From the IMG/VR virus record IMGVR_UViG_3300031823_000001, positions 64,001 through 128,000 of that record: a stretch of DNA of 64,000 bases. One strand, 5' to 3'. The position numbers were made by a program, and so were the translations under genes. Positions 1 to 64,000 of this stretch are shown piece by piece. Each line of letters begins with the position of its first letter. Positions within the stretch are counted from its first letter, which is position 1. Below the pieces are notes generated by a model. It was not told the DNA's origin and did no database searches. It was given only the letters and a program-made list of their open reading frames with translations. Source of the DNA: a virus.

Positions 1-21
1 TACCCTCCGCCGGGTGCACTG

Positions 22-95
22 TGGGCGAAAGAGGAATTGAACCTCTGACCTCCCGGTTATCAGCCGGACGCTCTAACCAACTGAGCTACCCGCCC
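22..95 (-). tRNA. tRNA-Ile(GAT)
   Basis: Cloverleaf on minus strand; anticodon loop CTGATAA; T loop TTCAATT. Confidence 0.9.
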
Positions 96-106
96 ATTTA
101 CCTGCG

Positions 107-192
107 CAGAGGATTGAGGTGCCGACCCCCACGGCCCTTCCGGACCGCCGCCGGTTTTCGAGACCGGATGCGCCGCCGGGCGCGAACCCTCC
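107..192 (-). tRNA. tRNA-Ser(CGA), atypical
   Basis: Anticodon arm CCGGT-CTCGAAA-ACCGG, long variable arm; T loop GTCGGCA and D arm non-canonical. Confidence 0.65.
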
Positions 193-277
193 ACTATCTG
201 CGGTCGCCCCTGGGAACGCTTTGCGGCCGGAGCCTTGCACGGGTCGCAGCACCCGTAGCGGGGAGTCGAACCCCACG

Positions 278-362
278 CGGAGAGAGCGAGATTTGAACTC
301 GCGAGGCGTTGCCACCAACACGCTTTCCAGGCGTGCGCCCTAGGCCACTAGGCGACCTCTCC
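278..362 (-). tRNA. tRNA-Ser(GGA)
   Basis: Loop CTGGAAA, long variable arm, G73. Confidence 0.9.
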
Positions 363-524
363 ATGCACGGCCGGATGACCTCCCGGGTTTCCCCTCGGGG
401 GCTCGCTCCCGCCTGCCGCTGCCTTGCCGCGCGTCAGCAGCAGCGCAGTCACGAGCTGGAAGGTCATCCAAGTGCCGGTCCCGGCTTCCGGTGTACCCAG
501 GGTGGGAGCCTGCCGGGACCCGAG

Positions 525-609
525 CGGAGGGAGCGAGATTCGAACTCGCGAGGGCGGACCCAACTGCATTAGCGGTGCAGCGCCATAGGCCGGACTAGGC
601 GACCCCTCC
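525..609 (-). tRNA. tRNA-Ser(GCT)
   Basis: Loop CCGCTAA (C33), long variable arm. Confidence 0.85.
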
Positions 610-710
610 ATGTGCGCTGCTCCCCCAGATCCAGGCTCGGGGTGGTAGCTCCCCGGCATAGTCCTGGAGCGGAGCCGGGGTCGCCAGGGTGCCGCAGCGC
701 GGGCACCCTG

Positions 711-797
711 TGGTGGGCGAAGAGGGACTTGAACCCTCACATCCTTGCGGGATACACGGGCCTGAACCGTGCGCGTCTGCCGTTCCGCCACACGCCC
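711..797 (-). tRNA. tRNA-Leu(CAG)
   Basis: Loop TTCAGGC, long variable arm, CCA encoded. Confidence 0.92.
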
Positions 798-915
798 ATG
801 GAGTGCTCCGCCAACCCGAAGCCCTCTTAGATCTAGCGTCTCGGCAACCGTCATCTCACCAGCCCGGAGACCTCGGGGCTGGCAGCTCGTGGAGCCTGGT
901 GTGTTGGCGACGCTG

Positions 916-988
916 AGCGGATAACCGGGTTCGAACCGGCGACATCCACCTTGGGAAGGTGGCGCTCTGCCTGCTGAGCTACATCCGC
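916..988 (-). tRNA. tRNA-Gly(CCC)
   Basis: Loop TTCCCAA, GCGGATG acceptor, U73. Confidence 0.92.
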
Positions 989-1084
989 ATGACCTGGGGT
1001 CCCCTTCAGGCCGCGTCCGGCCTCGGAGGGCGCTCTGTACCATGGCTCGGGCTTTGGGCCAGCAGAGGCGTGGTACCCCAGTTG

Positions 1085-1156
1085 AGCGGATAACGGGGAT
1101 CGAACCCGCGACCTACACCTTGGCAAGGTGTCGCGCTACCACTGCGCCACATCCGC
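1085..1156 (-). tRNA. tRNA-Gly(GCC)
   Basis: Loop TTGCCAA, U73. Confidence 0.92.
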
Positions 1157-1168
1157 ATGCTTACTGCG

Positions 1169-1241
1169 AGCCCGGAGCCGGATTCGAACCGGCGACCTGC
1201 TCCCTACCATGGAGCCGCTCTGCCGCTGGAGCTATCCGGGC
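1169..1241 (-). tRNA. tRNA-Thr(GGT)
   Basis: Loop ATGGTAG. Confidence 0.88.
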
Positions 1242-1252
1242 ATGTTCTTGCG

Positions 1253-1327
1253 CTGGGCGGCAGGGACTCGAACCCCGAACCTCCGGGACCAAAGCCCGGC
1301 GCTCTGCCAAAGTTGAGCTAACGCCCA
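1253..1327 (-). tRNA. tRNA-Gln(TTG)
   Basis: Loop CTTTGGT, U1-A72, G73. Confidence 0.88.
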
Positions 1328-1332
1328 CTGTG

Positions 1333-1405
1333 AGCCGCCTAACGGATTCGAACCGATGACCCTCCGCTTACAAGGCGACTGCTCTTCCTGCTGAGCTAAG
1401 GCGGC
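1333..1405 (-). tRNA. tRNA-Thr(TGT)
   Basis: Loop CTTGTAA. Confidence 0.9.
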
Positions 1406-1523
1406 GTAGTCCGGGGTACCCTCCCGGTCCAGGACAACCAAGTACCACAGGCACGATGTTCCACAAGCCTGCCGTCCCCGCTCTGCCGGGCTCATATACG
1501 TTTCGCCCGGTTTATCCTGCCCG

Positions 1524-1610
1524 TGTCCGAGGAGGGAATCGAACCCTCACGCCCGTGGGTATGGGCACTAGCACCTCAAGCTAGCGCGGCTGCCGTTACG
1601 CCACCCGGAC
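1524..1610 (-). tRNA. tRNA-Leu(GAG)
   Basis: Loop TTGAGGT, long variable arm. Confidence 0.9.
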
Positions 1611-1866
1611 ATAAGTCAGACCTACACCCGGGCCGTACTGCCCGGCATCCTTCTCCCGCTTGTCCAGGCTCGGCCTGGCGAGTTCGGGCAACCTAACGCG
1701 GCCCCGAGGGGTCTCCCCTGCCTCGGTCTGACGATCATGGTGACGGCCTCAGCCCTAGCCGCCACGGGAGCCCCGCCTGTACCTCGCTCCTTCTAACTGC
1801 CGGACGTTTCCACCCTCCGCTACCCGGACGTATCTGCAAGGCCGAAGCCCTCGGTGGGACACTACG

Positions 1867-1939
1867 AGCCCCGGAACGGAATCGAACCGTTGACCTCACC
1901 ATTACGAGTGGCGTGCTCTGCCATCTGAGCTACAGGGGC
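1867..1939 (-). tRNA. tRNA-Thr(CGT)
   Basis: Loop CTCGTAA. Confidence 0.9.
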
Positions 1940-2016
1940 TGGATGCCGCGCTCGATCCGTCTAAGCTACCGGCCCACGGGCGGACCGGACGGGACTCGAA
2001 CCCGCCTCTACGGCTG
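1940..2016 (-). ncRNA. Circularly permuted tRNA-like element
   Basis: Order on minus strand: GCCGT-AGAG-T arm(GCGGG TTCGAGT CCCGT)-CCGGTCC-G-CCCGT-GGGCCGG-TA-D arm(GCTT..GAGC)-GCGGC; all four stems pair. Confidence 0.75.
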
Positions 2017-2092
2017 CTGGGGTACCAGGTCTCGAACCTGGAACCTCGGGCACCAGACGCCCGCGCTCTGCCATTGATTGAGCTATACCCCA
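2017..2092 (-). tRNA. tRNA-Gln(CTG)
   Basis: Loop GTCTGGT, U1-A72, G73. Confidence 0.88.
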
Positions 2093-2119
2093 ATGCGGCG
2101 TTTACCGTCTGCCGTGGAC

Positions 2120-2203
2120 TGGTGGGCAAGGAGGGGGTCGAACCCTCATGTCGAAGACACCGGGACTTGAGGCCGGCGCGTCTGCCTGTTCCGCCACTCG
2201 CCC
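2120..2203 (-). tRNA. tRNA-Leu(CAA)
   Basis: Loop CTCAAGT, long variable arm, CCA encoded. Confidence 0.9.
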
Positions 2204-2395
2204 AGAGATTGCGGGGCCTGGCCGCCTTCCCCTTGCCAGCTCAGCGGCCAGGCCCGTGTGGACGGGGACCTGCCGCGAGTCCTGCCTGAGGCCTGAGCAC
2301 CGTCGCCCCACGGCCTGGAACCCTGCCGCACGGGTCTCCTCGCGGGTGGCCCGCGCCGCCCATCAGGAAGATACAGCATTTCAAGCCAGCTCGCG

Positions 2396-2468
2396 TGCGC
2401 CGTGAGGGACTCGAACCCCCGGCCCGCTGATTAAGAGTCAGCAACTCTACCGACTGAGTTAACGGCGC
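2396..2468 (-). tRNA. tRNA-Lys(CTT)
   Basis: Loop CTCTTAA. Confidence 0.92.
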
Positions 2469-2469
2469 C

Positions 2470-2543
2470 TGGAGCGGATGACGGGAGTCGAACCCGCGTG
2501 ACCAGCTTGGAAGGCTGGGGCTCTGCCACTGAGCTACGTCCGC
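2470..2543 (-). tRNA. tRNA-Gly(TCC)
   Basis: Loop CTTCCAA, CCA encoded. Confidence 0.92.
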
Positions 2544-2678
2544 ATGTGCCAATTCCACGGCAGTCCTTCATGACGGAACTGCCTCCCTTAACGCAGGGGT
2601 CACAGGCAACCTTCGCGCCCGGGAGCACTTCACCCCGGGCTGCCGCGATGATCCTGAGTGCACCAGGTCGCTGCATCG

Positions 2679-2735
2679 CACGGTCCCGGGGTTCGAACCC
2701 GGCTCGGCCCGTAGGCCTGGCGTCCCGCCGACCGC
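2679..2735 (-). ncRNA. Miniature tRNA-like element
   Basis: GCGGTC/GACCGT acceptor, tiny D hairpin, GGCC-TACG-GGCC in place of anticodon arm, intact T arm CCGGG TTCGAAC CCCGG. Confidence 0.5.
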
Positions 2736-2792
2736 TTTTCCGCCCGGGGCGCTTACCGGGCGGTCCAGGTGACGTCCGTACGCCTGTCACCG

Positions 2793-2866
2793 TGGTCACA
2801 GGGGCGATCGAATCCCCGGCCTGTCCCTTTTCAGGGGACCGCTCGTACCGTCTGAGCTATGTGACC
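2793..2866 (-). tRNA. tRNA-Phe(GAA)
   Basis: Loop CTGAAAA; slightly irregular T stem. Confidence 0.85.
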
Positions 2867-2872
2867 TTGAGT

Positions 2873-2980
2873 AGCGCCCCGGGGGTCGAGCCCGGCCCTG
2901 GGCGAGTGACCACCGCAGGTGCCCGGTTACCCCGGGCCTGCGGCGTCCGCCCGCCCTGTGCGTGCCACCACACCAAGCGC
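2873..2980 (-). ncRNA. tRNA-like element with greatly extended anticodon arm
   Basis: Short acceptor GCGCT/GGCGC, D arm GTGT-GGTGGCAC-GCAC, ~57-nt hairpin, T arm CCGGG CTCGACC CCCGG. Confidence 0.5.
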
Positions 2981-3031
2981 GGTACGCGGGTTGCGGTCCC
3001 GCGCTCCGGTGACCCCTGGCCTGGGGTCCCG

Positions 3032-3106
<75 letters not shown>

Positions 3107-3216
3107 TTGAAAGGCAGTGCACCCGGGAAAGCTGCGGGGTACCCCGCGAACCCGGGACATGCGTCCATGCTTCGGCCGACCACCTGGTTCGTCCAGATTC
3201 CTGCCTCGGCACTGCC

Positions 3217-3291
3217 TGGTCGGGATAGCAGGGGTCGAACCTGCCGCCCCCCGGCCCCCAGCCGGGTGCGCTACCGCTGCGCCATATCCCG
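3217..3291 (-). tRNA. tRNA-Pro(GGG)
   Basis: Loop CTGGGGG, CCA encoded. Confidence 0.9.
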
Positions 3292-3574
3292 AAGCGAATC
3301 CCTGGCAGGGCGTGGCCCTTCACTACCGCCGCACTTACGCCGGGGATTCTGTTTGCTCGGTGCCAGGCCCTAGCGTCGCGATCACTTCCTGGTCACCTGC
3401 ACGGTACTGCCGGACGGCTCTCGCCTCCCCGTGCTGTGGATGCGCCTGCCCTTTTATGAGTCCCCGGCAGGTACAGGGAGGTTAACGCCGCCCACCCGGC
3501 CGCCGCATGGCAACCAGGACTACTCCCCCTTGCGCGAGAGGGCTTCGGGGGCTGCGCAAGCCCCAGGCGACTCG

Positions 3575-3645
3575 TCGGGACAGCCGGGAACGAGCCGGCA
3601 CCTTCCTGCTTCCAGAGCAGGGGCTCTGCATTGAGCTACATCCCG
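3575..3645 (-). tRNA. tRNA-Pro(TGG), degenerate
   Basis: Loop TCTGGAA (C33), T loop CTCGTTC, short D loop. Confidence 0.6.
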
Positions 3646-3750
3646 TCACCCGCGTCCGGAAGCCGTTATCCGGTTATGCATTCGGGCTCGCGGCGCCCGC
3701 CCGGCATCCTCCAGCGCTGAGCCTAGGATTCGCGCTGGCAATCACCAAGG

Positions 3751-3824
3751 TGGAGAAGAGGGGACTCGAACCCCTGACAACCCGGTTGCGGGCCGGGTGC
3801 TCTGCCAGACTGAGCTACATCCCC
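3751..3824 (-). tRNA. tRNA-Ala(CGC)
   Basis: G3:U70, A73, loop CCCGCAA (C33). Confidence 0.85.
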
Positions 3825-4074
3825 AGGTACGCCGACGCGACTGTCTCCCGACGTGGTGCGACGCCGCTGACGTTTGGCTAAGGCAGTCAGCTAGCCCGGT
3901 ATAAGCCGGAAGCAGGCAGAGACCCCGCTGACAGGCGGAGGCGGCACCGTCGCGCCGCCCTGGTCTCCCGAAGAAGTCAAGCGCCCGGATCGCTCTCGGA
4001 CCTGCCTACGGACCTCGCTTGGCTAAAGAACATCTTCGTTGCCTTCCAACTAGTATCGGCTTCCGGCCGATCAC

Positions 4075-4166
4075 GGCAGTGCTCTCGCGTTTGGTTACGG
4101 TTCGCCGCACCCGCTGTTGAGCTATGCCCCCTCAGGGGCACCCGGTCTGGGGCCGGGATCGCTGCC
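4075..4166 (-). ncRNA. Circularly permuted tRNA-like element with expanded D loop
   Basis: GGCAG-CGAT-CCCGG(CCCCAGA)CCGGG-TGCCCC(TGAG)GGGGCA-TA-GCTC..34 nt..GAGC-A-CTGCC. Confidence 0.65.
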
Positions 4167-4169
4167 TCG

Positions 4170-4242
4170 TGGAGCCTATCGGATTCGAACCGATGACCTT
4201 CTCCATGCCATGGAGACGCGCTACCAACTGCGCTAAGGCCCC
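4170..4242 (-). tRNA. tRNA-Ala(GGC)
   Basis: G3:U70, loop ATGGCAT. Confidence 0.92.
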
Positions 4243-4726
4243 ATTGGAGCCGCCCCCACGGTCGCCGGGTAGCCACGAGGGCAGCCGGGCGCGAGGGCGG
4301 ACTCACTGATCCCTAAGATCCTGACGGCCGAGGCCCGGCGCATCCCGCTGGTGTGAACAGCGGGCCGCCTTATCCTCGAAGTGGATACCGCAGCGAGCAT
4401 CGGGATTCTAGCTGGCGAGGTGCCCGGTACAGGACCGTCTTGCGACAGCCCCAGCCTTTAACGGCTGCTGCTCCCCGGGAGTAGCTGCATTGTCTTTCAC
4501 CACGCCGAAATCTGAGCGACCGAGGAGTACCCGCCGGTTTGTTTCATGACTCCACCAGACGGTAAGTGTCCGTAGGTCTCCTAGCCCGGACGGGTCCCCG
4601 GTCGCTGGCGGCAGGTTGGCACCCTGCCGCATTCGTGTTCCGCTGTTGAGATGTCAAATATCGAGCCGGTTACCGTCCTCGGGGCTCTCGCCCGTCGGCC
4701 GGTGGCTGTAGGACCTTGCGGTCCAG

Positions 4727-4798
4727 CAGGGACGGAGGGGCTCGAACCCCCGGCACGCGGCTTTGGAGACCGCTGCTCTACCACTGAGCTACATCCCT
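4727..4798 (-). tRNA. tRNA-Trp(CCA)
   Basis: Loop CTCCAAA, G73. Confidence 0.93.
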
Positions 4799-5091
4799 AT
4801 GCGCTGTTCAGTTGTACCCCGGAAACGGGAGGAGCCGCCTGCGGTTTTCTCCGCTGGCGGCTCCTGGGTGGTCCGGTTTCCCGTTACCCAGGGAGCCCCC
4901 TGCCGCTGCACGGCCTGTCTTCGGGCTGGACGGCCTTCAGGGCATGCCCTGAGAGCCAGCCCTGAGACTGGTAGCCGCGTGCGGTGGAGAAGGTCATCCC
5001 TGTCCGTTTCATGTGGTCTGCTTGCCGCCGGCCCGCTTGAACGATCCCCTCGCGGGGTCCTCCAGAGGCGGTCTCCGGCGGTTATGGGTCA

Positions 5092-5121
5092 ACCATAGCA
5101 GCCTCTCCCGGCAAGACGCAA
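5092..5121 (-). promoter_or_regulatory. Candidate housekeeping-sigma promoter of the tRNA array
   Basis: TTGCGT-N18-TATGGT on minus strand upstream of first tRNA. Confidence 0.5.
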
Positions 5122-5141
5122 CGCTATTACAGGTTTTCTTG

Positions 5142-5369
5142 CTAACTCTGCCGGGGGTCCGGGTTCTCTTCCGCCAGCAGGCGCTTCACCTCGGACTCGC
5201 GGAACCTGCGGTGCCCGCCCGGGGTGCGGACCGACCTGATCCTCGGCGGCTTCGCCGCTGCCCAGCGGGTCACCGTCTTGGGATCGACCCGGAAGAGGGC
5301 AGCCACCTCGCCGGGGGTGAGCAGCGGGTCGTCTTGGCCGTCTTTGGGCACGCGAGCAGGAACAGTCAT
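5142..5369 (-). CDS. bldC: BldC-like MerR-family HTH regulator
   Basis: LLTPGEVAALFRVDPKTVTRWA..RTPGGHRRFRESEV closely matches Streptomyces BldC; SD AAGGAG. Confidence 0.88.
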   Translation of the reverse strand: MTVPARVPKDGQDDPLLTPGEVAALFRVDPKTVTRWAAAKPPRIRSVRTPGGHRRFRESEVKRLLAEENPDPRQS

Positions 5370-5504
5370 GTCAGCTCCTTATGGGGACGTACGATGCTTC
5401 CCTGGCAAGATTGCCCTAAAGAGGCAGGCCAGGACTCAAGTCACATTAGCCGAGGCTGTTTTGTGACCACCGCACACCTGTGCCGCCCGCCGCCGTGCAG
5501 TATC

Positions 5505-5878
5505 CGTGCAATCTTCGTGCGGTCCGCGTGCAATCTTCGTGCGCATATGTGCAGAACGCGATTTCGGTAAAAGCTCCCCAGCAGTGACGTGTGCACATGT
5601 GCAATCTTGAAGCGTCTTATCCGCCAGAAAAATCAGGCCGAGGACGAAGGTGACTAATGCGGCTAAATTCGCAAATCGGTCACCGCGTGGGAATCAGCCC
5701 GCGTAGCTACCATTAGTTACTTGTGGTATACCAACTGTCGGCTCGCATGCGCGAGACGAGGCTTTGGGCACTTTCAGATTGCACATGTGCACATATCCCA
5801 GGTCAGAGTGTTTAACAGAAGACACGTTCTGCACAAAATGTGCACACCGGATTGCACAGGCCCCGCGAAGATTGCACG
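5505..5878. repeat. Inverted pair of ~105-bp TGCA-rich units (candidate iterons)
   Basis: Units 5505-5608(+) and 5777-5878(-): GTGCAATC x2, TGTGCAGAAC, TGTGCACATGTGCAATCT. Confidence 0.8.
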
Positions 5879-5909
5879 GCACCGGGCCGGCCGCGTAGGG
5901 AGGAACCTC

Positions 5910-6026
5910 AACACAACACCAAATACAACTATGTACTAATACTTTTTAGAAAATAAGAAGTAGTTATATACATGGTTTAGTTAGTTAGTAGTTGTTACGT
6001 CGAATACTATTTCCTAAGCTAGTTAC
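5910..6026. other. AT-rich tract, candidate DNA unwinding element
   Basis: Strongly AT-rich with TAGT repeats in an otherwise very GC-rich window. Confidence 0.55.
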
Positions 6027-6086
6027 CCGCCGGTAGCATACGGTACCGTAACCTCGCGTCCCCCTCTGGGTAGCCCTGGAAGGCTC

Positions 6087-6788
6087 ATGGCCGCCCTGAC
6101 CGAGACGCAGGAGATGATCATCTCCCCCAGCCCGGACCGGCTGATCATGCTCGTCCCCGGGCTGTCGGGGAGCCGCGCCCGGAACCTGGCCAACGCGGCA
6201 CTCCGGGAAGCGCGCCGGGTCATGCCGAAGCTGTCCGGGCAGGCGGCCAGCCGGATGTTCCCGCTGTACGGCTCGGGCTACTTCGGCATCGGCTGGCAGG
6301 ACTCCTACGTCTGGTTCCAGGAACAGGGGATCCGGCCGTTCACCATGTTCTCCCTGGCGGGCAAGACAATCCCCATGTGGATCGACGACCCGACGGGCAC
6401 CGAGCGGGAGAAGAACCCGAAGGCCCGGACCCGGGTCACCCTGTCCGGCAAGACCCAGGTGCTGATCTTCCGCAAGGCGGCCATGCCCGGCCAGATGAAA
6501 ACGGTCCGCAAGAAGGTCGCCGGAGGGACCTATGAGGAGAAGAGCGTCCCGCTGTCCTACCCTGGGGCGCCGGGCCGGATCGGCAAGCGCGAGGCTCCTG
6601 CCCCGTGGACCACCCCCGGACGGGTGGCTGGCGCTGTCGCCCGTGGCAACGTCGGGACCCGGTGGCGTCATCCGGGACTGGCGCCGCGCAAGTTCCTGAA
6701 CCACGCGGTGAGCCTCGCCGCGCAGCAGGGCGGCATCAACCCGGAGCGGATCTACGCCGCCGACCGTACCTGGAGAGCCCGGTTCTAG
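6087..6788 (+). CDS. Putative virion morphogenesis / neck protein
   Basis: High-GC3 ORF two genes upstream of sheath; function from position only. Confidence 0.55.
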   Translation: MAALTETQEMIISPSPDRLIMLVPGLSGSRARNLANAALREARRVMPKLSGQAASRMFPLYGSGYFGIGWQDSYVWFQEQGIRPFTMFSLAGKTIPMWIDDPTGTEREKNPKARTRVTLSGKTQVLIFRKAAMPGQMKTVRKKVAGGTYEEKSVPLSYPGAPGRIGKREAPAPWTTPGRVAGAVARGNVGTRWRHPGLAPRKFLNHAVSLAAQQGGINPERIYAADRTWRARF

Positions 6789-6867
6789 GGGAATCGGCCG
6801 CCTCCCTTAACTCCCGAGAGCCAGGGTGTCTTCTCCTGTTGCAAGCACGCAGCAGACGGAGGATGAC

Positions 6868-7092
6868 ATGTTCAAGGCAGAAAGAGACGACGAGTTCAGC
6901 GGCCACGCGGTGGTCTGCGAGCTGTCGGACGACTACAACAGGGACGGAACTGTCGTCGGTTACACGGTGGGGGAAGAGGCACTGGACGATGCGGCCGAGG
7001 TTGCCCGGTACATGAGCGGGACCGGCCGTCAGCCGCCTCAGGAGATGCGAGAGACCCTGAATTACACCGTGGCAGCCGGAGAGGAGTTCTAG
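6868..7092 (+). CDS. Hypothetical acidic protein
   Basis: SD GGAGG before ATG 6868 (alt GTG 6826). Confidence 0.55.
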   Translation: MFKAERDDEFSGHAVVCELSDDYNRDGTVVGYTVGEEALDDAAEVARYMSGTGRQPPQEMRETLNYTVAAGEEF

Positions 7093-7112
7093 GCAGCCGC
7101 CCCGGAAGGTTC

Positions 7113-7760
7113 ATGACGGGCTACCTCCGGACGATCAAGACGACCGCCGTGAACGCGGTCCAGCAGTCGTTCACGTCCCGGTACCCGGAGCCCGACTCGG
7201 CCGGCGGCACCTCGGAGCAGCCGTTCGTGTCGATCGAGTACCCAGTGGAGGAGGCGCAGTACCCGGCCGTCTGGGTGGACTTCGAGACCAGCGAGCTGCG
7301 CACCGTCGGCATCGCCTACACCCAGACCGACCCGCAGAACAACGCCTACGCCCGCTGGCGGTTCACCGGGCACGCCGTGTTCACCATCGTCGCGATGACG
7401 TCCAACGAGTGCGACATGATCTTCGACCAGATGGTGTCGATGACCGCGTTCGCGGCCCAGTCCGAGTTCCCGTCGGTGTTCCGGCAGACGGTGGAGGCCG
7501 CTCCCCTGGTGGCCAGCGTGTGGTCGTTCGACACCGTGGAGGCCCGCGCGAACGCCGCCGCGCCGGGCACTCCGTGGGGCACGATGGAGGTCATCTACGA
7601 GCGCGGCTTCGCGCTCCAGGTCATCGGCGAGTTCGTCACCGACCCGTACTCGCAGGCGCTGGTCGAGCTGAGCGCGATCGACGTGGTGATGACCGAGGCG
7701 GGCTTCCCGGACTCGACGATCATCCAGATCCCTTCAGGCCAGGTCACCAACACAGGATGA
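7113..7760 (+). CDS. Putative tail terminator/completion protein
   Basis: Directly before sheath; VSIEYP..YPAVWVDF motif typical of these myophage proteins. Confidence 0.6.
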   Translation: MTGYLRTIKTTAVNAVQQSFTSRYPEPDSAGGTSEQPFVSIEYPVEEAQYPAVWVDFETSELRTVGIAYTQTDPQNNAYARWRFTGHAVFTIVAMTSNECDMIFDQMVSMTAFAAQSEFPSVFRQTVEAAPLVASVWSFDTVEARANAAAPGTPWGTMEVIYERGFALQVIGEFVTDPYSQALVELSAIDVVMTEAGFPDSTIIQIPSGQVTNTG

Positions 7761-7819
7761 TCAGGTCCCTGCTGCCCCGGAAGGAGTGACCACCAGGGCT
7801 GCAAGCGGGAAAGGGACAT

Positions 7820-9364
7820 TTGGTGACGATTCCGTCCTTTACGTCATATCAGCCACCGCAAGTGTATGTAACGGACACTTCGATCCCGATCGTCGTGACC
7901 CCGCTGGTGCCCTCCACGGTCCTGACCCTCGTCGGCCCGGCGCTCGGCTACCGCACCGCCGTCCAGTCGCTGCTGCTCTACGCGGCCACCGCGACCGGCC
8001 TGACCTACACGGGCGTGTTCACCACCGCCCAGTCGGGGCCGCCCGTCGTCACGGCCCCGGTGGTCAGCACCCTGACCGGGACGATCCTCACCGTGGGCGT
8101 GGACTACGAGCTGACGGTGACCGCCGACCCGTCGGGCAACGCCGGGCTGGCCACCACGACGATCACCCGGGTCAACACGAGCACGAACGTCTCCGACGGC
8201 CAGCAGGTCTCGGTCACCTACAACTACGCCGACGCCGGCTACTACGCGCCGCAGGTCTTCTACGACCAGCAGAGCGTCATCAACGCCTACGGGCAGCCGT
8301 TCCTGTCGTCGGTGCCGGTGGCCCCGAACGCCTCCCAGGTGGCGAACCCGCTGTCGTGCGCCGCGCAGATCGCGTTCAGCAACGGGGCGACCACGCTGAT
8401 CTGCGTGGCCTGCAACCCGGCCGACGGGTCCCTGGAGCAGCAGCTCACCGCCGCGTACGCCAAGGTGGCGACCACCCCGGCGGCGACGATCGTGGTGCCC
8501 GTCTTCACCGACGACCTGACCCCGAGTTCGGGCACGGTCGCGGCCGAGGCGCAGTCGCTGGCGCAGGCGCTGAACACCGCGATGGTGACCGCGTACAACG
8601 ACGGGTTCCCCAGGATCGGCTTCTTCGGCCTGCCGAGGAACTACAGCGAGGGCGACATCCCGTTGCCGACGCTGGCGGCGAACATCGCCAGCCGCCGCCT
8701 GGTGCTCGCCTACCCGGAGATCGTGCTGCTCTACAACACGGCGACGAGCACGACGTTCCAGGCGTCGGGCTGCTACCTGGCGGTGGCGCTCGGCGCGGTC
8801 CTGTCGTCCCTGCCGGTCAACACCGGCATCACCAACCAGACGGTGCGGGGGACCGGCGGCCTGCCGCAGGCCGAGGTCACCCTGATGACCAACGCGTTCA
8901 TGAACACGGTCGCGGCTTCGGGCGTGTCGGTGTGCTCGCTGAACTACGCGGGGGCGCTGACCTGCCGCCAGGGCCTGACCACTGACATGTCGGCGATCAA
9001 CCGCCAGGAGATCTCGGTGGTGCGCCAGTCCGACTCGCTGTTCGTGGCGGTCAGCCAGGGCCTGATGAACGCGGGCCTGATCGGCCAGCCGATCACGGCG
9101 AACACGGTCAGCGCGGTGCAGGAGGCGGTTCTCGGCATCCTGGAGGGCGCGGTCACCCAGCAGGTGATCATCAGCTACACGAACCTGACGGTGCAGCAGC
9201 AGGCGTACCCGGGCGGCAACCCGACCATCATGAGCGTGACTTTCCAGTACCTGCCGGCGATGCCGCTGAATTTCATCACCGTGCAGATGTCGATCGACCT
9301 CTCGGGCGGCCTGGTGGCCACCCAGTCGCAGCAGAACGCCTCGGGCACCGGGACAGGCGCCTAA
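7820..9364 (+). CDS. Tail sheath protein
   Basis: N-term YQPPQVYV, C-term RQGLTTD..EISVVR..FQYLPAMPLNFITV. Confidence 0.9.
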   Translation: MVTIPSFTSYQPPQVYVTDTSIPIVVTPLVPSTVLTLVGPALGYRTAVQSLLLYAATATGLTYTGVFTTAQSGPPVVTAPVVSTLTGTILTVGVDYELTVTADPSGNAGLATTTITRVNTSTNVSDGQQVSVTYNYADAGYYAPQVFYDQQSVINAYGQPFLSSVPVAPNASQVANPLSCAAQIAFSNGATTLICVACNPADGSLEQQLTAAYAKVATTPAATIVVPVFTDDLTPSSGTVAAEAQSLAQALNTAMVTAYNDGFPRIGFFGLPRNYSEGDIPLPTLAANIASRRLVLAYPEIVLLYNTATSTTFQASGCYLAVALGAVLSSLPVNTGITNQTVRGTGGLPQAEVTLMTNAFMNTVAASGVSVCSLNYAGALTCRQGLTTDMSAINRQEISVVRQSDSLFVAVSQGLMNAGLIGQPITANTVSAVQEAVLGILEGAVTQQVIISYTNLTVQQQAYPGGNPTIMSVTFQYLPAMPLNFITVQMSIDLSGGLVATQSQQNASGTGTGA

Positions 9365-9371
9365 CTAGCGT

Positions 9372-9782
9372 TCACCACTGGGCGTCCTCGGCTTCCTCGG
9401 CATCGCTGACCGGCCTCCAGCGGGACGACTGGTCTGTCCAGGGGAGGGCCAGGCCGTCTCCCTTGGTGCGCGGCACCAGGTGCACGTGCAAGTGGAAGAC
9501 CGACTGGGTGGCCTCGGCGCCGGCGGAGGTGATCAGGTTGAAGGACCTGATGCCGTTCATTCCCGCCCAGCGGGAGGCGTGTTCTACGGCGAGCCCGGCT
9601 CCGTAGGGCCCGTTTCGCGGGTCGGCGGCGCTTTCGACGTGGGTGGTCGGCACGAACAGCAGGTGCCCCGGGGTGACCGGGTCCAGCGGCTCGAACCAGA
9701 CGATGCTCGGCTGCATCTCCGGCTTTACGAAGGCTTCGTATTCCCCGTGCTCGATGCGCAGGCAGAACGGGCAGCCCATCAC
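9372..9782 (-). CDS. HIT-family hydrolase
   Basis: CPFC, GHLLFVP, QSVFHLHVHLVPR histidine triad. Confidence 0.9.
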   Translation of the reverse strand: MMGCPFCLRIEHGEYEAFVKPEMQPSIVWFEPLDPVTPGHLLFVPTTHVESAADPRNGPYGAGLAVEHASRWAGMNGIRSFNLITSAGAEATQSVFHLHVHLVPRTKGDGLALPWTDQSSRWRPVSDAEEAEDAQW

Positions 9783-9976
9783 GGCACGATCGCCTGCCGC
9801 TCGTGCTCGGCGGCCGTCTGCTCTCGGACGGCGTCGGCGACGTCGAGCAGTGCCCAGCCGACGGCGGTGAGCGCGCCGGCGATGTCTCCCAGTCCGACCC
9901 GGCCGGTGGCTCCCAGGCCTTCCTCGACGGCGTGCAGCATGGCGTCGGCTGCCGCGCGGGGGTGCTGGTTGGTCAT
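9779..9976 (-). CDS. Hypothetical protein
   Basis: SD AGGAGG, coupled to neighbours. Confidence 0.65.
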   Translation of the reverse strand: MTNQHPRAAADAMLHAVEEGLGATGRVGLGDIAGALTAVGWALLDVADAVREQTAAEHERQAIVP

Positions 9977-10245
9977 GATTCCTCCTGGCTGGGCTTACGG
10001 TCGAATTCCGGGCGGCTGACCCCGGCCGGCCACTTCTCCTGGCAGCCGCGCCTTTGGCATCGCAGGATCACCGGGACTGACCCCGCCTGGACTGTCGTGT
10101 CGGTGCGTTCGAGGTCGAACTTGCTGGTGGCCAGTATGGTGCGCGAGCAGGAGGCGAAGATCTTGTCGCGGACTATGTGGTAGCGGCGCGCTGTGCCGGG
10201 GTGGTTGTAGCTGGTGGCGTCGCGCATCGCCGCCCGGTAGCTCAT
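9973..10245 (-). CDS. Hypothetical protein (Cys/His, possible Zn binding)
   Basis: SD AGGAGG, ATGA overlap. Confidence 0.65.
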   Translation of the reverse strand: MSYRAAMRDATSYNHPGTARRYHIVRDKIFASCSRTILATSKFDLERTDTTVQAGSVPVILRCQRRGCQEKWPAGVSRPEFDRKPSQEES

Positions 10246-10565
10246 GATTCCTCCTGGCCGGCGGCGAACCGGGACCTGATCCTGGTGCGGATCTCCCGCG
10301 AATCCATTACCTGCTGCCCGGCTTCCCGCCAGGTGACAGGGACGGCCCCGGCCTTTATGGCGGCGAGGCGCTTGGACTCGGTGACGTCGTAGTGCTGCAT
10401 GGGCCAGGGCTTGTCCTGGAACCAGGAGCGGTGCAGCCCGATCTTCGCGGCGAGGGCGTGCAGTTCCTCGATGTCGTCGTCGGGCCCGACGGTGAGGTGG
10501 GACCAGCGGGCGGTGATGCGGCCGACGGTGGCCTTCTGCCGCCAGTCGTCTACGTAGACGGTCAT
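10242..10565 (-). CDS. DUF4031 family protein
   Basis: MTVYVDD..WSHL..EELHALAAKIGL.RSWFQ..HYDVT. Confidence 0.85.
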   Translation of the reverse strand: MTVYVDDWRQKATVGRITARWSHLTVGPDDDIEELHALAAKIGLHRSWFQDKPWPMQHYDVTESKRLAAIKAGAVPVTWREAGQQVMDSREIRTRIRSRFAAGQEES

Positions 10566-11440
10566 GATTCCTCCTGGTCGGTGACGTGGGCGTAGGAACG
10601 GCGGCTGAGGATATTGCCGAGGGCGGCTTCCTTGATGCCGAAGCGCCCGGCTAGAACGGAGCGCTTCATTCCCTCGGCCCCGAGCCGCCGGATCTCGCGG
10701 ATCTGCTCGTCCGTGAACCGCGCATCGCTGCGGCGCGAGCGTGCCTTCGGCATGTCCCGGCAGATGATCGAGATGTTCGAGTGGTGAACGCCGAACTGCA
10801 ACCCGAGTTCGTGGATGCTCTTCCCCTCGGCTCGCAGGCGCCTGATCTCTGCGGCTTGAGGTGCGGTGAGCTTCCCGCCTGACATGCGGCGCTCGTGGGG
10901 AGCGATCGGCGGAGGATCGGTGATCCATCCCCAGCTCTTGCCCGAGAGCGCGAGCTGGACAGTGTCGAGCTTGCGGTCCAGTTCGGCGGCGATCTTCGGC
11001 GCACTCAGGCCGCCCCGGTAGAGAGTGCGGGCCTTGCGCACTAGGTCGGGACTCAGTGCGTCCTGGCCGCCGATCCCGAGAGACCGGCGCCTGATCGCCT
11101 TGTCGCGGTTATTGTCCGCGACGCTCCCGTCCCTGATGTGCAGCGGACGGCAGCAGGGCGGGTTGTCGCAGTCATGCCTTCCGATCACCGGCATGTACCC
11201 GTGCACCAGGTAGAAGGCGACTCTCTGGGCGTTGACTGTTCCCTTGCGTCCGGTGAGCGGGTTGATCATGCTGACGGCCCCGTAGTTCCCTCTCGGGCGC
11301 TTCCGGGTGGCTCTGAGGAACTCCCAGCAGGACTCGTCGTCGTCGATGATGTTGACCTTCGGCCAAAACTGCCTGTCGGGACCGGGAAGAGTTGTGAGCT
11401 GGCCGTCTCGGAGGACCTGCTCGTACTCGATGATGTTCAC
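10562..11440 (-). CDS. HNH homing endonuclease with C-terminal HTH repeats
   Basis: FWPKV..CWEF..YG..AQRVAF..RHDCDNPPCCRPLH..DN; three HTH-like repeats; likely leaderless GTG after TAGTAT. Confidence 0.85.
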   Translation of the reverse strand: MNIIEYEQVLRDGQLTTLPGPDRQFWPKVNIIDDDESCWEFLRATRKRPRGNYGAVSMINPLTGRKGTVNAQRVAFYLVHGYMPVIGRHDCDNPPCCRPLHIRDGSVADNNRDKAIRRRSLGIGGQDALSPDLVRKARTLYRGGLSAPKIAAELDRKLDTVQLALSGKSWGWITDPPPIAPHERRMSGGKLTAPQAAEIRRLRAEGKSIHELGLQFGVHHSNISIICRDMPKARSRRSDARFTDEQIREIRRLGAEGMKRSVLAGRFGIKEAALGNILSRRSYAHVTDQEES

Positions 11441-11499
11441 GAACCCAATACTATCTTGCGAGAGATGGTGTGGCGCGAGGAACGTCCAGAGAGGGGGTG

Positions 11500-12059
11500 G
11501 TGACCACGGCCTCCACGCAAGCGAGAGTAGTCGGATCAGGCTACACTGTGCTGTCATACAACAGCCAGCCTATCGCTTACTGTGAGGGCTGGTTAATTGT
11601 GAGGATAGTGGGCAACGCGCTTTCAGCGATGTCGGCCAGCCTTATCAATTCATCCAGCCCATTGGTGCCGAGCACCCGGTCGAGATTGCCACGTCGCGCG
11701 TGATCTCCGGCGGCACGGTGATGATCACCATCCGCGAGTTGTGGAACCAGCCCGTGTGGTGGCAGCTCGCCGGGCTGACCGGCACCTGGGACATGGTGGA
11801 CATCTTCACCGCCCTGGCGGCCAACCCTAACTACGTCACCGCGTCGATGATTATCAAGCCGCCCGGTACGGAAAGCAACTCGGGTTCCTGGCGAGGCAAG
11901 GTATACCAGAACGTGACAGTCGTAGACATTAACGACGGCGAAACGGTTACCGTCGGGGCTCTGGCGGTCACTAAGGGTATTACCTTCGCGTACACCCACT
12001 ACGTGCCCCTCAACAGCAACCAGTACGGCGCTGGCCTGCTGGGAACCGCCACCGCCTGA
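11500..12059 (+). CDS. Tail tube protein, frame broken by 8-nt insert 11593-11600 (join 11500-11592,11601-12059; ~183 aa)
   Basis: TQARVVGSGYTVLSYNSQPIAYCEGW continues as EDSGQRAF..HPVEIATSR..IRELWNQPVWWQL in another frame; position after sheath. Confidence 0.8.
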
Positions 12060-12159
12060 TCCCGGGACAATGCCAGCATTACCAAGGAACCTGGTATTCC
12101 TTCTGGTGCCGATGATAAAATTCCTCTTTGCCTGCCAAGGTAAAGCACAAGGAGGAAAA

Positions 12160-12495
12160 GTGGCGCAGAAGGTACAAGTTGACCAGGTAAGCGACCTGGA
12201 CGGGGTGCCGGCCGACGAGACAGTGAAGTTCTCCCTGGACACCACCGACTACGAGATCGACCTGTCCGCTGTCCAGGCGCAGGAGATGCGCGCCGGGCTG
12301 GCCCCGTTCGTGACGCATGCCCGGAAGCGGCCCGGCCGCCCGCGACGCGGCAAGCGGCGGCCCAGCCGCCCCGACCTGCCGGACATCCGCACGTACGCCA
12401 GGGCCAGGGGATACGACATCAACGAGCGGGGCCGCGTCCCCACCCAGATCATCGACGAGTACGACGCGCTGAAGGGCACCGACGCCGCCCGGTAA
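12160..12495 (+). CDS. lsr2: Lsr2 family nucleoid-associated protein
   Basis: MAQKVQV..DLDG..ETVKFSLD..YEIDLS; IRTYA..GY.INERGRVP; SD AGGAGG. Confidence 0.92.
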   Translation: MAQKVQVDQVSDLDGVPADETVKFSLDTTDYEIDLSAVQAQEMRAGLAPFVTHARKRPGRPRRGKRRPSRPDLPDIRTYARARGYDINERGRVPTQIIDEYDALKGTDAAR

Positions 12496-12551
12496 CCCGC
12501 AGGGCCGCCCCCGGAAGGTAAGAACCCAGATTCTCTTCCGGAGGAGGACCA

Positions 12552-12878
12552 TTGACCACTCCCGCCCCGCCGGCGGCGCCCGTCATCACCACGGACAAGG
12601 CCAGCTACAGCCCCGGCGACCCCATCACCGTGACGGTGGAGTACACCGACCCTGCCAACCCCGGCACCGCCGTGACGATCACCGCGACTGTCACCAACTC
12701 TGACGGCACGACCGCCAGCGGCACGGCCCAGGTCACGGTGGGCGCGACACCCGCCAACCCGCTGCCCGTCTCGGTCACCGACTCGCTCGGCGATGCCTAC
12801 ACCCAGACGAGCAACGAGGCCGGCACCGCCGTGTTCGCCGGCACCATCGGGACCCCTCCGGCCGCCCCGGCAGCGTGA
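12552..12878 (+). CDS. Small Ig-like Thr-rich virion protein
   Basis: TTDKASYSPGDPITVTV; SD GAGGAGG. Confidence 0.7.
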   Translation: MTTPAPPAAPVITTDKASYSPGDPITVTVEYTDPANPGTAVTITATVTNSDGTTASGTAQVTVGATPANPLPVSVTDSLGDAYTQTSNEAGTAVFAGTIGTPPAAPAA

Positions 12879-12985
12879 TCCTCACCATCGACGTCACAGT
12901 CACCGGCCCGGACGGCTCCACGGCCTCCGGGTCGGTGACCGTTGACGTCACCGACCCGGGAACAGCGGCGGAGGAGCAGGCGTGA
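12875..12985 (+). CDS. 36-aa protein resembling the middle of the preceding gene
   Basis: VTVTGPDGSTASGSVTV vs ATVTNSDGTTASGTAQV; GTGA overlaps both sides. Confidence 0.5.
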   Translation: MILTIDVTVTGPDGSTASGSVTVDVTDPGTAAEEQA

Positions 12986-13164
12986 ACGTCAACGTGAACA
13001 CCAGCGTGGGCGCGGACAAGTCCGTGACCTGCGACATCGTGGTTGACGGCCGCCAGGTGGCCGTTACCTTCGCTGAGGGCGAGATCACCTTCGCTGTCGC
13101 TGCCCCGGGCGGCGACATCACTTTCCAGGTGCCCGAGTCCGTGGTTGCCCTGGAGCCCGCGTGA
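12982..13164 (+). CDS. Hypothetical protein
   Basis: SD GGAGGAG, coupled. Confidence 0.6.
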   Translation: MNVNVNTSVGADKSVTCDIVVDGRQVAVTFAEGEITFAVAAPGGDITFQVPESVVALEPA

Positions 13165-13703
13165 CCGAGGCATTCCCGGGCGAGGAGACCCCGGCCGGCG
13201 ACGGCCCGACCGACTCGCCCCTGGAGCTGCATGCCGAGCCCCACGACGAGGCCGCCTGGCGCGAGGACTTCACCGGGCTCCTCGTCATGGGCGCGCTGCG
13301 CGGCTGGTTCGAGTGGTGCGGGCACCGCATCGCCATCAAGACCCTCACCACCGAGGAGGAGCTGCTGGTCGCGCAGCTCACCCGCGAGTACGAGGGGGGC
13401 ATCGGCGGGACCAAGGCCTACGCCACGGCGCTGGCCGGGCTGTGCGTGGAGGCGGTGGACCGCCAGCCGATGCCGGTCCCTCTCGGCGAGCACCCCGGCC
13501 AGCCGAACAAGTGGGCGCTGGAGCGGTTCAACTACGCGCTCAGGTGGTACCCGCCGACCATCGACGCGATCTTCGACGCCTACCTCCGGCTGGAGGCCAG
13601 GCAGCGGGACGTCATGGCGGGACTGGGAAAATCCTCGGCCCAGGGGGATGCGACCCCTGGGCTGAGCGCCAGATCCGCCTCGCCGAGCGACGCGGGCTCC
13701 TGA
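13161..13703 (+). CDS. Tail assembly chaperone
   Basis: Between tube and tape measure; ends ..GLGKS at slippery site. Confidence 0.8.
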   Translation: MTEAFPGEETPAGDGPTDSPLELHAEPHDEAAWREDFTGLLVMGALRGWFEWCGHRIAIKTLTTEEELLVAQLTREYEGGIGGTKAYATALAGLCVEAVDRQPMPVPLGEHPGQPNKWALERFNYALRWYPPTIDAIFDAYLRLEARQRDVMAGLGKSSAQGDATPGLSARSASPSDAGS

Positions 13704-14071
13704 CCGGCCGGTCCCTCAACGTCGTCCAGGAGGCCTGCCTGGACGTCCTGTACTTCCTCGACGGCCTCGCCGAGCGCAGGCGCCGCGAGGACATGATCTT
13801 GTCGGCCGCCGTCTCCGGCGGGGTGATCACCCCCGTTCAGGCGTGGCCGGAGTTCTTCGGAATCGACCGGGGCGACCCGGATGTCTTCCCGTCCGCCGGG
13901 ACCGACAACAGCGGCTTCGCCCTGGAGCGCGCCACCCCCGAGTCGTTCGCGGCCGACATGGCCGCCCTGGTGGCGTCGAGCAGGCAGGTGGTGCTGCGCG
14001 AGGGTTCCCAGCAGCCCGTTCCCGCGCCGCAGGAGCAGCACCAGTACGTCCCCGATCCCGAGTGGACCTGA
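13161..14071 (+). CDS. Tail assembly chaperone, -1 frameshift extended form
   Basis: G GGA AAA at 13625-13631; -1 frame open to 14071. Confidence 0.75.
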
Positions 14072-14142
14072 GAATTATCCGGAAATCTCGTGGGGTAAAC
14101 GCTATCCGCTCACGTATGAGTCTTCAGGAGGACTCATAGAAC

Positions 14143-14307
14143 ATGAACTGCACCCACGAAGAATGCGAGCCTTACAGCTCCTGCCAGGCGCTCACCGACT
14201 GGGAGCGCAGGATCGAGTTCCGCTTCCGCCAGCGGACGGGCCTGCCCGCTGATGATCTCGCCACCGACCCGGTCGCCTGGTACGAGGGGGCGACCGAAAC
14301 GGGATAG
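14143..14307 (+). CDS. 54-aa hypothetical protein
   Basis: SD AGGAGG inside hairpin 14115-14138; MNCTHEECEP.. Confidence 0.5.
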   Translation: MNCTHEECEPYSSCQALTDWERRIEFRFRQRTGLPADDLATDPVAWYEGATETG

Positions 14308-14337
14308 CCGCCGCCCCGGAAGCACGGGAGGCAGAAC

Positions 14338-16749
14338 ATGACGATTCCGTGGCCGGGGGGCCTCGACCGCTCAGTGAACCAGCCCGACCCTGGCCAGCAG
14401 CAGGTCACCCAGGGCCTGAACGCCGTCGTCACCCAGCTCCGCAGCATGAACCAGGCGATCCAGGCGCAGACGTCGATGATGCAGCGGACCATCAACGCCT
14501 CTTCGCGCTTCCAGTCCCCGGGGCAGCAGGCCGCTCACTCGGCCGGCCAGCCGCACATGCGCCAGGACGTCACCCAGGCCCTGGTGGCGGGCGGCGGCAC
14601 CCTGTCGGGGGCCCAGCTCTCCCAGGTCTCCCCGATGAGCGCGATGACCTCCCTGGAGTCGCTCAAGGCATTCGGCGCGCAGCAGCTCGGCCAGTGGATG
14701 GCCGGGATGCCGCTGTACGAGTCGGGCAGCACCCCCGCCGGCATGCCGACCTCGTTCACCCTGCCGCAGCAGTCGAACTACTGGTCCGGCGGCGTCCCGG
14801 GCGACAGCACCCCGGCGGGACCCGAGTACATGGGCCGCCACGCGAGCGGCTACTCCGGTTCTCACCGTGCCTCGCCTGCTGCTCCTGTCGGCGGTAGCGG
14901 AGGCAGCGCAGGAGGCCAGGGCGGCGGCGGAGGAGGCGCAGGAGGTCCTGCCGGGCCGGGCGGCGGCCCTCCTGCCGGAGGAGGCCACGGCGGAGGCGCC
15001 GGGGGCGGCGGAGGAAGCAGCTCCAACCTGAGCCTCCTCCAGCGCGTCGGCGTCCAGGTGGCCGCCTCGGCGGGCGGTCCCGGCACCATCACCAACGCGC
15101 TGCGCAACGTCCCCGGCGTCGGCCTGGCCATGGACGCGGTCAACTCGGTCGCCAACACCTACATCGCGCAGCGCGAGGCCGGCCGGGTCTACCAGAACGT
15201 GGAGGGCGGTTCCAACCTCGGCGCGCAGACCGAGCGGCTGCACGCACTGGCCTACGAGGCGTCCATGTACGGCCGGATGCCGTCCGGCGCCGCCGCGCAG
15301 GCGTTCGGCCAGGTCACCGCGATGGGCTTCAACCAGGCGGCGCAGAACGAGGGCGGCCAGCTCCAGAACCGCCAGTCGGCCCTCAACTTCGCCTACCACA
15401 ACTACACGGCGACCGGCATGGACGTGAACGAGTCCATGGGGTTCCTCGCCTCGGCCAGCCAGAACCCGACAGTCAACCTCAACCAGCTCTCCACCGCGCT
15501 GAACAACCTGTCTACCTCCGCCGGGAAAGCCGGCGTCAACGCCGAGCAGGCCCGGCAGAGCTTCCAGAGCTACTTCAACGCCGCCCTCGGCCAGGGGGCA
15601 GGCAACAGCTCGACCGGCATCGCCCAGGGCATCGCGGGCATGCAGGCGTCGGGAGGCAAGACAATGGCCGGGGTGAACTTCTCCGGGCTGCTGTCCTCGC
15701 AGAACCAGTACCTGCTGTCCGGCCAGAGCGGCCTGTCGGTGCCGCAGCTCCAGCAGATCCAGCGGACCAATCCCGCGCAGTACAACCAGCTCCTGTCCGG
15801 GCAGAGCCTGTCGGAACTCACTTCCAGCGGGCTGATGAGCAGCCAGGAGCAGCAGGGGCTCAAGCAGATGATCTCCCAGGCGGGCGGGACCTCCGCGCTC
15901 CAGGCGAACCCGGACCTCTACAGCCAGATCGTCGGCCAGTTCCTCAACAAGTACCAGACCAGCGGGAACATCAACGAGAACGTCTGGACCGGCTACATCA
16001 ACAGCATGACCGGCTCGAACATGAACAACAACCAGGCCATGCAGTGGATCGTGCAGCAGGTGGCCGGGGTCAACGAGTCGTCTTCCAACGGCAGCCTCGC
16101 CACCAGCCCGACCACCAACGGCGCGAGCGTGCCCGCGAACAAGCTGGGCAGCGCACCGACGGGCAAGGGCGGCCTGGCGCTGCCGTCGCAGCCGGGACTG
16201 ACCGGCCAGCTTTTCCTCGGCGACAAGTCCAAGACGTGGCAGCAGGTCCTCCAGGGCGACAACTCGGCGGCGGCGGCCCCGTACCTGGCGGCCGAGAAGC
16301 AGAGCGGGCAGCGGAACCCGGTGCTGGAGTCGCTGCTCCAGAACACCAGCTCAAGCGACCAGGTGTCCGTGCAGACCGCGACCGGCACCCGGGTCATGAG
16401 CATGGCCGACGCGATGAAGTACTACCCGAACGAACTCCAGGCCGGGAACGTCAACTTCTACGGTTCGAACGGCCAGTCGCTCGGCAACACCGCCGCGCTG
16501 ACCGGCGGCCTGGTCAACACGGGGGCGAATACCGCCGGGGAGGTCCAGCAGAAGGCCGGATCTACTCTGGGCAGCACCCTGTCGGCGTGGCAGAAGGCGC
16601 ACCCGGCGTCCGGCGGGCAGATCACGAACATCGTGGACCTGTCCACCGAGGCGAAGCAGCTCCTGAAGCTGCTGCCGTCTACCAGCAACGCGGCGGCGGC
16701 CACCAGCACCGTCCCTGCGAACACCTACGCCTCGCAGGCGAGCCGCTGA
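14338..16749 (+). CDS. Tape measure protein
   Basis: Long Ala/Gln/Gly-rich ORF after chaperones. Confidence 0.75.
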   Translation: MTIPWPGGLDRSVNQPDPGQQQVTQGLNAVVTQLRSMNQAIQAQTSMMQRTINASSRFQSPGQQAAHSAGQPHMRQDVTQALVAGGGTLSGAQLSQVSPMSAMTSLESLKAFGAQQLGQWMAGMPLYESGSTPAGMPTSFTLPQQSNYWSGGVPGDSTPAGPEYMGRHASGYSGSHRASPAAPVGGSGGSAGGQGGGGGGAGGPAGPGGGPPAGGGHGGGAGGGGGSSSNLSLLQRVGVQVAASAGGPGTITNALRNVPGVGLAMDAVNSVANTYIAQREAGRVYQNVEGGSNLGAQTERLHALAYEASMYGRMPSGAAAQAFGQVTAMGFNQAAQNEGGQLQNRQSALNFAYHNYTATGMDVNESMGFLASASQNPTVNLNQLSTALNNLSTSAGKAGVNAEQARQSFQSYFNAALGQGAGNSSTGIAQGIAGMQASGGKTMAGVNFSGLLSSQNQYLLSGQSGLSVPQLQQIQRTNPAQYNQLLSGQSLSELTSSGLMSSQEQQGLKQMISQAGGTSALQANPDLYSQIVGQFLNKYQTSGNINENVWTGYINSMTGSNMNNNQAMQWIVQQVAGVNESSSNGSLATSPTTNGASVPANKLGSAPTGKGGLALPSQPGLTGQLFLGDKSKTWQQVLQGDNSAAAAPYLAAEKQSGQRNPVLESLLQNTSSSDQVSVQTATGTRVMSMADAMKYYPNELQAGNVNFYGSNGQSLGNTAALTGGLVNTGANTAGEVQQKAGSTLGSTLSAWQKAHPASGGQITNIVDLSTEAKQLLKLLPSTSNAAAATSTVPANTYASQASR

Positions 16750-16881
16750 CCACGGACTTCACCTGAATCCCGGGCGCAGCGCGTTACCCTCGTGTTACTT
16801 TCCAGGCTTGTACGCCGGCTAGGCTCCGGCCCCGCTCGCGGGACCCCGGCCCGAGGCCGTCCCTGCGAGGTCTGGAGCCCG

Positions 16882-17535
16882 ATGCGCACCGTCCCGCCGA
16901 GCCAGCGCCAGGTCTACTTCGCGGGGGCGCTGACCGCCGCCGCCGTAGCCTTCGTCTCCCCGCCCCTCCACCTGCCGTCGTCTGCCCCGGGCGCCGCCCT
17001 CGACGCCGTCGTGGTGAAACCGTCCCGCACCGCAGAGCAGCCCGTCCTGACCGGGCCGCAGGTGTTCGCCTCCTACCGCGCCCGGCACCGCCAGACGGCG
17101 CCCCGGGTCCAGGTCCCGGCGCCCCGCGTGTCGGACGACCTCGAATCGGCTGCGGTCATCCCCTCCCCGCCGCCCCCGCAGCCCTCCCAGGCCGCTCAGC
17201 CCGCGAGCACCGCCCAGGCGTCTCCTTACCCGTCCTACTCCGACCTGCCCTCGCAGAGCGGCGCATACGGCTCGCCAGGGGCGCAGAGCGGTTCCTCCGG
17301 CAGCACCAGCTCGTTCCAGGCGTGCGTCATCGCCCGCGAGTCCGGCGGCAACCCCCAGGTCATGAACGCCTCCGGGCACTACGGCCTCTACCAGTTCAGC
17401 GCTTCGACCTGGGCGGAGTACGGCGGCAACCCCGCCGACTTCGGCAATGCCTCCGCAGCGGAGCAGAACCAGGTATTCGCCAACGCCATGGCGGCCGGCG
17501 GCGAGTCGAACTGGGCGCCGTACGACGGCTGCTAG
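16882..17535 (+). CDS. Secreted Rpf-like transglycosylase
   Basis: N-term hydrophobic segment, low-complexity linker, CVIARESGGN..HYGLYQFSASTW..EQ..W..C. Confidence 0.85.
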   Translation: MRTVPPSQRQVYFAGALTAAAVAFVSPPLHLPSSAPGAALDAVVVKPSRTAEQPVLTGPQVFASYRARHRQTAPRVQVPAPRVSDDLESAAVIPSPPPPQPSQAAQPASTAQASPYPSYSDLPSQSGAYGSPGAQSGSSGSTSSFQACVIARESGGNPQVMNASGHYGLYQFSASTWAEYGGNPADFGNASAAEQNQVFANAMAAGGESNWAPYDGC

Positions 17536-18032
17536 CGGCGGGGGAGGCCCGCCGCGATCCACGCATCGAGCCGCCTCTTCCCCTCCGGCCCGGCTGGCGG
17601 CAGGGACTGAAGCGCCTCCCAGTCGAACGGGAACGGCCAGCCGGGGTCACCCGACGGCAGCTCCAGCGGACGCGGCGGCTTCTGGTTCCTGCTCCTGATC
17701 GCCGCCCGCACCGGGTCGCTCCACGACGAGTCTGCCTGGTCACGGGAGAAGTCGGTGGCCCCGAGGACTACAAGGCCGAGGGGCGGGCTTCCGGCTACGC
17801 GAAACGGCCCGGTCCCGTCCCGGTACCTGCTCGGCCACGCACCGAGCCTGACAGTAGGGGACGGCACGGTCTGCGAACCGTGCACCCGGTTGTCCCACAG
17901 CCGGGTGCGCTTGCCCTTCTTGCCCGGCCGCCAGTTTCTGCCCATCATCAGGCTCGCGCCCGGGTGCTGCGGGCACGGACCCTTTGCGGCCCAGCCGCAC
18001 TCGGTGCACAGGTACTTCGGGCGGGCGCTCAC
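17532..18032 (-). CDS. Hypothetical protein (N-term CxxC)
   Basis: SD GAGGAG; part of minus-strand trio. Confidence 0.5.
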   Translation of the reverse strand: MSARPKYLCTECGWAAKGPCPQHPGASLMMGRNWRPGKKGKRTRLWDNRVHGSQTVPSPTVRLGAWPSRYRDGTGPFRVAGSPPLGLVVLGATDFSRDQADSSWSDPVRAAIRSRNQKPPRPLELPSGDPGWPFPFDWEALQSLPPAGPEGKRRLDAWIAAGLPRR

Positions 18033-18034
18033 TG

Positions 18035-18316
18035 CTAGCTCCTCACTGCCCGGAAGACGCGCTCGCGGCGGCCGTCCGGGTGCACGAGGTACACCCGGTC
18101 CTGGATGCTGTAGGTGCCCTGGCCGCCGCTGCTCGCGGTCGGCTGAGTACGCTCCAGGTCTTCCAGTCGCCTCTGCGCGTCGAGGAGGGCCTCCTGCGGG
18201 CTGGCGTACTCCGGCTTCATCCCGTCCAGGGTGCTGCGCCCGTCCACCACGTTGACGTCTCCGAGCGGGTAGTCCTCCTCAGAGAACGCGTCGTAGCCTG
18301 CCAGCTTCCAGGTCAC
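18035..18316 (-). CDS. Hypothetical protein
   Basis: GTGA overlap, high GC3; GYDAFS..SSGGQG..IQDRVY. Confidence 0.65.
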   Translation of the reverse strand: MTWKLAGYDAFSEEDYPLGDVNVVDGRSTLDGMKPEYASPQEALLDAQRRLEDLERTQPTASSGGQGTYSIQDRVYLVHPDGRRERVFRAVRS

Positions 18317-18672
18317 TGCCCGCCCCTTTCCGGCCCCATCACGCTGTCGGTGAGGCGCCCGGACCACTCCCGGTTGTACTTCGCCCACTCGTGGTGCGCT
18401 GTCTCCATGACGGCGAACTGGATCAGGGCCGCTTCTCCCGGGCTGAGCCCGAGGCGCCGGGACGCGCGGTTCAGTTCGCCGGCGAACCAGATGACGATCA
18501 TCGCGGCCGGGACGGCGAACAGGATCAGCGCGGCGGCGCCCCACCGGACCATCCCGTTGAGCGCGCCCGGGTCGGCCCACGCCGAGTAGTGAAGTCCCTC
18601 GTACCCGGCGGCGACCAGGCACCCGAGGCCGCCTGCGATCGATGCGAGTGCTGCTGCTGTCTTCGGCTTCAT
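18313..18672 (-). CDS. Membrane protein
   Basis: Two hydrophobic segments; leaderless ATG 6 nt after TATAAT. Confidence 0.7.
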   Translation of the reverse strand: MKPKTAAALASIAGGLGCLVAAGYEGLHYSAWADPGALNGMVRWGAAALILFAVPAAMIVIWFAGELNRASRRLGLSPGEAALIQFAVMETAHHEWAKYNREWSGRLTDSVMGPERGGQ

Positions 18673-18740
18673 GCTGAGATTATAGCTTTTCTTGATAATC
18701 GCCCGCTACCCCTTAACCCCCGGAAGCAGCGGAGGTGCTC

Positions 18741-19349
18741 ATGGGAACGGCGACGCTCGGCTACCCGAACGGCCCCTCGGTGGCGTTCAGGATCGACCCT
18801 GACCTCATCGACTGGACGTGGGCCGTGCAGACGAACGTAGTAGAGACCATCGGCGGCCGGGTGATCCAGGTCCTCGGCGCGTCCCTGGACGACCTTACCG
18901 TCCAGGGCAGCCTCGGCCAGGACCACGCGGACAAGGTCACCGGGGAGAGCTGGCAGCAGGCCCAGGCGTTCCTCACCACCGTCACCGCGATCATGGAGCA
19001 GCAGGCCTCCGACGCCACCACGAACGCCCTGATGCACCCCCCGGCGGTGTTCACCTACCCGCCGAAGGGCTGGCGGTGGAACGTCTACGTCAAGTCGCTG
19101 ACCGACCCCGACGGGAGCAGCTCGGTCATCCTCAAGCCGGGCAAGGTAAACCAGCGCTACGTGCTGACCCTGTTCATCGTCAACGAGAGCGCGAGCCTGA
19201 CGGCCGCCGGGACCACGGCCAACGGCGCGCTCGCCCAGCAGTCAACCCTGGCGATCTCCCAGTTCATGGCCAGGATCAGCGACGGCGTCGGGTGGACGGC
19301 CAACAAGTACACCGGCATCTACACCGGCAGCACGCCGCCCGGCACCTGA
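18741..19349 (+). CDS. Baseplate/tube-initiator-like virion protein
   Basis: FRIDP..VVETIGGRVIQVLG; position. Confidence 0.65.
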   Translation: MGTATLGYPNGPSVAFRIDPDLIDWTWAVQTNVVETIGGRVIQVLGASLDDLTVQGSLGQDHADKVTGESWQQAQAFLTTVTAIMEQQASDATTNALMHPPAVFTYPPKGWRWNVYVKSLTDPDGSSSVILKPGKVNQRYVLTLFIVNESASLTAAGTTANGALAQQSTLAISQFMARISDGVGWTANKYTGIYTGSTPPGT

Positions 19350-19383
19350 CTCCGCCCCCGGAAGCACCGGAGGAGGATCAGCG

Positions 19384-19626
19384 ATGCCGTTCAATACCCC
19401 GCCCGCCTGGGGCGCAGACGTCCCGATCTCGATGCCGCTCCCCGCCGCCGAGCCGGTCATGGTCGATATGTACGGCTTCGGGATGACCCAGTACCGGCTG
19501 GTGCACTCCCTGTCCCAGGCGGACTACGAGTCGCTCGCCGTCCCCGTGTACGCCCCGGCCAGCCCGACCGGCGCCGTGGTGGCCGGCGATGCGGGCCTTG
19601 ACGCCACCGGGAAGTCGTCGGGCTGA
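19384..19626 (+). CDS. Small virion protein
   Basis: SD GGAGGAGG, operon position. Confidence 0.6.
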   Translation: MPFNTPPAWGADVPISMPLPAAEPVMVDMYGFGMTQYRLVHSLSQADYESLAVPVYAPASPTGAVVAGDAGLDATGKSSG

Positions 19627-20384
19627 TGGCGCGCCAGGGGCTGAACGGGACCCTCACCTACACCGACGGGACCACGGCGTACACCTACCAGGTCCGGGTC
19701 GGACAGGTCGGCTACGGGGTGGACATGATCTACGCCGAGGACCAGGCGCGCACCCAGCGGAGCTTCTACCCGCACCGCACCGCCAACCAGCAGTTCTCCG
19801 TCCAGGTGCTGCTGCTGAACTGGGACGAGCGCAACGACCTGATGACCTGGATGTCGAGCTACGCCCAGTACGCGCTCGACCCGACTGCCGTCCGCACTGT
19901 CTTCCCGTTCATGCAGGTGGTCTGCCCGGTGCGGAACTTCAACCAGCAGGGGATGCCGCTGAAGGGATACGAGTGGGGGGCGCACTCCGGGATGATGGCG
20001 TTCTCCCCGGTGTTCACCTTCGAGGCGGCCCAGTCGCCGGGGCAGAACTCCCTCTCGGTCGTCACCAGCTCCGTGGTCAACGCGGCCAGCGCCTTCGCCA
20101 GCGACCCGGCCGTCCAGTACTTCTACCCGTTCTCCACGCAGCTTTCGGCCAGCCAGGTCCCGCAGGACTACGGCCAGGTGGTCCCGTCTCCTGGCACCGT
20201 GCCGCCCGCGCAGACCGCTCCCGGACCGGACAACCCGCCCGCCGGGGTGAGCCAGTCGCAGTGGACCAACGCCCTCGGCGCGGTCGGCGTGGTCAACCCC
20301 GGCACCGTCGCCGGGCCGGCTTACCCGCCTGCCGGGAGCGCCGCCGATGCGGCCACCTCCCCGGGCATCTCCCTGGGGGGCTGA
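19626..20384 (+). CDS. Baseplate-region virion protein
   Basis: TGATG coupling, high GC3. Confidence 0.65.
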   Translation: MARQGLNGTLTYTDGTTAYTYQVRVGQVGYGVDMIYAEDQARTQRSFYPHRTANQQFSVQVLLLNWDERNDLMTWMSSYAQYALDPTAVRTVFPFMQVVCPVRNFNQQGMPLKGYEWGAHSGMMAFSPVFTFEAAQSPGQNSLSVVTSSVVNAASAFASDPAVQYFYPFSTQLSASQVPQDYGQVVPSPGTVPPAQTAPGPDNPPAGVSQSQWTNALGAVGVVNPGTVAGPAYPPAGSAADAATSPGISLGG

Positions 20385-20386
20385 CC

Positions 20387-23011
20387 GTGGCGGTGTTCAT
20401 GTACGCGCCGGGGATCGCGATCTACATCTCGACGCAGAATAACGGGATCATCGATGTCAGCAACGACGTCACCCAGGGGACCCTGGTGCGCCGCAGCGAC
20501 GGGGTCTCGACGTTCTCCTTCAACCTCCAGAACCCGTTCCGCAAGTACCAGGGGATCTTCACCCCGAACGACCGGATCATCGTGATGATGAAGCGGGTGT
20601 CCTGGGTCCGGGTTTTCACCGGCTACCTGAACCAGGTGCCGCTGGTCACGGCGTGGCCGTCAACGGTGCAGCTCACAGCCTCCTGCTCCCTCAAGCGGCT
20701 CCAGTACTGGTTCTGGGACCCGGGCCTCCCCGCCTCGCAGAACATGGTCGCCCAGGCTATGGCGACCGCAGCCAACCCCGACGACGGCGGCACCTCGGCG
20801 GCCGTGCTCGCGATCCTCCAGAACGTGGTCGGCTGGCCCTCCAGCAAGGTCCACATCGCCGGGGTGCCGCAGGGCTGGTCCGCCTGGGCCTACAAGATCG
20901 CCCAGCAGGTGGAGGGGGAGCTGTCCTCGGCGGACACCCTGGCACAGCAGCTTTACGCTGCGCTCGGGGCGGGCGGAACCGTCGGCGGGGTGACCGGCGG
21001 CGGGGTGACCGTCCCGTCGAACGCGCTGGCCGCCGGGACCTACGCCGGGCAGTCGCTGACCACCGCGCAGGTGCAGACGGCCACTCTCATCTACAACACC
21101 GTGATCCAGATGGGCGGGTCCGTCAACGACGCGATCGTCGCGATCATGACCGCCTACCAGGAGAGCCGGCTGGGTGCCAACACCGGCTCCAGCCCCAGCG
21201 CCATCGGGCTGTTCCAGCAGAACCCGGCGGACGGGTGGGGCACCGCCGCGCAGCTCGCCAACAACACCACGGCGACCCAGGCGTTCGCGAAAGTGCTCCT
21301 CGGCATCACCAACAGGTCCACGATGACCGACGCCCAGCAGGCGCAGGCGGTGCAGCGGTCGGCCGACGGCTCGCTGTACGCCCAGTGGCAGACGATGGCC
21401 ACCGACCTGGTGGACTCGCTGACGACCACCGGGGCCTCCTCGGTGGCGAACACCCCGGCTGCCGCCGCCACCGCCGCGACCAAGACCGGGAAGGCGTCCG
21501 GGGCGCAGCTCCTCGGGACGGCGCTGAACCTGGTGGACACCTACTCGATTCCCTACCAGGAGGGAAACGACTCGGCCTACAACGCGGCCGTCCCTACCGT
21601 GCTGGACTGCTCGTCGTTCACCCAGTGGGTCTACTACCACACGCTCGGCTCCATCGGCTCGATGCCGCGCACCTCCCAGGAGCAGTCCGCCTGGGCCACG
21701 GAGATCCCCGTCGCCCAGGCGCTCAACACCCCGGGCGCGCTGCTGTTCTACGGCACCCCCGGCACCTCCTCCCACGTGGAGATCTCCTGCGGCACCGGCA
21801 GCAGCAGCGTCGGGGCGCATACCACCGGCACCTATGCCGGGGTGGTCGGCGCCGGGGCCTACAGCAACGCCAACCCCTACGGGTTCGCCTTCGGCGGCCT
21901 CGCCCCGAACATCGACTACTCGGCGACGCCGGGCACTTCCCCCGCCTACGCCTCGGTGCCGGCCAACGGGGCGGCCCTGGCGGCGGGATCGCCCGCCAGC
22001 ACCAACCCGCTGGCCGCGACCACCCCGGGCGCGGAGCTGGCCGCCGAGGGGCTCCAGGTCAACCCGTCGTCCTCCGAGCCCTGGTACAACCCGACGAACG
22101 AGTTCGACAAGCTCTTCGGCAGCTCCCCGTGGATTCCGACGTTCGACACCGACGCGCAGCTCACCGCGCAGATCCTCACCGGCCCCCGCGCGCTGATGGC
22201 CGACAGCCCGCTGCTGCCGTACCTGAAGAACCTGTTCGCCTCGTGCATGCGCTCGTACTGCTCGGCGCCGAACGGCGACCTGATGGCCTGGTTCCCGGAT
22301 TTCTACGGCATCTGGGGCACGGCGGCGATCATGCAGATCGAGTCGATCGAGCTTCAGGACTTCACCGTCTACTGGGACGACGAGCAGCTCATCACGCACC
22401 AGTTCGTGGTGGGCGCGCCGCAGAACCAGATCGACCTCGGGTCAGGAACGGTGTCCAGCGTCTCGATCACCGCCCCGAGCGGCACCCAGTCGATCCCCCA
22501 GGACCTGCTGCTGGCGATGTCAACCACCGGGATCGCCAGCATCGACTTCCCTGCCATCATGTACGCGCTGTTCGGCCTGGACGCCACCTCCACGGCAGCG
22601 AAGTCGTTCACCCAGTACGTCTACAACCGCTTCGGCGCGCGGCCCGACATGGAGCAGCTCCCGGGACTGGCGGGACCGTCGGGGGAGTTCTTCGGGGCGC
22701 TTTTCCTGTTCATGCGGAGCTGGGCCTACCAGTACAACGCAGATATCCCGATGACTTTCATGCCTGAGCTGTGGCCTGGAATGCTTATCCAGGTCCCTGA
22801 TTTCAGCTTCCAGGCCTACGTCACCACGGTGACCCATACCTTTCAGATGGGCGAGGGCGGCTTCTTCGACACCACCGTCAATATCGCCGCCCCGTCCCGC
22901 ATCCCGGGCAGCGGCAACGATTCCGGCGGCCAGCTCATCGGCCTCCCGGTAGCCGGCGGACTGGTCTCCCCGGGAAGCACGCCGGCCCCGGCGGCAGGGA
23001 CGGGCGGCTGA
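20387..23011 (+). CDS. Baseplate hub with lysozyme-like and NlpC/P60 domains
   Basis: AIMTAYQESRL..IGLFQQ..GWG; LDCSSFTQWVY..HVEI; hub-like N and C termini. Confidence 0.8.
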   Translation: MAVFMYAPGIAIYISTQNNGIIDVSNDVTQGTLVRRSDGVSTFSFNLQNPFRKYQGIFTPNDRIIVMMKRVSWVRVFTGYLNQVPLVTAWPSTVQLTASCSLKRLQYWFWDPGLPASQNMVAQAMATAANPDDGGTSAAVLAILQNVVGWPSSKVHIAGVPQGWSAWAYKIAQQVEGELSSADTLAQQLYAALGAGGTVGGVTGGGVTVPSNALAAGTYAGQSLTTAQVQTATLIYNTVIQMGGSVNDAIVAIMTAYQESRLGANTGSSPSAIGLFQQNPADGWGTAAQLANNTTATQAFAKVLLGITNRSTMTDAQQAQAVQRSADGSLYAQWQTMATDLVDSLTTTGASSVANTPAAAATAATKTGKASGAQLLGTALNLVDTYSIPYQEGNDSAYNAAVPTVLDCSSFTQWVYYHTLGSIGSMPRTSQEQSAWATEIPVAQALNTPGALLFYGTPGTSSHVEISCGTGSSSVGAHTTGTYAGVVGAGAYSNANPYGFAFGGLAPNIDYSATPGTSPAYASVPANGAALAAGSPASTNPLAATTPGAELAAEGLQVNPSSSEPWYNPTNEFDKLFGSSPWIPTFDTDAQLTAQILTGPRALMADSPLLPYLKNLFASCMRSYCSAPNGDLMAWFPDFYGIWGTAAIMQIESIELQDFTVYWDDEQLITHQFVVGAPQNQIDLGSGTVSSVSITAPSGTQSIPQDLLLAMSTTGIASIDFPAIMYALFGLDATSTAAKSFTQYVYNRFGARPDMEQLPGLAGPSGEFFGALFLFMRSWAYQYNADIPMTFMPELWPGMLIQVPDFSFQAYVTTVTHTFQMGEGGFFDTTVNIAAPSRIPGSGNDSGGQLIGLPVAGGLVSPGSTPAPAAGTGG

Positions 23012-24576
23012 TGGCCGCGCCGCGCCCGGCCCTCAACGGCGCCACCACCTCCGTCGGCTTCACCACCAAGCTGGTCACCATCCAGTCAGTCAGCCCGGAC
23101 GGCAAGACGGCGGTCTGCGTAGACCGGCAGAATACCCAGGTCAGCGTCCCCATGCTGGTGCAGCGCAGTAAGGGAGTTCTGCCCGCTGCCGGGGAAACGT
23201 GGCTGGTCACCCAGGATCTCGGCCAGTGGACGTTCGCGGCGGTCGTCGCGCAGTCGCCGGCTCAGTTCCAGACCGTCGCCCAGTCCAGCGGCGTCTACAG
23301 CGGGGGGACTGTCCCGGGCAACCCGACTGTCGGCGAGCTGTGGGTGAACTCCGCGCTGGGCAACATCGTCTCGGTGTGGAACGGCACCGACTGGGAGCCC
23401 CTCCAGTTCGGCGGCACCGCCATCCAGCCGGGCAGCCTGACCTCGGAGCAGCTTTCCGCCGAGGCGAACATCGCCGCCTCCCAGGTGAACTTCACCGCCT
23501 CCGACATCGGCGGGCGCACCACCACGATCTCGGCTACCGCGCCGCCGGACCCGTCGTTCGGCGACCTGTGGTACGACGCGGAGAACGGCTACCAGCTCAA
23601 CCAGTGGGACGGCACCGAGTGGATTCCCTACCAGTGGGGAACCCAGGCTATCGCCGCCAACTCGGTTACCACCGAACTGCTCGCCGCCGAGGCGGTCACC
23701 GCCGAGCAGATGGCCGCCGGGATCATCTACGGCGGGATCATCGACGGCACCATCGTGGACGCTGCGACGTTCATCGGCAGCACGTTCGAGGGCACCGACT
23801 TCATCCTCAACAGCGTCGGCGGGTACTGGTACACCACCACTCCGGGCGCCGGCGACCTGGTAGTGAGCATCACCGCGCAGGCGGGGACCGACCCGGAGGG
23901 GAACACCACCGAAGGCGGCGTCACCATCTACCAGGGCGGCGCCCGCCTCCAGCTCCACGTCAACACCTCTGTCAGCGCCCCCGCGATCGAGATGCCGACC
24001 GGCGCGGCGTCGGAATCCGGGGGCGCCGCCATCTACACCTGGGTCCCGAACCCGGGGGCGCCTTCCGAGGGCCTGATCTCCTACTGGCAGGGACCGGGGT
24101 CGTCTTTCGACGGCAAGTCAGTCGCCATCCAGTTGACCAGCTCTAACGCTGACGGCTCGAAGCTCGCCCAGGGCGGCCTCGTCATAGACGGCGGGATCGT
24201 GGCCTACTGGGACGTTAACGGCCTTTACTCCACGGCCACGTGGGCGAACATGAGCCTTTCGAACGGCTGGTCGGTGAGCGGCACCGGGTTCGCCGAGTAC
24301 AAGCTGGGACTGGACAGGATGGTCCACGTCCGGTTCGGCGGCCTGGGTCCCGGCACCACGGCCAACGGCACCACGATCTGGACGCCGCCGTCGGGCCTCG
24401 TCCCGACTTTCACCGGCACCATGAGCTTCCCCATCGCTGTCGGGTACTCGGGGACCGCGCCTGCCTACGGCTCCACCCCTGAGGTTGTCTTCAGGGGCGG
24501 CAGCATGCAGTGCTTCAACATAAGCACCGGGACGGTCGCCAACATCGCGGGGACGTTCTCGTACCCCCTGGACTGA
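23011..24576 (+). CDS. Baseplate spike / tail-fibre-like protein
   Basis: OB-like N-term (LPAAGETWLV), GDLWYD..WDG repeats, fibre-tip-like C-term. Confidence 0.65.
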   Translation: MAAPRPALNGATTSVGFTTKLVTIQSVSPDGKTAVCVDRQNTQVSVPMLVQRSKGVLPAAGETWLVTQDLGQWTFAAVVAQSPAQFQTVAQSSGVYSGGTVPGNPTVGELWVNSALGNIVSVWNGTDWEPLQFGGTAIQPGSLTSEQLSAEANIAASQVNFTASDIGGRTTTISATAPPDPSFGDLWYDAENGYQLNQWDGTEWIPYQWGTQAIAANSVTTELLAAEAVTAEQMAAGIIYGGIIDGTIVDAATFIGSTFEGTDFILNSVGGYWYTTTPGAGDLVVSITAQAGTDPEGNTTEGGVTIYQGGARLQLHVNTSVSAPAIEMPTGAASESGGAAIYTWVPNPGAPSEGLISYWQGPGSSFDGKSVAIQLTSSNADGSKLAQGGLVIDGGIVAYWDVNGLYSTATWANMSLSNGWSVSGTGFAEYKLGLDRMVHVRFGGLGPGTTANGTTIWTPPSGLVPTFTGTMSFPIAVGYSGTAPAYGSTPEVVFRGGSMQCFNISTGTVANIAGTFSYPLD

Positions 24577-24601
24577 CCGCCCGGAAGAGGGGGAGGTGGT
24601 C

Positions 24602-25036
24602 GTGAGAGATCTCCAGCTAGCCGGCGGGGACCTGGTCGCGTCCGGGCGAGGGTTCGCGACTGTGACCGGGGCCGGCTACGTCCGTCAGCGGGTCGCCTGC
24701 GCCCTGTCCGAGCCGTACGGCAGCGACCCGTACAACCCGGGGTGGGGGTCGGCCCTGACCGGGTGGCTCGGCGCGCCGCAGACCTCAAGCACCCAGGCGA
24801 TGGTCGCCTCCGAGGCGCAGCGGGTGCTCAGCGGGCTGATGGCCGCTCAGCAGCTCGTGCTCAAGTCGGCGGCGATGACCAACACCCGGAGCCAGCTCAA
24901 CAGCGCGGACGTCATCGCCTCGGTCAACAGCGTCACCGCCTCGGCCGGGTCCCGGCCCGACGCGGTGCAGGTCACCGTCACCCTCACCACCATGGGCGGC
25001 CAGCAGGTCCAGGCATCGCGGACGGTCAGCGCCTGA
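24602..25036 (+). CDS. Baseplate wedge protein (gp25/gp46-like)
   Basis: DLQLAGGDLV..ALSEPYGSDPYNPGWGS. Confidence 0.75.
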   Translation: MRDLQLAGGDLVASGRGFATVTGAGYVRQRVACALSEPYGSDPYNPGWGSALTGWLGAPQTSSTQAMVASEAQRVLSGLMAAQQLVLKSAAMTNTRSQLNSADVIASVNSVTASAGSRPDAVQVTVTLTTMGGQQVQASRTVSA

Positions 25037-25038
25037 TG

Positions 25039-25551
25039 CTAGGACGGCAGCGGGTTGAGGTAGGCGTGCTCTCCGAACAGCTCCAGGGCAGCCTCGTTGT
25101 AGGCGCGGGCGCAGGCTTCCTGGCTGTCCGAGTGCAGGATGGTCCGAGTCTTTCCTTTTATGGTGATGCGGGCGCGCCACTTATTCATCTGCTTGTCCCA
25201 TCCGACCCCCTTGTACTTAGAGGTGTGCCGCGTAAGGTCCGGTCTTCTGTTCTTGTCATTGTGCAGGCCGTCGCGCAGGTTGCGGCGGCGGTTGTCCAGC
25301 GTGTCATGGAAGATGTGATCCGTGCGCGGGTATCCGGTGATCATCGAGTGCATGGAGATGATCTTGTAACCTCCGCCGATCTGACGGATGGCGGTGCGAG
25401 CGTACGGCCCGTTGGTACGTCCGTTGCGCTTGATTTCAAGCACGTGTCACCTGTGCCTGATGACCAGCTCGTAATCTTCGACGTCGATTCGTGCGACTCT
25501 CCCGGCTGCCTTCTTGCCGGACAGGGGAACCTCGATATGCGCCGTCGCCAA
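25039..25551 (-). pseudogene. HNH-AP2 endonuclease with in-frame TGA at 25447-25449
   Basis: TTG start with SD GGAGG: MATAHIEVPLSGK..IDVEDYELVIRHR*HV..MH..DHI..LDNRRRNLR..SKYKGVGW..KWRARI..ARAYN. Confidence 0.8.
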
Positions 25552-25594
25552 TGGTGGGCCTCCGTGCTCATCGTCTCTAAGGGGGTGATGCACC

Positions 25595-35146: not shown

Positions 35147-37180
35147 CTAGCGGGACTTGCCGAGGAAATCGGCTGCCTCCTTCGGGTCGGTGGTGCGGGT
35201 CGCCGGCGGGAGCGCCTCCATGATCCGGCGGCCGTAGGCCTTGCTGTTCAGCCGGGGGTCCAGGATGGCGACTACGCCCTTGTCCTCTACGTGGCGGATC
35301 AGGCGGCCGAACGCCTGGGTGAGGACCAGGGTCATCTCCGGGACGGCCAGGTGGTCGAAGCCGGCCCGCTCGCTGTGGTAGCGCCGGACCAGCACCTCCT
35401 CGCGTGCCTTGTGCACCAGGTCGGTCGGCGGGGTGAACGGGAGCTTGTCGAGGACCACCAGCCGCAGCGCGCTGCCCTGGATGTCCACGCCCTCGAAGAA
35501 CGTGCGGAGGGCGAACAGGACCGCGTGCCCGTCCTCCTTCATGAGGCGGACCAGCTCGCCGGGCGTGGAGTCGCCCTGCTTCATGACCAGCAGCCCCTGG
35601 TCGCGGAAGTCGTCGGCGAGCACCTGGTAGGCCTCGTTCATCGCGTTCCTTGAGGTGAATAGCAGCAGCGCCCCGCCGCCGGACGCGTTGACCAGGTACT
35701 TAGTCGCTCCCTGCGAGTAGGCCCGCCACGCGACCATCGTCTTCTGGAGCGGCTCCGGCTTGCCCTTCTCCGGGGTGAACAGCACCGCCTGGGCGGGGTA
35801 GTCGAACGGCGATCCGGCGTCGAACTCCCGGGCCTCGCCCTTGTCCAGGCCCACGGTCTCCTCCATGAAGGAGAAGCTCTTCCCTGTGGCGAGGGTGGCA
35901 GACATCAGGACGGTGGGGATGGAGTCCCACAGCACCTTGCGCAGGAACGGGCCGACATCGACGGGGGCGGAGCACAGGAGGACGCGCTCGCGGCGCTCCC
36001 CCCGGAATGTCTTGATCTCCAGCTCGGCCCAGCGCACCGTCTCGCCCTCAGGGCTGGTGGTGTAGGCCCGGATGCGGTCCAGCATGTTCGCCGAGCGGCG
36101 CAGCATCCGGGTCTTGGCCGTCTTCTGGCGGTCGTCGAAGGGGCGCTTGGAGCCGACCTCCTCCCGCGCCGCCCAGATAGCCTGGGAGAGGGCGATGAAG
36201 TAGGGGCCGAGGTCATCGATCAGCATCTTCTGCGACAGGGCCATCGGGTCGGCCTGTCCCCGGTTCTTGTCCTTGACCCAGGTGCGGTAGGCGACAGTGA
36301 GGTGGTTCCACAGGGAGTCGGCGGCCTGCTTGACCTCTAGGGCCAGGGCGTGCTCCAGGTTCTCGCGCTGCATGTACGCGCCCATGTCCTTAGCCAGGTT
36401 GACGAGGCTGCCCTGGCCGATCGTGTCCTCGATCGCGCTCCGGGTGACCTCGGGGAGGGTGTGCCCTTCGTCGATGACGACGCGACCGATCTCGCCGAGG
36501 AGCTGCACGTTGCCCTCGGAGATGTCGCGGAGGGCGAGGTCCCGCAGGAGGTAGGCGGTGTTGGTGATCACGATGTTCGCGTCGGCGGCCTTCGCCTTCG
36601 CGCGCTCGGCGATGCAGACGTCCCCGAACGGGCAGTTCTTCTTGCCCGGGCACTCGTCGCTGGAGATGGAGAACGGCCGCCATTCCTCGTCGGGCAGAAG
36701 CGGGAAGTCCTCCCGGTCGGTGACGCGCAGTTCCCGGACGGCCTCGGGGGTGCTCAGCTCCTGCACCCGCGCGATGACTTCAGCCTGGCGCGTGGTGGGG
36801 GCGGTGACCTGCTCCATCTGGAGGTGGCACGGGTAGTTGGCCCGGCCCTTGATGACGGCCCAGGTGAAGGGGACCCCCAGGTACTTCTCCAGGAACGGCA
36901 GGTCCTTGCCCGCGTACTGTGACTGGAGTGCCTTGGTGGCCGTGGCGACGATGGTGCGCTCACCTGAGAGGATGTGGGCGATCAGGGCGGCGAGGGACTT
37001 GCCGGTGCCGGTGCCCGCCTGGCAGAGCCCGTGGCCGCCGTCCGCGATGACCGTCTCGATCTCGGCGGCGAGGGCCTCCTGGTGCGCCCGGCAGGTGTAC
37101 CCGGGCAGGTTCGCGGCGAGGACCTCCTGGGCCTCGGCGAACGTCGTGGGGACCTTCACGGTCTCGGTCGTCTCCGTCAT
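35147..37180 (-). CDS. dinG: DinG/YoaA family helicase
   Basis: AGTGTGKS, Fe-S Cys cluster, DEGH, SATL, FFEGVD, QAFGRLIR. Confidence 0.93.
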   Translation of the reverse strand: MTETTETVKVPTTFAEAQEVLAANLPGYTCRAHQEALAAEIETVIADGGHGLCQAGTGTGKSLAALIAHILSGERTIVATATKALQSQYAGKDLPFLEKYLGVPFTWAVIKGRANYPCHLQMEQVTAPTTRQAEVIARVQELSTPEAVRELRVTDREDFPLLPDEEWRPFSISSDECPGKKNCPFGDVCIAERAKAKAADANIVITNTAYLLRDLALRDISEGNVQLLGEIGRVVIDEGHTLPEVTRSAIEDTIGQGSLVNLAKDMGAYMQRENLEHALALEVKQAADSLWNHLTVAYRTWVKDKNRGQADPMALSQKMLIDDLGPYFIALSQAIWAAREEVGSKRPFDDRQKTAKTRMLRRSANMLDRIRAYTTSPEGETVRWAELEIKTFRGERRERVLLCSAPVDVGPFLRKVLWDSIPTVLMSATLATGKSFSFMEETVGLDKGEAREFDAGSPFDYPAQAVLFTPEKGKPEPLQKTMVAWRAYSQGATKYLVNASGGGALLLFTSRNAMNEAYQVLADDFRDQGLLVMKQGDSTPGELVRLMKEDGHAVLFALRTFFEGVDIQGSALRLVVLDKLPFTPPTDLVHKAREEVLVRRYHSERAGFDHLAVPEMTLVLTQAFGRLIRHVEDKGVVAILDPRLNSKAYGRRIMEALPPATRTTDPKEAADFLGKSR

Positions 37181-37294
37181 GATCTTCCTCCTGGCTCTCA
37201 GGGACACCCCCGGAAGGGCTACAGCCCTATCCTATTATCAAGAAGTCCTGTATTACAACCAGTATATCGGGGCACAGTCCGGTATTCTCGGAAT

Positions 37295-38881
37295 ATGCCT
37301 GCACAGGGAGAGCCGCACCCGGAGTGGCCCCCGGGCATCCTTTTCAAGCCCACCTACGACATCGACTGGCAGTACGACTTCATCGCCAAGATGTTCCTCA
37401 TGGGGCGCGCCGTGGTCGCCGCCGATATGGGGCTCGGCAAGTCGGTGATGGCGCTCGGCGCCGCCGCAGTCGCGTTCGAGTACGAGCAGACAGACCTCGT
37501 GCTGGTCGTGTGCGAGAAGAACAAGCTGTCGGAGTGGGTGCGGGACCTCGGCCGGTTCACCCGGCTGTCGGCCGCTCTCTACTACGGGCCGAGGCCGAGG
37601 CGCAGGAAGCTCCTCGACGGGGAACTCCCGCAGGTCCTGGTCACCACCTACGAGACGGCCCGGACCGACAGCGCGGTCTTCCCGCCAAAAAAGAGCCGCT
37701 CCCGGACGCTCACCCCTGGCCCGCTGCTGGAGGCCATGGCGGGCAAGCGGGTCATGCTGGTCTACGACGAAGTGACCAAGATCGGCCACGGCCGGTCCTC
37801 CAACCTCTACAAGGCCCACAAGTGGCTGGAGGAGCAGCTCCGCGCGGCCTGCAAAGAGACTCGCGTCCTCGGCCTGACGGGCACCCCCATGGATACCGAC
37901 CTCGACGGGGTGCTCAACGAGATGCGGGTGGTGGTGCCGCGCGCCATGCCGACGATCAAGGAGTACGAGGAGCGGGTAGTGCGCAGCCGGGACATCTACG
38001 GCCGCCCTCTGTACCGGCCCGAGGGGAAGGAGTGGTTCCGGGCGCGGTGCGAGCCCCACATCCTGCGCAAGCGCAAGAGCGACCCTGACGTCCGCGAGCA
38101 GTTCCCGCCGCTGCTGGAAGAATTCCGCCGCCTCCAGATGCACGACGACCAGTACAGGCTCTACCGGATGCTGGAGGACCTGGCCTGGGACGAGAAGGGG
38201 AGCAAGCTCGACGCCCCCGCCGGGCTCCAGCTCGCCCTGCGCCTGGTAGCCGGGGACCCGCTCGCCCTCCTGGAAGCGGCCCGCAACGGGGAGTCGGAGT
38301 TCCTGGCGATGCTCGCCGAGGAGCTGGGGGAGGACCTGGAGCGGTGCTCGTCGGCCAAGGCTGAGGAGCTGGTCTCGATGTCTGACATCGTGACGTCCGG
38401 CGGCGGAAAGCTGATGGTCTTCACCTGGTTCGCGCACACCGTGATGCCCGTGTTGCAGCGCAGGCTCGGCGACCGCCAGGTGTTCACCTACCACGGCGGC
38501 ATGACGTCGGCTGAGCAGGACCGCCAGCTCGCCCTGTTCGAGGCCTGCGGGGGCGGCGCCGTCCTGCTGGCCAGCGACGCCGCGAAGCGGGGCATCAACG
38601 TCCCCTTCGTGGACGTCATCGCCGAGTACGAGCCGGCCTCCAAGCATTCCGACCGGGTGCAGCGCGCCAACCGGGGCCACCGGCTGGGGAGAGTCAACCC
38701 GCTGACCTTCGTCACCTTCGTCCTCGAATCGACGATCGAGTCCACCTCCAGCATCAGCAGCGTCCTGGGGCGCAACGCCGACCAGGACTTCCTGCTGCGC
38801 GACGACGAGGCCGATGGCTACACTACGGCCGACGACCGGCGCGAGCTGTACGCGCAGGCGCGGCCGAGGAAGGCGGGTTAA
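37295..38881 (+). CDS. SNF2-like helicase
   Basis: DMGLGKS, YDEVTK, LTGTP, SDAAKRGIN, QRANRGHRLG. Confidence 0.85.
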   Translation: MPAQGEPHPEWPPGILFKPTYDIDWQYDFIAKMFLMGRAVVAADMGLGKSVMALGAAAVAFEYEQTDLVLVVCEKNKLSEWVRDLGRFTRLSAALYYGPRPRRRKLLDGELPQVLVTTYETARTDSAVFPPKKSRSRTLTPGPLLEAMAGKRVMLVYDEVTKIGHGRSSNLYKAHKWLEEQLRAACKETRVLGLTGTPMDTDLDGVLNEMRVVVPRAMPTIKEYEERVVRSRDIYGRPLYRPEGKEWFRARCEPHILRKRKSDPDVREQFPPLLEEFRRLQMHDDQYRLYRMLEDLAWDEKGSKLDAPAGLQLALRLVAGDPLALLEAARNGESEFLAMLAEELGEDLERCSSAKAEELVSMSDIVTSGGGKLMVFTWFAHTVMPVLQRRLGDRQVFTYHGGMTSAEQDRQLALFEACGGGAVLLASDAAKRGINVPFVDVIAEYEPASKHSDRVQRANRGHRLGRVNPLTFVTFVLESTIESTSSISSVLGRNADQDFLLRDDEADGYTTADDRRELYAQARPRKAG

Positions 38882-38882
38882 C

Positions 38883-39227
38883 GTGCGGCGGACGTCCGAC
38901 ATCGTGGCACAGATGGTCAAGCAGGCCATAGGCGACCTGGACATCCTCGCGGTTGACCGCGATGCCGTCGAGTGGGAGGTCATCCCGTTCGTGAACCCCG
39001 GCGCCTCTGTCTGCTGGCTGCTCGGCATCGGCCTGCCTGTCCCGGCAGTCGGAGACACCATCATGCCGTTCGTCCGGCTGTCCGATCCGCACAGCCGGGA
39101 GGAGGTCGCCCGGACCGTCCAGGCCCTCTACCGCACCGTGGCCATGCAGGTCCTCGGCGTCTCCGGTGACGCGACGAAGGCCGCCGAGGAACTCCGCACC
39201 TCTCCCGGCGGCCTGATCGTGCCGTAA
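38883..39227 (+). CDS. Hypothetical protein
   Basis: High GC3 ORF. Confidence 0.6.
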   Translation: MRRTSDIVAQMVKQAIGDLDILAVDRDAVEWEVIPFVNPGASVCWLLGIGLPVPAVGDTIMPFVRLSDPHSREEVARTVQALYRTVAMQVLGVSGDATKAAEELRTSPGGLIVP

Positions 39228-39245
39228 CCGCGCCCCGGAAGGGGT

Positions 39246-40238
39246 GTGACCGGAACTACCTCTTTCCTCGTTGACTGCTCTTCGTACCAGGGTGTCCCCG
39301 CCTGGGCGAAGGCCGCCGCCGTGTGCGCCGGCGGGGCAGAGAAGGTCACTGAGGGCACCGGCTATACGAACCCCGACTGGAACGCGTCGAAGACCGCGCT
39401 CCAGCAACTGGCCGCGCACGGGTTCGTGCCGCTGGCCTACCTGTTCCTCGACGCCGGGCCCGGTGCCGCGCAGGCGCAGTACTTCGCGAGCAAGGCCGGG
39501 AGCCTCACGGGCTGGGGCATCGCGATCGACCTGGAGCGCTCCTCCGGCAGCCCCACTGTCGCCCAGGCTCAGGACTGCGCCGCCGAGCTGCGCAAGCTCT
39601 ACCCGGCCCACCCGATAGGCGGGTACGCGCCGCACTGGTACACGGGCGGAGCGAACCTGTCGTTCTGCGACTGGCTGTGGGCCAGCGAGTACGTGAACGG
39701 GTCGGGCGACCCGGGCGTGCTCTACAAGTCGGTCCCGGCCACCTGGTGGGCGCCGTACGGCGGCAAGGCACCGCTGCTTCTCCAGTTCACCTCCTCAGCG
39801 ACCGTCGCCGGGATCAGCGGCCCGGTTGACTGCTCCGCGTTCGCCGGGACCGGAGCGCAGCTCGCCTCGCACGTCCTGCCGGAGCCGGCCGCCCCGCCGA
39901 AGCCGGCTGCTCCCCCCGCACCCAAGGAGGCGGCCGTGTCCGACCCGGGCGTCCTGTTCCAGCTCAACCACGACAGCCTGCCGCTCGACGTCCCAGTCGC
40001 CGGGGCGCTCCCGTCGCAGGACTTCCGGATGGTGGTCACCGGGGACACCGGGGCGGTGACGACGGCGACCGCCTGGTTCACCGACGGGTCAGCCGCCCAG
40101 CAGCTCTCCTTCGCCCTCCATAACGGCCAGTCGGCCAGCGTCGTCTTCCGCCGGCCGTGGAGCGGGGTGAGCACCGTCAGGTTCCAGCGGCAGGACACCA
40201 AGACCGCTCTCTCCGCGTCCGTCTTCATCCGCTTCTAA
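39246..40238 (+). CDS. Endolysin, GH25 muramidase
   Basis: VDCSSYQG, KVTEG, IDLE, LLQFTS..VDCS; Pro linker, C-term domain. Confidence 0.85.
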   Translation: MTGTTSFLVDCSSYQGVPAWAKAAAVCAGGAEKVTEGTGYTNPDWNASKTALQQLAAHGFVPLAYLFLDAGPGAAQAQYFASKAGSLTGWGIAIDLERSSGSPTVAQAQDCAAELRKLYPAHPIGGYAPHWYTGGANLSFCDWLWASEYVNGSGDPGVLYKSVPATWWAPYGGKAPLLLQFTSSATVAGISGPVDCSAFAGTGAQLASHVLPEPAAPPKPAAPPAPKEAAVSDPGVLFQLNHDSLPLDVPVAGALPSQDFRMVVTGDTGAVTTATAWFTDGSAAQQLSFALHNGQSASVVFRRPWSGVSTVRFQRQDTKTALSASVFIRF

Positions 40239-40268
40239 GCCCCAGAAGGATCAGGAGGGAGTCATCCC

Positions 40269-40475
40269 ATGTCAGTACAGCCTGCCGGGCCCGTCCGGGC
40301 CCTGCGCGAGTGCGACGAGTGCCACGGCATCGACGACCTGGGCCATCACCAGGTGGTGGTGCCCGGGGAGGACGGCAGCCTGGTGGTCGCCAGCCGTCAC
40401 TTCGCGTGCTGTGCCGGCAGCGGGTGCCCCGACGGAAGCTGCAACGCGATCCTTACGGGAGCACCAGGTGTCTAA
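40269..40475 (+). CDS. Small Cys/His-rich protein
   Basis: CxxC..H..HxxCC..C. Confidence 0.65.
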   Translation: MSVQPAGPVRALRECDECHGIDDLGHHQVVVPGEDGSLVVASRHFACCAGSGCPDGSCNAILTGAPGV

Positions 40476-40860
40476 CCTCGACCAGACCTTCAGCAACTCG
40501 CTGCTCCAGGCCAGCGTGGGAGGCAGCTTCACTGCTCCGACCACGCCGATCACCTGCCGCCTGATGACGGCGACCGGGACGAACACCAGCAACGGCACGG
40601 AGCTGGCGACCAGCGGCGGCTACACCAGCGGCACCGGGGCGCCGCAGGTGACGTTCGCCTCGGCGTCGGCGGGCTCGATGGCCTCCAACGTCGCCGTCAC
40701 CGTCACCAACATGCCGGCCACGACGATCAACGCCGTGGAGCTGTGGGACTCCGAGGGCAGCCCCAAGCGGCTGTGGTGGGGGCCGCTGACCTCGGCGAAG
40801 ACCACCAACGCCGGGGACACCTTCACGATCGCGTCGGGGTCGCTCACCCTGGCCATGTAA
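40468..40860 (+). CDS. Small virion/tail-fibre-associated protein
   Basis: GTELATSGGY..ELWDS..GPLTSAKT..GDTFTIASGSL. Confidence 0.7.
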   Translation: MSNLDQTFSNSLLQASVGGSFTAPTTPITCRLMTATGTNTSNGTELATSGGYTSGTGAPQVTFASASAGSMASNVAVTVTNMPATTINAVELWDSEGSPKRLWWGPLTSAKTTNAGDTFTIASGSLTLAM

Positions 40861-40869
40861 GGAGCCGTC

Positions 40870-41148
40870 ATGGCCGAGACCCCCACCAGCCTGTCGTACG
40901 CGGGCAACTCCACTGCCTCCGACCTGACGGCCAACGGGAGCACGGTCACGATCGGCCCGCTGAACGTCACCATGGCGGGCTTCGATCTCACCGGCACCCA
41001 GGCGGAGTGCGTCCTCGGGCGCGGCGGCGGATCGGCCGACGAGCCGGCCGGGAACACCGCGAGCGGGTCCACCGACTACGGCTTCACCGACACGACCTAC
41101 ACGCTGACGGCGGCGCAGGTCCAGGCCGGGAGCCTTATGGGAGCGTGA
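40870..41148 (+). CDS. Hypothetical virion protein
   Basis: SD AAGGAG, Thr/Gly rich. Confidence 0.6.
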   Translation: MAETPTSLSYAGNSTASDLTANGSTVTIGPLNVTMAGFDLTGTQAECVLGRGGGSADEPAGNTASGSTDYGFTDTTYTLTAAQVQAGSLMGA

Positions 41149-41152
41149 GGCG

Positions 41153-42697
41153 GTGGCCAACTACCGTCTTTTCCCTTCGACGAGCGGCCCGGCGCTTACC
41201 AGCTACACGGGCAAGTTCATGGCGGGGGTCGCCTTCCAGGTCACCGAGGGCGCTACCTGGCTGTCTGGTTTCTGGTGGTGGGTTCCCGCCGGGGGCGATA
41301 CCGCCGCCCAGGAGTTCTGCCTCTGGCAGCTCACCGCCGGGCTCGCGGGCATCGTCGTGCCCGCGACCACGGTCACGTCCGGGACGCTGACCGCCGGGGC
41401 GTGGAACTACGTCGCGCTCGCTTCCCCGGTGGGGCTTACGCCGGGAATCCCCTACCTGGCTGAGACCGCGTACACCGCCGCCCACGGCTTCCCTGAGACG
41501 CACGGCCAGTTCGGCAGCGGGGACCCGTACTCCGCAGGAATCACCAACGGCCCCCTGTCGGCCTACTCGGACGCGTCCGGGTCGAACCCGGCGCCGTCCG
41601 GCTGGGTGACCCAGGGGTCTTTCGGCACCGCCTACAGCGTCCCTACCTCCGGTATCCCCAACCTGGGGTCGGACAGCAGCAGCAACTTCTGGCTGGACGT
41701 CCAGGTCACCGACACGCTCCCCGCAGGAGGAAGCTACCGGCTGTGGCCGTCGCTGCCGCTGCCGCAGGGGATGATCCAGGACTCGGCCGCGAACTTCACC
41801 CTGGCGACCGAGTTCGTCCTCTCCGGGTCGTGCTCGCTGGACAACATCTGGTTCTACTCCCCCTCCGGCGCGCCTAACCTGCCGACAGAATGCGGCATCC
41901 TCGGCCAGACCTCCCAGGCGCTGGTCAGCGGCACGCACGTCACCTCTCCCTCCTGGTCGGGGGCGGCCGGGTCGGGGTGGGTAGCGCACGCCTACACCGG
42001 GGTCACGCTGCCCGCCGGGGCCTACCGGGTCGCGGTGGCCAACTCCGACGGCACCGCCGGGGCATGGAACGACGCGACCGTCGATTACTTCCTCACCGGG
42101 GCCGGGTCGGCGGGACTCACCGCAGGGCCGTTGTCGGCCCCGCCGAACAGCACGGCGGGCAGCCCCGGCCAGGGGTCCTACAACTCCGGTGCAACCCTGG
42201 CGTGGCCCGGCACGTTCGACACCGGCCACGCGCCGTCTTACTGGGTGGACGTCGAGGTCACACCTGGAGCCACCATCGACTCCGGGTCAGCCGCCCTGGC
42301 CGCGCTGCCGTCACTCGCGGCAGCCGGCACCCGGACAGTCCTCGCTTCAGCTCACGTCACCGCCGCCTCTTCGCTTTCGGCGCCCGGGACAAGAGCGGTT
42401 CCCGCTGCCGCCGCGCTGTCGGCACCGGGGGCGCTGTCGGCTCACGGCACGCTGTCGGTCCGCGCCGCCGCCTCGGCGGCTGCGCTGGCGCGGCTCTCGG
42501 CGGCAGGGGCGGTTCCGGTCACCGCTGGTGCGGCACTGGGTGCTTCCGCCGTATTGACGTGCTCTTATCTTCCCGCACGAATCGTGATCGCCGCGAATAT
42601 CATGTTCCCAGATAACCAGTCTGGGATATACGGGGCCAGTGAGGCTGAGACGACCGTAATAGTCCCTGGCGTGACAGACGGGATTTACAGCTCATGA
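41153..42697 (+). CDS. DUF4082-like tandem domain surface protein
   Basis: Two repeats YRL(F/W)PS...(F/Y)W(L/V)DV.V; Ala-rich tail. Confidence 0.7.
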   Translation: MANYRLFPSTSGPALTSYTGKFMAGVAFQVTEGATWLSGFWWWVPAGGDTAAQEFCLWQLTAGLAGIVVPATTVTSGTLTAGAWNYVALASPVGLTPGIPYLAETAYTAAHGFPETHGQFGSGDPYSAGITNGPLSAYSDASGSNPAPSGWVTQGSFGTAYSVPTSGIPNLGSDSSSNFWLDVQVTDTLPAGGSYRLWPSLPLPQGMIQDSAANFTLATEFVLSGSCSLDNIWFYSPSGAPNLPTECGILGQTSQALVSGTHVTSPSWSGAAGSGWVAHAYTGVTLPAGAYRVAVANSDGTAGAWNDATVDYFLTGAGSAGLTAGPLSAPPNSTAGSPGQGSYNSGATLAWPGTFDTGHAPSYWVDVEVTPGATIDSGSAALAALPSLAAAGTRTVLASAHVTAASSLSAPGTRAVPAAAALSAPGALSAHGTLSVRAAASAAALARLSAAGAVPVTAGAALGASAVLTCSYLPARIVIAANIMFPDNQSGIYGASEAETTVIVPGVTDGIYSS

Positions 42698-43335
42698 GCA
42701 TGCAGCAGCACTCGGCAGCCACCGCCCTGCTCGCCGACCCTTCCGTGCGCGCCGACCCGGGACAGTCTTTCAGCACAGTGCAGCGCGGATATCACAAGGG
42801 CGAGGTAGACGACTGGGTGCGTTCGGCCCTGTCGGAAATCGACCGTCTCGGGCGCCAGGTAACCGCATTCCTCAGTCACGAGGCGTCCAGCCCCCAGGGG
42901 CAGAAGCTCCTGTCCGAGCTGATGCAGCTCGCCGCCGACGAGGTGACGGGTCAGCGGGCGGCTGCCGTAGAGGAAATCGAGCAGATGATCGCCGGGGCGC
43001 ACCAGCAGTCCGACGGGATCATCGCCGACGCCCGCAGGCAGGCCGAGCAGATCACCGGCAGCGCCACCCAGCAGTCCAGCTCGCTGATCAGCAACGCCCG
43101 CGCCGACGCCAAGAAGACCACCGACAAGGCCGAGGCTTACGCCGCCGCCGTCCGGGAGGCCGCCGAGGCGCGCCTGACGCAGCTCGTCCGGCTCCACGAC
43201 GACGGGATCGCCAGGCTCTCGCAGGTCAACGAGGTGACCGGCAAGATGCTCGCAGCGGAGAGCCAGCGGGGGTCCCTCGCCGACGAGGTGACCAGGGCTC
43301 TCGCCCCGATCACCTCTGCCGCCGAGCAGCGCTAG
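42694..43335 (+). CDS. DivIVA-domain coiled-coil protein
   Basis: FSTVQRGYHKGEVDDWV then long coiled coil (IIADARRQAEQI). Confidence 0.8.
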   Translation: MSMQQHSAATALLADPSVRADPGQSFSTVQRGYHKGEVDDWVRSALSEIDRLGRQVTAFLSHEASSPQGQKLLSELMQLAADEVTGQRAAAVEEIEQMIAGAHQQSDGIIADARRQAEQITGSATQQSSSLISNARADAKKTTDKAEAYAAAVREAAEARLTQLVRLHDDGIARLSQVNEVTGKMLAAESQRGSLADEVTRALAPITSAAEQR

Positions 43336-45390
43336 CTACTCGCCTTCGACGTTCGGTCCCGGGCCGGCCTTCCAGCAGCGGTACCGGGGGTGGTGCACCA
43401 CCTCGTTGTCCCTGTCTTCCGCCAGCCACTTGTGCAGGGTTTCCCGCGCCGGGGCGATCCCCTCCTGGTCGAGCATGTTCCAGATCACCTGGGCGCTGGC
43501 CCCGTCCACCGGCCGGCCCGCGAGGAACTCCCGCATCCTGATCCGCCCGGGATGCAGGTCCTTCTCCGGGTCGGTCAGCCCGCCCCCTTTGACGACCTCG
43601 TCGAAGCGGTCCGTTCCGCCGCTGTCGCCGCTGTACCCGTTCAGGGCGCTGCCGGCCGCCAGGGCCATCGCCGGGACCTTCAGGACGCCGTTCTGCTGCG
43701 CCCGCGCCCAGCGCTGCGCGTACCCGGTGCCCAGCGCCCGCGCGGTCATCGCGTCCAGCCGGGGACGCACCGGGGCGGTGTCGATTTCCGACTGGTAGAC
43801 CGGGCACTCCGGCGGGCACAGCGGGTTGTCGTCGTCTTCGCCGCACACCTTGTCGATGTGGTCGTGGTGCAGGAACTTGGACGGCTGGCTGGCGCGCGGC
43901 CCCCGGCCCATCATGCCGACGCCGGGTGTCTGCGCGAGGAACTGGAGCTGGCGCCCGGCCAGATGGGGCAGGTCGGGGACGATCCAGCTCAGCTCGCTGA
44001 GCTGGCTGGGCCGCAGCGCGAACCTGACGTCGATGTTCGCCTTCATGTCGGTGCTGCCCCCGGCCGAGGTGGTGCCCCGCTGCGACGCCCAGACGGTGGT
44101 GACCGCCTCCGACCGGCCCTTGCGGGTGATCTCGATGCCCTGCTTGATGAACCAGTTATTGGTCATGGCGTCCGCCTGGCCGGCCCGTTCGAGGTCTCCC
44201 CTGGTCCCCGAGATGTCGCTGAACAGGTCGGCCATCTCGTCGCAGACCAGGATGATCTGCGGCCGGCCGGCGGACGGCTTGATCTTGCTCCGGCCGATGC
44301 CCGAGTTCATTCGTACCTCGGTCGCGGCGATGACCGCCTCGATCATCAGCGTCGCCTCGGCCCGGTCGGTGGCGATCCAGTCGATCGGCGGCATCCCGGT
44401 GCGGCCTTCCTCCCACGCCTGGAACCAGGGCTTGATCGCCCGGCCGCCCTTCATGTCGATGGCCCAGATCACCGTGTCCACGCAGCTCGCAAGCTGGGCG
44501 ATGAGCACGTTGATCAGGTTGCTCTTCCCGGACCCGGTGGAGCCGACGATCATGATGTGGACCTCGCGGACCGGCACCTTCAGGTACGAGCCGTCCTCCT
44601 GGACGCCGACCACGATCTCCTCGGTGCAGGTCCGGGACCGCACCTCCGGGGTGAGCAGGTGGGTGCCCTCCATGCCGTCCTGCTCGCGGAGCTTCATGAG
44701 CACCTCAGAGGAGGTGGCGCCGGCCTCGAACATGCAGGCCCCCTCCTGCGACTGGAGGGCTACCTCGAAGTTGCGGGCCTTAGCCCGGAAGTCATCGATG
44801 GTGACCTTGCCGGACTGGGGGAGCCGGATGCGCACCTGGCGGCCCCAGCGTTCCTCGGTGAGTCCGGTGACTTCCACCGGGACGACCTCACCCGTGATCG
44901 GGTGCACGCCGGCGGTGATGCCGAAGTCGGCGAACATCGTGGCGAACAGCTCCCGCTGGACCTGGTTCTCGTCGGGCTCCGGAGCGATCATGAGGGGCTC
45001 GGGCACGGCGGTGAGCGCGATGGGCTCCTTCTTCGGGTGCCGCCTGTGCCAGGCGGCGACGCCCAGGGGGACGAACGCGAACGCGCCCGCGAGGAAGCCG
45101 CCGATGACGTTCCCGTGCCACAGGCCGGCGGCCTGCGCCCAGGCGGTCCAGCCGCCGAGGAAGCCGCCGAAGCCGAACAGGTAAAACGGGAAGAGCTTGC
45201 GCCCGGTGACGCTCCACGTCACGAGCGCGGTACCCGTCGAGGCGATGATCTCCGACGCGGGGAGCACCCACCCGGGAGCGCTTGTCCCCGAGAGGATGGC
45301 CTCGGCCCCGAGCGCGGCAACGGTGGCCAGGCTGATCCACTCAGCCGGGTGACCGTACTTCTGGTAACCCCCCTCAGGCTCCTCTTCCAC
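43336..45390 (-). CDS. traB: TraB-like FtsK/SpoIIIE DNA translocase
   Basis: N-term TMs, GSTGSGKS, WAIDMKGG, VCDE, GRSEAV, SQR; C-term wHTH-like. Confidence 0.85.
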   Translation of the reverse strand: MEEEPEGGYQKYGHPAEWISLATVAALGAEAILSGTSAPGWVLPASEIIASTGTALVTWSVTGRKLFPFYLFGFGGFLGGWTAWAQAAGLWHGNVIGGFLAGAFAFVPLGVAAWHRRHPKKEPIALTAVPEPLMIAPEPDENQVQRELFATMFADFGITAGVHPITGEVVPVEVTGLTEERWGRQVRIRLPQSGKVTIDDFRAKARNFEVALQSQEGACMFEAGATSSEVLMKLREQDGMEGTHLLTPEVRSRTCTEEIVVGVQEDGSYLKVPVREVHIMIVGSTGSGKSNLINVLIAQLASCVDTVIWAIDMKGGRAIKPWFQAWEEGRTGMPPIDWIATDRAEATLMIEAVIAATEVRMNSGIGRSKIKPSAGRPQIILVCDEMADLFSDISGTRGDLERAGQADAMTNNWFIKQGIEITRKGRSEAVTTVWASQRGTTSAGGSTDMKANIDVRFALRPSQLSELSWIVPDLPHLAGRQLQFLAQTPGVGMMGRGPRASQPSKFLHHDHIDKVCGEDDDNPLCPPECPVYQSEIDTAPVRPRLDAMTARALGTGYAQRWARAQQNGVLKVPAMALAAGSALNGYSGDSGGTDRFDEVVKGGGLTDPEKDLHPGRIRMREFLAGRPVDGASAQVIWNMLDQEGIAPARETLHKWLAEDRDNEVVHHPRYRCWKAGPGPNVEGE

Positions 45391-45402
45391 TGTTGCCTCT
45401 CC

Positions 45403-45516
45403 TGTGACCCGGAGTGTGACCCGGAGTGTGACTGTGACTGTGACTTATCTACTTTCCCAGATAACGAGAACTGTGACGAGCGCCGGGATCTTCCCTGGCG
45501 GCGCGCCGGCGTCACA
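45403..45516. repeat. TGTGAC / GACCCGGA direct repeats (clt-like or operator)
   Basis: TGTGACCCGGAG x2 then TGTGAC x3, another at 45472, inverted copy 45511. Confidence 0.75.
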
Positions 45517-45658
45517 CTGTCCCGGCGCACCAGTGCGCCAGGACCCGCCACCTGACGCGCCGCCTCACACTCTGGCGCGCACCAGATTCGGTAGACACAT
45601 TACAGGTTTTCTTGATAAGTTGGAAGCCGCAAGGAACGAGCAGCCAAAGGAGCACCGA

Positions 45659-47026
45659 ATGAACGCGCCAGTTACCGCACCAGAGACAGATCCCGTCGCC
45701 GCAGCCCGCAACGCGGTGCGCACCAGGTGGAGCGCGCACCAGTCGCAGCAGGCGGTGCGCCAGGCGGCGCGGGAGGAAGAGCGCGCCATCAGGGACGAGC
45801 GGCGCGGGGCGCGCCGGGAAATGCGCCGGCTGCACCGGGAAGACCGCGCCGACCGCACCGCCGCTGCCGCTGGTGCAGCCGGCGGGTGGGTGCGCCGCGC
45901 CGCGCCGGTAGTCGGTGCGGCCGTACCTGTCGCCCTCGTGAACGCCACCGCCTTCGTCGGCCAGTTCGCCTACATCAGGGACCACGTGCCGTGGGTTCTC
46001 CCCGGGCAGATCCTGGTGGCCGCCACCTTCGAGTCGGTCGCCGTCTACCTGGCCTGGCACGCGCACATGGCGATGATGAAGAACGACTCGGCGACCCGCC
46101 TCAAGCTGGGCGCCCAGCTCTTCGCCCTGATCATGGCCGCGATGAACTACAGCCACTACGCCGTCCACTGGCGTCCCACTGTCCTGGCCGTGGGCCTGGG
46201 CCTGATGTCGCTGCTGTCCCCGTCGCTGTGGGGCATCTACTCCCGGCGCGCCGCCCGCGACAAGCTGATGGAGCGCGGCCTGATCGAGGAGCACGCGGTG
46301 CGCCTCGGCGCGAACCGCTGGACGTGGCACCCGGTGCGCTCCGTTGCCGTCATGTGGCGCGCCACCTGGGTCGGCGAGAACGACCCGAAGCGCGCCATCG
46401 GCCTGTACGAGTCGGCGCAGGTCTCGCGCCGCGCCATCCGGTCGGCGCGCCGCGCCAGCGACGGCGCGCCAGGTGCGCCGCGCCAGGGTGGCGCGCCAGA
46501 GGCGGCGCAGCCCGCGCCGGTACCCGCGCCGCGCCAGGAGGCCATCGCGGCTGGCGCGCCACTGGCGCAGGAGTCCCCGGCCGCGCCGCTGCCAGTCGGC
46601 ACCGACGGCACGCCGCTCCAGTGGCCGGGCCTGGCGCAGTACGCGCAGCAATCGGCCCCGGCCGCCCTGATCCCCGGCACCACCCTGAACGGCCACCCGG
46701 TCGCGGACGTGAAGGCTATTGCGGAACTGGCCGCGACGCCTACCCTGAGTGCATCGCACCCGATTGACCCGCAGCGCGTCGTTGATGCCGAGCTGCACCT
46801 GGCGGGACTTGCCGTCAGCGACCTGCCGTCTGAGCGCGTTGTCTCGCGGATTCTCTGCCCCGAGCACGACCACCGCCGCCACGCCAAGGCGCTGCTCCAG
46901 GCGCGCCGCGCCGCCGGCCAGGACCCGCTCCCCGCGTTTGTCCAGCGTCAGCGCCCGGCGCACGCCCCCACGGTCATCGCCACCCCTGCCGCTACCCTCC
47001 CAGGAGGCATCCAGGCTCATGGCTAG
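45659..47026 (+). CDS. DUF2637/Spd-like membrane protein
   Basis: Coiled N-term, four TMs (FESVAVYL..MNYSH), Pro/Ala-rich C-term. Confidence 0.7.
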   Translation: MNAPVTAPETDPVAAARNAVRTRWSAHQSQQAVRQAAREEERAIRDERRGARREMRRLHREDRADRTAAAAGAAGGWVRRAAPVVGAAVPVALVNATAFVGQFAYIRDHVPWVLPGQILVAATFESVAVYLAWHAHMAMMKNDSATRLKLGAQLFALIMAAMNYSHYAVHWRPTVLAVGLGLMSLLSPSLWGIYSRRAARDKLMERGLIEEHAVRLGANRWTWHPVRSVAVMWRATWVGENDPKRAIGLYESAQVSRRAIRSARRASDGAPGAPRQGGAPEAAQPAPVPAPRQEAIAAGAPLAQESPAAPLPVGTDGTPLQWPGLAQYAQQSAPAALIPGTTLNGHPVADVKAIAELAATPTLSASHPIDPQRVVDAELHLAGLAVSDLPSERVVSRILCPEHDHRRHAKALLQARRAAGQDPLPAFVQRQRPAHAPTVIATPAATLPGGIQAHG

Positions 47027-48818
47027 CATCCTCCCGTCGTCCCCGCCGCCGTCCGGGTCCCGGCTCCACCTCGCAAGGAGAGCCGGGATCGGCGTCTGCG
47101 CAGGCGCCGTCGTGCTCGGCGGCCTGGGGCACGTCATCGGCTGGAAGTCAGCCGGCATCCTCGCGGCGTGCGCCGCTGGGGCCGCCGCGCTGTTCTTCCT
47201 CGTGCGCGGCATCCGCCAGCGCAGGTCCGGCGGCCTTCCCCCGGGCTTGCGGGGACTGCCCCCGGGCCTGCGGGGCGGCGGCCGGATTCCCGGCCTCCCG
47301 CGCGGCCTCGGCCGTGGCGGTCTGCCCCGGGGGCTCGGCCGTGGCGGCCTGCCTCGCGGATTTCCCCGTGGCGGCCTGCCTCGCGGATTTCCCCGTGGCG
47401 GCCTGAAGATGCCCCGGGGAGTTGGACGCGGCCGTCTCCCGGGCGGGATGCGGTCGTCTCTCCCCAAGGGGATGCGTGCCCCGGCGTCGCGCTCGCGCAT
47501 GCCCGGCCTGGCGTCCCGTTCCGGCCGCAGTGCCGGTCCCGGCCGCAGCAAGGGCGCACTCCCGGGCGGCTCGCGCAGCAAGTTCCGGCCGCGCGCGGCT
47601 GGCGCTCCGGCGTTCCGTTCCTCGCGGGCCAGCGGGCGCCCCGGAGCCCGGGCCGGCTCGCGTGCCGGGTCGCCGGGATCTTCGCGCAGAAGCGGCGGGA
47701 TCGGCTCGCGCGCTTCCGGCGGCCTGCCCCGCAGCGGGCGCACCTGGGGCGGCCGGCGTTCCGGGCTCGGGTCCGGCAGTGCCCGCACCGGAAGATCCCG
47801 CTCCCCGGGCGCCAGGCCCGGCGCTCCGGCGCGGGTGAACGGCTGGCGCAGGGCCGTCCCACCGAGGATGCGCCCCGCGTCGTGGACCGGCGGCACGCCC
47901 GCCCCGGCGCGCGGGTGGCGCAAGCTCATTCCGCCGCGCCTGCGCCCGGCCGCACCGGGCACTATCCCGAACCCGTCCGCCGGCGCGACCAGGCGGCGCG
48001 GTACCAGGCGCAGGAACAACTTGAACAAGCCGCCCCGCGTCCGGCTGCGGCGCCGCTGGTTCCGCCGGCCGGGGCGCCGGGTGAAGGGACCGAGGCCGGT
48101 GCGTACGCACAAGCTGCGGCCGTTCACCCAGGCGTGGCTCCTTCACCATGTCGGCCGGTACGGCCGGCGCCGCAACCGGAGGCAGACGGCGCGGCAGGCC
48201 CGCAGGACAGCCAGCACACGCCGGAGATCAATTCGCGGCAGGATGCGCAGAATGCAGGCTTTCTTGATAAGGTGGAGGCTCAGAAAGAAGAACAGGACGC
48301 AGGCACCGAGCGCTCCGGTGGGTCCGGCGGTAACCATTACGCCGCCGAGCAGGACCGCCGACCCGGATGCTCACCGCCGGCCCCGGCCGGCCCGTCCGCG
48401 CCCAGGACCCGCCGCTCCGGCCGGAGCGCCTTTCGCGGGCCAGCCGAGTTCCCCAACCGGAGGACAAATGCCCAATGTCACCTCTGCTCCGATCGAGCAG
48501 GTTATCGAGGCGATCAACTCCGCCTTCGGCAACTTCAACCCCGAGAGCGTCGTCCCCGACGTGGAGGCGTTCCTGGAGAACCTTCCCAAGGTGTTCGACG
48601 CTCTCGACGCCAACATCAAGAAGGTCGCCGGCCGTATGGACGAGGACCTGCCGGTCCACAAGGACGTAGGCGAGGCGCTGCGCGAGCTTATCCCCCCGCT
48701 CGGCGGCCTGTCCGAGCGGGCCGAGGAGGCCTACACGACCTTCAAGAACCGTCACGCGCAGGAGCTGGACCAGCACTACAACCCGCGCCCGCACGAGGAG
48801 GCCTGGAACCGGCGGTAG
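47019..48818 (+). CDS. Arg/Gly-rich membrane protein with folded acidic C-term domain
   Basis: SD AGGAGG, two TMs, GGLPRG repeats; internal ATG 48468 with SD GGAGG. Confidence 0.65.
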   Translation: MASILPSSPPPSGSRLHLARRAGIGVCAGAVVLGGLGHVIGWKSAGILAACAAGAAALFFLVRGIRQRRSGGLPPGLRGLPPGLRGGGRIPGLPRGLGRGGLPRGLGRGGLPRGFPRGGLPRGFPRGGLKMPRGVGRGRLPGGMRSSLPKGMRAPASRSRMPGLASRSGRSAGPGRSKGALPGGSRSKFRPRAAGAPAFRSSRASGRPGARAGSRAGSPGSSRRSGGIGSRASGGLPRSGRTWGGRRSGLGSGSARTGRSRSPGARPGAPARVNGWRRAVPPRMRPASWTGGTPAPARGWRKLIPPRLRPAAPGTIPNPSAGATRRRGTRRRNNLNKPPRVRLRRRWFRRPGRRVKGPRPVRTHKLRPFTQAWLLHHVGRYGRRRNRRQTARQARRTASTRRRSIRGRMRRMQAFLIRWRLRKKNRTQAPSAPVGPAVTITPPSRTADPDAHRRPRPARPRPGPAAPAGAPFAGQPSSPTGGQMPNVTSAPIEQVIEAINSAFGNFNPESVVPDVEAFLENLPKVFDALDANIKKVAGRMDEDLPVHKDVGEALRELIPPLGGLSERAEEAYTTFKNRHAQELDQHYNPRPHEEAWNRR

Positions 48819-48835
48819 CGGGCGATCCCCTCAGC

Positions 48836-48879
48836 AGAGGGCGGGACGGTCTCCTCCCCAGGCCGTCCCGCCCTCTTTT
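48836..48879 (+). terminator. Intrinsic terminator
   Basis: AGAGGGCGGGACGG..CCGTCCCGCCCTCT TTT. Confidence 0.85.
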
Positions 48880-48921
48880 ACGTCCTTGTGCAGATACAGC
48901 TTTTCTTGATAATCTGCTCCC

Positions 48922-49227
48922 ATGACGAACAGCGCTGCCCCCACCCTGGTCATCACCGGGACGGCCGTCCAGTGGGACGGACGCCCGGTCGCCCGGCTTC
49001 TCTGGTCGGGCCGCTGCCTGAAGGTGGAGAACCTCCGGGGCCGTGGCCTCGGGCGCCTCATTCCGGCCGGATACACCGAGGGCCGCCCCGACGACGGAAG
49101 CGGCCTGTACGACGCGTGGACGGCCAAGCACCCTCACGTGCACACCCCCAGCGACACGGTCATCGCCAGGGACAAGAGACTGGCCGAGGGCATCGCCCTC
49201 ATCATCAAGGAGAGCACCAGTGGCTGA
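48922..49227 (+). CDS. Hypothetical protein
   Basis: Leaderless ATG after TTGTGC-N18-TAATCT. Confidence 0.7.
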   Translation: MTNSAAPTLVITGTAVQWDGRPVARLLWSGRCLKVENLRGRGLGRLIPAGYTEGRPDDGSGLYDAWTAKHPHVHTPSDTVIARDKRLAEGIALIIKESTSG

Positions 49228-49573
49228 CAGAGACATCAGGAACCTGCCGGTCTGGGGCCAGGTCCTGGTCCGCAGGCTTGAGGGCGAGCGCGACCGCGCC
49301 CGCCGCGACCTGGAAGATTACAAGGCCCGGGAGACCGCAACGCTGGAAGACAGCACTGTGGTCGCCGATCCCTACGGCGAGTGCCCCCGCCCCCTGGGGA
49401 AGGACCCGTCAGTCCACTTCAACGGCAGGGACATCTCGTTCTGCATTGAATTCGACAGCGCCGAGGGCATCCTGACCGTCACGGCGACCGGCTCCGGCCC
49501 GGCTGCCGGGAGCGGCCTCGCGGTCTACCCCTGGACCTCCAACGGCATCCGGCTGAAGGGCGGCCGTCCGTGA
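49220..49573 (+). CDS. Hypothetical protein
   Basis: SD AAGGAG, GTG start. Confidence 0.65.
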   Translation: MADRDIRNLPVWGQVLVRRLEGERDRARRDLEDYKARETATLEDSTVVADPYGECPRPLGKDPSVHFNGRDISFCIEFDSAEGILTVTATGSGPAAGSGLAVYPWTSNGIRLKGGRP

Positions 49574-49884
49574 GCGACCGTGACCTCTTCGACCACATCT
49601 GGCATTCTGACCGGACGGGCGGCTGGGTGACAGAGCTGCGCACCAGCGGGAGGTGGGCCGTCGTGCCCGTCTCCGCCCTGGTCGGCAAGACGGTGAACAT
49701 CGGCGACAAGGACGGCGGCGTCTACGAGGGCGTCACCCTGACGGCGTTCGACGAGCAGACGGGATACCTGACGCTCGAAGGGGGCATCAGCGGGTCGTGC
49801 TTCCGGCCGGAGGAGGCGAAGCCTTTGCAGCGCCCCGAGCGCCTGCTGGCGCACGATGTCGCCCGGGGCTTCGTCCATCCTTGA
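49570..49884 (+). CDS. Hypothetical protein
   Basis: GTGA overlap. Confidence 0.6.
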   Translation: MSDRDLFDHIWHSDRTGGWVTELRTSGRWAVVPVSALVGKTVNIGDKDGGVYEGVTLTAFDEQTGYLTLEGGISGSCFRPEEAKPLQRPERLLAHDVARGFVHP

Positions 49885-49956
49885 AGCCTGTTGCACCAAT
49901 ACAAGTTTTCTTGATAAAGTCGGTCTAGGACACCACCCACAGGAGGGAAACACGCG

Positions 49957-50697
49957 ATGACCGAGACGGACGAGCGGGCGGCGGGCACTGCCAAGGAGCT
50001 TGAGCAGGTAGCCCCCGGCTCGCTGGCGTACGCGACGGCGACAGACCCGACCAAGAAGTGGGACCTCGCGAAGCTGGCCGGGATGCTCGGCGGCGACGCG
50101 GAGCCCCCGAAGGTCACCCCGCAGCCCAAGCCGGCCGAGCCGGTGAAGATCACCCCGGAACTGAGGGCGGCCCTGCGCCGGCTCCCCGAGGTGTTCGGCG
50201 GCGTGGCCCCGACTGAGCCCCGCAAGCTGGAGGCCGCCGAAGTCAAGCGGCTCACCGACGAGCGCGACGTGCTCAGCCAGGTGATCACCGCCCTGGGCAA
50301 CCGGGACAAGGACATCGACGAGGCCATGCGCACCCACATGGACTACCTGGCCCCCGAGGGCGCCCCGGTGATCGCCGACGGCGTGGCCAAGGGCCACCGG
50401 CTCCTCGCTAAGGACGGCGAGCCCTTCGAGGTTCCCGTCGAGGGCTACGAGGACGCCTGGCAGCAGCGCAAGGTGCACGGCCGGGCCGACATGAGCATCG
50501 GCGTCCTCGCCGACCTCCTGGTGGCGGAAAAGATCACCAAGGAGGAGTTCATGTCCCTCACCGCGCAGGTGCGGGTCCTGGACGAGGACAGGATCAAGCG
50601 GGCGGTCCGAAGGAACCCGGCCCGGGTCCTGTCCATCCTCAAGGCGATCACCCTCCGCAAGGGCGACACCGCCCAACTGGTGCCGCCGAAGAAGTAG
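49957..50697 (+). CDS. Hypothetical phage protein
   Basis: SD AGGAGG, own promoter TTGCAC-N18-TAAAGT. Confidence 0.75.
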   Translation: MTETDERAAGTAKELEQVAPGSLAYATATDPTKKWDLAKLAGMLGGDAEPPKVTPQPKPAEPVKITPELRAALRRLPEVFGGVAPTEPRKLEAAEVKRLTDERDVLSQVITALGNRDKDIDEAMRTHMDYLAPEGAPVIADGVAKGHRLLAKDGEPFEVPVEGYEDAWQQRKVHGRADMSIGVLADLLVAEKITKEEFMSLTAQVRVLDEDRIKRAVRRNPARVLSILKAITLRKGDTAQLVPPKK

Positions 50698-50704
50698 GCA
50701 CTCC

Positions 50705-50741
50705 GGGGACGCCCGGCCCCTGACCGGGGGCCGGGCGTCCT
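50705..50741 (+). terminator. GC hairpin terminator
   Basis: GGACGCCCGGCCCC..GGGGCCGGGCGTCC. Confidence 0.6.
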
Positions 50742-50758
50742 CCCGTACCAAGAGAGAG

Positions 50759-51187
50759 ATGATGACAATCGAAACGAACGTCGTCCCCGCTGAGGCCGTT
50801 CCGCCGTTCATGGTCACCGAAGAGATGATCAACGAGCGCGACTGGAGCCGGGGGCAGGCGCCTTTCTACCGGGTGGCGGAGGTGGCGAAGTTCTTCTTCG
50901 GCATGTCCGAGTCGTGGCTGCGGCTGAAACTGCGGCCGGACGAAGACCACCCCGACACCTGGTTCGTCCTGCGCGGGGAGCGGATCGACATCCGTCGCAA
51001 CAACCCGGACAAGGACGACTCCTCGCGCGTCTTCACTCTCGCGGACATCGAGCCCATGGCATGGTCCCTGCGCCGCTTCGGTGCGATCAGCAGGCTGCGC
51101 CTCGCCCAGATCCTGCGGGTAGTAGAAGCGGAGGCGTTCCTGTACGGGCTGTTCACGCCCCCGGCGCCTGAGGAAGAGCCCGAGTGA
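50759..51187 (+). CDS. HTH DNA-binding protein (MerR/Xis-like)
   Basis: YRVAEVAKFFFGMSESWLR..RVFTLADIE. Confidence 0.7.
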   Translation: MMTIETNVVPAEAVPPFMVTEEMINERDWSRGQAPFYRVAEVAKFFFGMSESWLRLKLRPDEDHPDTWFVLRGERIDIRRNNPDKDDSSRVFTLADIEPMAWSLRRFGAISRLRLAQILRVVEAEAFLYGLFTPPAPEEEPE

Positions 51188-52062
51188 CGGCGCCTCCTCC
51201 GCTGATGGCGGTGGACGGCACCGGGCTGCTGGTCCGGTGCTCCCGGGCCGCCGCCCGCACCGGGATGCACGCCCCCGACGGCACGCCCACGGGAGCGCTG
51301 ACGCTGTTCGTCGGCTCCCTGGCGTCCATGGTGCGGGAGGTCCGGCCGTTGTACTTCCTGGTCGCCTGGGACGGGGCGAACGGGAGGGCCTGGCGGCGCG
51401 CGATCTGCCCGGAGTACAAGGCCAACAGGCTTCCGTTCCCGGACAAGCGCCCGGTGGAGAGCGAGCAGGTACGCGAGTTCTGCACTGCCGCAGGGATCGC
51501 CCAGTGGTGCATGGACGACTTCGAGGCGGACGACCTGCTTGCCGCCGCCGCCCGGCTGTCCGGCCGGGACCTCCCGGGCTGCGACGTGGTGCTGTGCTCC
51601 GACGACCGCGACGTGCTCCAGCTCATCGAGCCGGGCCGGGTGCGCGTGCGCACCTTCGGCAGCGGCGGCATGACAGCCGACACCCTGAGCGTCATCGAAG
51701 AGTGGGGCGTCTACCCGGAGCACCTGCCGTCCCTGCGCGCCCTCGCGGGCGACCCGAGCGACGGAATCCCCGGGCTGCCCGGGGTGGGCCCGGTGAGGGC
51801 CGCACTGATGCTCCAGCAGGCCGGGTTCTCCTGGCCGCTGCCGGAGGCGGTTCTTCCCGACCCGGCGCAGCACGCGCAGGCACAGGCATGGCACGACATC
51901 ATGACCCTGCACGGCGCCCCGGAGACCCCCGAAGGCCACGATGCTACCGGAATCCTTGATATCCGCCAGACAGCCTGGACGCGCGGTAACATCCTCCCCG
52001 TACTTGAAAAGTACGGGATGCGTGTTTTGGCGGAAAGGTGGTCGAAAAGCGCTCTCTGGTAA
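51184..52062 (+). CDS. 5'-3' exonuclease (PolA N-term/FEN)
   Basis: VDG, YKANR, EADD, SDDRD, LAGDPSDGIPGLPGVG. Confidence 0.92.
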   Translation: MTAPPPLMAVDGTGLLVRCSRAAARTGMHAPDGTPTGALTLFVGSLASMVREVRPLYFLVAWDGANGRAWRRAICPEYKANRLPFPDKRPVESEQVREFCTAAGIAQWCMDDFEADDLLAAAARLSGRDLPGCDVVLCSDDRDVLQLIEPGRVRVRTFGSGGMTADTLSVIEEWGVYPEHLPSLRALAGDPSDGIPGLPGVGPVRAALMLQQAGFSWPLPEAVLPDPAQHAQAQAWHDIMTLHGAPETPEGHDATGILDIRQTAWTRGNILPVLEKYGMRVLAERWSKSALW

Positions 52063-52190
52063 TTAAAGTTCAGCTTGACCGGCGCATTATCCCGGTCATA
52101 GCCTCTCCCTACACGGCGTGAATTCCCCGAGCGGGGGCCAGACGCCGCTTCAGCCTTTTGCGGTTCCTCAACCTGAAAGGTCAGTGAGTC

Positions 52191-52502
52191 ATGTCGCCGA
52201 CTCTCGACTTTGCACTGCCGTCCCCTCAGACGGTCACCCGGGACTCTTTCCCGGGATTCGTCCAGGACGAGATCCTCCGGACCTCCGGACCCCAGCCTCC
52301 CTGCCCGGCCGCCCGGGACATCCTCTTCGCCTTCTGGGACCGATTCGGCCCGAGCAAGACGATGGACGTGTGCTCCCTCGTGTTCGGCCCGCAGCACCGT
52401 GGTATCTGGCGCAGCGCGCCGGTTACCCCGCTGCGCTTCGCCGAGCGCCAGGACGAGTTCTTCGCGCTCCCGCTCCTGGAGGGCGGTGACTGCCTTGAGT
52501 GA
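52191..52502 (+). CDS. Hypothetical protein
   Basis: ORF overlapping primase start. Confidence 0.6.
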   Translation: MSPTLDFALPSPQTVTRDSFPGFVQDEILRTSGPQPPCPAARDILFAFWDRFGPSKTMDVCSLVFGPQHRGIWRSAPVTPLRFAERQDEFFALPLLEGGDCLE

Positions 52503-54897
52503 GGAGATCGCCGGCGGCGACCTCGGCACCGGCTACCTGACCCCCCCGGAGGAAGACCGCCGCGCCGAGCTGTGCAGCGCAGCGCTTCACTACGCCCGCG
52601 ACCTGCGCTTCGCTGTCATCCCCGTCCGGTGGATGGAGAACGGCGCGTGCTCCTGCCCGCGCGGGATCGAGTGCCCGTCCCCGGGCAAGCACCCGGTGCA
52701 CGAGCACTGGCCCGACACCGCCACCGCCGACCCGCTGGAGGTGGCGCACTGGTGGCGGCCGGTGCCGCCGGACGCCAACCCGTCCGAGTGGTGGCCGAAG
52801 GCGAACATCGGCATCGTGACCGGCCGCAAGTCCGGCATCTGGGTGCTCGACGTGGACTCCTACAACGGCGGGGACCACCGGCTCGCCGGGTACGAGAACC
52901 GCCACGGCGACCTCCCCGAGACACGCCTGCACCGCACCGGCTCCAACGGCGTGCACTACTTCTTCGCCCACCCCGGGTTCGACGTCCGCAACAACGCCAG
53001 CACGATGCTCGGCCAGGGCCTTGACCTGCGCGGCGAGCGCGGCTTCGTCGTCGCTCCCCCCTCGGTGTCCGCCAAGGGCATCTACGAGCTGAACCCCGCG
53101 CACGACATCGCCCCGGCAGCCGCCCCGGCGTGGCTGCTCGACCTGCTGCGCGAGTACGACAAGCAGCAGAACGGCGAGGCGCTCGCGGGCAGGATGCCCG
53201 AGATCGCCGGGTCCGGCACCCGCCGGTACGCGGAGGCGGCGCTGCGCGCGGAGGCCGAGCGGATGCGCAAGGCCGGCCCGGGCTACCGCAACGACACTCT
53301 CAACCAGTGCGCGTTCAGCCTCGGCACTCTCGGCGGGGCCGGGCTCCTGGAGGAGGCCACGGCATTCGCCGCGCTGCGCGAGGCCGCCTGCGACTCCGGG
53401 CTGGGCGAAGGCGAGATCCGGGCTACCTTCATGTCCGGCTGGAAGGCCGGCCTGGAGAACCCCCGGCAGGTGCAGTGGCAGGCCATGCAGGGCGAGTGGC
53501 CGACCCGCGCCCGCACCGAGTTCGGCCTGGCCGACAGGTTCGCCGACCACTGGGGAGAGCTGGTGCGCTGGTGCCCGGAGCGCGCCACCTGGATGACTTA
53601 CCACCAGGGCGTCTGGATGACCGACGCCCCGCAGGCGGGCGAGTGGTACGCCCAGATGATGATCCGCTCGCTGGAGGACACCGAGGGACTGTCCTACGAG
53701 GAGGAACCGGGAACCGCTCCCGACGGGGAGACCGAGACGCCGTCCCCGCGCGCCATGTTCAGCGAGTGGGTCGCCAAGCAGCAGACGAGGAAGGCGGTCA
53801 GCGCCGCCGCCCGGCTGGCGACCGGCCTTCCCCTGATGCGCATGGCCCAGTCCACCTTCGACGTGGACCCGATGAAGCTGAACGTCAGGAACGGCGTGGT
53901 TGACCTGGCGACCGGGGAGTGCACCGAGCACTCTCCGGACTACCGGATGACTCTCCAGGCGAATGCGTACTACCGCCGGGGCGAGGCCGCGCCGCAGTGG
54001 GACGAGTTCCTGCGGCGGGTGCAGCCTGACCCGGAGATGCGCGCTTACCTCCAGCGGGTAGCCGGCTACTGCGCGACCGGCCGTACCGACGAGCAGGCCA
54101 TGTTCCTGTGGCACGGCTCGGGGGCGAACGGCAAGTCCGTCGCCCAGGCGGTTCTCGCCCACGTGCTGGGCGGCTACGCGCAGACGATGCCGGTGTCCAC
54201 CCTGATGGCCAGCTCCATGGACGACCGCATCCCCAACGACGTTGCCCGGATGGCGGGCAAGCGGTTCCTGGTGGCCAGCGAGACCAAGGCAGGCAGGGCC
54301 CTCGACGAGCCGCGCCTGAAGCAGCTCACCGGAGGGGACACGATCGCGGCCCGGTACATGCGGGCCGAGTACTTCGAGTTCAAGCCGGTCGGCAAGATCC
54401 AGCTCACCACCAACCACCTGCCGAAGATGAGCGACGACGCGGCCACCTGGCGGCGCATCCACCTGATCCTGTGGGGCGTCGTCATCCCTGAGCACGAGCG
54501 GGACGGCTTCCTCCAGGAGCGGCTGATCGCGGAGGAGTCCGCCGGCATCCTCAACTGGATCATCGAGGGGGCCCTGGCCTGGCAGGCAGACGGCCTGAAC
54601 CCGCCGGAGGGCGTGCTGGCGGCCAAGGAGGCCTACCGCGTCGAGGAGGACGTGGTGCAGCAGTTCATCGAGGCGATGATCGACGTGGTGGACCCGGTGG
54701 CCCGGCACGTGGGCCGCAGCACGGCGGAGATCCACTCGGCCTTCGAGAACTGGGCGGCCAGCGAGCACCTCGGGGCGGACGGCAAGCTCGGACAGAGGGC
54801 GCTGACCTCGCGGCTGCGGAAGCGCGGCTTCGAGTACGTGCGAAGGGGCGGCTGGGCCGGGTTCCCGGGGCTCCAGGTGAGGTCGCTCCTGGGCTGA
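52495..54897 (+). CDS. Bifunctional primase-polymerase / D5-type SF3 helicase
   Basis: CSC..C..PGKHP, NIGIVTG..LDVD, GFVVAPPS; GSGANGKS, KQLTGGD. Confidence 0.92.
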   Translation: MSEEIAGGDLGTGYLTPPEEDRRAELCSAALHYARDLRFAVIPVRWMENGACSCPRGIECPSPGKHPVHEHWPDTATADPLEVAHWWRPVPPDANPSEWWPKANIGIVTGRKSGIWVLDVDSYNGGDHRLAGYENRHGDLPETRLHRTGSNGVHYFFAHPGFDVRNNASTMLGQGLDLRGERGFVVAPPSVSAKGIYELNPAHDIAPAAAPAWLLDLLREYDKQQNGEALAGRMPEIAGSGTRRYAEAALRAEAERMRKAGPGYRNDTLNQCAFSLGTLGGAGLLEEATAFAALREAACDSGLGEGEIRATFMSGWKAGLENPRQVQWQAMQGEWPTRARTEFGLADRFADHWGELVRWCPERATWMTYHQGVWMTDAPQAGEWYAQMMIRSLEDTEGLSYEEEPGTAPDGETETPSPRAMFSEWVAKQQTRKAVSAAARLATGLPLMRMAQSTFDVDPMKLNVRNGVVDLATGECTEHSPDYRMTLQANAYYRRGEAAPQWDEFLRRVQPDPEMRAYLQRVAGYCATGRTDEQAMFLWHGSGANGKSVAQAVLAHVLGGYAQTMPVSTLMASSMDDRIPNDVARMAGKRFLVASETKAGRALDEPRLKQLTGGDTIAARYMRAEYFEFKPVGKIQLTTNHLPKMSDDAATWRRIHLILWGVVIPEHERDGFLQERLIAEESAGILNWIIEGALAWQADGLNPPEGVLAAKEAYRVEEDVVQQFIEAMIDVVDPVARHVGRSTAEIHSAFENWAASEHLGADGKLGQRALTSRLRKRGFEYVRRGGWAGFPGLQVRSLLG

Positions 54898-55011
54898 CGT
54901 GCAATCTTGCCGGGGTCCTGTGCAATCCGGTGTGCACATTTTGTGCAGAACATGTTTTCGGTAAAACTGAATAACAGGCGAAGTGTGCACATGTGCAATC
55001 TTTACCCCGCT
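54898..55011 (+). repeat. Third TGCA-rich unit, candidate origin
   Basis: Close match to reverse complement of 5777-5878. Confidence 0.8.
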
Positions 55012-55129
55012 GATCCTCCAGAAAAAAATCCGGAGGATCGTACGGGCATGTAATTGCACATACCGGATTTACGGCTGCATAAGTCACTTTAATACTGCGC
55101 AGTACCATATCCGCAAAGGAGGAAACACC

Positions 55130-55312
55130 ATGGCAATCCGCAAGACAGGGGCCGTCACCGGCCAGGTCACCGAGGTGGAGCAGGAGCCGCAGGAGCAGAT
55201 CTCCGCCACGGCCGCCCGCTGGCCGCAGGACTACGAAGCCGCCCCCGTCACCTGGGACGACATCCAGGAGGAAGCCCTGGCGGCCGAGAACAAGGCGGCC
55301 GACCAGGAGTGA
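55130..55312 (+). CDS. Small acidic protein
   Basis: SD AAGGAGG. Confidence 0.7.
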   Translation: MAIRKTGAVTGQVTEVEQEPQEQISATAARWPQDYEAAPVTWDDIQEEALAAENKAADQE

Positions 55313-56238
55313 ACGGCCCGTTCGCCTTCCGTGGCCCTGACGGGGAGATCGACCTGGAGGAGGCCCTCGGGCCGCACCTCCGGCACTACGTCGCGGTCAT
55401 GGTGTCGGGCGCGAACGGGTCGAGAGCGCAGGTCCTGGCCATCGGCCGCACCGAGACGCCGCACGGGACCCTGCTCCGCCAGGGGTTCGGCCGCCCTGTC
55501 CGGGCGTCCTCGTGCGGCGAGGTTGTCCGGCAGCCGCAGTGGTCGTGGGACGTCTGCGCTTACTACCTGCTCCTCGGAGTCCGCTGGACGGCGGCCAAGC
55601 GGGAAATCCGCCTCGCCTACAAGGCACTGTGGAAGCGGTCGGGCGGCGTGCAGGACGAGCGGCTCACCTACGCGGTCTCCCAGCTCACCGACGACCGGGT
55701 GCGCCGCGCCTACGACCTGGTGCCGCTCGGGGGCGTCTTCCTGCGCGACCGGGACACCGCCGAGCGGCTCAAGAAGGCTGCGGTCGCCGAGGCGGTCCGC
55801 CGGATGACCGAGGAGGGCGAGGAGTTCACCGCCGACGAGGTGCTGGAGGAGATGGGGCTCCGCAACGAGCCGGCGCCCCCGCAGAGCGCGAAGCCGCCGG
55901 AAGAGGCGCCGCCGGGGCGCCAGGAGCCACCGGAGAGCCGCTGGGGACTGGCGTGGGGTCATTACCTGCTGTCCGGCCCCCAGGGCCCCCCGCAGGCTGA
56001 CGCGGCTCTCCTGGAGGCCTGGCAGGGCCTGGTCGCCGCCGCGCTGCGCGAGCGCGGGATCAGCACCGGCTTCGCCGTCGGAGTCGGCTTCGGCGACACC
56101 CCTAAAGTGTTGCGCGATATCAATGAACCCTGTATCTTCGTGATGACAGAAAAAGGGGCTAGCCCGGATAAGGCGAGAGACGCCGTGGAAATGGGCATAT
56201 CCCTTGGCTACGTCGGAAACAACGCAGGAGGGAATTAA
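55309..56238 (+). CDS. J-domain-like protein (no HPD)
   Basis: YYLLLGV..AAKREIRLAY..LTD..RRAYD. Confidence 0.7.
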   Translation: MNGPFAFRGPDGEIDLEEALGPHLRHYVAVMVSGANGSRAQVLAIGRTETPHGTLLRQGFGRPVRASSCGEVVRQPQWSWDVCAYYLLLGVRWTAAKREIRLAYKALWKRSGGVQDERLTYAVSQLTDDRVRRAYDLVPLGGVFLRDRDTAERLKKAAVAEAVRRMTEEGEEFTADEVLEEMGLRNEPAPPQSAKPPEEAPPGRQEPPESRWGLAWGHYLLSGPQGPPQADAALLEAWQGLVAAALRERGISTGFAVGVGFGDTPKVLRDINEPCIFVMTEKGASPDKARDAVEMGISLGYVGNNAGGN

Positions 56239-56240
56239 CA

Positions 56241-57209
56241 GTGCCGAATTATTCAAAGGGCACCAAGAAGGCGGAGGAAGTCGCCGAGGAGAACCGTTCC
56301 TCGGGCTTCTACCGGGTCAAGACGATGATCATGAAGGCCGGCGAAGGGCCGTGGTATCTCCGGCTCCTCACCGACCTGGACGAGATGACGTCGGCCGACA
56401 CCCACATGTTCTGCGATACCAAGCCCAAGCCTCCGGAGTTCAAGGGCGACAACTGGCCGAAGGCCATGCCGGCGGTCTGCCGGAACGACCGGATGTTCCG
56501 CGTCCTCGACGCGGACGGGCGGCCCACCGACCAGTTCGAAGAGGACGAGGAGGGCGGCGGCACCTACGGCGACTGCTACATCCACGACCGTGACCGGGGC
56601 AAGGTCCGCGAGGGCAAGTTCAAGCGGGACAAGTCCGTTCCCGACTGGCAGACCTACAGTCTGGCCGTCGTCCGCGAGCCCATCCTCGACCCGGTGAGCA
56701 AGCGCCCGATCGGCTACCGGGACGCCGAAGACGAGTTCAAGATGCCCGACGGGTCGATCAAGAAGATCCCCCGGCTGGTCATCGTCTCCCAGAAGCACCG
56801 CAACTTCTGGAGCGGCGTCGAGGCCGCGCTGTTCGAGGGCGGCCCTCTCGGCGCCCGCGACATCAGGATCACCCGCAAGGAGAACGACTACAGCTTCGGC
56901 GTGTCGTCCCCCGATCCGAAGCTGTACCCGGGGTCGGACGCGTGGAAGCGCTACACCGAGGCCATCGAGCTGGTCGGGTTCGACCTGGACGAGCACATCC
57001 TCGAACTGGCTAGCAAGGACTGGTACGACCGCTGGTTCGTCGAGGGCGCGGTCCCGAAGGACGGCTACGCCCGGTCCGAGGACACCACCGAGGAAGCCTC
57101 CGACGCCGTCGCCGGGACAGAGGCAGCCGAGAAGATCGACCCGGAGAGGGTGGACGTCTTCGCCGAGCAGCTCAGGTCGGCCCGCTCGACGGCCGCCGCC
57201 TCAGCCTGA
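56241..57209 (+). CDS. Putative ssDNA-binding protein
   Basis: LRLLTD, H/C ligands, acidic tail, directly before DnaE. Confidence 0.6.
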   Translation: MPNYSKGTKKAEEVAEENRSSGFYRVKTMIMKAGEGPWYLRLLTDLDEMTSADTHMFCDTKPKPPEFKGDNWPKAMPAVCRNDRMFRVLDADGRPTDQFEEDEEGGGTYGDCYIHDRDRGKVREGKFKRDKSVPDWQTYSLAVVREPILDPVSKRPIGYRDAEDEFKMPDGSIKKIPRLVIVSQKHRNFWSGVEAALFEGGPLGARDIRITRKENDYSFGVSSPDPKLYPGSDAWKRYTEAIELVGFDLDEHILELASKDWYDRWFVEGAVPKDGYARSEDTTEEASDAVAGTEAAEKIDPERVDVFAEQLRSARSTAAASA

Positions 57210-57217
57210 CCGTCCCC

Positions 57218-57262
57218 GGAACCCCGGCCCGCGACCTCGCACCTGTCGCGGGCCGGGGTTTC
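57218..57262 (+). terminator. Hairpin terminator/attenuator
   Basis: AACCCCGGCCCGCGAC..GTCGCGGGCCGGGGTT. Confidence 0.7.
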
Positions 57263-57278
57263 TGGTCCTGGAGGAACG

Positions 57279-60200
57279 ATGGCCTTCGCTGACCTGCACG
57301 TCCACTCCGAGTACTCCGTCCTCGACGGCCTGAGCACCACCGCCGAGATCGCCCGCCGGGTCGCCGAGAACGGCGGCACCGCCGCAGCCCTGACCGACCA
57401 CGGGGGCTGCTTCGGTCATGTCCAGTGGCAGCGCGACGCCGATGCCGCCGGGATCAAGCCAGTCTTCGGGATCGAGACTTACTTCCGCCCCGACCGGCTG
57501 GCGCGTCCCGCCGAGGGCGACAAGGAGGCGCAGAAGCGCCTTGTCAACGGCGACCACCTGATTCTCCTCGCCCAGGGAGACAAGGGGCTGCACGACCTGT
57601 GGGCGGCTTCCACCGAGGCGTACGTCTCCGGCTTCTACGGCCGCCCCCGGATGGACTGGGCCCTGCTGGAGGAGTTCGGCTCCGACCTGATCTGCACGAC
57701 CTCCTGCCTCAGCGGCATCATCGCCGACGACATAAAGCACGGCCGGGTGAACCAGGTGATCACCGCGCTCGACCGGCTCAAGTCGATCTTCGGGGACCGG
57801 CTGTTCCTGGAGATCCAGGGCAACGAGCTGGCTGAGCAGAGGTACATGAACAAGGCGCTCGCCGAGGTCAGCGAGATCATGGGCATCCCCGTGATCGCCA
57901 CGAGCGACGCCCATTACCCGGGCGCAGCGGAGAAGGACCTGCACCGGACCTGGATGGCCTGCCAGTCGGGCAAGCGCAACGACGACTACTGGCACTTCTC
58001 CGGGATGCTGGCGGAGGACCAGCTCCGGGGGTTCCTCGGCTACCTGGACCCGAAGGTAGTCGATAAGGCCGTCTGGAACACCAGCGAGATCGCCGCCCGC
58101 TGCACTGCCCGCATCGGCGGCCACGCCGAGCCGCCGGTATTCACCCCCGGCGGCACCCCTGAAGACGACGCCCGCGCGCTGCGCGCGATGTGCGAGGCCA
58201 ACCGGGGGCTGGTGGACCACCTGGGCCGCGAGTACCGCGACCGCGAAGACCGCGAGTTCGAGGTGGTCACCGGGAAGGGCCTGGCCGGCTGTTACCTGAT
58301 CGTCGAGGACCTTATCCGGTTCGCCCGCAGCCAGGGGCGCCTCGTCGGACCGGGGCGCGGGTCGGCTGCCGGGTCGCTCATGAGCTACCTGCTGGGCATC
58401 ACGAGCGTTGACCCGATCAAGACCGGGCTGCTGTTCGAGCGGTTCCTCACGAAGGGCCGGGAGGCCCTCCCGGACTTCGACCTGGACTTCGCCTCCAGCG
58501 CCCGCGCCCCGATCCAGGACTACGCCGTGAGCAAGTACGGCGCCGACCACGTCGTCCGCGTCGGAACCATCATGCGGTACGGCGCCAAGGGCATCCTCAA
58601 CAAGCTGCTGTCGATTGAGGCAGATCGTTACCGCACCCTGAATACCGGCCCTTACGGGGACGCGGGCGGTCAGCGCCAGGCACTTGCCGACCAGTGCAAG
58701 GCCGATGCATCCGTCATCGGGAAGATCGTCGACCAGGCGGAGGCGGGCACCGCAGGCCTGGGACTCCCCTGGGAAGAGATCATGCAGGACCCGGAGATCG
58801 CTGAGTACCGGGAGAAGTACCCGCAGGTCTTCGCGACCGCCGAGCGGCTCCAGGGCCGCGTCTACGCCCAGGGCCAGCACCCGGCCGGGCTGATCATCTC
58901 CCCGGGCCGCGTGCTGACCGGGGCGATGCCGATGCGGCATGCCAAGCCGGGCGACAAGCTGCTGGTCTCCCAGTGGGACTACCGTGCGGCCGAGGACCTC
59001 AATCTGCTGAAGCTCGACATCCTGACTCTGCGCACACTGGATACGGCGGAGACGGCCGTCAGGCTGGTGGAGGAGCGCACCGGCATCCGGCTCGACCCGC
59101 GCTCCTGGGACATCGAGCATCTCGACCCCCAGGTCTACGACGCCGTGGACACGGGGCAGACGCTGGGCGTCTTCCAGCTTGAGACGCGGCTGTGCTCCGA
59201 CTACGCCCGCCGCATGAGGCCGCGCACCCTCGCCCACCTCGCCGACCTGACCACCTTCATCCGCCCGGGGCCGCGCAACTCCGGCGCGACGGAGAAGTAC
59301 CTGGCCCGGTTCCTGGGGACCGAGGAGGTGGAGTACGCGCACCCGCTGCTGAAGGAGCTGCTGAGCAGCACCTACGGGGTGATGCTGTACCAGGAGCAGG
59401 TGATGCTGGCCTGCATGATCCTGGCCGGGTACTCCGAGCTGGAAGCCGACGGGGTGCGCAAGATCCTCGGCAAGAAGCTGGTGTCCAAGATCGAGGCGGC
59501 CGGGCAGGAGTTCATCCGCCGGGCGGTAGAGCGCGGCCACGACGAGGAGCAGATGACTGCCCTGTGGGCGGACATGGCGGAGTTCGGCCGTTATGCCTTC
59601 AACAAGGCACACGGCTACTCCTACGGGGTGCTCAGCTACTGGACTGCGTGGCTGAAGGAGCACTACCCGGCGGAGTTCCTCACCGCCGTCATGTCCACGG
59701 TGGACATGGACCGGCTGCCGGAGTTCGCCATGGAGGCGCGCCGGATCGGCCTGACGGTGCTGCCGCCGGACGTCTCCTGCTGCCAGGGCGGGTTCACCTG
59801 CCAGGGGATCACCGTCCGCTACGGGCTGCTGGCTATCCCCACGGTGGGGGAGGCGGCGGTGAGGACGATCGTCCGCGCCCAGCCGTACAGCTCCTACGCC
59901 GACTTCCTGGCCCGCTCGGGGGCGAACGCGGGGGTGACTTACGCCCTGGCGAAGGCGGGCGCGCTGGACAGCCTGGTGCCCAGCCGCAAGGGCCTGGTGC
60001 GGGTAATCGAGTCCGACCGGGACGGGACCTCGGTGCGGTGCGTGCACAAGACCGACGAGGCGGCGGGCCCCGGCGGCCTGCCGTGCGGATTCGGCTGGGA
60101 GGCCGACCAGCGGGAGCAGGAGGAGCAGCACGCGCGGCTGATGGCCCCGCGCCTCGCCGACGGCAGGAAGGCGCTGAAGCTCGCCGTCAAGCCGCCTCCG

Positions 60201-60695
60201 GCCCGGTGCACCAGAGCGTGCCGCCGCTACACCCCGCCGTCGCTGCCGGGCATGGCGGCGTGGGGCGAGTACCCGCCGGACGCCCTGTTCCGGGCTGACA
60301 TGGAGGTCTACGGCACCTGGATGACGGAGGCGGTTTTCGCGCAGCTCGACACCCTGTCTGAGGGCCTGCGCGAGCAGGCGCGGGAGATGGGCCGGCTGCT
60401 GGTGACCGCCGCGCCGGGGACCTACCCGGCGGCGGCCGTGTTCGCCGGCGCCCGCAGCGCCGTCACCAGGACCGGGAGCACGATGTGGTGGGTGCGGCTG
60501 CTCACCGAGGCGAGCGTGCTCGACCTGGCGTGCTTCTCCCCGCGCCGGGAGGAGGACCTGGACGTGCCGGGGATGGTCCGGCGGCTGCGGCAGGGGACCC
60601 TGGTGCAGGCCGAGGTGAAGAAGCGCTCGTACATGAGCAGGTCCGGTCCCCGGATGGGATGGAACCTGACGGCTGTCTACCCGCTGGGAGGATAA
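57279..60695 (+). CDS. dnaE: DNA polymerase III alpha subunit
   Basis: LHVHSEYSVLDG, GRGSAAGS, PDFDLDF, KLDIL, YQEQ, FNKAH. Confidence 0.96.
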   Translation: MAFADLHVHSEYSVLDGLSTTAEIARRVAENGGTAAALTDHGGCFGHVQWQRDADAAGIKPVFGIETYFRPDRLARPAEGDKEAQKRLVNGDHLILLAQGDKGLHDLWAASTEAYVSGFYGRPRMDWALLEEFGSDLICTTSCLSGIIADDIKHGRVNQVITALDRLKSIFGDRLFLEIQGNELAEQRYMNKALAEVSEIMGIPVIATSDAHYPGAAEKDLHRTWMACQSGKRNDDYWHFSGMLAEDQLRGFLGYLDPKVVDKAVWNTSEIAARCTARIGGHAEPPVFTPGGTPEDDARALRAMCEANRGLVDHLGREYRDREDREFEVVTGKGLAGCYLIVEDLIRFARSQGRLVGPGRGSAAGSLMSYLLGITSVDPIKTGLLFERFLTKGREALPDFDLDFASSARAPIQDYAVSKYGADHVVRVGTIMRYGAKGILNKLLSIEADRYRTLNTGPYGDAGGQRQALADQCKADASVIGKIVDQAEAGTAGLGLPWEEIMQDPEIAEYREKYPQVFATAERLQGRVYAQGQHPAGLIISPGRVLTGAMPMRHAKPGDKLLVSQWDYRAAEDLNLLKLDILTLRTLDTAETAVRLVEERTGIRLDPRSWDIEHLDPQVYDAVDTGQTLGVFQLETRLCSDYARRMRPRTLAHLADLTTFIRPGPRNSGATEKYLARFLGTEEVEYAHPLLKELLSSTYGVMLYQEQVMLACMILAGYSELEADGVRKILGKKLVSKIEAAGQEFIRRAVERGHDEEQMTALWADMAEFGRYAFNKAHGYSYGVLSYWTAWLKEHYPAEFLTAVMSTVDMDRLPEFAMEARRIGLTVLPPDVSCCQGGFTCQGITVRYGLLAIPTVGEAAVRTIVRAQPYSSYADFLARSGANAGVTYALAKAGALDSLVPSRKGLVRVIESDRDGTSVRCVHKTDEAAGPGGLPCGFGWEADQREQEEQHARLMAPRLADGRKALKLAVKPPPARCTRACRRYTPPSLPGMAAWGEYPPDALFRADMEVYGTWMTEAVFAQLDTLSEGLREQAREMGRLLVTAAPGTYPAAAVFAGARSAVTRTGSTMWWVRLLTEASVLDLACFSPRREEDLDVPGMVRRLRQGTLVQAEVKKRSYMSRSGPRMGWNLTAVYPLGG

Positions 60696-60734
60696 AAGCG
60701 ATACAATCTTTCCAGATAAAAAGAAAGGACGAGA

Positions 60735-61838
60735 ATGCCTCCTAAGCCGCCGCCGGTAGGAACGTCGAAAGCTAAGTCCCTCAGAGGCTTCGCCCTGGAA
60801 ATGCAGTCCCGTTACGGGCAGAAGCGGATTGCCAACGGGCCGCCGCCGGTCATCGTCCCTACCGGGTCCCTGAACCTGGACCGGGCACTGCGAGTCGGCG
60901 GCTGGCAGCTCGGCCGCGTGTACGAGATCGTCGGCCCCAAGGACTCGGGCAAGTCCAGCCTGGTGATCGCCTCCATGGTCAGCTTCCTGGAGGCATTCCC
61001 CGACAAGGGAGCCGGCTACGTCAACATCGAGAACACCTTCGACCCGGACCGGGCGACTGAGATGGGACTGGACTGCTCGGACGAGGCCATCGCGAGCGGC
61101 CGGTGGGCGCCCCTGCTCCCGGCTAATACCGAGGAGGCCAGCGACATGGCGCGGGACTACTGCGCCAGCGGTTTCTACTCGGTGCTCGTAGTTGACTCGG
61201 TCGGCGGAATGGAGTCCCAGCGCGTCCTGGACAAGAGCGCCGCCGAGGACACGATGGGCAAGAACGCCCAGGTCATCACCAAGATGACCAAGCACCTGTC
61301 CACTCTGGCGCGGCTTAACCAGTGCACCGTCCTGCTGGTCAACCAGCAGCGGGCCAATTTCTCCTCCTACGGCGGACCGCAGTCGGCCGGCCCGATGGCG
61401 ATGCAGTACTCCACCACCGCGAAAGTCGAGATGTCGATGCGGGCGTCCGCCGACAACGGCGACATCCGGAAGCTGAAGCTGCCGGGCGACGACGAGCCCG
61501 TGGCGGTCAGCCAGCGGCACGTGGCCAGGATCACCAGGGCGAAGAACACCCTGGCGGGCGGCCGGACAGCGCAGCTATTCATCAACAAGGTCGGCACGGA
61601 GCAGTACGGGCCGCCGGGGATCGACTACTCCGACGAGTACCTCACGATCGGCTCGGCTCAGGGAGTCGTTAAGGCCTCCGGGGCCTGGTACACGTTCCCG
61701 GACGGCGGCCGGGCCAACGGCCGTGACAAGGGCGCGGCTTACCTGCGGGAGCACCCGGAGGTCATGAAGCAAGTCCGGGAGGCCATCGACTTCGATGCCC
61801 CGGTAGAAGAGCTAGAAGGAGCGACGGATGCCAGCTAA
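60735..61838 (+). CDS. recA: RecA/UvsX-like recombinase
   Basis: TGSLNLDRAL, GPKDSGKS, VVDSV, VNQ. Confidence 0.92.
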   Translation: MPPKPPPVGTSKAKSLRGFALEMQSRYGQKRIANGPPPVIVPTGSLNLDRALRVGGWQLGRVYEIVGPKDSGKSSLVIASMVSFLEAFPDKGAGYVNIENTFDPDRATEMGLDCSDEAIASGRWAPLLPANTEEASDMARDYCASGFYSVLVVDSVGGMESQRVLDKSAAEDTMGKNAQVITKMTKHLSTLARLNQCTVLLVNQQRANFSSYGGPQSAGPMAMQYSTTAKVEMSMRASADNGDIRKLKLPGDDEPVAVSQRHVARITRAKNTLAGGRTAQLFINKVGTEQYGPPGIDYSDEYLTIGSAQGVVKASGAWYTFPDGGRANGRDKGAAYLREHPEVMKQVREAIDFDAPVEELEGATDAS

Positions 61839-62682
61839 CCCGAGTACCGCCGAGATGGGGCGGCGTCACGTGGAGCGCGCAGCCGAGGCCCTCGGGTGCG
61901 TTCCCTCGTCCGGCAGCGGCAACAGGTGGCAGAACCCCGCCGACGGGCGTTCCCCGCACGACAAGCCCTACCCGCTTGCCCTGGAGGGCAAGTCCACCCG
62001 GGGCAAGTCGATCTCCGTCACCCTGGAAATGATCGCCAAGCTCCGCGAGCAGTCCCTGGGGGAGAACCCGGTGCTGCCGATGTGCTGGTACGGCACCGAC
62101 GACCTGACTGAGGTCCTGGAGGACTGGGCGGCGGTCCCGCTCGACTTCCTGGCCGAGGTCCTCGTTTCAGCCAGGAAGTTCGTGGAGCTGGAGACGGAGC
62201 TGGGCGACGTCACCCCGGAGCACATCAAGGCCCTTGTCCTGCGCGCCGGGCTGGTAGACGGCCTGCGCAAGAACCTCGCCGAGGCGCACGAGGCGCTGAC
62301 GGCAGCGGGGGAGGCTATCGCCTTGCGGAACCTGGACGTGCGGGACGCCGAGGCCGAGGTGGCCCGCCTGCGCGACCGGGAGGCCTACCCCAAGGAGCTG
62401 GCGCAGTGGGTGCCGAAGCTCCCGTGGACGGTCATCCGGATCTTCCCCGAAGACCAGCGGGGCAAGAGCGCCGACAACCCGGCCGGCGCCGCAGTCCATT
62501 ACGAGCCCGACGGGACCCAGCGGCTCTCCAAGGTCAGGCAGGTGCGCGTGCAGCGCTCGGCAGTCAACCGGCCGCAGGTCTTCGCGGACAACGTGCGGAT
62601 CAGGAACGCCGACGTGTTCGGCTCGGACGGCAGGCTCCTGGCCCGCTCCTGCGAAGACGACGAGTCGATCGAGGAGGGGTGA
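61828..62682 (+). CDS. PD-(D/E)XK resolvase-like protein with coiled-coil extension
   Basis: E..SGSG..DG..EGKST. Confidence 0.6.
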   Translation: MPANPSTAEMGRRHVERAAEALGCVPSSGSGNRWQNPADGRSPHDKPYPLALEGKSTRGKSISVTLEMIAKLREQSLGENPVLPMCWYGTDDLTEVLEDWAAVPLDFLAEVLVSARKFVELETELGDVTPEHIKALVLRAGLVDGLRKNLAEAHEALTAAGEAIALRNLDVRDAEAEVARLRDREAYPKELAQWVPKLPWTVIRIFPEDQRGKSADNPAGAAVHYEPDGTQRLSKVRQVRVQRSAVNRPQVFADNVRIRNADVFGSDGRLLARSCEDDESIEEG

Positions 62683-63452
62683 TGCCGCACCTGACCCGCC
62701 TGGCGGAGTTCTCCGCCCGGGGCACCCTGGTGAAGCCGCTGCTGCACCAGTTCGTCATGGACCCGAAGGCCGACGTGCCGCTCAACCTGCTGGTGCAGCG
62801 GCCGATGCCGCGCCAGCCGGACGGCCGCTTCCACGCCAGCCAGCATCCCCTGATGGACGAGTTCGAGCTGTACCTGTGGATGACCGGCCAGCTCCCGGAC
62901 AACGACACGTTCGACGAGTCCAGCTTCAATGTCCGGATGGCCGTCATGTTCGGCTCGCTCGCGCACGCCGTGATCGAGGCGTTCCTGGCCTGGACGGGGA
63001 AGGCGGTCCCGCTTCCGCAGGGGACCTGCGCGAGCTGCGGGCGGCCGTACCGGGCGCTGCACGCCCGCCCGGACCCGGTCAAGTACTGCACCGAGTTCGG
63101 GTTCGCGCACCCGCAGACGCGCTCCTCGGCTCACCTGGACGCCGTTCTCGACTTCGGCGACGGCCTGACCGGCTTCGACTTCAAGACCATCTGGCCGCTG
63201 GGCCTGAAGGGCGTCCGGGACATGGACACGGCCCAGTTCAGGGAGAAGTGGCCGAAGTACTGGGCGCAGGGCCAGGAGTGCATGCGGCTGAGCGGCCTGC
63301 GCCGGTACATCTTCCTGTTCATGACCATGGGCTCGCCGTGGGAGACCCGGGAGTTCCACCTGGACTTCGACCACGAGTTCGCGGTGGAGACCGAGGCGAA
63401 GTACCTGCGGGTCATCTCCCACATTGAGCGAGGGGTGCCGATCGTCGCATGA
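62682..63452 (+). CDS. Cas4/RecB-like PD-(D/E)XK exonuclease
   Basis: FHAS, GSLAH, HLDAV, DFKT, Y.AQ. Confidence 0.7.
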   Translation: MPHLTRLAEFSARGTLVKPLLHQFVMDPKADVPLNLLVQRPMPRQPDGRFHASQHPLMDEFELYLWMTGQLPDNDTFDESSFNVRMAVMFGSLAHAVIEAFLAWTGKAVPLPQGTCASCGRPYRALHARPDPVKYCTEFGFAHPQTRSSAHLDAVLDFGDGLTGFDFKTIWPLGLKGVRDMDTAQFREKWPKYWAQGQECMRLSGLRRYIFLFMTMGSPWETREFHLDFDHEFAVETEAKYLRVISHIERGVPIVA

Positions 63453-64000
63453 GCATCAGGACGTCATGCACGGGCGCCTCTGTCATCGAGCAGTCCCGGG
63501 TGCGGATCCGGCAGTCGAAGCCTGCTCCTGCTCGCCCTCCCTGGCACCCCCCGGCGCTGACCGACTTCCTGCCGGACCAGGCGGTCGTCGCCTTTGACGC
63601 CTCACTGGTGAACACCGGGTGGGCGGTGCTGATGCGCAACGGCGGCGGCTTTGACGTCCTGGGTCACGGGACGATCAGGCCGAAGACGGCCGCCGTCGGC
63701 TACATGGCTACCTGGGAGCGCGCCAGGCTGCTGGAGCAGGCCCTGTGGGATGAGGGCCTCGTGGTGCGCTTCATCCGCGCGGACAACATCCTGATGGCAG
63801 TGGAGGCTCCCTCGGTCGGCGGCGGCTACCGCACCGAGTCCAGCCTGGTCGCCGGGCTGACCGTATGGCGCCAGGCTCCCCGCAAGTGCCAGGTGGTCTC
63901 AGCGACGCACGTCAGTGCGGTGCTTCTCGGCGCCCCGGAGATCAAGAGCACCGAGCGCAAGTCGGCGATCAAAGAGGCGGTCTGCCGCTACGTGCCGGAG
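63449..64000 (+). CDS. ruvC: RuvC-like Holliday junction resolvase (3' truncated)
   Basis: VVAFDASLVNTGWAV..AVEAP. Confidence 0.75.
   Translation, partial: MSIRTSCTGASVIEQSRVRIRQSKPAPARPPWHPPALTDFLPDQAVVAFDASLVNTGWAVLMRNGGGFDVLGHGTIRPKTAAVGYMATWERARLLEQALWDEGLVVRFIRADNILMAVEAPSVGGGYRTESSLVAGLTVWRQAPRKCQVVSATHVSAVLLGAPEIKSTERKSAIKEAVCRYVPE

Follow-up and report, generated by a model that had tools for sequence, protein, structure and literature searches.

What occupies the 77 nt that separate tRNA-Gln(CTG) from tRNA-Thr(CGT) in the tRNA array of an uncultured soil actinophage? The phage is represented by a complete IMG/VR record of 161,740 bp with direct terminal repeats, of which bases 64001–128000, a stretch of 64,000 nt referred to here as the window, were analyzed. 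Its high-GC genome encodes a myovirus tail sheath, a protein whose nearest cultured relatives are found in cluster C mycobacteriophages and Gordonia phages at about 26% identity. The array comprises 40 tRNAs on the minus strand; most other neighboring pairs lie 0–11 nt apart or have unstructured or unrelated spacers between them. The array tRNAs carry no encoded CCA and therefore depend on endonucleolytic 3′ processing. According to the borders assigned by ARAGORN and Rfam, the gap between tRNA-Gln and tRNA-Thr extends from 2016 to 1940 on the minus strand and measures exactly 77 nt, and G73 of tRNA-Gln, at 2017, sets the predicted 5′ end of the element that fills it.

The original prediction offered two readings of this gap: a permuted tRNA gene whose product is ligated, or an anticodon-less decoy or mimic. 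We find that the element is a new, pared-down cousin of the YrlA RNAs that bind Ro, a known type of tRNA mimic, and that it is most likely no working tRNA.

Fold and parts of the element

From 5′ to 3′, the element consists of the 3′ strand of an anticodon stem, a T arm, a closed acceptor stem, a D arm, and the 5′ strand of the anticodon stem (Table 1). This is the permuted tRNA-like fold that had been proposed for the whole gap, and all 21 of its pairs form; 100,000 shuffles of the same letters gave 8.6 pairs on average and never more than 19. With −30.2 kcal/mol, the fold is within 0.8 of the minimum free energy (MFE) of −31.0; the MFE z-score of the isolated 77-mer, −0.38, is unremarkable and uninformative. 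The G3:U70 pair and G73 are present in the sequence as claimed. The T arm, which had been called perfect, is slightly less so: all of its pairs form and its loop is canonical, but pair 49:65 is a G-U. When the halves are rejoined in tRNA order, they give 72 nt that ARAGORN calls as tRNA-Trp(CCA). Joining the ends does create the predicted 7-nt loop A-U-CCA-C-A with U33, and the unjoined RNA does end in CCA by virtue of its tail AUCCA, a CCA tail that is absent from the other members of the family described below.

Table 1. Features of the element and its surroundings, in window coordinates
Feature	Position	Strand	Basis and remarks
tRNA-Gln(CTG), upstream neighbor	2017..2092	−	ARAGORN; Rfam tRNA 51.9 bits; U1:A72, G73; no encoded CCA
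Entire permuted tRNA-like RNA, predicted processed product	1940..2016	−	Sequence, fold, YrlA match, model R1
2-nt overhang CA, 5′ end of element	2015–2016	−	Sequence
Closing helix, 5′ strand GCCGU (tRNA positions 39–43)	2010..2014	−	5/5 pairs with 1945–1949
Variable region AGAG, 4 nt	2006–2009	−	Sequence
T arm GCGGG-UUCGAGU-CCCGU, canonical T loop	1989..2005	−	YrlA alignment
Acceptor-like stem CCGGUCC/GGGCCGG, 7 bp, G3:U70	1969..1988	−	Sequence
Acceptor loop GCCCGU, 6 nt (G73 plus CCCGU)	1976–1981	−	Sequence
Putative RNase P site	between 1976 and 1975	−	Analogy with M. smegmatis YrlA
U8-A9 and D arm GCUU-AGACGGAUC-GAGC, with G18 G19	1950..1968	−	YrlA alignment
Closing helix, 3′ strand GCGGC (positions 27–31), and 5-nt tail AUCCA	1940..1949	−	Sequence; tail abuts G1 of tRNA-Thr
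tRNA-Thr(CGT), downstream neighbor	1866..1939	−	ARAGORN; Rfam tRNA 59.3 bits
Second, divergent module of the same topology	4075..4166	−	3 nt past tRNA-Ala(GGC); modules of canonical appearance occupy the syntenic site in G001 and G008, two relatives

In sequence, the element is a singleton. Scans of viral contigs, metagenome contigs, and prokaryote genomes with exact and degenerate patterns revealed no close homologue and returned just classical YrlA RNAs or ordinary tRNAs. When the region was compared with GenBank phages by blastn, matches were confined to tRNA-Thr, tRNA-Lys, and tRNA-Met genes, and scans with the published M. smegmatis YrlA primer sequences yielded no match.

Relation to the YrlA RNAs

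YrlA RNAs bind Ro60 and are modified by TruB and DusA. They make up Rfam family RF02553 and have been described by Wang et al. (2018, 10.1101/312249) as L-shaped tRNA mimics of permuted-tRNA-like form. In the window, the Rfam model of this family matches 1943–2013(−) over model positions 23–88 of 114, which comprise the tRNA-like core only. The match scores 34.6 bits, far under the Rfam gathering cut-off of 69 bits, with E values of 1.1e-4 (8 kb against all families) and 5.2e-7 (entire phage). To model positions 1–22 and 89–114, cmscan found no match in the element. Tandem tRNAs are a false positive of the YrlA model that has been warned of (PMC4201824); this explanation was rejected, since the match lies wholly between two complete tRNAs and is clear of both.

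Just 2 and 5 nt separate the closing helix of the element from the mature tRNAs, so that no Ro-binding stem is possible. Together with the core-only match, this agrees with the claim that the topology is that of YrlA with the Ro-binding stem absent. The flanks also lack the GAUGCG..UUACUUCA and GUUCUC features seen in Ro-linked relatives of the phage. The original prediction had allowed for an ordinary YrlA RNA with Ro nearby, which is not what we find: in addition to the missing stem, no TROVE domain is encoded in the complete 161.7-kb phage, and so none within 4 kb of the element. A protein homology search with the Ro protein of relative G053 found no homologue in the phage (best tblastn E value 1.2), and none was found for DUF2828 (PF11443) in a search whose positive controls remained silent.

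Compared with the YrlA RNAs of Salmonella Typhimurium, Mycobacterium smegmatis, and cluster C mycobacteriophages, the element displays the same order of closing stem, T arm, closed acceptor, and D arm. The sequences of its T and D stems are near the YrlA consensus, its 7-bp acceptor is as in the M. smegmatis form that is cleaved by RNase P, and the actinophage setting is similar, phage YrlA having been described in cluster C mycobacteriophages. In contrast, it has neither the long 5′/3′ stem and Ro-binding sequence, nor a Ro gene within 4 kb or elsewhere in the phage, nor an anticodon-arm-like or variable hairpin ahead of the T arm. It measures 77 nt rather than about 110–150 nt and sits flush between two tRNAs.

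We consider it probable that the element is a Ro-independent, YrlA-type tRNA mimic, a bare core that is released by the processing of its neighbors. The absence of both a Ro stem and a Ro gene in the phage leads to the proposal of Ro-independent action. This corresponds to the anticodon-less decoy or mimic of the original prediction, which is favored by the core match, the lack of space for a stem, the lack of Ro, and the recurrence of a covarying fold in related phages (see below). The element would be transcribed within the 40-tRNA operon and freed by the maturation of its neighbors, with RNase Z or 3′ trimming acting past G73 of tRNA-Gln and RNase P acting at G1 of tRNA-Thr. The released RNA would then adopt the L shape of a tRNA, the elbow of T loop and D loop being intact.

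The acceptor of M. smegmatis YrlA is 7 bp long, and RNase P cuts this RNA in the acceptor loop both in vitro and in vivo, after which CCA is added (Chen et al. 2014, PMC4201824). By analogy, the acceptor loop of the element may be opened by RNase P and the new 3′ end CCA-tailed, which would result in a two-piece RNA; cleavage in the loop is a reasonable expectation because a 7-bp acceptor, G73, and CC are all present. A gene for a CCA-adding enzyme was not found in the phage. For YrlA, an elbow-binding factor has been proposed to recognize the conserved T and D stems (Wang et al., 10.1101/312249). Most likely, the element would act as a decoy for, or compete for, a factor recognizing the tRNA elbow or acceptor, with no part in decoding; this role is a conjecture.

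Other phage tRNA clusters also give rise to structured RNAs that are not tRNAs, such as species 1 and 2 of T4 (also called RNA C and D) and the T5 RNAs, which are freed by tRNA-processing enzymes. The element would resemble these small stable RNAs in being co-transcribed and released with tRNAs. With two-piece tmRNA it has in common the permuted order, in which the T arm and the acceptor 3′ strand come first, as well as G3:U70 and an intervening loop that would have to be excised. Unlike two-piece tmRNA, the 77-nt element contains no mRNA-like domain, tag frame, or pseudoknots, and its discriminator is G73, not A73. ARAGORN made no tmRNA call, and the Rfam tmRNA_permuted model reached 10.7 bits in a match confined to the T arm.

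Ligated and split tRNA readings

Permuted tRNA genes, as summarized in 10.1101/312249, occur in Cyanidioschyzon merolae, other algae, and one archaeon (Soma et al. 2007; Maruyama 2010; Chan 2011), where a bulge-helix-bulge motif, a splicing endonuclease, a ligase, and a circular intermediate lead to canonical tRNAs. Were the element a true permuted tRNA gene, its ends would be ligated into the 7-nt anticodon loop and its acceptor loop opened by RNase P and RNase Z, and the product would be a UGG-reading tRNA that accepts Trp (G73, CCA) or Ala (G3:U70). It is consistent with this that ARAGORN names the rejoined sequence tRNA-Trp(CCA), that the overhangs total exactly 7 nt and include U33, that G73 fits bacterial tRNA-Trp, and that a 7-bp acceptor would, by analogy with M. 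smegmatis YrlA (PMC4201824), be a good substrate for RNase P.

We nevertheless regard ligation into a tRNA as extremely unlikely, on account of C37, the odd core, the lack of a ligase gene, a CCA tail and a G3:U70 pair that are private to this copy, and a tRNA-Trp that the phage already possesses. Position 37 of tRNAs is near-universally a purine, and it would be a C after joining. The geometry of the core is off as well, in that either nucleotide 26 is missing or the variable loop has 4 nt. The G3:U70 pair, which would invite mischarging by AlaRS, occurs in just 1 of the 23 family sequences, namely, this one, and in no other family member would the ends rebuild an anticodon loop with U33. A canonical tRNA-Trp(CCA) is present elsewhere in the array (64.9 bits; ARAGORN, Rfam).

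The chemistry of the ends points in the same direction. RNase P and RNase Z leave 3′-OH and 5′-P ends and RtcB requires 3′-P and 5′-OH, so that RtcB cannot join the ends predicted for the element. Profile searches of the phage for RtcB, Rnl1 (PF09511; a search without a positive control), and Rnl2 found none of them, and the look for RtcB, RNA ligase, and Ro genes that had been suggested thus came up empty in the complete phage. A bulge-helix-bulge motif is impossible here because the flanks are tRNAs, and no splicing endonuclease is known from bacteria (10.1101/312249). The element therefore differs from the algal and archaeal genes in having no such motif and no such enzymes found, in its C37 if joined, and in ends that are not conserved; the ligated permuted tRNA of the original prediction is not supported.

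The tRNA might also remain unsealed. We consider it very unlikely that the element is an encoded split tRNA, cut by RNase P in its acceptor loop and then CCA-tailed, in which two halves of 36–39 nt stay together while the anticodon loop is permanently open between positions 36 and 37. If it were, it would be a built-in copy of the product of an anticodon nuclease, which could be sealed into an extra decoder of UGG or be charged by AlaRS via G3:U70. It could also mimic a nicked tRNA and so jam the sensing or repair of cut tRNAs by the host. In all of these cases, the tRNA operon of the phage would carry a counter-defense RNA.

Modules of the same fold in related phages

We retrieved 17 relatives of the phage by alignment of the tail sheath protein and ran against their whole records a covariance model, R1, built from nine array-embedded modules. 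Scores fell into two groups, true modules reaching about 40–79 bits and tandem-tRNA junctions about 40 bits or less. The element, itself among the training sequences of R1, scores 68.3 bits at 1945–2014.

Six relatives without Ro carry modules inside their tRNA arrays: G001, G008 (identical to G049 at these loci), G045, G046, and G047. There are one to four modules per array, some of them as tandem pairs, and they mostly start 1–4 nt past a tRNA or another module; the modules found by R1 in the relatives score 42–79 bits. Their sites vary and include the Pro(GGG)–Pro(CGG) and Pro(CGG)–Phe gaps as well as the stretches that follow Ala(GGC) and Leu(GAG). The number of modules among relatives ranges from 0 to 4; in G044, a complete relative, R1 detects no module of at least 40 bits. 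Five more distant relatives, G050, G051, G053, G054, and G057, have paired modules with a TROVE gene within about 1.5 kb. The 5′ flanks of these modules bear GAUGCG..UUACUUCA and their 3′ flanks GUUCUC, and the two flanks pair as a long stem. This arrangement is the classical phage Ro–YrlA cassette.

Both groups together provide 23 distinct sequences, in which 93.7% of the cells are paired, compared with 34–49% when partners are slid. In an alignment that was fitted to R1, with 9 of its 23 rows having trained the model and with sequences that are mutually related, 17 of the 20 pairs are altered on both sides; 0 of 500 shuffles attain the observed values. These changes include all four modeled pairs of the closing helix (helix 1) and all seven pairs of the acceptor (helix 3); the T stem (helix 2) is 98% paired and the D stem (helix 4) 97%. 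The covariation in related arrays that the original prediction had asked about is thus observed, within an alignment fitted to the model, and, to judge by these sequences, structural selection acts on the entire family. We also considered the CCA tail and G3:U70 as family traits and rejected both as private to this copy: the 3′ tails of other modules read GC, ACC, CAA, GAUC, UCAGAC, and GCAACC, and several of the modules are not flush at the 3′ side.

The second module of the window (Table 1) belongs to a set found 2–4 nt past tRNA-Ala(GGC) in all three close phages, at 4075–4166(−) in the window, 5202–5273(−) in sequence L002, and 2019–2097(+) in sequence L127. The closing stems differ yet pair (GGCAG/CUGCC, GGGGGC/GCCCCC, and GGGUGA/UCACUC). 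The copy in the window no longer has the canonical T loop, its D loop has acquired a 34-nt insert, and R1 gives no match to it at E ≤ 1e-3. An identical 24-nt motif, GGCAGGAUAAACCGGGCGAAACGU, is present at 1498–1521(−) in the window and at 5169–5192(−) in L002; it is immediately preceded by tRNA-Leu(GAG) here and by the post-Ala module in G001. Pieces of spacer RNA thus seem to move between positions of the array.

In G047, G046, and G045, two modules are arranged head to tail, 1–3 nt apart, amid Pro-family tRNAs (L179 1432–1572(−), L180 1501–1644(−), and L181 1501–1636(−)), an arrangement reminiscent of the paired YrlA-like RNAs by Ro in the more distant relatives. G008 and G048, both without Ro, also have modules of the same fold outside the tRNA array, with long complementary flanking stems. 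In G008, these are located at 25091–25156 and 25241–25308 (L199 1501–1566 and 1651–1718), and in G048, at L191 1501–1568; the second G008 copy and the G048 copy have a common 3′ motif, UUCAGGAUGA. The modules outside the array may represent a different, stem-bearing class.

The turnover of spacers raises the question of whether the element is a nonfunctional relic. It would then be what rearrangement in a rapidly shuffling array has left of two tandem tRNAs at their junction, the 3′ half of one copy followed by the 5′ half of the next, and would be processed and degraded. In the two closest phages, G001 and G008, the order of the array is the same, and the syntenic site is occupied by spacers of 67 and 63 nt that are unrelated to the element and do not resemble a tRNA, so that no orthologue is present there; this particular copy may be dispensable. 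Absence at this site in close relatives, with spacer content turning over fast, would suit a relic, as would modules that shift position, e.g., the GGCAGGAUAAACCGGGCGAAACGU motif, and that number from 0 to 4 among relatives. The published model in which YrlA derives from dimeric tRNA transcripts (10.1101/312249) likewise agrees with such an origin.

Against a relic speak the four intact helices (21/21 pairs), the canonical T loop, and G18 G19. Identity to the array tRNAs of the three phages has a maximum of 76% and a median of 67%, so the three arrays hold no plausible recent parent tRNA, and a recent copy of the array's own tRNA-Trp was rejected at only 71% identity; an old relic would be expected to have decayed. 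Moreover, a relic would need two independent deletions that ended exactly in one anticodon loop and left the remainder abutting both neighbors, and the family appears to be under structural selection. We therefore regard a relic as unlikely.

Alternatively, the element could act in cis, as a processing or insulator spacer that provides folded flanks for RNase P and RNase Z or guards against mispairing of pre-tRNAs, with no later function. Array modules mostly begin 1–4 nt past the 3′ end of a tRNA or past another module, the array tRNAs depend on endonucleolytic 3′ processing, and tRNA-like signals for RNase P are known, e.g., MALAT1 mascRNA, as cited in 10.1101/312249. However, most tRNA pairs of the array would be processed without such a module, and the Gln–Thr junction of the relatives lacks it. 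That the sequences of the T and D stems are conserved, as they are in YrlA bound by Ro, suggests a factor acting in trans (10.1101/312249). A purely cis-acting spacer is, in our view, unlikely; the spacer and the relic are the chief competitors of the decoy.

A Ro-independent mimic, the reading that we prefer, has a bearing on how YrlA RNAs are viewed. What defines these RNAs is that they partner with Ro60, and this clade of phages offers a natural separation of the tRNA-like part from Ro, as some members keep Ro and the stem and others, this phage included, have only bare cores in the tRNA operon. Bare cores without Ro imply either a Ro-independent use of the tRNA-like module or raw material for Y RNAs. 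The modules of this clade that have neither stem nor Ro could conceivably be the tandem-tRNA intermediates that the model of a dimeric-tRNA origin of Y RNAs predicts. The occurrence of bare modules in one branch and of stem plus Ro in another fits that origin, with either loss or gain of Ro. The "spacers" in tRNA arrays of large actinophages are thus not empty and hold a shuffling set of structured RNAs.

Viral contigs were also scanned with a loose pattern consisting of a T loop, 18–28 nt, and a D arm. This revealed 124 sites, 46 of which stand alone outside any tRNA called by ARAGORN; most of these 46 combine a perfect T stem with a 6–7-bp acceptor closed by a short loop. The stand-alone modules occur in 43 records, 42 of which match YrlA below threshold and just 20 of which encode TROVE. 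The best of these phage YrlA-like matches scores 57.7 bits and none of the 42 records reaches 69, even within 1–2 kb of TROVE; the Rfam threshold therefore misses phage members.

In seven near-identical contigs (L004, L024, L028, L038, L054, L073, and L093), a T arm that is part of no ARAGORN tRNA precedes tRNA-Trp(CCA) by about 20 nt; this orphan may be an unrecognized odd tRNA. The orphan T arms upstream of tRNA-Trp, found in eight contigs including these seven, were set aside as unrelated to the element.

Annotators can take modules of this kind for tRNAs. Gene 166 of Mycobacterium phage Myrna (NC_011273.1 95152–95254; L220 553–655) is annotated as tRNA-Asp, but its acceptor strands do not pair; the YrlA-like module lies at about 95.19–95.25 kb. 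It comprises a T arm, then a closed acceptor hairpin, then a D arm, and scores 47.6 bits with R1. Myrna gene 166 looks like a YrlA-type RNA inside a tRNA array, 36 kb from the Ro gene of Myrna.

Follow-up and report, generated by a model that had tools for sequence, protein, structure and literature searches.

How does a phage make its tail tube when the gene for it is broken in two? In the 162-kb genome of a soil actinophage (161,740 bp), the tail tube gene is split by an 8-base insert that opens with TTA. The gene lies in the 64,000-nucleotide stretch of this genome that we analysed (hereafter called the window). A preliminary description had proposed that TTA-first interruption affects independent essential genes and that the tube carries a second bypass site with a near-cognate landing, with a −1 slip as the alternative. 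It also suggested aligning homologous tubes, counting in-frame TTA codons across the genome and looking for an intact second tube gene. Natural translational bypassing is known in very few systems: T4 gene 60 with its relatives, the mitochondria of Magnusiomyces and, still debated, the terminase of phiHau3. The form triggered by UUA has been proposed for one Streptomyces phage gene so far. The best reading of the tube locus, and in our judgement a probable one, is UUA-triggered programmed translational bypassing on a homing-endonuclease cassette.

A broken tail tube gene under purifying selection

The features of the locus, in window coordinates, are as follows.

7820–9364, plus strand: tail sheath (PHROG 2839 tail sheath, E=4.6e-41), with synteny in L005, L006, L010 and others
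10562–11440, minus strand: free-standing HNH endonuclease (HNH_3 and HTH domains), head-to-head with the tube gene
11500–11592, plus strand: tail tube segment 1 by translation, 31 codons from GTG to the take-off TGG at 11590–11592
11593–11600, plus strand: coding gap TTAATTGT, 8 nt, with TTA at 11593–11595 and TGT, the proposed near-cognate landing triplet, at 11598–11600
11601–12059, plus strand: tail tube segment 2 (PHROG 2756), 152 codons from GAG 11601 plus TGA at 12057–12059

Translation reproduces the layout that was first described. The frame opened by GTG 11500 reads to ...YNSQPIAYCEGW, meets TTA at 11593–11595 and drifts to a TGA at 11701–11703, and the remainder of the tube, EDSGQRAF...IRELWNQPVWWQL, runs in another frame from GAG 11601 up to the TGA at 12057–12059. 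This downstream (−1) frame is open back to 11586, directly after a TGA at 11583–11585. The TGT is present at 11598–11600 and shares two of three bases with the take-off TGG, and the window's list of open reading frames represents the tube only by GTG 11700–12059 (119 aa), both as reported. A hop across the gap would give a predicted product of 31 + 152 = 183 aa.

The protein is identified as a tail tube by its synteny with the sheath gene, its predicted length, close to the 170–180 aa expected of such a protein, and its homology to annotated tube proteins. Segment 1 is 96% identical to residues 2–29 of the intact tube of the related locus L005, and segment 2 is 92% identical to the same protein; segment 2 is also 35–39% identical to Rhodococcus phage E3 gp112 (annotated tail tube) and Finch gp43. 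Pfam and NCBIfam searches returned no match for the tube, nor did a profile search against PDB sequences. For the intact tube of L005, AlphaFold2 modelling from 9 sequences reached a mean pLDDT of 44, too low for a fold search. In cassette-free relatives the sheath gene ends about 20–30 nt upstream of the tube start.

Does the junction require extra residues? With exactly 11593–11600 removed, the translation is 183 aa long and lines up gap-free with its uninterrupted relatives (CEGW|EDSGQR), at 88–89% identity to G001 and G002; every other skip length requires gaps. At the DNA level the 8 nt are missing from G001, G002 and G005. Glutamate stands straight after W, V or I in 23 uninterrupted tubes (64–100% identical to the L005 reference), and the length of the junction is the same in all 23. 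The answer to the alignment question is therefore zero extra residues, because the exact 8-nt skip gives the best gapless alignment.

This result bears directly on a −1 (or +2) frameshift near TGG-TTA, which would read GTT AAT TGT and produce CEGW-VNC-EDSG, a protein of 186 aa with the junction peptide CEGWVNCEDSGQR. Such a slip would add three residues to a junction of fixed length in the 23 intact homologues. The −1 frame is indeed open from 11586, hungry A-site codons are known to promote P-site slippage (PMC10732093) and TGG has a Shine-Dalgarno-like GAGGG 2 nt to its 5' side. Yet there is no X XXY YYZ slippery heptamer at 11584–11600, and pairing would be poor both for tRNA-Trp on CUG and for tRNA-Gly on GGG. 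We consider a frameshift unlikely, and the variants of this site in related phages, described below, count further against it.

Alternatively the gene might be dead, as a pseudogene of a defective phage or as an artefact of sequencing or assembly. The genome is a metagenome-assembled IMG/VR record, which invites this suspicion, but it has terminal repeats, its completeness is rated 100% and the whole 161,740 bp contain no second tube gene. An 8-nt insert is untypical of a read error, and a Logan assembly of run SRR9648404, which is separate but possibly of the same sample, has the same broken layout (HNH gene, 260-nt gap, 119-aa open reading frame). Moreover, the interrupted tube genes, once spliced, have dN/dS ratios of 0.05–0.19, indicating purifying selection, which is strong on both segments. 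Over the first 40 codons from V8, a tract that spans the break, the window tube differs from that of L005 by 26 synonymous and 0 non-synonymous codon differences. With TTA-first breaks of the same gene in five other metagenomic genomes as well, we regard a dead gene as extremely improbable.

The same kind of break recurs in tail genes

Six of 29 related tube genes are broken, with seven breaks at five positions; the second of the searches for loci would have missed genes broken at both of its pattern sites. In-frame TTA is the codon after the last colinear codon at all seven and at two breaks in other genes, nine out of nine. The window's break reads TGG-TTAAT-TGT. The other tube breaks read TGG-TTAA-TGC (L008), TGG-TTACC-TGG (L009), TCT-TTAGGAGCCTAG-TCT (L007), CAG-TTACT-TAG (L015) and, in the doubly broken L013, TGT-TTAC-GAG and TTT-TT-ATC; a tail gene of G003 is broken at CTC-TT-ACC, and the ninth site is in the baseplate J gene of the window. 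Since a random triplet at this base composition is TTA with a probability of about 0.004, chance is excluded as the reason why TTA comes first at all nine.

The other end of the gap is also constrained. Its last three nucleotides match the preceding codon at all three positions at five of the nine sites (L009, L007, L013b, baseplate J and G003) and at two of three positions at the other four; the probability of at least a two-of-three match at all nine sites by chance is about 6e-8. Random decay in a dead gene would not invariably start the gap with TTA and end it with a repeat of the codon before it. At the window's own site the landing, UGG to UGU, is a two-of-three match with a wobble mismatch. 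For tRNA-Trp, UGU is no more than near-cognate, with C:U at the wobble position, and this counts against a hop.

Two sister variants interrupt the tube at the window's site: TTAATGC (7 nt) and TTACCTGG (8 nt, with a perfect TGG landing). The variants at this site share only the TTA start and a TGN triplet ahead of GAG; the middle bases and the length of the gap vary while its ends stay constant. The 7-nt variant of L008 has TAA in the +1 and −2 frames and would require a shift other than that of the window, and the 15-nt variant of L007 has TAG both in-frame and in the +1 frame, so that no single slip restores its reading frame. These stops make simple slippage insufficient for all sites. A hop to the landing triplet explains all three same-site variants, whereas a fixed frameshift does not. 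The proposal of a second bypass site with a near-cognate landing thus gains support from the zero-residue junction and from the TTA and TGN ends of the sister variants. A scan of IMG/VR for further TGG-TTA variants at the W|E site found only the two already known.

Could the two halves instead be separate proteins, an N-terminal peptide of 31 aa and a C-terminal protein with its own start that assemble in trans, or is the C-terminal part alone used? Homing-nuclease insertions can yield two functional open reading frames, as in T4 genes 39 and 60 (bioRxiv 10.1101/2022.08.31.505936). Here, though, the downstream frame has no ATG, GTG or TTG from 11586 until GTG 11700, a restart at GTG 11700 would drop 33 conserved residues and GAG 11601 has no ribosome-binding site upstream. 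Restart signals would not fit into the 2-nt and 4-nt gaps of G003 and L013, and the break shifts among five positions in relatives, unlike a domain boundary. A split gene is, in our view, very unlikely.

A further point against a hop is that we found no stimulatory signal, RNA structure included, common to all sites. A stable 5' hairpin is present at the window site (z=−2.6), the only significant one among the sites folded, and not at baseplate J or L015.

The second locus in the window comprises the following features.

25039–25443, minus strand: second free-standing endonuclease, HNH-AP2 (PHROG 99 HNH endonuclease, E=2.2e-25; Pfam AP2), head-to-head with baseplate J
25595–25756, plus strand: baseplate J segment 1, 54 codons, the last being the take-off CAA
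25757–25763, plus strand: baseplate J gap TTAGCAA, 7 nt, made up of TTA, G and a perfect CAA landing
25764–27422, plus strand: baseplate J segment 2 (Pfam Baseplate_J, E=2.1e-26; PHROG 6 baseplate wedge)

The baseplate J gene breaks at CAA-TTAG-CAA. Skipping 7 nt gives a gapless alignment with four genomes (LAYQ|YDINSM), and the 7 nt are missing elsewhere in the DNA alignment. The claim that TTA interrupts independent essential genes is therefore borne out, with baseplate J besides the tube.

Other candidates were rejected. The motif CCC-TTAA-CCC at window position 18713 is intergenic by alignment, with a promoter-like motif followed by a ribosome-binding site. Genome positions 129250, 13475(−), 115989(−) and 153015 hold no internal breaks; they are gene ends, lack homologues or lie in wrong-frame open reading frames. 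We also considered TTA as a stop codon. It aligns with the TGA of relatives at three gene ends, but this use is unsupported because, in a control, other one-step neighbours of stops (TGG, TGT, GGA and others) align with them equally often.

TTA is almost unused by the phage

Among 17,685 codons of the window, TTA occurs 0 times in-frame and 60 times out-of-frame. The genome-wide count gave 3 in-frame TTA codons in 46,535, each at most 8 codons from a stop or within a spurious open reading frame. This census used codon-score gene calls; an earlier conserved-frame census was set aside because it was polluted by conserved off-frame open reading frames. In the spliced tubes, 0 of 4,985 codons are sense TTA. 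Other rare codons have 29–51 occurrences.

The phage encodes about 40 tRNAs of its own, none of which reads UUA, and it has no tRNA-Leu(UAA). Four tRNA-rich relatives all have tRNA-Leu with anticodons CAG, GAG and CAA, and none has Leu-UAA. Phage genes of the Lsr2 and BldC families are present.

HNH nuclease genes adjoin most broken tube genes and baseplate J

The HNH gene at 10562–11440 on the minus strand is 59 nt from the tube start. Its Pfam HNH_3 match scores 19.4 bits, below the 24.8-bit cut-off, its HTH_38 match is above the cut-off, and it matches PHROG endonuclease and HNH families. The open reading frame is open to ATG 11557, and homology begins only near residue 27–45.

Presence of this gene varies among relatives. 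It is missing beside the tube in G001, G002 and G005, and homologues adjoin the tubes of L008 (70% identity), L009 (a remnant), L007, L017/L019 and L155. A divergent HNH gene or remnant adjoins five of six broken tubes versus three of 23 intact ones (Fisher p=0.0025, a test that overstates independence because the loci are phylogenetically related). The exceptions are L013, which is broken without a detectable HNH gene and in which a search for a remnant found none, and L017, L019 and L155, which have the HNH gene without an insert. At baseplate J the pairing recurs: the HNH-AP2 gene is absent from this position in G001, G002, G003, G005 and L056–L060, and among the ten genomes both it and the insert occur only in G000.

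The start of the tube gene has also been recoded. GC3 over codons 1–70 is 0.60–0.76 where an HNH gene is present, 0.61 in L013 (broken, but with no HNH gene) and 0.81–0.94 in the other high-GC loci (the low-GC locus L157, with GC3 0.41, was excluded). This local synonymous recoding (GC3 0.66 versus 0.85) is consistent with an insert that would block cleavage by its own nuclease.

Proposed mechanism

We infer the following course of events. The mRNA would be translated from GTG 11500 through UGG (Trp31). The UUA that follows, essentially unused by the phage, would be decoded very slowly or not at all. We presume an actinomycete host in which a bldA-like tRNA-Leu(UAA) is limiting; given that UUA is nearly unused, that no phage tRNA reads it and that the host tRNA is presumed limiting, the A site would stay empty. 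Peptidyl-tRNA-Trp would be released, the mRNA would slide by 8 nt and the anticodon would re-pair with UGU at 11598–11600 through two of three bases. Decoding would then resume at GAG 11601 to give CEGW-EDSGQR and a 183-aa tube colinear with its uninterrupted homologues. Against this course, virions contain the tube protein in very large amounts, and the hop would need high efficiency.

Both the insert and the synonymous shift towards A and T over the first ~70 codons would belong to the neighbouring divergent HNH gene. Most likely they would together destroy the target of the nuclease in its own genome while the intact alleles of relatives stay cleavable, the same logic as in T4 gene 60/MobA.

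The hop could also be the same and its purpose different. As in the model put forward for the phiHau3 terminase (PMC10732093), the insert might be mainly a regulatory sensor that allows tube and baseplate to be made only without charged host tRNA-Leu(UAA), that is, in vegetative growth, with the HNH link incidental. The phage's BldC-family regulator and its lack of a tRNA-Leu(UAA) would suit such a role. Against it, most close relatives are insert-free, insert positions vary by lineage, and the inserts track the nuclease gene at two loci and come with local synonymous recoding, the signature of a selfish cassette rather than of a conserved regulatory device. We hold a mainly regulatory role to be possible but doubtful; sensor and cassette functions are not mutually exclusive.

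A broader reading, on which we are evenly divided, is that UUA is effectively unassigned in this clade of soil actinophages and that several unrelated free-standing HNH homing nucleases use this as a general safe harbour. Inserts of 2–15 nt, TTA...(previous-codon copy), would destroy the nuclease's own target, and they would be tolerable in essential genes because ribosomes would hop over them without elaborate RNA signals.

Comparison with known systems

UUA-triggered bypassing has been proposed for the large terminase (g6/g7/g8) of the Streptomyces phage phiHau3 and for the StrepC.1 and S. catenulae prophage terminases (Smith et al. 2013; Antonov et al. 2023, PMC10732093), with reporter and mass-spectrometry support in phiHau3 (PMC10732093). 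The phiHau3 inserts, as we read them from JX182369, are GGC-TTACTCC-GGT-AAG and TCT-TTAACGG-TCC-ACG. There as here, a short non-coding block begins at an in-frame TTA, and the sequences on either side of it adjoin each other in intact homologues. In phiHau3 the block ends in a triplet that can pair with the tRNA of the codon ahead of TTA (GGC/GGT, TCT/TCC), and at our sites this triplet is a perfect or two-of-three match to that codon. Both are high-GC actinophages with extreme TTA avoidance, and a Gly-Trp motif precedes UUA (KGWG in Hau3, PMC5009743; EGW here). The differences are equally clear. The phiHau3 gene is a terminase in a 50-kb temperate siphovirus, and ours are tail tube and baseplate J in a ~162-kb myovirus with about 40 tRNAs. 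Gaps are 7 or 10 nt there and 2–15 nt here, where one gene has many breaks spread over five positions. In the window the landing is near-cognate only, and bypassing at our sites is predicted from sequence. The tight link to a free-standing HNH gene and the recoded 5' tract are not reported for Hau3 in PMC10732093 or PMC5009743.

T4 gene 60 is bypassed in a MobA homing endonuclease cassette (Bonocora et al. 2011, as described in bioRxiv 10.1101/2022.08.31.505936). On that description, both systems place an HNH homing nuclease beside an essential gene carrying an untranslated insert that is hopped over (here by inference), with insert and recoded homologous tract beside the nuclease gene. In both, the presence of the cassette varies among close relatives, and the insert is sometimes kept after the nuclease decays (L009 here, T4 itself there). 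There is no sequence relationship, the gap is 50 nt there and 8 nt here, and the stall codon is UAG there and a rare sense codon here. Our sites have no take-off stem-loop or nascent-peptide signal in common. The nuclease here is intergenic, on the opposite strand, and does not split its target gene; several unrelated HNH lineages (HNH_3-HTH, HNH-AP2) accompany different insert positions, and protection from cleavage is putative. The window tube locus is thus analogous to the T4 gene 60/MobA type without belonging to it. It shows the nuclease adjacency and the co-variation of nuclease and insert, but the T4 set of a 50-nt gap, GGA-UAG take-off, stem-loop, nascent-peptide signal and MobA/topoisomerase context does not apply: the gap is 8 nt, the stall codon is a sense codon, the sites have no structure in common and the target genes differ.

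Two other systems, as cited in PMC10732093, are relevant. In E. coli hungry-codon bypassing and short hops (Gallant and Lindsley 1998; Weiss et al. 1987), the A site is likewise empty at a starved codon and peptidyl-tRNA re-pairs with a matching triplet a few nucleotides downstream; those are low-level errors or engineered constructs, whereas here the hop would be required for major virion proteins. The byp elements of Magnusiomyces capitatus mitochondria (Lang et al. 2014) are similarly many, short, bypassed inserts in essential genes, apparently mobile, with matched take-off and landing codons. They differ in being mitochondrial, 27–55 nt long and hairpin-forming, and in that source have no TTA rule and no nuclease pairing.

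Implications

Together the tube, baseplate J and the G003 gene offer nine sites for comparison across three tail genes, with gaps of 2, 4, 7, 8 and 15 nt and both cognate and near-cognate landings. Natural variation of this kind is what is needed to work out the rules that govern short hops at hungry codons, and it lends independent comparative support to the phiHau3 proposal. If UUA bypassing is tied to homing-endonuclease immunity, the gene 60/MobA arrangement would have arisen a second time, by convergence. If the safe-harbour reading is true, these inserts are a minimal, modular and repeatedly evolved counterpart of the T4 cassette, and efficient natural bypassing is recurrent in phage genomes, not a handful of curiosities. 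There is also a practical consequence. Gene callers break such essential genes, 119 of the 183 tube codons being called here, and annotation of high-GC phages should therefore test for TTA-first micro-gaps.

The break in the tube gene

The genome to which the window belongs (an IMG/VR record of 161,740 bp, direct terminal repeats, 68.8% G+C, rated 100% complete) carries its tube gene in a myovirus tail module.

7820-9364, tail sheath, PHROG 2839
After the sheath, minus strand: gene block of HIT, two small ORFs, DUF4031 and an HNH endonuclease
10562-11440, minus strand: the HNH ORF, head-to-head with the tube gene, starting 59 nt from the tube start
After the tube gene: Lsr2 gene (12160-12495), then chaperone-like ORFs, then tape measure

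Rhodococcus phage E3 gp112, annotated as tail tube, Finch gp43 and homologues in cluster C mycobacteriophages share 35-39% identity with the tube product; in all these phages the homologue directly follows the sheath gene. A predicted structure of the intact tube of a relative (locus L005) has a pLDDT of 44, too low to confirm a tube fold.

The frame from GTG 11500 ends ...AYCEGW at TGG 11590-92; the next codon is TTA, followed by nonsense to TGA 11701. The tube sequence resumes at GAG 11601, in a frame open from 11586. Splicing out exactly 11593-11600 gives a gapless alignment to the related genome G001 (89% identity over 85 residues) with an identical junction, YNSQPIAYCEGW|EDSGQRAFSDVG, and all other skip lengths cost gaps. 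Relatives were collected from IMG/VR by a protein-guided scan (15 loci) and a profile scan (13 more), the latter unable to pick up a gene if breaks disrupted both patterns it searched for. Intact tube genes (n = 23) read ...C-E-G-(W/V/I)-E-D-S-G-Q... with a junction length that never varies. Because only the 8-nt skip is gapless and the junction length is invariant, the W-EDSG junction needs zero extra residues, not three.

Could the gene have decayed, or the break be an assembly error? Neither is credible. The dN/dS of spliced interrupted genes against intact relatives (0.05-0.19) is the same as that between intact genes (0.10), and over the first 40 codons from V8, spanning the break, the window and related locus L005 differ at 26 codons, all synonymously. 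Run SRR9648404, assembled separately in Logan, has the same called-gene layout, and the genome holds a single tube locus.

Rules common to nine breaks

Five more tube genes are interrupted. Comparison of five complete genomes (G000, the window's own, and its relatives G001, G002, G003 and G005) revealed two more breaks of the same kind, in baseplate J of the window and in a G003 tail gene.

Breaks besides that in the window's tube gene (take-off codon, gap, resume codon)
L008 (G003) tube: TGG-TTAATGC-GAG
L009 (G004) tube: TGG-TTACCTGG-GAG
L013 tube, first break: TGT-TTAC-GAG
L013 tube, second break: TTT-TT-ATC
L007 tube: TCT-TTAGGAGCCTAG-TCT-GGT
L015 tube: CAG-TTACTTAG-TTC
Window baseplate J, 25757: TAT CAA-TTAG-CAA-TAC (codon 54, insert TTAGCAA)
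G003 tail gene after tape measure, L043:19123, minus strand (G003 genome 119123): CTC-TT-ACC

The preliminary description had judged random decay unlikely to interrupt two independent essential genes with TTA as the first skipped codon. The break is indeed real and non-random: TTA is the first unread codon, in the frame of the upstream segment, at all nine breaks. The triplet before the resume codon repeats the take-off codon, perfectly at five (TGG/TGG, TCT/TCT, CAA/CAA, TTT/TTT and CTC/CTT, the last pair read by one tRNA) and at two of three bases at four (TGG/TGT, TGG/TGC, CAG/TAG and TGT/TAC). Random triplets would match at two or more bases at all nine with p ~6e-8. With the gap removed, a full-length open frame is recovered (176-183 aa). 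All three variants at the W|E junction (8, 7 and 8 nt) begin with TTA and finish with TGN, and only the bases in between vary; this is the constraint expected of a take-off and landing device, not of a fixed frameshift. In L013 (2985-3058) two TTA breaks lie 20 codons apart in one tube gene, and both events would be needed because the zero frame meets a stop between them.

Hop or frameshift

From the window alone, a -1 slip giving a W-VNC-E product could explain the break. However, the site lacks a slippery heptamer, re-pairing would be poor, and three residues would be added at a junction of invariant length. Relatives also speak against frameshifting: L008 has TAA in both the +1 and -2 frames after TGG, and L007 has TAG in frame within its gap and in the +1 frame. 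Since the downstream segment of L007 is in frame 0, only a 15-nt hop, TCT to TCT, would restore it.

Bypass at the window site, the original proposal, is the best-supported reading. The P-site tRNA would re-pair with a triplet further downstream as UUA stays unread in the A site. In the 2-nt cases (TTT-TTA, CTC-TTA) it would do so at +2, on an overlapping cognate triplet, and these would be that process in its shortest form. The G003 tail gene, in which a 2-nt insertion creates CTC-TTA with no nuclease gene adjoining, is readable as +2 re-pairing of tRNA-Leu(GAG) from CTC to CTT. Taken with L008 and L007, the 2-nt cases suggest that one mechanism covers every site. Since virions contain much of the tube protein, only an efficient hop would suffice.

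At the window site, a stable hairpin (-36.2 kcal/mol, z = -2.6) lies 5' of the gap and takes it in, with 11557-11561 paired to 11597-11601 and 11563-11571 to 11586-11594; 2 nt separate a GAGGG run from the TGG that follows it. We do not rely on either as a signal because neither is present at baseplate J or L015.

There is a precedent. UUA-waiting re-pairing was proposed for the terminase of Streptomyces phage phiHau3 (Smith et al. (2013); Antonov et al. (2023, PMC10732093)), whose gene has two 10-nt inserts, each starting with UUA; support comes from a full-length product in Streptomyces and from mass spectrometry, which detected a junction peptide in E. coli when UAA replaced UUA, and only 3 of 100 surveyed terminase genes have such inserts (PMC10732093). 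The phiHau3 record reads GGC-TTACTCC-GGT-AAG and TCT-TTAACGG-TCC-ACG, the same architecture, by which the window site appears to belong with phiHau3-type bypass. Our cases differ in their genes, phage lineage, variable gap lengths and many parallel sites. KGWG precedes the Hau3 UUA as a possible nascent-peptide signal (PMC5009743); EGW before the window TTA is a resemblance only.

Association with homing nucleases

Of the 6 interrupted tubes, 5 adjoin an HNH gene or remnant; of the 23 intact tubes, 3 do (Fisher p = 0.0025, ignoring kinship of loci). Homologues of the window's HNH occupy the same position in L008 (70% identity), L007 (36%), L017/L019 (43%) and L155; in L009 the copy is decayed, in two fragments, and L015 has a different tube-adjacent nuclease, HNH-AP2. 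Insert positions differ with nuclease lineage. In interrupted L013, no HNH was detected in the 1.25 kb upstream.

25039-25443, minus strand: HNH-AP2 nuclease, PHROG 99 (E=2e-25), between two baseplate genes, head-to-head with baseplate J

This gene and the 7-nt baseplate J gap both occur in G000 and in none of nine other genomes; 25039-25763 is probably another such cassette.

GC3 of the first 70 tube codons is 0.60-0.76 in the eight HNH-bearing loci and 0.61 in L013, against 0.81-0.94 in the remaining loci except L157, a low-GC locus at 0.41. Beyond codon 70, GC3 is 0.81-0.99 in high-GC loci. L017, L019 and L155 have HNH and recoding without an insert. In T4 gene 60/MobA, an insert that adjoins a recoded homologous tract keeps the nuclease from cutting its own genome, and some phages retain the insert after nuclease loss, as a preprint relates, citing Bonocora et al. 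2011 (bioRxiv 10.1101/2022.08.31.505936). The tube locus is alike in nuclease, insert and recoded tract, and by analogy it may work like a miniature, unrelated gene 60/MobA cassette. The literature searched yielded no nuclease link for UUA bypassing.

TTA avoidance and tRNA genes

Counted genome-wide, as the preliminary description had suggested, TTA occurs 3 times in frame versus 154 out of frame (46,535 codons in 186 genes called by codon score). None of the three serves as a normal sense codon inside a gene: two are followed by a stop 6-8 codons on, and the third falls in a spurious ORF that overlies a tRNA gene. The window has 0 versus 60 in 17,685 codons; the other four genomes have 0-8 in frame each, mostly near ORF ends; and not one is present among the 4,985 codons of the 29 spliced tube genes. 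Of the other sense codons, the rarest (CAA, CTA, AAA, TTT, ATA, AGA) occur 29-51 times each. The L157 homologue (IMGVR_UViG_3300032282_006300; GC3 ~0.4) also lacks in-frame TTA, so avoidance is not merely a by-product of high G+C. Such avoidance resembles that in Streptomyces, where the bldA tRNA is needed for UUA. A BldC-family regulator (window 5142-5369, minus strand; NCBIfam NF033787, 91 bits versus a cut-off of 77) and the Lsr2 gene point to an actinomycete host.

The 40 tRNA genes of G000 decode ATA, AGA and AAA, and for leucine only CAG, GAG and CAA, as in G001, G002 and G005; G003 has one tRNA gene. The cluster, on the minus strand (window 1-4800, genome 60963-68798), lacks Leu(UAA), Leu-UAG, Ser-UGA, Val-UAC, Ala-UGC and Tyr.

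TTA aligns with relatives' TGA stop at three gene ends (window 40453, where read-through would fuse two genes in frame; genome 129250; and genome 153015, within a conserved GTTACC direct repeat). Other one-step stop neighbours align so equally often, and we attach no special meaning to it.

Three consecutive minus-strand ORFs (window 9973-11440, ending at 9973, 10242 and 10562) finish in ...QEES. We infer that one ribosome-binding-site and stop/start overlap sequence was reused at each junction, which suggests translational coupling in this block, an insertion between sheath and tube.

An AT-rich intergenic motif, TTACAG(C/G)TTTTCTTGATA, recurs at window 5127, 18690-18712, 45600 and 45618(-) and elsewhere in the genome at 19851, 19869(-), 46539 and 46915(-). 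Conserved 5' of ribosome-binding sites in G001, G002 and G005, it looks like a phage promoter, and it explains several of the few TTA triplets in G000.

Follow-up and report, generated by a model that had tools for sequence, protein, structure and literature searches.

A resident TraB/Spd-type DNA translocation module in a probably virulent ~162-kb myophage, with a possible role in spread through the mycelium

Why should a myophage carry what looks like an actinomycete conjugation module next to a DivIVA-like gene? In this study, we followed up this question, raised by an earlier note on the same DNA, in a 64,000-nucleotide stretch (the window; positions 64,001 to 128,000 of IMG/VR record IMGVR_UViG_3300031823_000001) of a viral genome from soil. 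The genome comprises 161,740 bp, is rated 100% complete by CheckV and encodes a tail sheath and baseplate J; it therefore belongs to a contractile-tailed phage, a myophage as the note had stated. Its own DnaE, prim-pol, exonuclease and lysin probably mark it as virulent, and a GC content of 69%, together with the taxa in which homologous modules occur, suggests a mycelial actinomycete as host. The best reading of the region is a resident, clade-conserved TraB/Spd-type dsDNA translocation module with the following features (window coordinates):

42694–43335, plus strand: DivIVA-like gene, 213 aa
43336–45390, minus strand: TraB-like FtsK/SpoIIIE-family translocase, 684 aa
45391–45658, no strand: divergent control region with repeats and a palindrome
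45592–45625, plus strand: promoter of the spd-like operon, TAGACA-N18-TAAGTT, its spacer being the phage-wide motif
45659–47026, plus strand: SpdB/DUF2637-like membrane protein, 455 aa, four TM helices
47019–48818, plus strand: Arg-rich TraB-partner protein, 599 aa, two TM helices, C-domain
48253–48818, plus strand: internal promoter motif and possible nested gene (motif, GGAGG, in-frame ATG)
48837–48879, plus strand: terminator-like hairpin, read from the sequence

The module proper consists of three genes related to transfer and spreading genes of actinomycete plasmids, namely those of the motor, the SpdB-like protein and the TraB-partner protein, with the DivIVA-like gene beside them. All four proteins fall short of the curated cut-off for a named family (TraB, DUF2637 or DivIVA), and their placement is based on structure, transitive profile matches and synteny. 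For the translocase, the claim of a TraB-like protein could be confirmed: it is a membrane-anchored FtsK/SpoIIIE-type ATPase, a hexameric-motor protein of the FtsK family. Four N-terminal TM helices (residues 8–117) are followed by a beta-rich domain (159–235), an alpha/beta motor (about 259–506) carrying the Walker motifs A (GSTGSGKS) and B (DE), and, in the predicted model, a C-terminal wHTH-like domain of three helices and a hairpin (614–675). The protein matched PF01580 in Pfam with 27 bits and phrog_31069 with E=3.6e-34, while its top NCBIfam family, plasmid_TraB, gave 29 bits where the cut-off is 800. In 31 homologues, the Walker A, Walker B and SQRG motifs are invariant. From the AF2 model (pLDDT 83.8), VIA fold matches were obtained to TcpA (Z 28.8) and to the FtsK motor (Z 26.9, rmsd 3.3 Å over 336 residues). 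The motor fold is thus shared with chromosomal FtsK/SpoIIIE and with TcpA of pCW3 (Z 25–29), and with FtsK bound to dsDNA (rmsd 3.2–3.3 Å over ~335 residues), but identity to these proteins is only 16–19%, the N-terminal TM domain and linker differ, and the phage motor is encoded beside transfer-type partners. Its nearest relatives outside the clade are TraB-type proteins of plasmids, phage-plasmids and phages, not chromosomal FtsK, and a KOPS-like skewed motif was not found across the phage genome. The gene has a GC3 of 0.94; a longer plus-strand ORF at 43390–45555 was rejected, since its GC pattern by codon position is wrong and it matches no family.

The SpdB-like protein, whose start was placed at ATG 45659 behind AAAGGAG in preference to 45404, consists of a basic N-terminal region, a four-TM core (about 85–195), a conserved segment, RGLIEEHAVRLGANRW, and a C-terminal half that is variable and rich in Pro/Ala. 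A Pfam search with the protein itself gave no match, and the direct DUF2637 HMM match at 46013–46345 is weak (13.8 bits). However, a profile built from five clade proteins retrieved 525 cluster representatives, and 15 of 46 sampled representatives matched DUF2637 (best 4.2e-11); one homologue, P0256, lies above the DUF2637 threshold across the same region. The closest ESM Atlas clusters are SpdB_N/DUF2637 (0.85–0.87; structural TM 0.73). These transitive matches and Atlas neighbours suggest that the protein belongs to the SpdB/DUF2637 superfamily, in line with the divergent DUF2637/Spd-like gene proposed before. Homologues occur two to three genes upstream of TraB-type genes in AICE-like, integrase-bearing elements.

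The neighbouring gene, described earlier as an Arg-rich membrane gene, most likely starts at ATG 47019, overlapping the upstream stop. Its product does carry two N-terminal TM helices (22–62), followed by a 410-aa Arg/Gly/Pro-rich region with zero acidic residues and a net charge of +101, and by a conserved C-terminal domain, ~115 aa long and acidic, whose last residues are NPRPHEEAW. The long frame is open (599–703 codons) in all five genomes compared, and the ORF measures 1.8–2.0 kb in ten clade loci. An HMM of the C-domain matches the gene immediately upstream of a TraB/FtsK-type gene in six plasmids and phages (pADI95-16c 64, Hiyaa 60, P1312 53, CP109520 49, pZL12.72c 44 and CP054917 42 bits), and in plasmids and phages of actinomycetes this domain marks the gene that immediately precedes a TraB-type gene. 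Within the frame, a promoter-motif copy at 48253–48270 precedes GGAGG and an in-frame ATG at 48468, from which a possible nested gene would yield the C-domain alone as a 116-aa protein. Public gene callers report the C-domain as a separate gene of 113–132 aa in the relatives L001–L003 and in Hiyaa, and a similar internal motif stands at the same place in L003, as judged from the frame-0 translation.

In the DivIVA-like protein, an N-terminal DivIVA/GpsB-type motif, F-x4-RGY-x3-EVD-x-WV, precedes a long coiled coil; the AF2 model shows helices at 35–63, 67–192 and 195–211. The Pfam DivIVA match (E=4.2e-6) reaches 27.2 bits against a cut-off of 28, the family profile matched the N-terminal domains of GpsB and DivIVA in the PDB (E 0.0065–0.03), and many of 33 homologues have precomputed PF05103 and PF28068 matches. 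The description as an adjacent DivIVA-domain gene is hence borne out, with a Pfam score just below threshold.

The divergent control region holds two copies of TGTGACCCGGAG (45403–45426), three of TGTGAC (45427–45444), the palindrome TTATCT-N8-AGATAA (45445–45464), further TGTGAC/TCACAC copies and GCGCACCAG repeats. Seven (G/A)TCACA motifs lie within 300 bp upstream of the TraB-like gene, while all other sites in the genome have at most three; this is the only dense cluster of a motif that is under-represented overall. Over ten clade loci it occurs at 17.6 per kb within 340 bp upstream of TraB and at 0.23 per kb elsewhere, an enrichment of ~75-fold. The array is a candidate clt, i.e. a TraB loading site, or a candidate operator array. 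The array and the 5' region of the TraB-like gene overlap, and this is equally the place expected for an operator.

The phage-wide motif TTTCTTGATAA is present in five copies in the 64-kb window versus 0.00 in shuffles, and in ~21 copies genome-wide at up to one mismatch, nearly all intergenic. Two of them, at 45608 and 48260, lie inside the module, as previously noted for a phage-wide operator. The first forms, as ACAGGTTTTCTTGATAAG, the spacer of the spd-like promoter and keeps this position in the relatives L001–L004. The same promoter motif is common to the spd-like operon, dinG and genes upstream of the replication block, and the spd-like operon is on this sequence evidence driven by the phage's own promoter class. 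At its other end, the operon is probably closed by the terminator-like hairpin, a perfect 13-bp stem (GAGGGCGGGACGG / CCGTCCCGCCCTC) enclosing a 13-nt loop, with TTTT behind it; the consensus terminator scan missed it because this loop exceeds the scan's 8-nt limit. The next promoter, TTGTGC-N18-TAATCT, follows at 48886.

The earlier note had considered the module resident and had proposed a check on related phage genomes. The four-gene arrangement is indeed kept in ten related ~160-kb viral contigs, with TraB identities from 84 down to 38%, and the module has a GC3 typical of the phage. Since synteny extends to such distant relatives and the phage's own promoter motif is used, the module appears to be long resident, and neither a recent insertion nor a misassembly.

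The closest known system is TraB with SpdB2, SpdB3 and Spd79 of the Streptomyces venezuelae plasmid pSVH1 (also Tra/Spd of pIJ101), and the phage genes can be regarded as genuine relatives of this transfer module, as had been claimed. Both combine an FtsK-family motor having N-terminal TM helices and a wHTH-type end with a neighbouring four-TM SpdB/DUF2637-superfamily protein, translationally coupled spd genes and short direct repeats beside the genes. However, the similarity is remote (plasmid_TraB far below its cut-off; ~27% identity to plasmid motors), the phage motor gene runs opposite to the spd-like operon, a TraR/GntR regulator gene was not noticed beside the module, and the carrier is a ~162-kb myophage without Rep or integrase. 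The confirmed pSVH1 TRS, GACCCGGA (PMC5133688), does occur in two exact copies, but the conserved repeat core of the phage is (G/A)TCACA. The exact TRS is not conserved in clade relatives, and its genome-wide excess arises because Asp-Pro-Glu/Asp tripeptides are in excess.

We therefore tentatively propose, at somewhat short of an even chance, that this TraB/Spd-type translocon is used during infection, most likely for the spread of phage DNA within the mycelium. At cross-walls, the motor and the SpdB-like pore former would assemble in the membrane, and the basic tether, i.e. the TraB-partner protein, would gather DNA. The motor would then load on phage DNA, with the repeat array as a possible site recognised by its wHTH-like domain, and drive replicating genomes of the phage into adjacent compartments of the hypha. 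The DivIVA-like protein may serve to position this machine where membranes are curved, or it may interfere with polar growth of the host. If the model holds, a single infection could use a larger part of the mycelium with no need for virions, in the way that Spd/TraB serve plasmids. We know of no precedent for passage of a 162-kb replicating, possibly concatemeric genome through a TraB pore. TraB together with SpdB2, SpdB3 and Spd79 drives intramycelial plasmid spreading, with SpdB2 as a pore-forming protein, and Thoma et al. 2015 proposed a role in mycelial spread for phage SpdB2 homologues (PMC4447253). Spread across septa, which the earlier note had also suggested, is the option we favour.

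The DivIVA-like gene raises the strongest competing explanation, which we nevertheless consider unlikely: that the FtsK-like and DivIVA-like proteins imitate factors of host division and polarity and take over the host cell cycle, blocking septation or sporulation, redirecting tip growth or disturbing chromosome segregation, with no movement of phage DNA. WhiB-, Lsr2- and FtsK-like genes are widespread in actinophages and have been grouped as host-regulatory mimics (10.1101/2024.02.16.580700). The two genes are convergent with directly abutting stops, are strictly co-conserved in the clade and keep their convergence in all nine clade loci with enough flank. A 4-nt overlap of the DivIVA-like start with the upstream gene couples the DivIVA-like gene translationally to the upstream, lysin-containing plus-strand operon and not to the tra genes. 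Its link to the translocase, and with it the tip anchor that the earlier note had envisaged, is suggested by conserved adjacency only. Against such a takeover stand the TraB-type kinship of the motor, its two further companions specific to transfer loci, and the presence of the module, without a DivIVA-like gene, in 15 other viral contigs.

Less probable still is a conjugating phage-plasmid, as the earlier note had envisaged, in which the genome persists as a plasmid and moves from hypha to hypha by TraB. Precedent comes from pZL12, a 90-kb Streptomyces plasmid that also forms phage particles and carries a homologous FtsK-like gene with two adjacent genes, transfer reportedly requiring tra and two adjacent genes (PMC3583192). 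In pZL12 and its kin, some of which are circular plasmids encoding a terminase, the FtsK-like motor is accompanied by a membrane protein (DUF2637 in CP109520) and by a TM protein of 690–770 aa with the same C-terminal domain as the phage protein, and the carrier encodes phage particle genes. The circular state to be looked for is likewise seen in our assembly. However, the 127-bp repeat at the genome ends is most simply read as assembly overlap and is silent on a plasmid state. No tyrosine or serine integrase or recombinase was found in the whole genome, which upholds the absence of an integrase noted before, and neither were ParA or ParB, the par genes proposed as a check; ParAB is present in pZL12 and pSLE1. 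The virulent-type gene content further speaks against plasmid life, and all clade homologues are metagenomic, none being from an isolate's plasmid. The phage-plasmid claim was consequently not upheld. The pZL12 genes are moreover co-linear, their middle protein is not hyper-basic (R 7–8% versus 23% in the central region here) and a DivIVA-like neighbour is missing.

We give similarly little credence to an exclusion or conflict device that blocks or expels incoming DNA of superinfecting phages or conjugative plasmids, or pumps the host's DNA from the infected compartment. A DNA motor anchored in the membrane, with pore former and polycationic tether and under an early-type promoter class common to replication genes, would suit this task, but homologous systems of known function export or spread their own replicon and the conserved cis array beside the genes fits self-DNA recognition. 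Very improbable is a lysis accessory, with the SpdB-like protein as holin-like pore for the GH25 lysin 5 kb upstream and an incidental ATPase: SpdB2 formed pores in bilayers and let T7 lysozyme reach the wall (PMC4447253), but the conserved motor, wHTH-like domain, basic tether and repeat array are left unexplained, and the spd-like promoter motif is not common to the lysin operon.

The module is already present, unremarked, in cultured actinophages. In the Streptomyces phage Hiyaa, the set comprises gp98 and gp100–102, with gp98 as SpdB-like homologue and gp102 sharing the C-terminal RET..W...RY.WK segment of our TraB-like protein. In Hiyaa, as in Keanu, Spocter and Thermobifida phage P1312 (063/064), the C-domain gene lies directly upstream of an FtsK-type translocase. 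These phages differ in their genomes of 60–83 kb, with no demonstrable kinship beyond the module, in co-linear genes without a DivIVA-like gene, and in motors with only 23–26% identity to ours. The annotation of their module genes does not go beyond 'DNA translocase', 'membrane protein' or 'hypothetical'.

Genes were called from codon-position GC together with a simple coding score, and the module could be delineated as follows, with positions given in the window:

42694-43335, plus strand: DivIVA-like gene, overlapping its upstream gene by 4 nt, its stop abutting that of the translocase
43336-45390, minus strand: TraB-like motor (translocase), GC1/2/3 = 0.66/0.49/0.94
45659-47026, plus strand: SpdB-like gene, starting at ATG 45659, which is preceded by AAAGGAG
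47019-48818, plus strand: third gene, most likely starting at ATG 47019, its start overlapping the preceding stop codon
48837-48879: perfect 13-bp hairpin followed by TTTT, downstream of the third gene

Two further frames, a plus-strand ORF at 43390-45555 and a minus-strand ORF at 45512-48127, were rejected as genes, both showing the wrong codon-position GC pattern and lacking a family match. The convergent DivIVA-like and motor genes finish on the neighbouring bases 43335 and 43336, and since neither a spacer nor a terminator is present, the opposing transcripts must either collide here or overlap. Directly 5' of the DivIVA-like gene, the otherwise fixed synteny contains a variable slot (41153-42697), which is occupied here by a 514-aa protein with weak DUF4082 similarity and differs among related contigs: L003 encodes a Laminin_G_3 protein of 448 aa there and L001 a protein of 619 aa, while L002 and L004 carry small genes.

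The motor belongs to the FtsK/SpoIIIE-HerA superfamily of dsDNA pumping ATPases, for which a RecA-like alpha/beta motor fold, Walker A, Walker B and a conserved ATQR-type segment are diagnostic. It scores 27.3 bits against Pfam PF01580 (FtsK_SpoIIIE; cut-off 24) and matches phrog_31069 ('FtsK/SpoIIIE-like') at E=3.6e-34, and GSTGSGKS (Walker A), DE (Walker B) and an SQRG segment are invariant across 31 homologues. An AF2 model built from 31 homologues (pLDDT 83.8) displays, from N- to C-terminus, four TM helices (8-117), a beta-rich domain, the motor and a three-helix plus hairpin unit. Searches with this model gave E-values of 1e-15 to 6e-14 in Foldseek and Z-scores of 25-29 in VIA, to TcpA and FtsK; the best structural matches are TcpA, a coupling protein of conjugation, at Z 28.8, and the dsDNA-bound FtsK motor at Z 26.9, with an rmsd of 3.3 A over 336 residues. 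The C-terminal unit of three helices and two strands (614-675), a candidate for the winged-helix domain with which TraB reads clt repeats, is modelled at pLDDT 84-93, and a phmmer search of the PDB with the C-terminal 115 aa returned zero matches. The top named NCBIfam model is plasmid_TraB (NF041214), reaching 29.4 bits against a cut-off of 800 and covering residues 192-358 only. The motor is putatively TraB-like in its working, yet stands outside the curated TraB family, as the equivalog cut-off of NF041214 is not reached; Spd-like partners accompany it, and its carrier is a phage. Beyond the clade formed by this genome and related viral contigs of ~160 kb, it is most closely related to the FtsK-type genes that Streptomyces plasmids and phage-plasmids carry (26-29% identity) and to those of P1312, ZL12, Keanu/Hiyaa and BE-cluster phages; ~95 metagenomic homologues were found.

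By profile comparisons, the SpdB-like protein is homologous to bona fide DUF2637/SpdB members across a 4-TM core. With hmmscan against Pfam, zero matches were obtained for this protein and four clade homologues, and a genome search with PF10935 (DUF2637) gave 13.8 bits at 46013-46345, under the gathering score of 22.8. A profile from five clade proteins retrieves 525 cluster representatives, and 15 of the 46 sampled at E<=1e-35 match DUF2637 (best 4.2e-11). One sampled homologue, P0256, scores 24.8 bits against DUF2637, above the gathering score, and the same 4-TM region aligns to the SpdB-like protein. The top ESM Atlas clusters are SpdB_N (PF27080)/DUF2637 with a structural TM of 0.73, and hhalign of the Spd-like profiles with pZL12.73c and the DUF2637 protein of CP109520 yielded a probability of ~1%, a comparison that is uninformative against single sequences. 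The setting of P0256 and of a second sampled homologue, P0253, is AICE-like, with integrase, GntR, Xis-type HTH and WhiB genes in the neighbourhood and a TM-anchored gene with Walker A located 2-3 genes downstream.

The product of the third gene comprises 599 aa, with two TM helices, a central part of 410 aa and an acidic C-terminal domain (C-domain) in the last ~115 aa. The central part has 0 acidic residues and a net charge of +101 (Arg 23%, Gly 18%, Pro 14%). Since the long frame stays open over 599-703 codons in each of the five genomes of the first comparison, and as ORFs of 1.8-2.0 kb in ten clade loci, we consider the gene real, although in public gene calls it is divided or called antisense. 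Six plasmid- or phage-encoded proteins score 42-64 bits with a C-domain HMM derived from five clade sequences; they are encoded by pADI95-16c (10.5 kb, 580-aa protein), a linear plasmid of 152 kb, a circular, pZL12-like plasmid with terminase, pZL12 (72c), Thermobifida phage P1312 (064) and Streptomyces phage Hiyaa (gp101). In all six, the C-domain gene lies immediately 5' of an FtsK/TraB-type gene, whereas here it is part of the divergent operon; Hiyaa additionally encodes an SpdB-like protein (gp98, 59 bits). These proteins share a TM-anchored, low-complexity build and a C-terminal domain of ~115 aa ending in P-x3-4-(A/K/R)W(D/N), and the third-gene product belongs with them, in an unnamed group of TraB-partner C-domain proteins that includes pZL12.72c, P1312_064, Hiyaa gp101 and the 580-aa protein of pADI95-16c. 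A search of the ESM Atlas with the C-domain returned unnamed clusters only. Within the third gene, GGAGG and then an in-frame ATG (48468) lie downstream of a copy of the phage promoter motif at 48253. A putative nested gene (48253-48818) may thus additionally yield the 116-aa C-domain by itself. In the Hiyaa record (MK279841, ~67329-69284; locus L014, 4396-6351), a plus-strand ORF of 651 codons, encoding a TM helix, a Gly/Ser/Arg-rich region and the C-domain, covers both gp100, annotated antisense, and the short gp101. One gene has probably been split and mis-stranded in the GenBank entry, and the JGI gene calls in the clade contigs L001-L003 show the same splitting and mis-stranding.

An earlier note on this DNA had described the locus as an actinomycete conjugation module that looks resident in the phage, and both the kinship with transfer modules and the residency are supported. 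Concerning the first, homology spans three genes, the motor, the SpdB-like gene and the C-domain gene; since the C-domain and SpdB-like partners match transfer loci, the likeness goes beyond that of an FtsK look-alike. Concerning the second, all four genes were found in the same arrangement in ten related viral contigs (four public and six from IMG/VR, most of 159-166 kb), in the order DivIVA-like (convergent), motor, SpdB-like (divergent) and long C-domain ORF, with motor identity ranging from 84% down to 38%. The flanks in the four fully inspected contigs are a lysin/SNF2/DinG block on one side and a DUF7239/DUF7229/exonuclease/prim-pol block on the other. The spd-like operon is preceded by the promoter TAGACA-N18-TAAGTT, whose spacer is the phage-wide motif TTTCTTGATAA, and the relatives carry the same promoter at the same place. 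This motif occurs in 5 copies in the window compared to 0.00 in shuffles and, if one mismatch is allowed, in ~21 copies genome-wide, nearly all of them intergenic. A scan of the region with the sigma-70 consensus found zero promoters; the phage's own promoter class departs from that consensus. Anatomy, homologies and conservation of the module are shown here, as is its regulation by the phage promoter class. Because the arrangement is conserved in ten contigs and the phage promoter motif is shared, a recent insertion as well as a misassembly can be excluded.

TraB-type motors with 23-36% identity were additionally found in 15 further viral contigs from IMG/VR (the L021-L033 group, 16-164 kb), with a C-domain ORF directly upstream in 9 and an SpdB-like gene 2-3 kb upstream in 3 of them; three of the 15 (L032, L034 and L035) have neither partner. 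Part of this set may in fact consist of plasmids or AICEs that were catalogued as viruses. A 632-aa motor homologue of 32% identity also lies among metabolic genes of a bacterial MAG (L005; GCA_027314965.1, DAHUZW010000097.1), where an SpdB-like or C-domain partner was not recognised among the called genes and their Pfam hits.

The window corresponds to bases 64001-128000 of a single viral contig of 161,740 bp with a GC content of ~69%, for which the IMG/VR entry lists direct terminal repeats and a CheckV completeness of 100%. With a tail sheath (phrog_2839, E=8.7e-40) and baseplate J (E=2e-26) present, the virus is a myophage. A megablast search of cultured phages for near-identical DNA returned no close relative, and its DnaE is at most ~34% identical to Streptomyces phage DnaE. 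The earlier note had further inferred a phage-plasmid and had seen no integrase. The latter is correct for the complete genome, in which neither a tyrosine integrase nor a serine recombinase or resolvase was detected. The former finds no support from the maintenance genes searched for, ParA and ParB, as PF01656 and PF02195 likewise gave no match in the complete genome, whereas the plasmid-phage pZL12 and its relative pSLE1 both own ParAB. The terminal repeat was taken to indicate neither physical ends nor a plasmid state: outside the window, the end repeat of the contig measures exactly 127 bp, and we read it as a typical assembler overlap, as a k=127 assembly would leave when the genome is circular or permuted, and the contig accordingly as a circular assembly.

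The divergent region upstream of the motor gene contains TGTGACCCGGAG twice, TGTGAC three times, one palindrome and further copies. The hexamer (G/A)TCACA is rarer than expected genome-wide (39 sites), with this region as its sole dense cluster, and over ten clade loci the 340 bp preceding the motor gene hold it at 17.6 per kb, compared to 0.23 per kb elsewhere. The conserved array may be a TraB loading site or an operator, both of which fit equally well; in the plasmids such a loading site (clt) acts in cis and consists of 8-bp repeats to which TraB binds. The TraB recognition sequence of plasmid pSVH1, GACCCGGA (PMC5133688), occurs here in two exact copies but is not conserved, GAYCCGGR being found only 0-2 times in relatives. 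Genome-wide, 58 copies were counted against 27 +/- 5 after codon shuffling, a 2-fold excess (3-fold over dinucleotide shuffles), and the sequence ranks first among 560 8-mers of the same composition; copies in the window include those at 45406, 45418, 41576, 41822 and 42281. Yet 35 of the 58 encode Asp-Pro-Glu/Asp in frame, and this tripeptide (DP[DE]) is itself 2-fold enriched (49 vs 24). We therefore rejected the sequence as a genome-wide KOPS/TRS-like signal, the excess being explained by that of the tripeptide.

The DivIVA-like protein scores below the cut-offs of PF05103 (27.2 bits, cut-off 28) and TIGR03544 (15.9 bits, cut-off 22), and its clade relatives match PF05103 more weakly (E 7e-4 to 0.03); in a newer Pfam release, PF05103.19 and PF28068 are recorded on the protein and on many homologues. 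Across 23 homologues, the N-terminal motif F-x4-RGY-x3-(E/Q)V(D)-x-(W/F) is conserved, and the family profile gives weak matches in the PDB to the N-terminal domains of GpsB and DivIVA (E 0.0065-0.1). The residue preceding the Arg, a Phe in B. subtilis DivIVA, is Gln in this protein. The model consists of long helices, mostly one, and Foldseek returned nothing for it, long helices being uninformative for such a search. The gene is present in all nine clade loci with sufficient flank, and a homologue was found neither in cultured phages nor in the 15 further viral contigs in which a TraB-type module occurs. The protein is tied to the translocon by conserved adjacency only.

TraB hexamers recognise repeats and then pump dsDNA, and plasmid spread across septal cross-walls involves TraB together with SpdB2, SpdB3 and Spd79, of which SpdB2 is pore-forming and binds DNA and peptidoglycan (PMC4447253). 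By analogy, a TraB/Spd-type machine would carry phage DNA from one hyphal compartment to another during infection. We tentatively propose, as a reading that is possible but rather improbable as a whole, that a virulent clade of ~160-kb myophages has domesticated a translocon, consisting of the conjugation-derived motor, an SpdB-like pore and a polycationic DNA tether, together with a DivIVA-like scaffold, and that it drives its replicating genomes through the septa of hyphae, loading at the (G/A)TCACA array. If true, a lytic phage would spread from cell to cell without virions inside a multicellular bacterium. Among the rival readings, the module could act in a takeover of host division or in the exclusion of foreign DNA. 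It could also be an accessory to lysis, or serve true conjugation of a phage-plasmid.

Phages of Streptomyces-like hosts are faced with a mycelium that is divided into compartments. Approximately 100 actinophages carry annotated FtsK-like genes without a tested function, the annotation being routine in Streptomyces phages, and pZL12 is a known conjugative plasmid-phage. Our analysis shows that phage motors share both of their partner genes with the transfer loci of plasmids, that the C-domain partner is usually split or wrong-stranded in public annotations, and that a deep myophage clade has retained this set along with a DivIVA-like gene and a repeat array while its members diverged to as little as 38% identity. 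In the literature searched, we found no report of phage motors with both plasmid-type partners, of the mis-annotation of the partners in public records, or of a deep myophage clade adding a DivIVA-like gene and a conserved repeat array. The speculation of Thoma et al. 2015 (PMC4447253) on phage homologues of SpdB2 is thereby turned into a defined hypothesis, testable by gene deletion; should it prove wrong, the module would keep its value as a marker of gene exchange between plasmids and phages in actinomycetes.

Outside the window, a second weak match to the DUF2637 model (13.5 bits; contig positions 156222-156377, minus strand; G000:C1) lies within an open frame of 402 aa, which may encode another SpdB-like membrane protein.
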